NCBI GenBank assembly: GCA_026025795.1
Contig: JAPEUG010000131.1
Span: forward strand, 1 to 38,924
DNA length: 38,924 nucleotides
Reading direction: 5' to 3'
DNA from: Thelocarpon superellum
Taxonomy: Eukaryota
The notes under the pieces are model-generated. The model made no database searches. It saw nothing but the letters and a program-made list of their open reading frames with translations, and had not been told where the DNA came from. Within the stretch, counting starts at the first letter, position 1. Each line of letters begins with the position of its first letter. The position numbers and the translations under genes were made by a program. Below, in pieces: positions 1 to 38,924 of this stretch.

Positions 1-1449
1 ATGCCTCGTGTGATAGCGGACGAGGAGGGAGGGTTGGGGTCTGCAACATCGGGGTCCGTGGGCAGGTGTGTCAGTGGGTTGTCCTCTTCGTGAGCATAAC
101 ACTCGCGCTAGCAGCCCACTGAGACGATGGGACCAAAGCGACGCGAAGGGTCGGTTCTTGACTGATGATGTGATCCGTGACGGAAGACTAGGACTTGGAC
201 AATGACGATGATGGGAGAGGAGAGCAAGGCGCGTCAAGAAGCAACCGCTGGGGACTATATACATGGCAGCCTGACTCAACCTCCAAAGTACCGCAGAAGC
301 CGGCATGCGATGCGAGGGAGCTAAGCACTGCTGCAGCTGCACCAGCCCCGGGTGGGAATACTGTCGACAGAGACAACGTGCAGGGCTGGATGGGGTAGTG
401 TGCTGCACCAGGGTCAGGGTAGTCGGGTGAGCAGTGACCGGTCGAGCCCAAGTCGTCAGACGATTTCGACCCTCGACCCCCCCCAAATCCGGACGGGTCC
501 TCTTACCAGGCGGTCAAGCATTATCGAAAAGGCGCCACGCGCGGTCTAGGTGCGGGGGGCTGTGAGTGAGCGAGAGTGGCAGAGGGAAAGGGAGTAGAGC
601 GGGAACGCGGCGCGAGTAGAGCAAAGACCCGACCGCCAGGAGGGAAGCTAGCGGAGCCACAGCCTACGGTGGCACAAGAGTCGTCACGATGTAGGCCACC
701 ACGAAGTCCCAGGCAGCCTCGGTGGGGAGCACAGAGGAACCCGAGAGGGGTTGCCGGCGTCCTCCAGAGGCTTAGCGACCAGATTCAAGCGCCCTGGCAC
801 GGCCAGCTGCTTGACCTAGCTCTACCAGGACCCCGGAGCAGGCCGTGCTGGTTGGGTACCGCACTTCGAGGGCACTATTGGCATGGGCCCATTTTCGGTA
901 CCTACAGGTCATGTCCGCCCCACTGCCGTCAGAGCCGGCCGGCGAGCATGGCCGGCCCCGTGGCTAACTTTCGCTACAGTAAGATCTCACAAGTGGCCTA
1001 TGATTCACGCTACGCAGTGCTCGTACGCGGGCCCCGTCTAGGAGGGGCTTCCATCCTACTCGCATGGGCCAGTCGCAGCCTGGGGCTGTGCACCGTCATC
1101 GCGCCTTCGCCCTGAAGATGGCGATGCTCGTGCACGGCGCCCTCGCCTTCACCTTCACCTTCACCCTCGCATTCACGGTCGTCATGGTACCACGCGCTCG
1201 TCAGGGAGATGTCGATGGATTCAGTTGGAGGACTCGTGATCATACGTCCATGGCTTCATGCCCGATTGTCGCGCTGGGGAGGGCTTGAGCACCCTCTCTC
1301 GCGCTGATCTGAACCTGAACAGCACTAAGCCGGCTTGCTACTCCCACAAAAGATGCCAGGAAATGACTGGGCCGTCCACACGGTCGCAGCCAACAATCAA
1401 CGCCGGAGCCCAGATAGACCATGCTCAACCTCCGCCGTCGTGGCATCCG

Positions 1450-2244
1450 TCACTCCAGATTGCCCTCCCGAAAGATGCTCTTCCTCTCCGTCGGGCTGTC
1501 GTCCTCCTTCGCGGGCGCATGGGCCACCTCGGCGTCCATCGGGCGAGGACTGACCCCCCGCAGGCTCATGTCGCTCCGCTCGGCGTGATCGCCAAACGGA
1601 TCGTGCCCTGCCTTCCCGCCTCCCTCATGCGATGATTCGGCCCCAAAAGGCGCCGGCTCACGGCTGCGACTCCGGCCCCGCGGCCTTTCCTCGTCATCGT
1701 AGCCTGGCCCCTCCGCTCTCAAAATGGCCGAGGTGCCTGGTGTTTGGCCAGCGTAGCCACCGCCGGCATAGGCGCCGGTGCCGCCCGGATGCAGTCCCAG
1801 TTCCTGCTCTTCGTAGTATCCGCCCGGACCGTAGCCATCCGCCTCGGCTCCCACATGGGTGTCCCAGGCCTCATCCGGATCCAAGGCGGAGATGCCTCGA
1901 TTCGATCGTCGGCCCCTCGCTCCGCTCAGCGGCTCTTCGTATGCGCCTCCCGCCGTCCGATCGCGCCGGCTCGTGATCGCGTGCCATCTGTCGTTGACCC
2001 AATCCAACACGCCGCCGGACGGTGCGGATGAGTAGCCTCGTGAGCCGGCGGGATGATAGCCGGGGATGTACGAGGCAAGCGTTGGTCGAGGCAGTCCCAG
2101 TCGTTGGGCCCGCAGATGAATGGTGACGATCCAGCCGATGACGCCGGCGACGATCAAAATGGCCAGGATGATGAAGAAGATGCCCGCGCCCGAGACCCCA
2201 TGATGCTCGTCCCCCGAATCGCGGCCCACAAGGAACGCAGCCAT
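1450..2244 (-). CDS. Conserved-looking fungal single-pass membrane protein, function unknown
   Basis: Intronless ORF from ATG at 2244 (MAAFLVGR...). One strong hydrophobic segment (GIFFIILAILIVAGVIGWIV) is followed by a Gly/Arg/Glu-rich, likely disordered tail ending RKSIFREGNLE. Confidence 0.75.
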   Translation of the reverse strand: MAAFLVGRDSGDEHHGVSGAGIFFIILAILIVAGVIGWIVTIHLRAQRLGLPRPTLASYIPGYHPAGSRGYSSAPSGGVLDWVNDRWHAITSRRDRTAGGAYEEPLSGARGRRSNRGISALDPDEAWDTHVGAEADGYGPGGYYEEQELGLHPGGTGAYAGGGYAGQTPGTSAILRAEGPGYDDEERPRGRSRSREPAPFGAESSHEGGGKAGHDPFGDHAERSDMSLRGVSPRPMDAEVAHAPAKEDDSPTERKSIFREGNLE

Positions 2245-3150
2245 CCCCGCAGCGTGCTTGGATGAGGGATGCTGGGCCAAGGAGCACGCTGTTGGTGGGT
2301 GAAGCTGTTATCTTTTGGCGCCAGGTGTAAGCTACGTAGTTCGGACCCGTTTCACGACGGCCGGACGGATATAACGTGCATGACATAATCTGCGATGCGA
2401 GATGTTGGCCGGAGCGAAGATCAGGGAGAATCTCTTGGCATGACCACCAGCGGGTCAAACGGAATACCACGGGGCCTCGTACGTCGCGTTCGTACTTCTT
2501 TCCAGCCGCACGGACTGTAGCCGTCCGCTTTGTGTTCCTTTTGCGTTATTGCAAAAACCATGGCGAGCCGTTCGTCGTGCCCGACCGCTGCCGCCATTCT
2601 ACGTGTTGTTCGGTGGCCCTGGGCAGCAGTTCTCTAAGCCCCCCACTCCTTTGCAAGCGACCATTAGGCAGCGGTTCTTGTTCATGGCCATGACGAGCGG
2701 GGCTGGGGCCTTGGATGGCAATGCTGGCACTGACGATTTGTCAGTGCTCCACCAATTCCTCCCACATCGAGACTACGCGGCGGGATGCTCGAGCACAAGA
2801 AGGCTCATCGTCCTGCATCGTGTGAAGAGCAATCGGCAACTCAGTTCAAGTTATGACGAACACGAGCAGTGAAGAGGAGCTGGAGCCTGAGTCGAAGGGG
2901 GTATCAATCGCGCAAGTTCAGGCAGAAGTGAGATCCATGCAACATGACGTCGTAACAAGAGACTTCCGCGCGCCCATCATGCGAAGAGAGAAAGGGAAGA
3001 AAGGAAGAAGGCCACAAAAGGAGAAGTGCCTGATCATCGAGGCCACACTCAGCGTCATTGCTACAGCTTCCTTGCTCTTCGAGACCCGGCATACATCCGT
3101 CCCTCGTAGGCCCTGGTGAGGATTCATCACCTCTGGCCCCATATCCGCGA

Positions 3151-4257
3151 CTAGTAGCCTTCCGATACCTGGCTCTCCTGGTCGCGTTGCGCTCGTGTCG
3201 GGATCGAATGGTCGACCGCTGCTTGGTTCGGTTGGCGGTCGAGTCGGAATTTGAGGTAGAGACCGCCGGCCGCGTTGAAGGCGTGGATGTCTCGCGTGAC
3301 GGTGTAGAGGCCGTCGTATCGAATGCCCGATGTCGGCGAGTATTGCCGATTCCCCAGGGATGATCGGAGGACTCGCACCGGGCGATGCGTTTGCAGGGAG
3401 CGAGTGAGGTATTGTGTCGCGTGACTTGGGAAGGTGACGTTCGGGTCCTTGTTCGTCTTCGAATCGGAGCCGGAGTAGATAAGCCAGTCCCCCTGGTCCT
3501 CATCCATGCCCTCGTAGGCCGATGACACCACGATGGAGTAGGCCCCAAGGTCGGCATTGCCCGCGATGCCTCCGATGCGCGCTCCATGCGCACCGTCGCG
3601 CAGGGCGCAGATCTGGCGTGGCCACCAAGCGTTGACGGCAAGATTGTTGTTGCCAAACACTTTGGCGTCGATCTTGTCCGCGAAAGCCGGGTCGAGGTAG
3701 TAGGTCTGCCGCTGACGGTGCCGGATGAGCACCCCCCGCATGATGCCCCCGGTCCCGTAGATGGGGTGATCGGGGGCCGGCAGACCATCTTCCCGCCTCG
3801 CTGGTGCTGACGGCCCTGCGGCGGCCGTGGACCCCGCATCCTCCTCCCCTGAGCCTTCCACCGCCCCCCAGTTGGAGGCTTCCCATCCCTCGTAGATGGT
3901 CTTGGCCACGTTCGGGTACGGCTCAGGAAAGGAGAACTTGGGGTCCCCGAAGACAAGCTTGAGACCCTGGTCGATCTTGGACGCAGTCCGGAGCGCCGGC
4001 GTCATGCGAACGCCGGTGAGCGCGCGAAGAAACGTCCGGAGCCTCACGTGCTGGGACTCCGAGAAACTGTCGCGGCCCTTGCTCCTCGTTTGGACTGCGA
4101 GGCGCTGGAGCACCTCCAGACGGAGCCGACTGAGGTCTGAGGCCAAAGCCTCAAACCCTTCAGACAGGGTGAGGACCCCATCCGAGGTCTTGACTGGCAT
4201 CCCGTCCGGTCCAAGACCGACCGTCGACGCCGGCTCTAGGGTGAGCTGCTCGTCCAT
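3151..4257 (-). CDS. SRA/YDG (SAD_SRA) domain protein
   Basis: 368-aa intronless ORF. The C-terminal half carries SRA hallmarks: FGNNNL..WWP.Q..ALRDGAHG...GGIAG, GAYSIVVS..Y...D.D.GD.LIYSGS, PVRVLRSS, P..GIRYDGLY.V and KFRL.R...Q. Confidence 0.88.
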   Translation of the reverse strand: MDEQLTLEPASTVGLGPDGMPVKTSDGVLTLSEGFEALASDLSRLRLEVLQRLAVQTRSKGRDSFSESQHVRLRTFLRALTGVRMTPALRTASKIDQGLKLVFGDPKFSFPEPYPNVAKTIYEGWEASNWGAVEGSGEEDAGSTAAAGPSAPARREDGLPAPDHPIYGTGGIMRGVLIRHRQRQTYYLDPAFADKIDAKVFGNNNLAVNAWWPRQICALRDGAHGARIGGIAGNADLGAYSIVVSSAYEGMDEDQGDWLIYSGSDSKTNKDPNVTFPSHATQYLTRSLQTHRPVRVLRSSLGNRQYSPTSGIRYDGLYTVTRDIHAFNAAGGLYLKFRLDRQPNQAAVDHSIPTRAQRDQESQVSEGY

Positions 4258-4707
4258 CTGCCATCTTCGTCAGAATATATAGACGTGGCCGCACATCTCC
4301 CGAGATTGTGCGCGCCACATGGGGGCAAGAGAAGAGGAGGGAGGAAGGTGGAGTGAGGGACTCGTTAAATAGACAGCCGGAGTCGCCTTGGCCAGAGGCC
4401 GGGGGACAACAGGCAACGAGGGAGCAGTGACGACAGAGAGCAACTTACTGTTAACCGAGGAATCCTATTCACGACGAGTCGTCACTGTGGGGGCCCTGAA
4501 CCGAGAGGGCAAGTCGACGCGAGCCAGGCTGCTTGTCCGTGTCGCTCGGCTGCGGTACTGCGATGGAGAGTTTTGACTTGGACAACCACACTTTGCTACC
4601 TCTTTGCGGCCTGGCTCTTGATTTGTCGATAGACGCGGACGCGAAGGAGTGGTTGATGTTGTTGTCGTCGCCGCTGTGGTGGATGTGGGAGTGGTCAGAA
4701 AGACAAG

Positions 4708-5298
4708 ATGATGAGAGATTGTTTTCGACGCGTCGAGAGAAGAATTGTGGGTCGGAATTTGTGTGCGGTCAGACCACCGGCTTCCAGTGCAGGATCGCTA
4801 CGGAGGCACAGTGATGGCCGTGGCGAACTTCGAGGGCATGTGGAGCCGACTTTTGCTGCCGGTGAAGATACCCCCGAGGCAGTTGCAGAGGTGATAAGGC
4901 TTGTGAGCAAGAGGGAGCGTCGGTGGTCCCTCAGCAGTGACGGCCGGGGCTTGGAGCGAGAGTTCTACTTCAGGACCTTCAAAGTCACCTGGGTACGAGC
5001 GGCTCATGGGAGCGAGGCTCGGACCTGGTGGTCTGGCTGACCCGCTCGTAGGAATTTATGAACGCTGTGGCCGCTGAATGTGTAGTTCGGCGGCACCACC
5101 CTGAGTGGTCGAATGTGCGTCTGCTGTCCAGAATCGGGGCCGCAGTCAAGATATGCGTGTGGCTGACGAGCGCGACAGGTCTACAACAGATCCCACATCA
5201 AATGGACCACCCACCGACCACGTGGCTTGTCACGTCGCGATCTAGACATGGCGGGCTTTTGTGATGCACAGGCTCTGCGACTAGGGGAGACGTCCTAG
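4708..5298 (+). CDS. Pterin-4-alpha-carbinolamine dehydratase family protein, probably with a mitochondrial-type Arg-rich N-terminus
   Basis: Exons 4708-4992, 5052-5114 and 5179-5298 are joined by GT-AG introns with GCTGAC branch sites. The spliced product reads GLEREFYFRTFKVTWEFMNAVAAEC...HHPEWSNVYNRSHIKWTTH..RGLS..D..MA, the family signature. Confidence 0.88.
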
Positions 5299-5741
5299 TC
5301 CGGCACCTCGCCCTCACCCTCGCGCACCTGTGAGATATCCATCACCTGGTAGGTGAGAACCAGACGAGAGAAAACGCGTGGTAGCGCGTCGGGTCAGAAA
5401 TCCAGTCAAGCCAGTCAACTTACAGGGAGCAGCACGGTGAACATATCAAAGATGGATATCAACAAGGGTGAATACGATAATGCAGACCAAAGTGAAGGGA
5501 TCTATAGGTAGTCGTCGAGGCGCACGTGATGGCCAGACGGAGTAGCGCCCGCAGAGAGTGAGAGGTGCTGCATCGAGCGCAATTAATGACGTGAAAAGTC
5601 AGAGAGGTCGAGGCGTCGGAGGCCCCCACACGCTGATGAGGAAACCCAAGATGTGTTGTGGCTGGCGAGAGGGCTTCATCGTGTCATCGCTGAATTCTTC
5701 TCCCCCCCCCCAATACCTCATCTCTTCTCAGCTGGGACGAT

Positions 5742-6796
5742 TTACTGCGACTTTTGTGCCTTGGCCAGTTTCCGTTCCTTCCGCTTCCGCGTCGCCTCCG
5801 GTCCAGACTCGGTGTCCAGCATGTAGTCCCACCAGCGAAAGCTACTTGAGTAGTTGCCGATGAACTTCTCGTGGTGCACGTCGTGGTGCTCCGCCCCCGC
5901 CCAGAAGGGCAGGAAGTGGTGAAGGCTCCACGGGAACTCATAACCACTGTGGGCGTCGATCGCTTGGAAGAGCCGCAGCGTGATCCAGACATAGACGGTC
6001 AAGATGTGCAAATTCCGGGTGATGCCGCAGTAAAGGAGGGGCGGGGTAATGGTGCCCAGCGCCAGGATGAGCACTTCGAGCGGCGACGCGTATTCTGCCG
6101 CCAGCCCGAATGGCGCCGAGTATTGGTGGTGAATCTTGTGAATGTTCTTGTAGAGCGGGCCCCAGTGCAATGCCCGATGGAACCAGTAATGCCAGGTATC
6201 TTCCAACACGAAGAAGATTGGGATCTGATACGCCATGGTCAAGAGCGAGGGGAACGGCACCCCGGTATCCATGCCGAGATAATGTCCGATCGGGTGGAAG
6301 AGCCTGCGATGGTCAGCGAGGGACAGGATTGAGCTTGCTCCACGTCGACCTACCAGATTCCTGGCAGCTCGACCAGGAAGTGGCTCAAGAGCACCAGTCT
6401 GGCGCAATTCCATTGTTCTTGCATCGTCGGGATTTTGGCCTGGTTTTGGGTCAGCCATCCGACTTCCACCTCCTGTGGGAACGGTCTGCGTACATGTTGA
6501 ATCTTGTATCGGTTGAAGTAGGGAATTTGGTCAATGATCATCCATGGTATCGACCGGCCAAAGTACACGATCTCGTGCATCAGAAAGGACAAGACCCCCG
6601 TCGCGATGACATCGTTTTGCACGTATGCATACCACGCGGCCCATAGCCTCTCCAAGACGTTCAGGTGGACGTTGTATTTGCTGATCTCATCAAACACCCC
6701 CCAATACGACTGGGGCGTGGAGAACACGCCGGTGGAGTTCCTGTGGCGCCAATATCAGCCAGCGGCTCGGCCGCTCATGTGCCGGACCACCTACAT
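5742..6796 (-). CDS. ERG25: C-4 methylsterol oxidase (sterol desaturase family)
   Basis: Exons 6796-6795 (AT), 6740-6494, 6439-6354 and 6303-5742. His boxes [20 protein letters not shown] and HHDVHH, the [11 protein letters not shown] motif and a Lys-rich C-terminus are present. Confidence 0.95.
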
Positions 6797-7382
6797 CTCG
6801 TCACCACGTCCACGATGTTGGCTGCGTGGAGAAGGAAACACACAGAGACGGTCGACCGGCAGGAAAGGATGGTGAAGAGCAGTGCAATCGGTGCAGCGGC
6901 AGACCGTGAAGGCGAGGGCTTTGATTCCGCTCCCGCCGAACCATCTCGGATCTATGTCGTCCCGAGACGGATCTTACCGAATTTCGCGCGAGCGCCCTCT
7001 GCATTTCTGGGTCACCGTAGCGACGCGACGGCATGTCTGGCCCTCATCGCCACCCGGACAGTGACGCCATGTCCCCGGCCAAGCTCACGGCGGCACATTA
7101 TTGATTTGTGGTGCCAGTGGATGCTGCAGCCCCTGCCGCATGTTTGGGAGATCCCCTTGACATATTTGATTACTACAATTTGATCCCGAAGCGTCTCGCT
7201 CACCGACTATTCTACCCTACATCTCCGAGGAGCCATCTTTCAGTCGTTCCGCGTCTGTCGGACCACTGCAATTTCTCCCGCTGCCTTGTTTTGGTGACCT
7301 CGGTGACGAGCCAGCTTGTGAATGAAGGCACGTCACGATCTGGGATGACCGTGGCTGCTGCTGGAGGTACTGGGCCACCGTC

Positions 7383-9615
7383 ATGTCCTTTGTTGAAGAG
7401 TCAGTGAACATGTCATCCCTGGCTGCCATCCATCGACGACCGATGCTGACCCGCGGCCACAGTCAGGTGCGACGGATCGACGGCCAGCTTGACCGGCTGC
7501 TGTTGGCCTCTTCCGCCGGCTCGGTGGCATCACTGTCCCACGGCAGCGCCACCGAGGTTGGAGCTCACGAGATACAAGCCGATCAATCCGTAACCAGCAC
7601 CGCGCACCGCCGCGTCAGCGAGCTGCGGGCCACCATCAAGTCCTTGTCTGCTACTGCATCCTCGCGGACCTTGGTTCCGCCCAGCGCTTTGATCAATCTC
7701 CTCGACCACAGCGGCGTATCTTCCGCCTCCTCCACGGATCATCAAGATGGGTCTGCGTACGCAGTGTACGAGGAACAGCTCCGCTGGCTTCTCGTCGCCA
7801 AAGCATCCGCCCAAACGCAAGGTTTAATATTACAGGCGCTCCTGGAGCAGACTTTACCGCTGAGCAACGATATCTGGTACTGGGATGCCGTCCTGGGCTC
7901 TTATTTGTATACGGCGCTCTACTCGGCCCAGACTGCCCCTCTCCGAGTGTGGTCATGGTCTCGCGAGATCTATTACGAGGCGTGGCGGCGGTTTGAGGTG
8001 ATGCAGCACCCTGGACCGACCGCCGAGACACCGGTCGCCACACCTGCGGCAAATGTCTCGCTCACCGAGCGTTGGGGACAATTCTATGGCCTGGTCCGTG
8101 CCAGCATGCGCGATCGATCCATCACGGCGATGCAGACCGACATGGTCACACCCTTTCCCCTCAGCCGCGCCGAGGCTCGACAAAAGCAACAGGGTCTGCG
8201 CAATCTGCGTGAGATGAGCGCCTGCGGTCTCGGCGTGCTCATGGACGAGGGCCTGAAGTTTGACGTCCACGACGAGGATGCGCCCGCTGGAGCGGGGCTC
8301 GATCGACTGGGTGGGCGGACCATCGACCCCGACGAATGGAAGAGCGTCGTCGAGAAGAGCGTGTCGTTGATGGAGAGCGTGTTGCGCCACGTGACCATGC
8401 TGGAGACGGGAGTGTCCAACTTTGAAGACAACGTGTTTGCGAGCATCGACGAGGATGTGGACGTGGCTTTGCCGACGCCGCTCTTCGCACCGGAGAGCCT
8501 ACGACGACCGGTGCTTCTCTCCATCCGCCTCCGCGATGTTCTCGCGACACACATGCCCCGACAAGCCGAGCAGTCTCGCACCTTCTCTCGCGAATATGGA
8601 CGACCCTCACGCCTCATTCGATATTGGTTACCGACCATCGTCCTCCTTCTCTCGTCGAGCACGGTCCTACGCTTCCTCTTACAACGGCAAGCCGCCGTGG
8701 AGACGTGGATACGGGAGCTGGGCACGACCTTGATGGACTTTTGGAGCAATTGGGTGGTGGAGCCCATCACCAAGGTCATCGCCACGATTCGGCACGATGA
8801 AGGCGGCGAAATCGCCATCATGAGCAAGCGAAGCCTGGAGGGCGACCGCCTGAGCTTGGAACGCATGGTCGTGGACTTTGCCGTCGACCGTCCCACCTCG
8901 GCGGCCGGTGGTCCGTTGAGCGAGGCAGAGATGACCGAGCTCCGGATGAAGGTCAAAGAAGGGGATCTCACGCCGGTCTTGAAGGCTTACGAACACGATC
9001 TCCGGCATCCCTTCGTGGGCGCGGTCCGCGGTGACCTGATCCGCACCTTGCTCATCCAGGTTCAGAAAACGAAGGTTGACATCGAGGTGGCGCTTGGCGG
9101 CATCGATGCCCTCCTGAAAAGCCAGGAGCTGGTCTTTGGGTGCGGTACCTCCCTTCCGTCAGGGTGTACAGGAGACTAAACTTTCCCAGCTTTGTCGGCC
9201 TCACCCCGGGCGTCTTGGTGTGCTGGGGCCTGACGCGATGGCTTGCCGGCGTCGTGCAGGCTCGCGGAAGCATGCAACACGAGCGGACCCACGGTCAAAT
9301 GATCCGACTGCTGAGGTAGGCCCAGCCAGTGCTGCCCCTCTCCTGGACTGGGGCTCAAGTTGTCGTAGGAATATCGATCGCATCCTCGCTGCCCCGTCGT
9401 CGGCGAACCAGGGCTTGCTCTCGTACAAGGACCATGGCTTGCTGTTGTGTGAAGTTCATGTCCTGCGCCAACGCGCGCGTCGCACTCTCCCTAGTGAGGT
9501 TTATCGGGAATTTCTCGAGGAGATTCAGGATCTCGTGGACATCAGGACGGGCATCGACCGACAGGTGAGGGTCGTCGAGCGGATGCGATGGGCATACGGA
9601 AGGTGGATGCAGTGA
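7383..9615 (+). CDS. NCA2: NCA2 family protein (nuclear control of ATP synthase)
   Basis: Exons 7383-7399, 7463-9139, 9190-9315 and 9369-9615. Motifs YGRPSRLIRYWLP, DFWSNWVVEP, SLERMVVDF, GDLTPVLKAYE.DL..P, GDLIRTLLIQVQKTKVDIEVALGGIDALLKSQELVFGFVG and HGLLLCEVH. Confidence 0.9.
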
Positions 9616-10470
9616 CCCCGTCCATGCTCGATCCCGCCGCATGGAGGCAGGGATCCAGCCTGCATCGCACCGCGGCGTTTGACTGGCGTCGTGCGGATCG
9701 TCGTTGGACGCATCCCCTCATGGCGTTTCATTCGTAGCCCCGTTATCAGATAGCGCGCCATCCGGAATGCTACTAGAATACCTTCGGTTGGGCATCGAGA
9801 AAACCGCTGCCGGGCAGAGCGCAGAGGGCGCACCCTCCGGTGGAGACTGATATTCAGGTTCCGTACCGGGCGACGGACCGCTCCGTGCCTGGTCGGAGGC
9901 CCCCAAGAGGTCCCGTCCGCGCCAGTGGTTCCAGCGCTGCTCCCGCGGACACCAACTAGTCATGGCCACGCTAAGGAAACGGGCTGGGCCGAAGTTGATG
10001 GGACTCTGTCCGTGCATTGCCCTCGACGCTGCAGGAGGCCCGCGGCTTGGTACGAGGACCCCGTACTTCGTACCTTGATCCCACCAACCGGCAGGCGACG
10101 GACGGCGCACTGCTGGCGAGTAGCCCGCCGTAGTGACGCCGCTCCTCCTGGTGCCGCCGAACATCGCAGCGGCATCGTGCTCATCGTGCACACACGTGAA
10201 GGGAAATCATGCTACCGCATCTGTGCTCGTGAAACATCTCAGATCGCGCCTCCATCACCGTGCGACGCCAACTCCACGCCCGCTTCTTTCCAATCCGCCT
10301 GCGCCTCACTCGTGCCTGGAGCTGAGACGGCCCGCCTACGCCCACCCACCACCCGCACCACCCGCCACCCGTCCGCTCTTCTCCTCCACCCTCACGCCCC
10401 TCGACCAGGTTGACGATCGGTCGCCGGCGCCAGCTCTCCTCTCCCCGCACGGTCTCGACTCGTCCCTGAC

Positions 10471-11256
<786 letters not shown>

Positions 11257-12050
11257 ATAGAGGAAAGAGGGCGGGGCGCATGTTTCTTGTGGTCACCGTC
11301 GTCTTCATGACAAAGCAGCACGAGGAGGAACCTGATCCGATAGCGAACGCGCGAGCAGGGTGTTGCGAAGCCAGAGGGAGAGATGACGAGGGAGAGAGAG
11401 AAGGAGCAGCGATGCCCGATACCGCAGCGTCTTTTGTGAGTTGTGACGTGTCATGTGTGCCCGAGAGAGAGCGTATCCGTGCATCTCAACCTATTTCGTC
11501 TCGATCATATCAGTTCGTCCCACTTTGACCTCGCAAGGCTCGAGCAGGCAGGATGAGGACGAGGCAAACATGAGATGAGACAAGAGAAGGTGAGGCCGAG
11601 ATGAAACGAAGTGGAGGAGAGCGAGAGTGGGAGCCTTTTCTCTTTCTTGGGTCTGTCGACTGCCGACTGTCGTCCGTCGAACCAGCGAGGGTGCAAGGCA
11701 GGGAGGAGCGAAAAGGGGGGAAGAGAGAGAGAAGGAGAGGGGGGAGGAGAAGGGTGCGGTTGGTAGATGATCCACGAAAAGCGGGTGTCTTCATCCTTCT
11801 CATTTCACGTCCACGCTCTCTTTCTCTACGTCTCATTATCCCCTTCCCTCTTCTTCTCCTTCTGCGCGACACCACGTCTCTCATCTGTCGCCTCTCCGTC
11901 TCTCGCCTCTCGCATCCGGCCGTGCCGTGCTATACCGTCCATCCGTTCATACTCGCACATCTTGCGCTTTGCTTATAGTAGATACAATAATTCGCGATGA
12001 ATTTAGGGGCATGGTGCGGGAAAACGTGCTTTACGACTTTTCCGTTCCGT

Positions 12051-13437
12051 CTACCAGATTAATTCTGCATGGACAGTAGGCGCGTCGTCGTCGTCGTTGG
12101 GGCCGTCATCATCTGCCATCGTCGCGGCCGCCGTACTGTCCCTCCTGAGTGGGAAAGGCCGCTTGTGCCACGCCCGCACGAATCGCAGCGCCTCGGCCCG
12201 GTCTTCAAACTCAAGCAGCCACCGGCTTTGGCCTCGCACACTGGTCGGATACGCCATGTCGTCCTCCTCGCCCTCCTCGGCTTCCGGCTCGTTGAAGACG
12301 GGGGAGTTCATTTCCGTGATTCCGTGCGTCCCGCCAGCGAGTCGCCAGAGCGCGTTGCGGTTGTTACGACCGTCTTCTTCGATCATTCGCTGGATCGACC
12401 ACGTTCGTAGCTGCGCCCCTGTGACGTAGAGGAGCACCGTGTGGTCCGCGCCGCAGTTGCGCATCTTCACTCGACTGTATCCCCCGTGATGGATGAGCTG
12501 TTGCAGGTGGCGAGGGAATGGAGGTGTGAGGAGCCGGAGCACGAGATTTTGGGACGGAGGCACAAGATTGTACGAGTGGAGCAGGGCATGTGCGTCTTCT
12601 CCATCAATCATGTATCCGGGTGGAGGGGGAAGCGGCGACTCGAGCGACTGCGGCGTATACGTCCGCGCAATCCGATGCAGGTACATGACCCGGTCTCGAT
12701 AGGCCTTGGCAGACGAGGGTGAGGCAAAGAGGAGATAGTAGAATCCCAATGGCGTCAATGTCTGCGGGTCACGGCCGGTAATGACTAGAGCACGCATGAG
12801 TCATGGAGCCGATGCAGAGACCATCTACATCTATACCTTTGAGTAGCTTCGCCTCGTCCTTCCACCCCTTTATGTGTTTCCCACCAGGAATGATGCGACG
12901 AAAGTCGCTTTCCGCCAACGAAGGACTTGCGTGTTGTAGCGCAAGCACCGTTGGCTCCTGGCCAGAGACATGCTGGCTCGAGGTCGCTGCATCCTAGTCA
13001 GTCGACCCTGCTCGTGAAGCCACGCAGAGGGACTTACCGCGTCGCGCAGTGGATTCCAATGCTCCCGAACGTCCAGCGCTGACATACTGTTCGATCACGC
13101 CCGCGGTTGTCTGATCAGGCCGACGGCGTGCCTGCCGACGTCCCAATACCCGATATCGGATTCGGGGCTTCCTATCACTGGACTGCTGGCCAAGTTCACC
13201 GAGCACTAGACGTGGAATGTGCCGGTCTGGTGTCGTGGTGGGATTGGACACCGCTTTGGCTTCGTCCGGGAAGAGCTCCTCCAGCAATGTTGCTGGATTG
13301 GGTGATGGGCGAGTTGAGGCCTTGCCTTTGCCTGGGCCGGCCAGCTTCGACTCGTGCAGAAATCGTCCTCGGGACAGCAAGCTGGCACGCCATCTGACCA
13401 GCCGGCATAGGGAAGGACTATGCTGTACCGATGGCAT
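12051..13437 (-). CDS. Hypothetical fungal protein, possibly mitochondrial
   Basis: Exons 13437-13038, 12986-12837 and 12784-12051 with GTAAGT/GTATAG donors give one continuous frame (LLEELFPDE; VLALQHASPSLAESDFRRIIPGGKHI.GW; VITGRDPQTL..LGFYYLLF; RWLLEF...EA.RFVRAWH). The N-terminus is Arg/Ser-rich. Confidence 0.75.
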
Positions 13438-14001
13438 CAAAGGGAGGCCGCATCTGCGGATGGCACACCGGTCTTGCTTCTTGTTGAGGGGATGTGTTAG
13501 GAATAGTAGCTGCGCGGCCCCAGCACGTGACTTAGCATAGTAGTGGAGCAGCGCTGGCCCCGGGGACTCCGACCCTACAGTCAATCAATGGGCCTATCGC
13601 TGCTGGTCTTCCTACCCGATCGCGCGAGCACTGTAACAGGATGGGTGATCCGAGCTTGGGCCTGGAGATGCAGGCGAGGGATTATGTAACAAATCCATCG
13701 AGCATCCCGCACGACAGACAGAATAATAATGTGAGGAACAGCTCACTAGCGCAGCTTCGTCGCTTCCGAACAATTCGTTCTCGGTGCCCAAGTTGGAGCT
13801 ATACGAGAACAGAGCCTCATCGAGCTCATCTGTCCGCGCCACGCCCTGACGTTCCATGATGCAACGGACCAGAAGAACGGCGCTTAATCGTCTGCCATAT
13901 GCTGATCCGCCCTAGCGTCCTCCGATGCCCCAGCGTGTGAGAGAGGAACTTCCATATATCGACGGTAGCGACCGCCTGAGTCCACGGCCTATCGTTCCAA
14001 A

Positions 14002-16338
14002 ATGGCGGCCAACACTCGCTCGTACACTGTGCGGCCTTTCTCCAAGCCGCCGCATTCGGATCTCAGTGATGCGTTGCGGATCTTTCTTTCTCCTGCCGTA
14101 TGCTGGCTACACGAGCTTGACGCCGGCGACCCATGTGATATAATCAAAGATGGTATTCCTTGTGGGACTGCCGTGGCATGGCCTGCTTCCGAAAAGATTC
14201 AAGATCAAGTCGTGCAGACCTCCAAAGTCTTGCAGCGGTCCTTTGGCCTCAGCCTCGGGGACAAGATTTCAATTCGCAAGAGAGATCGTCCGCTGGAAGT
14301 GGCAAGCGAAATCTACCTGCAGGACATCACGCCTCCCACCGCAGAGGCCACATCTCTTTCCACAGAGCGGGACAAGGAAAACGCTCATTGGGAGTGGTTC
14401 CTCGAATATCCTCTAGGTAGCGGCCCTCGTCCCTCGTACATGACCACCCACTTATCTGCTTCACTCGCAGGGAAAGTCGGCGTCGTAGCTTCTAGCATGA
14501 TCCTCGAAAACTTGGAGGCCAAGAGCATCCGACGCAGCTTTCGCATTCATCATATTGATGGCGACCACTCCATTGCGCAGCTCAGTTCGACGATTCGAGT
14601 GCACATTCTGCCACCTTCCGTGCCCTCTAACGGCTTCGCCGCCAAGTCGCTGGAGATTACGCCGACGAGTATTGGAGGCCTTCGAGTACAGATCGAGAGG
14701 CTGAACAAGGTCTTGAAGGCGTGTGATGATCCCTTGGAGGCCGATCATTCCTGGTTCACGAGACCTGCTGGTCTACTCCTGTACGGCGCCAAAGGCACCG
14801 GCAAGACCATGATTCTGGACCGGATTGCCGCAACGTCTTGGGGGACGGTGTTCCGCATTGATTTTCCGCGGACTGCCATGGCCATTCGAAAGACGTTTGC
14901 AGAGGCGCGCAAGTCCCAACGGAGCATCATCATCTTTGACCACCTCGAGACATTGATCTCAAAAGGGGGTGCGCCTTCCGGCGAAGGTGACGCTGCGGTA
15001 GTGCTGAGCAGCGAGATGAAATGCTTGAACACATCGCTCGAAGGCCCCCAAATTCTTGTGGTCGGAGCCACAAACCGGATCGCTGACCTCGATGAGACTT
15101 TACGATCTCCAGGACCCTTTGAATTCGAAATCGAGATTCCGATTCCAGATGCAGTCGCCCGTGTCGAGATTCTCAAATCTATTACAAAGACTCCGCCGGA
15201 CGCCATTGATCCCCTGCTTGAAGACCTAGGCCAGCGATCCCACGGTTATACGGGGGCTGACTTACGGATCCTGCTACGCACCGCGAACTGTGAGGCTGCG
15301 GACCGTCGGCGGCGTCATCACGTCGAAACAGATGGCCCTTCCTTAACTAACATCGGCGATGGCCACGACACTGCACATGGTCTCCTAGGCGTCGACGTGG
15401 ACCAGGCCATGCTACGCATTCGACCCAGTGCGATGCGTGAAATTTTCCTGGAAGTTCCCGCCATCAAGTGGTCTGATATCGGTGGCCAAGAGGAGATCAA
15501 GCGATCTCTTACTGAAGCCGTAGAATGGCCAATCAAGGTAAAGCTCGTCTTCCTTGGGCTTTCATGGACCATGATGCTGATCGTGCCGTAGTACCCCGCT
15601 CGTATGCATCGACTCGGCATCGAACCAAAAAAGGGCCTTTTACTCTATGGTCCGCCGGGATGTTCCAAGACCTTGACGGCCAAGGCGCTGGCGACTGAAG
15701 CTGGATTCAACTTCATCGCCGTGAAAGGGCCGGAGCTCCTGAGCATGTACGTGGGGGAATCCGAGCGCGCCCTACGCAATGTGTTTGAAAAAGCGCGAGC
15801 GGCCAGTCCCAGCATCATCTTCTTCGACGAGATTGACACCATCGCTAGCCGTCGAGAAGATCGGCACAGCAGTGGCTTGCACTGCCTGGAAACCCTGCTG
15901 AACGAGATGGATGGGATCGAGACGTTAAACGGCGTCTTTGTCCTCGCCGCCACCAACAAACCCGACATGCTTGACACGGCGCTGCTCCGACCTGGACGCT
16001 TTGATTCCGTCCTCTACGTCGGCCCACCTGATCTCCTGGCCCGACGCGACATCCTTCGCGCTCACGCCCGCAAGATGGACATTGATGAGACGGTGGATAT
16101 CGATCAACTAGCCCAGTCAATGGATGGCCACTCGGGTGCGGAGATTGTGGAGATCTGCAAGAAGGCCGGGTACCTTGCCTTTCACGACTCGGTCAGCAAT
16201 GAATCCGAGGTACAAATCAGCCATAGACACTTTGACTTGGCCATGGACCAAGTACCACGCCAAATATCACCGGGACTACGGCAAAAGTATGAACGGTGGC
16301 GTGCGGGAGGATTTAGGGACGACGATTCCTCCTCATGA
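14002..16338 (+). CDS. AFG2: AFG2/Drg1 (SPATA5)-like double-ring AAA+ ATPase
   Basis: Exons 14002-14416, 14471-15537 and 15592-16338. The D1-D2 linker IRPSAMREIFLEVP.IKWSDIGGQ is present. D2 has GPPGCSKTLTAKALATE (the CSKT variant typical of Afg2), IIFFDEID and ALLRPGRFD. Confidence 0.85.
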
Positions 16339-17061
16339 TGATGAGGAATGGTGGAGGACGAGACCCGGGAGGACGAGCATCGCGACGGTCCACCCCCGGC
16401 CAACCCAGTTATCCGCTCTCCCCTCTGCTCTCGTTACATTTTAGCTAATGCCCAAAAAAACCCTGCGCCTCATGAATTCTAGCTATATTTCCCGATGTTT
16501 CGCGATGAGAGGGGCTCATCCCCCGTGCACGTGCAGAATCCGGCAATCTCCGCATATCGATTCTAGCCATCGTGTTCTCCGCTTGTTCTGAGACACGGGG
16601 GCCACTCGTCGATGAAGATGCAGTTAAAGACATCCAGAAGCGTTCATTCATTTAGACGAGTCGCGACGTCTTTCGAGTCCTCCAATCAATTACAGCCTCC
16701 CCAGTATGTGAACGAAGGTTCACACGCCGCCACCCCTCCATCCATCCATCCTCCGCCGCGGCCAGGGTGTCGGGTCGCCAGACTGCTATATAGGCTGCGT
16801 GATGGCTTGGCGCGTGCTTCATACCTAGACTTTCGTTCTCCGTGATGTCGTGGCTGCGATACGATACGACACGATACAGTACTGTACGATCGCGAACTGG
16901 TTCATTTGCTCAAGAGGCGGGACTGGTTTGATCTAATCAGAGCCTCTTGGCTTTGGGTCTTCTAGCAACTGCTTCCCTTGCCTAGATCCCTGGCACTGTT
17001 GTGCGTGCAGTGGGCTTCCATCTTTGAGGACCTCGCACCTCGCCATATCCCATCGTCTCCA

Positions 17062-18221
17062 TCACCGCCTGCCGCCCGGCCGCCGCGTTCGGCTCCGACT
17101 TCGGCTCCGATCACTGTAGCTGCTGTAGGTACTGTAACTGGGGCTTCGCCTCCGACGGGCCCCACGCGGTGGGCTTTCTCGTCGACCGCCACCATATCGT
17201 CGTCGAGGTCCTCGCGAGCGGGAGCGAGAGCGGGATCGGGACGAGAAGGACGGAGATCGACGGCGACGTGGAGGAGGAGGCGAACGCGAGCGGGAGTATG
17301 AGCGGGGACGGTAGGTATCGGGGTCCCGGCCCCGTGGCTCCGGCCCCCCGAATCGTCTCGGGGAGCTGCGGCGTCCCGGGGGTGGTGAACGGTAGCGACC
17401 TCCTCCAGCACCTCCGTACCCGGATGGAGGACCGCGATATCCTCCGCCTGGTGGACCATTGCGAGGCTCGAACCGCTCAAAGTTCGGCCCGGCGCGTCGT
17501 GCCGGTGGCGGCGACCGCGAGAATTTGCGACGCGGCAACACGATGGATACACTGATGACTGCCCCGTCAACCTGCGACTCATGCATGTGCGCAATGGCTG
17601 CTTCGGCATCTGCCGTCGTCCCGTAGACAATGTACGCCGTTCCGCGATTCGTCATGACTATGGCGTATCAGTACGAGCTGTCATCTCATCACGCGACCTC
17701 ACTCACACTGTCGATTCATCGGCATATCCAGATCCCGTATCACGCCGTATGCACCAAAGATTTCCTTCAAATGCCCCTCATTGACGTTTTTGGTGAGTTT
17801 CTCCACCACAATCTAGACGTCATCATTATCAGCAGCCGCCATCGCCCTGCTAGCTGCGTCACACCATTTCGGCCTTCCCACTCACCTTCGAGCTCGTTGA
17901 TGCGGGACTGATGCTCCGTCGGCGATTGACGCTCCTCGTGCGGCTTCGACTCCGGTACCGTTGTCCGACGCGTTCACGACTCCGGCTGCGAGACGGACTT
18001 CGACTCGGGCTGGCGCTGTAGCCTCTCCTGCCTCGGAAACCATTGCGACGTCGACCCCCACGGGAGGCAGATGATCGCGCTGGAGACCTCGAGCGCGACC
18101 GGGAACGTGGGGTGATGGACCGACGTGGAGAAGCTGATCTTGACACGCTGCGCACGCGACCTGCTCCGACTGCTGGGGAACGGGACAGCGATCGACCGCG
18201 ATGCCGAGGTGATCCTGCCAT
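17062..18221 (-). CDS. RNPS1: RNPS1-like SR/RRM protein (exon junction/ASAP complex)
   Basis: Exons 18221-17886, 17812-17707 and 17657-17062. An RS-rich N-terminus precedes the RRM IVVEKLTKNVNEGHLKEIFGAYG.I.DLDMPMNRQFMTNRGTAYI...AEAAIAHMHESQVDGAVISVSIV, then an RS/RP-rich C-terminus. Confidence 0.85.
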
Positions 18222-18500
18222 GGTTGTTTAATGTCTGAGGATGCTCCGATCGCTGTTGTGGATAAAAGTGAAGCGTATGCTCGCTTGAAGACGTCTAAAT
18301 CGCGTTCGGCTTCGCGCCTTTGAGCCAATTTGGAAGCAAGCTAACCACTGCACAAAGACAACAAAACCATACCAAAGGGCGCGGTTAATAGTGACCTCTC
18401 CATCTGAAATGGTTGCTGCTCGAACATGCCTAAGGATACCTAAATTTTCATTCTTGGCCCTGTAGTAACCCTTTACGATACTCCAGGCTACTCGGACACC

Positions 18501-18506
18501 AAAAAA
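18501..18506 (-). terminator. RNA polymerase III terminator (T6) of the tRNA gene
   Basis: TTTTTT on the minus strand begins 3 nt after discriminator A73. Confidence 0.8.
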
Positions 18507-18508
18507 CT

Positions 18509-18630
18509 TGCCCACTTTGAGAATCGAACTCAACACCTCATCATTACTCTGTGTGAGGCGTTAGCATAACTGGACCCACGGCGAACAGAATGTCTTACAG
18601 TGATGCGCTCTACCGATGAGCTAAGCGGGC
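18509..18630 (-). tRNA. tRNA-Thr(AGT) interrupted by a 50-nt intron (18598-18549) with spliceosomal signals
   Basis: Minus strand: acceptor GCCCGCT/AGTGGGC+A, D-arm GCTC-ATCGGTA-GAGC, anticodon stem CATCA/TGATG, variable loop AGGTG, T-arm TTGAG-TTCGATT-CTCAA. It is 72 nt after intron removal, with loop CT-AGT-AA. The G1:C72 and C2:G71 pairs fit Thr. Confidence 0.9.
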
Positions 18631-19402
18631 ATTCACTTGTCCGCTCCTTTCCCAGGAGAGCCCGCCACCTGCTGCACCATTCTGCCTTTCAGGTGGCAAT
18701 GGGGCCGTCAAGACAATACCTAAACAAACCTGAGGAAAACTGCGGACTCGAGCGCGAACTGGTCCAGCGTCATCTTGGTTCACCCTCCAACGTGCCTTGT
18801 GGACATGAAAAAGGATATCACGGGTCCCATAAGTTGCACATGCAGAGAATGACGTCCATACAAAGTGCCGTTCAGATACTTTGTCTTGCAACAATGTAGA
18901 CGTGAGGCGTCGGGCGCTGTCATGCCGTGAACGGGTGCCCTCCAGGCCGCCGCTTAACTCGCGGCGATAGATTGCGCCGACCCCGACGGAGCTATCGCGG
19001 GTTACTCGTACGAGAAGGAATACTCCAAGCTTCGTCTCGCTAGCACCGAATGGCCTACGCCACACCCGCGAACGACGCAACGCGCGTCTGGTTACGCACG
19101 TTCATCTTGGCGGAGGATACGCAACCCGACGCACGGCTGCGCAACGTAGTCCTCGGACGGCCGAGAGAGGGGCAATGCTGCTGGGTCCAGGCAGCCGTAC
19201 AAGTGCACGTCAACGCCACATGAGTCGCACTCTGGCAAGAAAATATTTAAGTCGGATGCAGGTGCTACGACATTCTTTCTTCACCTCGTCGACACTTTTG
19301 CGCGCGTCTGATATCATCTTATCGACTCCTCTTGATTCCCTCTACTGCATCCACACTCAAGTCTGTTGAACTTGACACTGCTTTCTATCGCACTTCTATA
19401 CC

Positions 19403-20485
19403 ATGACCCAAAAACTCCCTCGAAGCGCCGACGCTGCGGACGTTCAGCCCGTGATGCGGACCAATTCCGTCGTCTCGCAACTCCCAGCGTACTCTCCTGC
19501 GGACAATGCGGCGACGGCCGGGGCACCACCAGTGTACCCATCCGCAGAGGAAGAGAAGAGCCAGCTCCAAGAGTCCCTCAACCACGCAGCGAGCCCTGCC
19601 GCCGCGAATCACTCCGTCGACCGTGAACCGCAGCTCGAATCCACCTTCTTCATCCCGACACGCGACGCTCCAGGTCACGCCACAGCCACCACGTTGAACC
19701 GCGGGCTGCAAGTACCGACGTACAATCGTCTGGTGACGTCGGGATTCCCGTATCCTGACCGCTTGGCCCAACACAACGTGACGCCGGAGGACTGGGCACG
19801 GTTCACGAGCGAGATCACCACCGCCGCGCAGCTCAAGCCGGGAGACTGGGCGCTCTCGATCGGCGGCGGCACCGGCACGCTTCTGGTGTCTGGGCTGATC
19901 ATCGGCTGGTTCGGGCTCATCCCCGCTTACCTGATGGGACGGCACATCCACCGGCGTCTGGAAGAGCGCAATCTGACGGCCGCGCGCTCGACCGGGTCGC
20001 TGGAAGCACAACTCCTGAAGTGGAACCAAGAGTTCTTCGCGCCGCGCAGCCTGCTGATCCGGCTCGATCTGCCCGGCGAAGGCGCCGACCTGCCGGAGAT
20101 GGACATTGAGACGAAGAAATGGGGCCGCGGGGGCCGGTGCGCGGGCGGAGGATGGAAGAAAGACCCGGCGCAGTGGATGGCGGAGAAGGAGAGAGAAAAG
20201 GGCGAGAGGTGGAGCGAGCAGAAACGCGCGCGGTTCGAGGAGAAGCGGGCGCGCTGCGAGGCCTGGGCGCAACGCAAGCAAGACAAACGCGCGGCGAAGA
20301 TGGCGTGGAGTGAGGAGAAGCAGAAGCTCAAGGCGTTGAGAAAGGGACGGATCGTCATCATTCCCATGGGAAGCAAGGGCCCTGTCGACCTTTCACGAGG
20401 AGCGGTTGATAATGCGGGCACGAACGCTGCTACTGCCGCATCTCCGGTTGCTGCGGATCCCGAGAAGGATCTCTACTCTGCTTGA
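19403..20485 (+). CDS. Hypothetical fungal protein with a hydrophobic Gly-rich segment and a charged coiled coil
   Basis: 360-aa intronless ORF with strong GC3 bias and a pyrimidine-rich upstream region. It contains N-terminal LPAY/PPVY motifs, GFPYP..L..HNVTPEDWARF, a TM-like IGGGTGTLLVSGLIIGWFGLIPAYL, WNQEFFAPR and a K/E/R-rich helix. Confidence 0.75.
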   Translation: MTQKLPRSADAADVQPVMRTNSVVSQLPAYSPADNAATAGAPPVYPSAEEEKSQLQESLNHAASPAAANHSVDREPQLESTFFIPTRDAPGHATATTLNRGLQVPTYNRLVTSGFPYPDRLAQHNVTPEDWARFTSEITTAAQLKPGDWALSIGGGTGTLLVSGLIIGWFGLIPAYLMGRHIHRRLEERNLTAARSTGSLEAQLLKWNQEFFAPRSLLIRLDLPGEGADLPEMDIETKKWGRGGRCAGGGWKKDPAQWMAEKEREKGERWSEQKRARFEEKRARCEAWAQRKQDKRAAKMAWSEEKQKLKALRKGRIVIIPMGSKGPVDLSRGAVDNAGTNAATAASPVAADPEKDLYSA

Positions 20486-20710
20486 GTTCCGTCTTCTTTG
20501 TATTTTCTCTTCCATGATAGGTCGAATCTGAAATCTCCACTTGCTTGTCTCGTCTCTTGCCTAGCTACTGGGAACAGTCACGATCACGGACGTGCGAAGG
20601 GCTTCCGTGTCGGGTTTAGCCAAGCCGAGAAGTGCTGCGCTGCGCCCGTCGCCCAGAGATTCAGTCCGTCTGATCCTAGAGCTCATCTTCAAAGCAACAG
20701 CATTCTCGTC

Positions 20711-22311
20711 TCACCGCTGATGAACCAGCTTCCCACGCACCCACACGCGTAAAGTATTGCGGTCATCGCCGCTGTAGAACCATTTGGCGATGCGGTCGGG
20801 CCAGGTTTCATTGCCAAAGATGCTGATGGGGTTGTGCATCCAGCTTGTCTCTTCCTCCCCCTCCGCGTTCGTTTCCAAGGCCGACACCACGCCGCCTAGC
20901 TCCACAAGCTGCGCATCCCATTCCATCCCCACTTTAAAGGCACCCACGCGCCGTTCCAAACCTAAGAGACGTGCTCCGCCGTGCGTGGCGAGATACAGCA
21001 CCTCGTCGATCGATAACTTCGCTCGATTGTCGTCCGGTGTCTTCGCTCTCCCCTGCACGGCTCCGACAGACGCCGATACTTGAGATGACACGGCGGGTAA
21101 TAAGCGGCTCACCAGTGCAGCTTGACGCGCAGCTTCCAAGATGCTGGGTGAGTAGCCGCCCGAGACGTCGGTCCCGAGACCAACTTTGATCCCTGCATCT
21201 AACAAGGCCCGAACACGGGCGATGCCAGACCCCAGCGCGCTATTGCTCACCGGGCAATGGCTGACGCCAGTGCCGCGCCGGGCAATCAATTCGCGCTCGG
21301 CGTCGTCGACGTGAACGACATGCGCGAGCACCGTCCGCGGCGTCAACAACCGATGGTGGTCATAGACGGCGGTATAAGAGGCGTATCCCGGAAAGAGATC
21401 GCGCACGAGCTGGCATTCGGGCAGATTCTCGGACATGTGGGTCTGGATGGGAAGGTCGTGTCGGTGCGCCAGGTCGCCGAGTGCGGTGAGCGTGGCGGGG
21501 GTACATGATGGGGCGAACCGTGGCGTGAGGATGGGGCAGACGAGATCCCGTGAGGGGTCCAACTGCGTCATGTGGGCGATGGTGGCCATGGTAGCATCCA
21601 TGGCCGCCTCGGTCGATGCATCCTTGTAGTAGTCCGGCGAGAGGGCATCCATGCAGCACCGGCCGACAAAGGCACGCTGGCCGGCAGCATGGCAGATGTC
21701 AGCGAGGAGGTTGGTCGAGCCCACGTCCGCCGTGGCATAGTAGGCGGCCGTGGTCGTGCCATGAGCTAAGGTGCGCGAGACGCATCGTCGGTAGACAGTG
21801 CGTGCCTTTGTCAAGTCCCGGAGGGACGATTCCAAGGGGAAGGTATAGGTATTGAGCCAGTCGAGGAGGGTAGACTCCCCAAACACCCCCGCGTTGGGAT
21901 ACTGACTCGCATGGATGTGTGTGTCTGGGAGGTTATGTCAGCGGCGGTGGACAAGACTGCGAGACCTCCAGGATCTTGGAGACGTGGGAAGCCTCCTGGC
22001 GAGCAAGGGTACAGGGGTGAGCGGGCCGTACCGATAAAGCCAGGAAAGAAGAATTGGGTGCGAGAAGTGGAAGCAGAGACGATGGGAGCATCGTCCCATC
22101 CATGTTCTTTGGCGATGGATGCAACATCTCTTGGTCCGGTATCTCTCCGTCCTCTGTCTGCTGCTGCCCCTTCCCCAACTACACGCTCAACGAATGCAAT
22201 CTTTCCATGTTGGTCAACACCGATAACGCCCGAGTCAATGATCTCGAGTTCCCGTTCGTCCCGACAATGTACAAAGGTGCCCACGTAGATGGTCGGGTGG
22301 AGATTGACCAT
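20711..22311 (-). CDS. GUD1: Guanine deaminase (amidohydrolase family)
   Basis: Exon 22311-22032 (in-frame upstream ATGs at 22362 and 22389 are possible), intron 22031-21925, exon 21924-20711. Motifs FFPGFIDTHIHASQYPN.G.FG..TLLDWL..YTFP.E, PILTPRFAPSC, QTHMSEN, SHCP.SN, GLGTDVSGGYS and GDDRN...VWV.G. Confidence 0.95.
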
Positions 22312-22698
22312 CGTAGATCCGGTGTCGATTGGTGACGAGGGTCGTGGTGGGGTGTGATGCATGGTCGGCTGTCCAAATACCGCGTGCATCTGACGTCCGA
22401 GTCGAGCCGAGATAGCATCCGAGATGCGTCTGGGGGTGCTCCCGCTACAAGGATGCGGCTCTTAACGATCTAGATATCGCAATTGCGAAAGGACCAGGCC
22501 CCAAATCGGCACATCCTTCACGCTCTCCGTATCTATGTCACACATGGCAATGGTTGGAACAGACGGCTCGGTCGTTCACTTCATTTTACATGTAGCACGC
22601 GTACAACCACACCACCGAGGGTATCATGGATCGACCGGTCCCTAGACATGCCCAACGCCGATGCTGCTCGTCCATATCGCCACCTCCCAAGTCCCTGT

Positions 22699-25600
22699 TT
22701 AGATGCTCGCACGTCGAGGCGCCATCGTGCGGCGCACCTTTTTCTTCTCCTCCGTCTCCTCCACCAAAGGGAGCACGCCCTTTTCCCGCATCTGCGTGAG
22801 GAACTTCTTCCCGTATTGATATCCAACGTCGTAGATCTCATCAAAGCTACTGAATTCCAAGGTGCCGTATTGGTCGATCGGAGGTCGCATGTAGAAACAG
22901 CCCGGCGTCGTCTTGGCTCGCTCGAGCGCGTCCACGCTCGAGACGTACGTCAAGCGTGACTGAATCTCGGACAAGGTGGGTGGATTGGGATGGGTGGAGA
23001 AGGGATTCCACCGATTCAGCGAGGCCCAGAACCCGGACAGCGTGTCTCCAAACTGTTGGGCCGAGTCATCGTCGACACTGCCTACGTCCACGGCAAAGAT
23101 GACGTCGGCGCCGAGCGACTTCATGTGCGCGACCGTCAGATTGTCCACGTAGCCTCCGTCGAGGAGCATGTTGCCTTCATCACAGAGCGGCGGAAGCAGC
23201 CCGGCCAACGACATGGACGCTCGCACGTAGCGCCATGCGTAGCCGCTCGTGTGAATCTCGGAGCGGCTCTTGCTGATGTTGGTCGTGTTGCAATAGAACT
23301 CGAGCCAGAAGTCCTCCATCTGCGAATCACCCAGCGTCTTGAAGATGCCCCGGTTGAACTCATGCCCGGTCGTGTACGACACGGCGGGGTAGGTGAGATC
23401 GAGGGCGAAGCGCCACATGCTGCCCATCCGCGCCGAGAATTTCTTGGCCCGGCCGTACATGGGCACCAGATCGCCGTCACGCGCGTACAGCGCCCCGATG
23501 AAAGCGCCGATGGACGTCCCGCCGACGATGTCAATCGGGACCCCGGCTTCTTCGAGGGCACGAATGATGCCGACGTGCGAGATGCCTCGTGCACCGCCGC
23601 CGCCAAGGACGAGCCCCACGGATTTGCCACAGATGCGGCGGGCGAGGCGGTGAAAATCGCCTTTGAACGGGCTCTCGCTCGAGTAGACGGGAGTCTGTCG
23701 GACGCGCCGCGACGTGTACTTTTGAATTTCCGCTTGGAGCACCTGCACGCGCTGCTTGAGGGCGGAGCCGAAGCGTTTGATCTGCGGATGAATCGGCTCC
23801 GAGCTGGTGCGAAAGGCCATCTGGATGTGATGGTGGCCACCGTTGATCCACACGCGATTCTACCCACGTCAGTTCAAGAAGTCGACGAGCCCGACGGTAG
23901 GGGACGAGCCTTCAACCACTGGCGTGTCAGCCCGGGCGGCGAATATCGGTCCGCGTGCAGCAGCACCAGCTCTTTACGCGCCGTCGTCTTCATGCCCAAG
24001 AGGAAGCGCTCAAACTCGCCGATCTGGGGAGAGCCCTCGGCGAGCGCGACGAGCAAGATGCAGTCCGCCTGGCTGATGCAGGTCTGCGTCCATGGGGAGT
24101 TGACATTCGTGTCGGCCACTGCGCACGCACCCTCAGCACGGGAGACGACCCGAGAGGAGAGGATCCCAGGCGGAACGGGGGAAGCACATACCGTACAGCA
24201 CCATGCCATACTTTTCCTCCAGGTCGGCCAGATATTGGGAGAGCTTGAGCCGACCCATGCGACTGAAAGCGTGCCGGCCGAGATGGTTGAGAATGGCGGC
24301 CTGGTTCAAGGATGTGACGCCATTGAGGGTGCCAATCTGCGTCAGCGCGCTCAACAAGCGACTTCCAAATTCCACCACAGGCACGCCGGCGGTGACGGGC
24401 AGGATAGCGACAGTGCGCAGGTTGACGGTCGTGGTGACGTTGGCGCTGGTAGCGGCGGTGGCGACCCGCGAGGATGCACCCGATTCCGACAGAGGGTCCT
24501 CGATCAAGGCCCGCATGCGCGAGGCGATGATCTTGGAGATCTTGATGGTGATGCCCGGGTGTTCGAGGGCGAGACTGTTGAAGAGGCTCTTGGGGAACTT
24601 GGCCAGCTCGGTATCTCGGATGGCGTGCAGGGTGGCGGGCCGGGTGGACTCGGTCATGACCTCGAGTTCGCCCACGCTCTCACCCTGACCATACTCGCCC
24701 ACGACGCGCATCTTACCAGTGTCCTGCTCTCGGACCGAGCGGAGCCGGCCATTCAAGACGATGTAGATGGCGTCACTCTCATCGTTTTGGTGGTAGATGA
24801 CCTGTCCGGCATTGACCTGAACCCACTCCAGGGCAAAATCGATGTGCAGGATCAGGCGCGGTAAGAGGCTGGTCAGTCGTTTGGCCATGGTCAGCAAGAC
24901 CACGGGGTAGCGGTCAACGATGCGCTCAAGCGAGGAGCGAGGAAGGAAGCCCACGTAAACATCCGTCTTGGCCCGCACATCGATGAACGACCGGTAGGAG
25001 GAGATGGTGCCGACGTAGCCTGCCACGCCACCGGGCTTGATCAAGAAGAGGCTACGGCGGGAGGCCGGGCCGCGTCGTTTCGTGGTACCATGGCGCCGCG
25101 CTCCAGCCGGCCCCCCGCGGGCGCCGGAAACGAGATGGTCCATGGACGGTCCGCTTGACTGCATGGACGCGAACATGTCCGTGCTCGCAGCCTCATCGTC
25201 GAGCGGAATGCTCACGTCGAGGAATCCATCGATGACGTAGTAGAGACCCGGGTTGCGTTCGCCCTGCTCGACCAGGACGGCGCCTTGAGGGAAGAAGACG
25301 ATCTCGACGTCATCCTGCAACTCGTTGGCCAAGGCATCACCTCCGGGGGACTGCAAGCTCAGGGCCGAGAGCGAGGCGGAGGCTTGCGATTCCGAGTCAC
25401 CGTCGGCCGATCCATCGTAAGGATCAATGAAGCCAAAGGCGTTGCTGAAGACGGCCTTCTGCCGTCGCGAGTCATAGGACACGAGACGGGGGGATTGCTC
25501 GACCGACTCCACTCTTCGTGGCGTGATCTTGGTATTGGTCAGTCCAATGGCCTTGAAGATGCACTCGAGAATGGACTCGCGGAAAATCCGGTCGTCGGAC

Positions 25601-27552
25601 AGCGATTCGGGCCGATGGAGAGTACCGGCGGGCAGAGTTGGGGCCACGAACGGCTGGAAGCTGCGCTTGCCCAGGGGACTTTGGGTCTCGGGACGCCCCT
25701 CGGCCGAGCCGTTCTGGCATGGCTGTGGCGTGGAGTCCGACGGTATGCTCGGACGTCCCCGGCGGCCGCCGGTCCGGGACATCTGGATGTTGGTAAGTAA
25801 GTCGCCCGGGTGAACGCCGCCACCATTGAGCTCGTTAGCGCGCCCAGAGTATGACACCGATCGAGCCGAGCCGTTGGGCGTGGCGGACGCGTCGTGGGGC
25901 GAGGGTGTGTTTGCTTGGCCGCCGTTGACGGCGTCGCGACGGAGGCCACTACTGGGCCGCCTGTGACGGCGGGCCCCGGGGTTGTGCAGCGCGATCCCCT
26001 TCATGCCTTCTTCCGATGCGATGCGGTCCCGCTCCGCGCGAAACTTCTCCTTCAAGCGATCCAGTGCCGAGCCCCGCAGGAAGTTGGGGAGGTCGTAGGT
26101 GGTGTAGCGGTTCATGTCCTTCTCCGTCCGGAGCACTTCGTCGGTAAGCCCCAGGTACGAATGAGCCGTGGCGAGGGTGACTCGTTGCAGGCGGGTGAGG
26201 ATGACCTGGACAATATGCGCCGTCGCACGGGGATAGACACGGGTCAAGCGGCGAAAAGCGGTGGCGGGGATAATGGCGATTGTGGTGTCAACGGTGGCCC
26301 GCGCCAAGATATCTGGGTGCACAGACATGGATCGATGGAGTGTGCCGCGCGGACGTTGCCGACCGGGGGCGCCGTGTGTGGGGCGAGCGCCTGGGTGCCG
26401 GGGGTCTGGCGGCGGGTCCAGGGAGAAGGGTGGGATAGAGGGGAGGCGATCCCCCGCAGTCATCGTCAGCGCTGAGGGGCGGTTGTCGCGTGCGATGCCT
26501 GAAGCATGGGGACTACCGGGACCAGCCGTGGGGCTGGAAGGAGTCGAGCCGCCCATGAGCCCAGCACTCCGCGGCTCGCGGCCAGGGGTCAACTTGCCCG
26601 ACGAGGCCAAATCATTGCCAGGATCCTCCTCGTCGCTGTGGCGCAGCTGGACGTCTTCCGTAAACAAGGACAGAATGGAAAACAGGGAGGACATGGGCGC
26701 GCCATTCTTGACCTCGGTTAATAGCTGATAGCCCTGGCTGCCTTGGTTTTGAGGCTCATCCTCCTCCTCGTCTTCCTCGACGTAGGACCATCGACCCTGT
26801 TCGCTGGCCGCGGCGTTGCTCGGGGAGGTCCGGCCATCGCGGCTCGACTTGACGAAGATCTGGACGAGACCGTCCACGACGAGACAGAAGCCCTTTTCCT
26901 CCTCCAGCAGAAGAGTCTCGCCAGCGATCATCTTCCGCGTCTGCATGGTGCGAGTCAACTCATGGAACACGGGCCGCTCGAGGTAGCCGAAGACCTTGAT
27001 GGCGCTCAGAAACTCGTCGAGATAGTTGGCCAGGCCGGGCTTGGAGTCGCCCTCCTGGGTGTCGGGGAAGAGCTCGATCTCCGGCTGTGTGCGCGGCGGC
27101 TCCAGCGGTAAGCGGGCGTACATGTTGAGATAGCGGTAGCGGATCAACCAGCTGATGGAGGAGGCAATGGCAAGGGCGATGAGCAAGCTAAGTGGGCCCG
27201 GTCAGTCAGGGGCCGGCGGGAGGACCATGACGAGCCAGGCTCACAGAGTGGTAAAATTCATGGTAAAGGTCAGGCTGGTGGAGAAGAGGGTGAACAGCCA
27301 TGTCGGGAGGGTCAGGCTCAGGAACGTGATGAGCCAAACCAGCAGGCTAGGAATCACCTTCAACACCGTGAACAGATGGCGTCCGATTCGCACGGGCGCC
27401 GAGGTGGGAGGACCATTGGGAGGGATGATCATGGTCTCGACGGTTGACAGCACCGAGGGAAGGGAGGTCACGGCGCTGGCAGCGACGGTGCTGCTGAGCG
27501 AGGTGGGGTGGATGACCCCGCCAAGGACGGAGGAGAGGTCGGAGGCCGACAT
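22699..27552 (-). CDS. NTE1: Lysophospholipase NTE1 (neuropathy target esterase; cNMP-binding plus patatin domains)
   Basis: Exons 27552-27245, 27187-24192, 24118-23910 and 23859-22699. N-terminal TM segments, cNMP-like domains and patatin motifs GGGGARG, GTSIG and DGG are present, and the protein ends APRRASI. Confidence 0.96.
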
Positions 27553-28292
27553 GACGGCGGCGTGGGCGGAGGGGCAGCCCCACCACGCACGGGGGCCGAC
27601 GATCACCCGTCAGACACCCTGATCAGTGGGCGGTGCCGTGGCGATTATGGACAAGCTCATCAGGTCACACGAGGGGCAGATGACGGGCGGGGCCATGCAT
27701 TTGCGAGTGGCATTGGGATTCCACGCGTTTGGAGGAGCAAGATGCACCTATGAGAAGACGCGATGGCAGCATGCGCTCAGACGGACCGCGCTGGGGGCTC
27801 ATCCGAGTGCCACCCTGCCGCTGAATCCGACTTAATCTGACCCCCAGCCAAAGCTAAATCCTCGGCTCCGTCACGTCCACCACCTCATTTATGCCCGGGG
27901 CCCTCCAAGTTACGCGTAACGACGAGAGATGCGGTCGTACTGACGCACCCCGGTTATTCCACTGGAGATGGGTGGTCTATTCTACGGAAGCTATCCGTCG
28001 TTCTAATATACAGCTATTGTGGGTCACGTGAAGCGGCTTACTCAGAAGCCTCGAGCTCCCGTATAGAGCCTCCACAGTACCAAGAGCGACAAGCGGAGAC
28101 CCTGGCCCCCGCACCTGGGCTCCAGTTTGCGAACAATCTCACTTGATCATCAGATATCAAAGGGGTACCACGGCGCTCAGACGCAGCGAAATCTTCACAG
28201 GACTCAGAAAGATGACCACATTCTGCCATTGCTTGCCATCTGCTTACCCTACAACTCGTCCTAAGGGGAGCCACGCGCAGGCTGATCAGCCT

Positions 28293-29453
28293 CTACTGTC
28301 CCTTGGTTGCCTTGGCGCCATCTGGCGTCTGCAGGCTTTTGCCATGTTGAATCGTTGCCCGATCCCACTGCCAGCGATAAAAGGGCCAGGCCAGCGAGCC
28401 AACGAAGCCTAGGATCCAGTCCCACACGGCGATGTTACGCGGACTTGGGCCCCGCATGTTGTTCAGCAGGATGGCCGTGTCCATGTCCATGGTGATGAAG
28501 AAATTTCCACGTCGCAGGCCGGCCAGGAGGGTGTCCGCAACCACCGAGGTCGAGAGGCCGCCCAGATTCTTGTCCGATCCCTCGAGCTCCTTGCACAGCG
28601 CCGGTTTCCGTTTCTGCTCCTCGTAGAAGGCGTCCGTGTAGATGGTGCCGGGGAAGGCACAGTGCGCGCGGATTTCTTGTTGGCTGCGGTAAAGGAGAAG
28701 TTCTTGCCGCAGCGTGTCCGCCAGGGCCCGTGTTGCCGTCTTGGTGGGCGTATACGCGCTGTATCCCGGCAGGCACACAAACGCCGCCGTCGATGCCGTC
28801 AGGATGATATGGCGCGATTCCCCGGTTGCCGGAGGTTGGGCAATCCACCGCCGCAGGATGGAATGTGTGATGAAGGCGGCGGAGAAGTAGTTGCGGTCGA
28901 AGCAAGCCCGCATGTCCTCGCAGGAAATGTCGGCAAAGAAGCCAACCTCATCCGCCGTTCCGCCGGCAACGCAGAACAGAGCGGTGGGGAGGGTCTCGAG
29001 CGAGGCGGCGAAGGCGTCCACCTGACGGCCGCGTTGGTCAAAAGGCCCGTCACCATGGCATGGACTATGGCCTCTCACTCACCTTGGCAGCATCCGACAG
29101 GTCCACTGACCGCGCCTCCACGGTCTGCTGGTCAGACTTGCGCACCTTGAGCAGTTCGTCCCTGGTTTTTTCGAGAGCCTCCTTGCCGCGAGCGAGAATG
29201 ATGACATTGGCGCCTTTGGCGTAAGTCAGCGTCCAGGTGCGAGGACGTGTGGGGTGGCAGCCGCGGATAATCACCTTGTGCGACCACTTTCAGGGCCAAT
29301 TCTCGCCCCAGCCCCTTGGAGCCTCCGGCGATGACCACGGACTGTGACGGGCATCAGTGGTGTGCTCCTTTGGCCAAGGAGACCGCTCCTGACAGCCCGG
29401 CCGGTAGGACAGACCTGGCCATCACCCGCTTCAAATCGGCCACTTCCGGCCAT
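28293..29453 (-). CDS. 3-ketodihydrosphingosine reductase (TSC10/KDSR)-like short-chain dehydrogenase
   Basis: Exons 29453-29415, 29341-29275, 29213-29083 and 29021-28293. Motifs GGSKGLG, GANVIILAR, LFCVAGG, NYFSAA, GYSAYTPTK (YxxxK), RALADTLRQE, FPGTI and the KDSR-type C-terminal MRGPSPRN..WD. Confidence 0.85.
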
Positions 29454-31828
29454 AGCCGCGATTTACTGGGCACTGGTGATGACTGATACACTGGAAGTCG
29501 TCGTTGGCACGAATCGTGCAGCGTGATTGTGGAAGTCTATCAAGAACTTTGATCGAAAGGCCTATGTTGAAGCACTCACGCTTCTGGCAACGAAATCTGA
29601 CCAAACATTATTGCCGACGTGAATCTAACACTCGGCAATCCTGGCCGGTTAAACCTTCTGCCGAGAAGCTCGTCGCTCGTTGGATTGCTGAGCTGCCGGT
29701 ATGGATATTCACCTGAAATCCTCTGAAGGGGTCCCACGGCCGCTTCTTTCGGGTGACAAGGGTCTAATGAAGAAAACAAAGGTGTCTCATGCCAATGACT
29801 TCATCGAGCCGTATGCACGATCTATCTTGTGTGTCGGCCGTCTCAACGTGCACGTATAGTGCAATTCCTAATTGCCAACAAGACTGCCGAGTCTGTCTCC
29901 CAGGAACAAAACCGGTGAAACCCAAGGCCCCGAGGAACACAGCCAGCAAGGCCGGAGTCAATGCCTACATAAAGACTAATACAGCAAGAGAGATGTTACG
30001 GCTCAGAAGATGGCCAGAGTAACAAAGGCGGTCTCGGACAATTCTAATTCGCTTAGCGCAGAAGTTTGGAGTCGGAGGTCCAATCTCTACCGCACCGTGC
30101 AAATGTTAGTATGAATCCGACGCTGCTAGAAATGTAAGTAAGGCGCGAAGGAAACCACGGAGACCGCTGCGCATGCAAATCTATCGCAGCCGCTGAGGCA
30201 TGGAGAAGGCCATATCAGGTGGGGTCCAAGATTCACATGATATTTTCCGCCCTCATACGAGATGATCGTGTTCAGGACGAACACGTTGCCTGGGCATGCG
30301 GCGCATTCCATTTGCGACACGGCCCATAACTTGGCCAGTGTTGGCGCGCTGGCCGAAGAGCCTGGTGCACGCAATTAATAAGGTTAATGGAGGCGAAGCA
30401 CGGTAGTTTGTTTCGTGTCCGATCGCCGGCATTTTTTGGCCCGCGTAATCTGTGCAGTCGCTTGGCCCCCGTTCAACCAAAGTCATCCTTGCGCCCGTAG
30501 CTCGCCAAGATGATACTGCATCACAACGCGTGTCGTTTCTGGACCCCGCATGCGCATCGGCAGGCGGATTGGATCGCTGTGTTTACATTGGCATGGCGGG
30601 CATGCCGGGGCGCTATCTTGCCACGATCCGCGGTCTCAGCCATGCTGACCGTCGGCCCCATCGTTACGGGGACGCTTGAGCGGACCATCACATGCTCGAG
30701 ACGCGAGCGGTCCACAGATATCCGGCGGGCCTGCATCTAGAAGAATGGAACAGTTAGACCCGCAACTGCGGAGGAGGTCACTGCGCGCGCATGGCGGTAG
30801 GGCTGCCAGCTGATGGTATCAGTTCATTGGATCGCCTTGCAAAAGCAGGCGCGCCGGAGAAAACACAACAACTGTAGCGGAGTGGTCGCGGAGTTCCGGT
30901 ACTGTTCCTTCGTACTTTACCTCGACCTAGACCCGCATCGTTTCCGTTACTCAGGACTATCGAACGTGTGTCCTGCGCGATGATCGACGGGTCCATTTGG
31001 GACTTCGTACTTTGGCTAAGACGTTCGAATAACAACCGGTCGGATGAGTACCACGTCCGACGGTGGTCGTCTGCAGGGTAGTTTGTGCTGCGAGTACAAA
31101 CTTTCGGAGAACCTGTCCGTCGGCAATCTAAAAGCGGAGCCGGACTGAACCAGCCCCAATCATCCACAACAGCAATGGACCAGGGTGAGGAGCTGAGCTG
31201 AAAGGAGAGGTGAGCTCATGTCGGGCACCGTCGTCCGCCCGATCGTGGGGGCGAAGATTGTTCCATGTGGAAAAAGGCTGATAGGCAGGCAAGCGGCCCG
31301 TATGAGGGCCGCCGACTTCCCATGAACGGAATCGGGAAGTTTTGGGGGTCCCGGACGTGCCACAGCGCACGACGAGTCATCCCCGTCGGATGGACGCCCG
31401 AGTAGAAGTGACGGTAGGTTGCTGCGGGCTCGGGATATGCGCACGCTGACCACCAGGCTGCGCCCTCTCGGCGTGCGCGTTCTGTAACACTAGCAGCATG
31501 TGCGCTCGGTTACCATTGCCTGAAGGCTAATCGCCCATGCATGATCATTATTGGACCCTCTCCCTTTTAATTCGAGTCGATGGTCCAGCTACCGGCACGG
31601 CAAAAGCGGCCCCCGCGGGTGCAGGCGGTGTTGACCAGCGCGCACCGGCGAGCGTTGCTGGAAGAGTGTTCCCACATTCAGCAAGATATAAGAAAGAGCC
31701 ATGCCGCTCTCGTAGTTGACTTACCCCGTCCCTGCTCACGCCGACGCCGACGCCGAAGCTCTCATTCATCTCCGCAGTCCCTTGTGCCACCCAGGTAGTT
31801 CTTCGCAGATCAAGCCGCGGCCTTCACC

Positions 31829-32788
31829 ATGTCTACCTCGACTTCCAACACGATTGTCATCACCACCACTGGCTGTCCGGCATATGTAGACGGCTATGAC
31901 ACTTCGTACAACTACGTCCCATCCCGCGCTGCAGGCATCGCCTTTGTCACTCTCTTCTCGCTTGCCACCGCCCTTCACACGATCCAATTTATCTGGAAGC
32001 GCCAGTGGTGGTGCAGCGTGTTCGCCATTGGTGCGCTGAGTATGTCTTGCACCTGGCCCTTACCTCGGCCACGGCCTCCCAAGCGCTCACGCTGACCACG
32101 AGCAGCGGAGGTGATTGGCTGGGCAGGCCGCCTGTGGTCGGCCAACTGCCCATACAACAAGAATGCCTTTCTGATGCAGATCTCGACGCTCATCATCGCC
32201 CCAACCTTCTTTACCGCCGGCATCTACATCATCCTGGGCCGGATGATCAAGCTGGTTGGGCCCCACACCAGCCCCATTAGCCCGCGCACCTACCTCTTCA
32301 TCTTCTGCACTTGCGACGTCATCTCGCTGGTGGTTCAAGCTGTGGGCGGTGGACTCGCGTCGGTGGCATCCAACTCAATCAACGGAAACACCAAGCCCGG
32401 CACAAACGCCATGGTGGCCGGTATCGTCTTCCAGATGGCCTCCATCACCGTCTTCCTCTACTTCTTCGTCACCTTCTGCCTTCGTGCGCAGATGTCGACG
32501 CAGCCGTCGAAGCTGAAGGTGCTCCTGGTGGCCTGCTGCTTCTCGGTTACGGCCATCTACATTCGAAGCATCTACCGGACGATTGAGCTGGCCCAAGGCT
32601 GGTCGGGGTACCTGATCACGCACGAGTCCTACTTCATCGGTCTCGACGGCGCGATGATGATCTTTGCCGTGACCATCTTCAACGTCGTCCACCCCGGATG
32701 GTTCCTGTCGGAGCCGGGCGCCCAGCATGCCATGTCTACCAAGCCGCAGAACGGTTTGCAGAGGGAGGTGGGGGACATGGAGAAGTAA
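31829..32788 (+). CDS. RTA1-family (Rsb1/Rta1-like) 7-TM lipid-translocating exporter
   Basis: Exons 31829-32039 and 32106-32788. Motifs YNYVPS.AAG..F..LF, EVIGWAGR, FLMQI..LIIAP.F..AGIY..LGR, F..CDVISL.VQA.GGG and IRSIYR.IELAQGW.GYLI.HE.YF..LDG.MM, HPG. Confidence 0.93.
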
Positions 32789-33689
32789 AGTAGATTCGTT
32801 CGAAGTGGACCGGGACTGTCATCGGCTGTGTCTGCTTTGTCTTTTGGGCTCTGTTCTCTCTACAGGACCTTTTCAAGATTGGACTAGAGATTTTTTCGTT
32901 GCTGTTCAAACTCAGCCACACCTGTTGAAGCTAGCCAGGGAGAATCGCAAAGTTTGTGGGGTATCACCCTACGAGTATATTCATCGATAAACCGCTCAGT
33001 AACGCCAAACGGGAAGATGTCCTCGGGGCCAACATGAATACTGCCGGTGTAGGTAGAGCGGGAAGAGCGCCGGTCAGCCCGAGACGCCGCTTTTGCGGCC
33101 ACAATTACGAAAAGACGGGGTCGATGCGCGCCTGTACGTGTACGTGTGCGCGTACGTGTGCATTTGGAGAGAGCTGGATCATGCGAAGGACAGGTATAAC
33201 CGAGAAACCCGTGGTCAGCATACGGCTCGGGAGCAATGGTGCCAGGACCCTTTTCCCCAGAAAGGATAGCTTTGCGAAGCGACCCGCCTCTAACGAAGCC
33301 ACGCAGTCAGCCCTATACGAGGACTCGGCACCGGTCAATCCTTGCCCAACCGCTCGGCTCCCAAGTCCTGCGCGCGGGTTAGGTTACACGACACCAGCAG
33401 TGCCTCGCACCATTGGAACAACCGAGGTGTGGTTGCGCGATCGAAGGTGGCGTCACGACACCAAGACGAGTGGCGAGACCGGAATACGAGCACAGGGCGT
33501 CACCGGTGTCAGTACACGACCTCAAACGCCAACGTGGTTCGTGAGCGCGGAGAATACGCAGTCAGAAGACGGATGACAAAAGATTGCTCGGAGGTTTGCA
33601 CGCACATAGAGCACCCACTAGCTTTGACCACGACATATCCACCACCTCCTCTTCGTCTTGAACCCCAAAGCCATGCACAGCACGCAACG

Positions 33690-34433
33690 ATGAGCAGCCC
33701 ATCAGAGGCCAAAGCTGCCCAACGACCGAGCAACGACCGCGGAGCATGTACACGAAGCTGCTCCTAGCCATCTACGACACGCTCGTGTGCACGTCGTCTC
33801 GAACCGCGTGGCATGGCAATGCCCGACGGCGGCGATGCTCGAGCAATACAACCTCCATCGGAGCGGGAACCACCTGGACGTAGGCGTAGGCGTAGGCGTA
33901 GGCGTAGGCGTAGGCACGGGCTAGTTTCTACACCACGCCCACTTCCGGTGCCGAAGCCCCGCCTGGCACTGCTCGATCTCGACCCGACGCCCCTCGAGCA
34001 TACCGCGCGGCGTGTCGCGCGGTACCACCCGCAGACCATCCTGGCGGACGTGCTTTCGCCGATCCATGTCCCCGCGCTCCCAGTTGGCCCCACTGCGACA
34101 GCCACGACCACGGCCGCCGCCGCCCAATTCGACTCCATCGGCGCCAACTACGTCTTACATGTCCTACCGGGCGACGGGGTCAGGGGGAAGGCAAGCGCGC
34201 TGGATAGTCCAAAGGCGCATCTTTCCCCGCGTGGTGTCTTCTTTGGCGCCACCATTCGGCACGACACGCACCGCCACTGGCTCGCGCGCGCCCTGATGGC
34301 TCTTTATAATCGCCGCGGCAACTTTAGTGATACCCACGACCGCGTGCCGGACCGGAAGGAGTTGGAGCTACGCTTTCGGCATGTGCGTATCGATATCCGT
34401 GGCTGCGTCGCGCTATTCGTTGCTAATGACTAG
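33690..34433 (+). pseudogene. Degenerate class I SAM-dependent methyltransferase
   Basis: Pieces lie in different frames: YTKLLLAIYDTLV / VSNRVAWQCPT...NHLD(VG)6TG* / LALLDLDPTPL...ADVL.P...FDSIGANYVLHVLPG...K...L.P.GVFFGATI...LMALYNRRG.FS..HD...F..V.....GCVALF. At least three frameshifts and an in-frame TAG at 33922-33924. Confidence 0.82.
33880..33915 (+). repeat. (GTAGGC)6 microsatellite
   Basis: Six perfect hexamer copies inside the methyltransferase motif I region. Confidence 0.95.
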
Positions 34434-34854
34434 ATGAGGGCATATGGATTTCGCTCTATTGCTTCTGACTTCCTCTCGTGCAGGGGAATCGATTGGGTCC
34501 ATTTCAAATAGTGGTCAGGGCTCCAGAAGAGCATCATCTCTGATCTTGGCAGATATCGGGCTCATGAAACATACAAAGCATAGCATGTCATATCGAATGG
34601 AAATAGTAATGATGATCAAGTCATCGACACGAAGAAGTGGTGGTCCAAGACGTGACGTGCTCCTTTGCCACCGTCGTCGCTCCCTCCCCTTCGCCCCTTA
34701 GCTCCGCGCCGGCTTTAGTTCAGTCCGAGGCAAAGGCCACAACGCCCATGCACCACAGCACAAAGGTGTTGCTTCAACGGATCATATCCATGCCGTGCAT
34801 TAAGCAAGTGAGACGGATGTGTGGAGCGTTGGGGCCTCGGCGGCGACCACACAT

Positions 34855-36933
34855 CTAGCTGGTCGAGTCGGACAACGACGCCATCTTCAGCTTGAGTGAC
34901 GGGTCATACGTGGGCGCGGGAGTGTCATCGATCGTGTTGTTGTAGCAGTACGTCTCAAAACAGCCCGTGCAGGCCTCCGGCAGCTTCGTGCCTTGCTTCT
35001 GCGAGCTCCGCTTCAAGATGGCGCAGCCCACGCACATGGGCCAGTCGTACGAGATGTTCCCTTGCGTGACAACGTCGTACCCGTTCTGGATGATCTGGTC
35101 ACGCTGCGCGTCGGAGTAGCGCAGGTCAAACGTGCTCACGTTCGACATGTAGCTGTAGGGCGCGTTGGGCATCCACACCAGGAGCGGCACGGGGCTCTCC
35201 TCGTCGCAGCCAAATATCGTCGGCCGGTTGTTGAGCTCGAGATTCACGATGGTGTTGTTATCCGGAATCTTGGGGAACCAGATCTTCTCGCCCACGCCGT
35301 GCTCCTGCGACCGCAGATAGGTCTGATAAAGCGCGTCCCCCGTTGGCCATGAGTTGACGTCGCTCGAGCTGTCCGTCGACAGGATGACATCGACCGCGCG
35401 AGCTTCTTGGATGAGCGGGTGGTAAGGCACGTTCTCGCCGTCTTCGCCGCCGTCGCACAGCGTCAAGCGCTCCGTGCCGGCGGTGGGGTTCGTGCTCGAC
35501 TTGTACCCGAAGAAAGGGTTGGGGGTGTAGTCCGCGACATCTTGGAAGGTCAGGTTGAGCTCGGTCAGGTACTCAACCACCAACAGTCGGATCAGTGGAG
35601 GCAGGTACGGCCACGACACCGCCCTGGGGAGGATAGCGTTGAACAGGGCCGAGGACGTGCCAAAGACAAACCCAGCATTGTCAAAGTTGTTGTAGCACTC
35701 CGCGTCGCTTGGGAGCACGCCGCCACTAAAATTTGACCCCAGGTATTTGAGGGGCGCAAAGGCGGCCAGCGTCGGGTCGAAGGAGCCCATCTCCCACGGG
35801 TTGAACTCGAACACGGTCGAGTTGATCGACACGATGTACTCATCTGGCGCACGCCCATCCGCCACCACGAGCGGCATCGGCATCTCGCCACTCACGAAGC
35901 CCGGTTGGTCGGCAATAGAGGACCAAGTGAGCGATGGCCCGCCGTCAGGTGCATCGACGAATTGCCATGACAGGGCGCGAGCCCAGGTGTCTGTCACCGA
36001 GGTCTCGAAGCCCGCTTCCTTCTTGGCGTAGAAGGACTGGAAGATATCGACCCAGTAGCTGAAGGGGTCGGTCTTGGGCGGGCCTTGGAAGATGTCCTGC
36101 GACAATTCCCACACTTCCTTCTTCGTCTGCAGGCTGTTGATGTCGGTAAAGTTGTTCACGTAAATGGATCCCACGAGCCAGGACCCGCCCGACAGACCGG
36201 CCAGGTACGTCGAGGCCTGCAAGAGGCCGCCCAGGCTGCCCGGTCCCTCGACGGCGGTGCGGTTGTCGAACGCTTTGATGCCGCCCGCGCCGTTCAGCAT
36301 GGCGCGATAGCCACCACCCGACGCGGTGATGCCGATGTTGGGCAGGAGAGAGAAGTTGCCGCTGATGCGATCGAAGTCTGCCGCCACATCAGGATAAGTG
36401 GTGTCGTTGAAGACACGAGTGAGAAAGTCCCGCATGGGCTGCACGGTGTTGGGACGGCGGATCTTCAGCCATGCCTCCTCGTTGGGAGACAGACCAGACC
36501 CGTCGCGGATGGTTGGCCGGGTAGCCGGACAGTCAACGACGATGGGTTTATAGCGTTCATCGGCGAAATCCATGCTTTCAACGTTGTGGAGAACGGACGA
36601 GATGTTTCCCTTCCAAGCGTTCACATCGTTGGTCGTGACCGTGGCGACGCTCTGCGAGAGGTTGCGGATATAGTCCCGTTCCGCCTCCGTGGCGTTGGTC
36701 AACTTTGTCCACGCATTTGCGATGGAAGTCTTGACGTTGTTGCTGACGTCTTCGACCTTTTGCTCCGTCGCATTGAAGAAGGCGCCGATCTGGGCCTCTT
36801 GGTCCGAGATCCATGAAGCTGTGTCGCCCGTGAGTGTGGGCGGACTTTACAGGGAAACATGGTGCGACATACCTTGAGAAGACGCGACAACCAGAGCGGC
36901 CAACAGCAGCCGGCGCGGCGAAGACGGGGCCAT
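34855..36933 (-). CDS. Secreted lysophospholipase / phospholipase B (PLA2c domain)
   Basis: Exon 36933-36873 encodes a signal-like MAPSSPRRLLLAALVVASSQ, followed by intron 36872-36819 and exon 36818-34855. Catalytic motifs SGGGYRAML, GLSGGSW, VFEFNPWEMGS and DGGEDGENVP, plus C-terminal CVGCAIL..C..CF..YC. Confidence 0.93.
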
Positions 36934-37833
36934 GATGCAGCGCACAAGGGGTGGCAAGGGCAAGAGCAGAACGTCCGATAGAGATGTCCCATGTCGACGG
37001 GCGCCCAGAGGGCCAACTTATACCTTGATGGCATCGTCAGGGGGCACATGCCATGGACGGCCATGGTTGATGGGATGGGTAGGAAGATTGGATTGAGCAG
37101 CAAAGCGCATAGGCCGTGTGCGCGTCGGAGGAAACTAAGCTATAGCTCGAGTGGTGGAAAGGGCATAAGCGGAAGGATGACATTCTGAAGCGGAAGGCCA
37201 ATGGCGTCCGGAGGGGGGAGCAAGTGCATGGTGGGGCCAGTCCAAGGAGGGAGATGGACTTCTCTCCCACGTGGGTTGCTGCCGCCGAGACATGATCCGG
37301 ACGGCCAGCTGGTGAGGCAGCACTTTCGTCCGCGGACGGGTTGTGTTCCACACGATGGCGAAAGATGCCTCGGCTTGGCTGGCCAGATCTGGCTGGCTAA
37401 ACCCACCGACGAGGCGAGACGATGGCGCATCTGCAAAGACGAGCTAATGCTGATCCGGACGATAGAAAGCAAACCAAAAAGCATGTGCGTTGGTGCATGC
37501 CCTGGGCCGTGGCCGGGATGGACTGGGGTAGTGGCCTTCGCGATGTCGGTCGCTACCTCGCCTTGGTAGGTGCTGGGGTGCCAATGCACGGGCAGCGAGG
37601 GGCACCAGTCTGGGCGTCGGCTGCAGATTGATCGTTCATGCATGTCACCATGTCGCCATGTCTCCCCCGGTTGCCGTTCTAGCGTGCTTGAATGCCGAAG
37701 AGGCTGTGATCGCCACCACCTCCGCTTTGAAACATCCATCGCGCGCTGCGAAATGATTGGGCTAAGTCCAGACATCTCAAAATAGGTACCTCGAACCCCC
37801 GTCCGTCGCCATTGCCACCGCTACTGCTACTTT

Positions 37834-37869
37834 CATTGCCATTGCCATTGCCATCGCCATCGCCACCGC
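37834..37869 (+). repeat. Degenerate hexamer microsatellite (CATTGC)3(CATCGC)2CACCGC
   Basis: Directly visible about 50 nt upstream of the ATG at 37917. Confidence 0.8.
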
Positions 37870-37916
37870 CAGCGTTTCCGGTCGGACCACGGCCCCTGCA
37901 ACGAGTGTGGCGGGTG

Positions 37917-38694
37917 ATGGGTGCATCGAGCTCCAAAGCGACGCGGAGTGCCGGGACGGCAGGTGCACGACGGTACCCCTCTCGTGTACATTCGGAGGAA
38001 CACGAGCCGACGTCCAGCACTCGTCCACGCCGGAGTGCGAGTGCGGCACCTGACTCGGCGCCTGCTACAACGAGGGCGACAGAACAGCCGGGCTCCACCT
38101 TCCATACTCCACTGGAGGCAAGCGAAAATCGAAACGAAGGTATATATCCCATACTTTCTGCCATGATTGCCCTGGAACGGCCACGGCGGTTGGCTCATGC
38201 TTACAAGAAAACGTGCGATATAGCAATCAGCCCGGACGGTATGCCGAAGATTCCTGTTTTAATGCGTCATTTACGTTCCGCATATTGACCATCTGACAGC
38301 GAGGGACCCTCAATTTGCCGCATCCCTTCGCTCGTTGGGCGCGGTGCAGCCGTCACCGACCCGCTCGCACTCGTCGACCTTCCCCTTCGCGTCGGCACAT
38401 CCACATTCCTCAACGGCATCGGCAGACGCACAGGCAAATCCCGCCATCACCCTCCTGAATGCCCGCAGCCGTCTTGCAGGAGAAGCGGGGAAGGAATTTG
38501 AGCAGATGGCCCGGTCGAGGCAGGTGGGACGGCAGTTTCTCGACGTGACCATGATCCGCCAGATCTTGATGATGCGCGATGGGAAGGGGCTTGACGCAGC
38601 GGAGATAGAACAGCGATTAGGGCTGCGCACAGGGGTCGTGCACCGACTAGGCCGACCGGGTATGGTCAGAGATCCCACGCCGAAAGTGACCTAG
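37917..38694 (+). CDS. Conserved fungal protein with a C-terminal helix-turn-helix-like domain
   Basis: Exons 37917-38139, 38224-38238 and 38300-38694. The N-terminus MGASSSK is myristoylation-like. The spliced frame reads NEAISPDARDPQFAASLRSLGAVQP, and the C-terminus reads GRQFLDVTMIRQILMMRDGKGL.AAEIEQRLGLR.GVV.RLG. Confidence 0.8.
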
Positions 38695-38924
38695 TTGATG
38701 CCGGCTCCCTCCAAGTGTCGTGGGCGAGCATCAGAGTGCAATAACTATGTGACAATAAAGCGTACAGCTAGGTGGAGTCAGTAGACATCGTCAGTTGGCT
38801 AGGACGGGGAGGTGCGATAGGATTCTCAGACCCTATTCCCAACTCCATCGTAGTACTCAAGTTGAACGCTGGAGCTGTGCTGATTGCCTGCGAGGCTCGC
38901 TAGAATCGAGTTCAGTATAGATGA

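Follow-up and report, generated by a model that had tools for sequence, protein, structure and literature searches.

A nuclear tRNA gene whose anticodon loop is interrupted by 50 bases resembling a short mRNA intron raises the question of whether a tRNA can carry, and be matured through the removal of, an intron of the spliceosomal type. The gene lies on the minus strand of a contig (JAPEUG010000131.1, assembly GCA_026025795.1; 38,924 nucleotides, analysed as a whole and referred to here as the window) from Thelocarpon superellum, a lichen-forming fungus of the Pezizomycotina (order Thelocarpales), and the ERG25 protein encoded in the window is identical to a record that NCBI assigns to this species; this exact match superseded a protein-based taxon hint, in which Basidiomycota had been commonest. 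The original prediction had proposed a tRNA-Thr(AGT) gene split by a spliceosomal intron between tRNA positions 33 and 34, and had noted no known description of such an intron in a tRNA gene. A literature search is consistent with this, in that no published spliceosomal intron in a tRNA gene was found. Eukaryotic tRNA introns are described as undergoing protein-only removal at positions 37/38 (PMC10485636, PMC12530127), and the non-coding genes with spliceosomal introns named in the relevant part of a 2018 review are those for U1, U2, U5, U6, and rRNA, with no tRNA gene among them (PMC5855946).

An interrupted tRNA gene

The letters of the gene (18630-18509, minus strand) match those quoted in the original prediction exactly. 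The Rfam tRNA model (RF00005) matches the interrupted gene over its full length (model positions 1-71 of 71; 49.9 bits, E 6.4e-08; gathering score, 29), and this is the sole Rfam match in the window. With the -i option, ARAGORN predicts a tRNA spanning 18508-18631 whose intron measures 50 bases; with default settings it reports 0 tRNAs in the window, so that the gene is visible only with -i. Excision of 18598-18549 in silico yields a 72-base cloverleaf with the anticodon loop CT-AGT-AA, as had been claimed. All of the stem pairs are standard after excision when the cloverleaf is constrained (21/21; 20 Watson-Crick and 1 G-U), and the 7-base loop of the excised tRNA contains T33, AGT, and A37. 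The minimum-energy fold of the precursor, with the insert still in place, disrupts the anticodon stem (z -2.67).

Both box regions, A and B, are exonic, and six T follow at 18506-18501, bearing out the boxes and terminator originally described, and a sequence scan found no TTTT within the precursor (Table 1). Beside these polymerase III features, the locus has a polymerase II gene on the same strand, an RNPS1-like gene whose start is 287 bases downstream of the tRNA gene.

Table 1. Coordinates of the interrupted tRNA gene and of its candidate splice signals in the window.
Feature	Position	Strand	Details and basis
Whole interrupted tRNA gene	18509..18630	-	122 bases, 72 without the insert; Rfam RF00005, ARAGORN -i
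5' exon, tRNA positions 1-33	18599..18630	-	32 bases, without position 17; ends C32 T33; A-box region; sequence, constrained cloverleaf
Insert at tRNA positions 33/34, interpreted as a spliceosomal-type GT-AG intron	18549..18598	-	50 bases; register table, Monte Carlo
Donor-like GTAAGA	18593..18598	-	Fits GTRNGN type; sequence
Branch-site-like TGCTAAC, candidate branch A at 18561	18560..18566	-	11 bases after the motif, 12 after the A; sequence
Acceptor-like CAG	18549..18551	-	Sequence
3' exon	18509..18548	-	Anticodon AGT, A37, A38, anticodon-stem 3' strand, variable loop, T arm (B-box region), acceptor 3' strand, A73; sequence, cloverleaf
T6 run, Pol III terminator-like	18501..18506	-	Two bases past the discriminator; sequence

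In an independent contig build of reads from the same genome, the insert is present at full depth, with a 1626-base contig running over 17933-19300 with 0 mismatches, and none of the aligned contigs of the same genome skips the 50 bases. As this build may itself be the source of the assembly, its support for the insert argues only against an assembly artefact. Introner-like copies were also sought, and no second copy of the 50-base insert or of either exon was found within the window.

Splice register and identity of the tRNA

The two ends of the insert have similar letters, which makes the splice register ambiguous. There are six registers in which a 50-base excision leaves a 7-base loop, and these give the anticodons AGT, GGT, GTT, and, three times, GTA. 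Infernal aligns the insert after CUGUAA, at the canonical 37/38 site, which results in the anticodon GTA, and ARAGORN (-i) sets it at 35/36, which results in GTT. A threonine anticodon is left only by the 33/34 and 34/35 registers, and the insert has GT..AG ends only at 33/34. The position proposed originally, 33/34, therefore stands in so far as it agrees with the GT..AG ends and with a threonine body; it is not the unique solution, as Infernal and ARAGORN choose others. At 33/34 only 1/4 helix pairs of a bulge-helix-bulge is present and the motif (a four-pair helix with two three-base bulges) is not formed. In the 37/38 register, 3/4 pairs occur in the helix beside the splice sites, including that of C32 with the G at intron base -3 (the A-I pair). 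Excision at 37/38, as expected of a TSEN-type intron, does not leave a coherent tRNA, the result being a tRNA with a GTA anticodon and G1-C72 whose body is like that of Thr(UGU) genes. Judged from the sequence, 33/34 is the only one of the registers that fits the tRNA body.

At the end of its acceptor stem the tRNA gene carries G1-C72 and A73. Eukaryotic Asn tRNAs, like those of bacteria, have G73. Under the identity rules given in PMC9976931, eukaryotic tRNA-Tyr is recognised by C1-G72 plus A73, tRNA-Asn by the anticodon plus G73 (shown for bacteria), and tRNA-Thr by the anticodon and pairs of the acceptor stem, A73 also being important in yeast. Two other assignments were considered and rejected by these rules: tRNA-Tyr, which follows from the GTA anticodon of Infernal's 37/38 alignment, is ruled against by G1-C72, the Tyr rule being C1-G72 (PMC9976931), and tRNA-Asn, which follows from ARAGORN's GTT, is ruled against by an A discriminator in the place of G73, with the G73 rule itself bacterial (PMC9976931).

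A Thr(UGU) look-alike in the same genome has exons that are ~90% identical to those of the interrupted gene (mismatches at 3/31 and 5/36 bases, 8/67 in all), and 3 of its mismatches appear to fall in the 5' strand of the anticodon stem. From T33 to A44 this paralogue consists of TGT, A37, a 10-base insert, A38, and the stem strand, and it thus has a canonical 37/38 intron; another organism of the same study has a comparable Thr(UGU) gene, in which the insert is 11 bases long. The threonine assignment of the original prediction is upheld by G1-C72, A73, the ~90% identical paralogue, and the AGT anticodon left at 33/34, and reading the gene as threonine-type, Thr(AGU), is supported.

Splice-like signals and their chance expectation

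The donor, branch site, and acceptor were found in the 50-base insert as originally described. The insert has the features of a U2-type GT-AG intron, namely GT in a GTRNGN donor, a CTRAY branch site, a YAG end, and a length in the range of the host, and its exact removal restores the product in silico only. In the window, four mRNA introns could be verified, two in ERG25 (50 and 54 bases; exact mapping of the deposited protein) and two in the RNPS1-like gene (49 and 73 bases; homologue alignment), and a fifth of 54 bases (15538-15591) is probable. The size of the insert had been likened to that of these introns, and its 50 bases do lie within the verified lengths (49, 50, 54, and 73). The verified introns (n = 4) start with GTAGGT, GTACGC, and, twice, GTGAGT, possess a CTGAC or CTGAT branch site with 9-16 bases after the A, and end in CAG or TAG. 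Introns were also predicted by ORF joining, an approach that returned 500 candidates, mostly spurious, and was replaced by the protein-guided mapping.

The chance expectation of the signals was estimated with random inserts from a first-order Markov model of the window (n = 400,000), each scored in the six registers. A donor, branch site, and acceptor were found together in any of the six registers for 21/400,000 simulated inserts, and the same trio with an NGT anticodon and a purine at position 37 for 1/400,000. When GTAA was granted (a Tyr anticodon plus A37), 121/400,000 inserts had the trio and 6/400,000 also had a threonine loop. A loosely defined intron pattern was not enriched in the window, whether in its strict version (24 matches vs 22.6 +/- 6.3 in 100 Markov simulations) or as first formulated, when the window had fewer matches than mononucleotide shuffles (50 vs 94); the weight lies with the fixed-boundary test alone.

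A look-up of sequencing runs containing 18300-18900 listed no RNA run, and the four runs compared with the locus were all DNA contigs. Searches for homologues were empty within their scope. A metagenome pattern scan for look-alikes interrupted by one gap of 35-65 bases recovered 0 loci, with the D-arm and variable-loop letters fixed so that it would miss diverged relatives, and a scan for look-alikes that were uninterrupted or had inserts of up to 30 bases, with the same letters fixed, likewise recovered 0 loci. Contigs from two further organisms in this study yielded no intron-bearing homologue, and those of organisms B and C and of a moss metagenome no Thr(AGT) look-alike with or without an intron; the contig comparison could detect only genes at least 80% alike, and gaps in such contigs are no proof of absence.

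Proposed maturation of the tRNA and competing explanations

We would give about even chances to the reading that this is a nuclear tRNA-Thr(AGU) gene that acquired a U2-type GT-AG intron at 33/34 and that produces a working, spliceosome-dependent tRNA. More tentatively, the spliceosome may mature a polymerase III pre-tRNA at this locus, in which case production of tRNA-Thr(AGU) would depend on mRNA-type splicing. The precursor would most likely be made by RNA polymerase III, as suggested by the box regions in the exons, the absence of an internal T4, and the T6 after the gene. The spliceosome would recognise GTAAGA, TGCTAAC, and CAG, the 50 bases would leave as a lariat, and T33 would be joined to A34; this joining would restore the CT-AGT-AA loop and the standard cloverleaf, as seen in silico, and RNase P, RNase Z, and CCA addition would complete the tRNA. 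In a variant of this scheme, the tRNA would be spliced inside a polymerase II transcript running into the downstream RNPS1-like gene. The intron probably arose through reverse splicing into an abundant RNA and subsequent copying back to DNA, the route thought to have given rise to the ectopic introns of fungal snRNA and lichen rRNA genes.

Several features of the locus are less easily accommodated by spliceosomal removal. The donor and the anticodon stem are separated by 2 bases, in an RNA that is short and strongly folded, and we are aware of no study testing whether spliceosomes assemble on a substrate of this kind. The exon junction (ACT/AGT) also counts against this reading, as we take it not to be a typical proto-splice site. 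Further, with the helix at 37/38 3/4 paired, including the A-I pair, the endonuclease might cut the precursor first. Protein-only removal at 33/34 itself is unlikely, with 1/4 helix pairs at that position and the four-subunit TSEN of fungi described as removing only 37/38 introns (PMC10485636).

The intron may be truly of the spliceosomal type and the gene dead or idle, its polymerase III transcript remaining unspliced or rarely spliced as other Thr(AGU) genes do the work. Such a gene would account for the splice signals equally well, and the empty conservation search (metagenome scans and same-study contigs) is in line with it, but we consider it unlikely: the exons are undecayed, with 21/21 stem pairs, a full-length Rfam match of 49.9 bits, the T6 intact, and no TTTT inside, although this is weak counter-evidence because a recent insertion would look equally intact, and the removal of introns from non-polymerase II transcripts of lichen rDNA, as described in PMC8527467, implies that ectopic introns need not kill a gene. 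Decay would go further if the locus were a pseudogene with a chance resemblance to a split tRNA, for example a Thr(UGU)-type copy that lost T34 and whose intron grew, with coincidental signals. The body is indeed nearest to Thr(UGU) genes, the 31-base words of the gene appear to be unique in the genome (one contig runs through unbroken), and chance alone yields many loose intron-like patterns in this GC-rich window; however, signals locked in position together with a threonine anticodon arose in 1/400,000 simulated inserts, or 6/400,000 with GTAA fixed, and the cloverleaf, box regions, and terminator are all intact, which leaves a chance look-alike with a very low probability.

An ordinary endonuclease intron at 37/38, with TSEN cutting after A37 to leave the loop CT-GTA-AA and thereby either a tRNA with a tyrosine anticodon or a useless chimera, is in our judgement improbable. 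It would be in keeping with Infernal's placement of the insert after CUGUAA, the 3/4 helix pairs including that of C32 to intron base -3, the canonical intron of the Thr(UGU) paralogue, and the account of fungal TSEN as measuring from the mature domain (PMC10485636). Nevertheless, G1-C72 conflicts with the C1-G72 of eukaryotic Tyr (PMC9976931), and, with a body like that of Thr(UGU) and an anticodon that ThrRS reads (PMC9976931), the product would fit neither synthetase well. Even with GTAA granted, the trio and a threonine loop coincided in only 6/400,000 simulated inserts, and the insert has 50 bases compared to 10 and 11 in the Thr(UGU) relatives.

For the preferred reading, a gene dependent on the spliceosome, partial precedents come from other non-coding genes of fungi. 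mRNA-type introns in U6 snRNA genes are reported from many fungi, Schizosaccharomyces pombe among them (Tani and Ohshima 1989, 1991; Canzler et al. 2016, cited in PMC5855946), and U6 is a polymerase III product (10.1101/2023.01.27.525755). As in the preferred reading of the present case, these are short GT-AG introns with a branch site in the gene for a small non-coding polymerase III RNA, gained, it is thought, via reverse splicing and with sequences that are not conserved between species. U6 differs in being located at the catalytic centre of the spliceosome, a position that explains it as a target of reverse splicing, and a tRNA has no such proximity. In lichen-forming ascomycetes, ectopic spliceosomal introns are reported from nuclear rDNA (Bhattacharya et al. 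2000, cited in PMC8527467), and yeast is described as excising a 57-base rDNA intron of Cladonia grayi correctly from polymerase I transcripts (PMC8527467). The two cases share a lichen mycobiont as host, a gene that, most likely also here, is outside the polymerase II set, and a short spliceosomal-type intron of similar size (57 vs 50 bases), but the rDNA introns occupy many-copy polymerase I genes and their removal is demonstrated, whereas the present case is a single tRNA gene that has polymerase III signals and for which intron removal is predicted.

Compared to canonical introns removed by TSEN and tRNA ligase (PMC10485636), the insert is alike in occupying the anticodon loop of a nuclear tRNA gene, in having a paralogue, Thr(UGU), with such an intron, and in formally allowing a 37/38 parse, but its functional register would be 33/34, without a bulge-helix-bulge. 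Canonical introns need no donor, branch site, or acceptor, all of which the insert carries, and excision at 37/38 would here combine a tyrosine anticodon with a threonine-type body that has G1-C72. The non-canonical tRNA introns of archaea and some red algae are bounded by a bulge-helix-bulge, and the endonuclease that removes them reads local structure. Occurrence of tRNA introns at non-canonical positions is attributed to archaea and some red algae (PMC10485636), and these introns resemble the present insert in lying outside 37/38 and in being missed or misread by standard eukaryotic tRNA-finding settings; they differ from it in that the insert lacks the bulge-helix-bulge and has spliceosomal signals.

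Reviews keep tRNA introns and spliceosomal introns apart, and a tRNA that requires the spliceosome, if confirmed, would break this division. Genes of this kind would be given a wrong name (here Tyr or Asn) by tRNA finders limited to 37/38 introns, and further examples may be concealed in fungal genomes behind what look like gaps or odd 'chimeric' tRNAs. If the reading is correct, the locus would offer a small, easily assayed natural substrate for the spliceosome on an uncapped, tightly folded polymerase III transcript, and it would bear on the origin of new introns, for instance by reverse splicing into abundant RNAs. tRNA would join the few kinds of non-coding RNA gene into which spliceosomal introns have spread, and, together with the rDNA cases, lichen-fungal spliceosomal introns would occur in genes of RNA polymerases I, II, and III. 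For the fungus itself, tRNA-Thr(AGU), which after A34-to-inosine editing reads ACU and ACC, would be a tRNA in need of mRNA-type splicing.

The interrupted tRNA gene and its excision registers

The minus-strand locus at 18630-18509 is a tRNA gene with polymerase III-type features, and the letters quoted for it in the original prediction agreed exactly with the window sequence. The Rfam tRNA covariance model matched at full length (model positions 1-71 of 71; 49.9 bits, gathering score 29, E = 6.4e-08), and nothing else in the 38,924 bases of the window matched Rfam. Removal of 50 bases yielded the expected standard cloverleaf, all 21 stem pairs being standard (20 Watson-Crick, 1 G-U), and excision at 33/34 left the anticodon loop CT-AGT-AA. 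No TTTT occurred inside the scanned precursor sequence. Gene base n corresponds to window position 18631-n. The gene sits in an intergenic stretch upstream of a member of the RNPS1-like family of splicing or exon-junction factors. Where they were tested against Pfam, the two minus-strand ORFs that overlap it (18228-18560 and 18610-19101) gave no match, and they are not joined across the insert.

Coordinates of the tRNA gene, its neighbours and verified mRNA introns of the window
Feature	Position	Strand	Length (bases)	Details
5' exon	18630-18599	minus	32	last two bases C32 T33
Insert	18598-18549	minus	50	
3' exon	18548-18509	minus	40	
T6 run	18506-18501	minus		begins two bases past discriminator
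RNPS1-like gene	17065-18221	minus		RS-rich RRM protein; ATG 18221; 287 bases downstream of tRNA, same strand
DUF4646-domain ORF	begins 19376	opposite to tRNA		upstream
ERG25 intron	6304-6353		50	GTAGGT..GCTGAC..CAG; exact protein mapping
ERG25 intron	6440-6493		54	GTACGC..GCTGAC..CAG; exact protein mapping
RNPS1-like intron	17813-17885		73	GTGAGT..GCTGAT..TAG; homologue alignment
RNPS1-like intron	17658-17706		49	GTGAGT..ACTGAT..TAG; homologue alignment

The letters at both insert ends are alike, which makes the excision register ambiguous, a point absent from the original prediction. Six registers of 50-base excision leave a 7-base loop: 5' cuts at 33/34, 34/35 and 35/36 give the anticodons AGT, GGT and GTT, respectively, and cuts at 36/37, 37/38 and one base past 37/38 each give GTA. 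Infernal chose the canonical site, with the insert following CUGUAA; ARAGORN with -i reported Asn(gtt) with an intron at 35/36, and without -i it reported no tRNA in the window. Placement at 33/34 is favored by the GT..AG signals and the threonine-type body, though the register is not unique and Infernal and ARAGORN differ from it. With three different registers proposed, the identity of the tRNA body must decide.

Identity of the tRNA body

The gene has a G1-C72 pair and discriminator A73. According to passages of a 2023 review (PMC9976931), eukaryotic tyrosine identity consists of A73, C1-G72, G34 and U35, asparagine identity (demonstrated in bacteria) of the anticodon and G73, and threonine identity of acceptor-stem pairs and a threonine anticodon, A73 also having a role in yeast. 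This rules out Tyr and Asn for the body (G1-C72 versus C1-G72; A73 versus G73).

Contigs from four public runs that were at least 80% alike were compared with 17900-19300. X1, the run from the same genome, contains all sampled words, and the assembly may derive from it. Its 1626-base contig over 17933-19300 crosses the tRNA gene unbroken with 0 mismatches, so the reads carry the insert at single-copy depth, and the 31-base words of the interrupted gene appear unique in the genome. Only one other X1 contig aligns with the exons, the 428-base record 4; of 31 bases on the 3' side 3 are mismatched, and of 36 on the 5' side 5 are. Between T33 and A44 it has twenty letters of its own, which on the tRNA strand give the anticodon TGT, A37, ten bases, A38 and a stem strand of five bases; three of the five 5'-side mismatches would be the complement of that strand. 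Judged by its sequence, this contig carries a Thr(UGU) gene whose intron is of the normal kind, 10 bases at 37/38. The same form was found in the moss-metagenome run X3, and X4, from another organism in the same study, has a Thr(UGU) gene that is similar and carries 11 inserted bases. These look-alikes place the body of the interrupted gene in the threonine family, and sequence comparison identifies it as threonine-type. No contig skipping the 50 bases, as an uninterrupted twin would, was found in the four runs at 80% likeness, an absence that proves nothing.

The introns of the Thr(UGU) genes (10 bases in X1 record 4, 11 in X4 record 8) indicate that short endonuclease-type introns coexist with the 50-base insert. 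A 151-base X3 contig on 18276-18427 is identical to the window but for a single base missing at 18407; this contig and the X3 Thr(UGU) contig (records 6 and 7) have a depth of 2-3. The moss metagenome seems to contain a very close strain, with no X3 contig of it over the interrupted tRNA.

Splice signals and local introns

As predicted, in the 33/34 register the insert begins with the donor GTAAGA, has a TGCTAAC motif and ends with the acceptor CAG; 12 bases follow the candidate branch A (18561). Thelocarpon superellum belongs to the order Thelocarpales (Ascomycota, Pezizomycotina). The window ERG25 ORF equals the deposited 315-residue C-4 sterol methyl oxidase of this species (100% identity), and the closest named homologues are mostly from lichen fungi. 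The claim that many mRNA introns span 49-54 bases was fair for the few verified (49, 50, 54 and 73 bases), and the insert, with its CTAAC-type branch, matches them in size and signals. An in-frame 54-base segment on the plus strand (15538-15591, GTAAAG..GCTGAT..TAG), with a stop codon dividing two same-frame ORFs that each carry an AAA ATPase domain, is a probable further intron. The deposited ERG25 model requires a 348-base first intron (6741-7088, minus strand) next to verified introns of 49-73 bases; a 54-base alternative (6741-6794, GTAGGT..GCTGAT..CAG) uses the same acceptor, and an error in the annotated first exon (7088-7141) is possible.

A loose intron pattern was uninformative: it matched 24 times on both strands of the GC-rich window and was not enriched (22.6 +/- 6.3 expected from 100 first-order Markov simulations; 29 in the reversed sequence). 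The relevant test is one with fixed boundaries. When the space between T33 and the stem was filled 400,000 times with random 55-base sequence, donor, branch and acceptor occurred together in any of the six registers in 21 cases; with GTAA granted (anticodon GTA plus A37), this trio occurred in 121. The splice signals of the insert are position-locked. Any GTAAG donor that directly follows C32 T33 will look like a GTA anticodon, so spliceosomal removal explains the 'Tyr' look for free, and the reverse does not hold. No second copy of the insert was found in the window, and it is therefore not visibly a repeated 'introner'.

Competing readings and precedents

At 33/34 only one of four helix pairs is available, and modeling shows no bulge-helix-bulge. 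In passages of PMC10485636 the fungal endonuclease (TSEN) is described for 37/38 introns only, so a 33/34 intron in a fungus would need another machine; the same passages note that eukaryotic tRNAscan settings cover canonical introns only. We give about an even chance to the reading in which a Thr(AGU) gene acquired a spliceosomal intron and its working tRNA depends on the spliceosome. Polymerase III would transcribe the precursor, the nuclear spliceosome would remove the 50-base intron, and the usual end processing would follow; in a variant, splicing would occur inside a polymerase II transcript running toward the RNPS1-like gene. Our confidence is held at this level because scans of metagenomes for interrupted or uninterrupted look-alikes returned 0 loci in both, contigs of two other organisms of the study (B and C) yielded no insert-bearing homologue at 80% likeness, and the RNA is compact and has its donor two bases away from a stable stem, which counts against splicing. 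The insert could instead be a genuine intron within a gene copy that is idle or dead, which we consider possible but clearly less probable.

A canonical TSEN cut is unlikely: three of the four helix pairs can form in the 37/38 register, among them the A-I pair of C32 and intron base -3, and TSEN might cut the precursor on reaching it, but the product would join a G1-C72 threonine-type body to a GUA anticodon and by the identity rules would suit neither ThrRS nor TyrRS. Chance signals or a pseudogene seem more improbable still, as the trio with a threonine loop (NGT and a purine at 37) arose in 1 of the 400,000 fillings, and in 6 with GTAA granted. The unconstrained precursor fold (-42.3 kcal/mol, z -2.67 versus shuffles) pairs CCUCA, from the insert's 3' part, with the variable loop and the anticodon-stem 3' strand, while the donor region finds its partner upstream of the branch site; this pairing could hold the anticodon arm open before splicing, or be chance.

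Fungal U6 genes carry spliceosomal introns, and passages of a 2018 review add U1, U2, U5 and rRNA genes and name no tRNA gene (PMC5855946); U6 is a polymerase III transcript, as stated in 10.1101/2023.01.27.525755. The insert resembles these U6 introns in being apparently of spliceosomal type in a non-coding RNA gene with polymerase III features. Lichen fungi have ectopic spliceosomal introns in rDNA, and a 57-base Cladonia intron, close to the insert's 50 bases and likewise from a lichen fungus, was correctly excised from polymerase I transcripts in yeast (portions of PMC8527467). Both precedents make a spliceosomal intron in a tRNA gene less exotic. No description of one was found in the full-text literature searched, which covers few subscription journals, and provisionally we regard it as not in print. 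The known class is that of ectopic spliceosomal introns in non-coding RNA genes, to which the tRNA host would be the new element.
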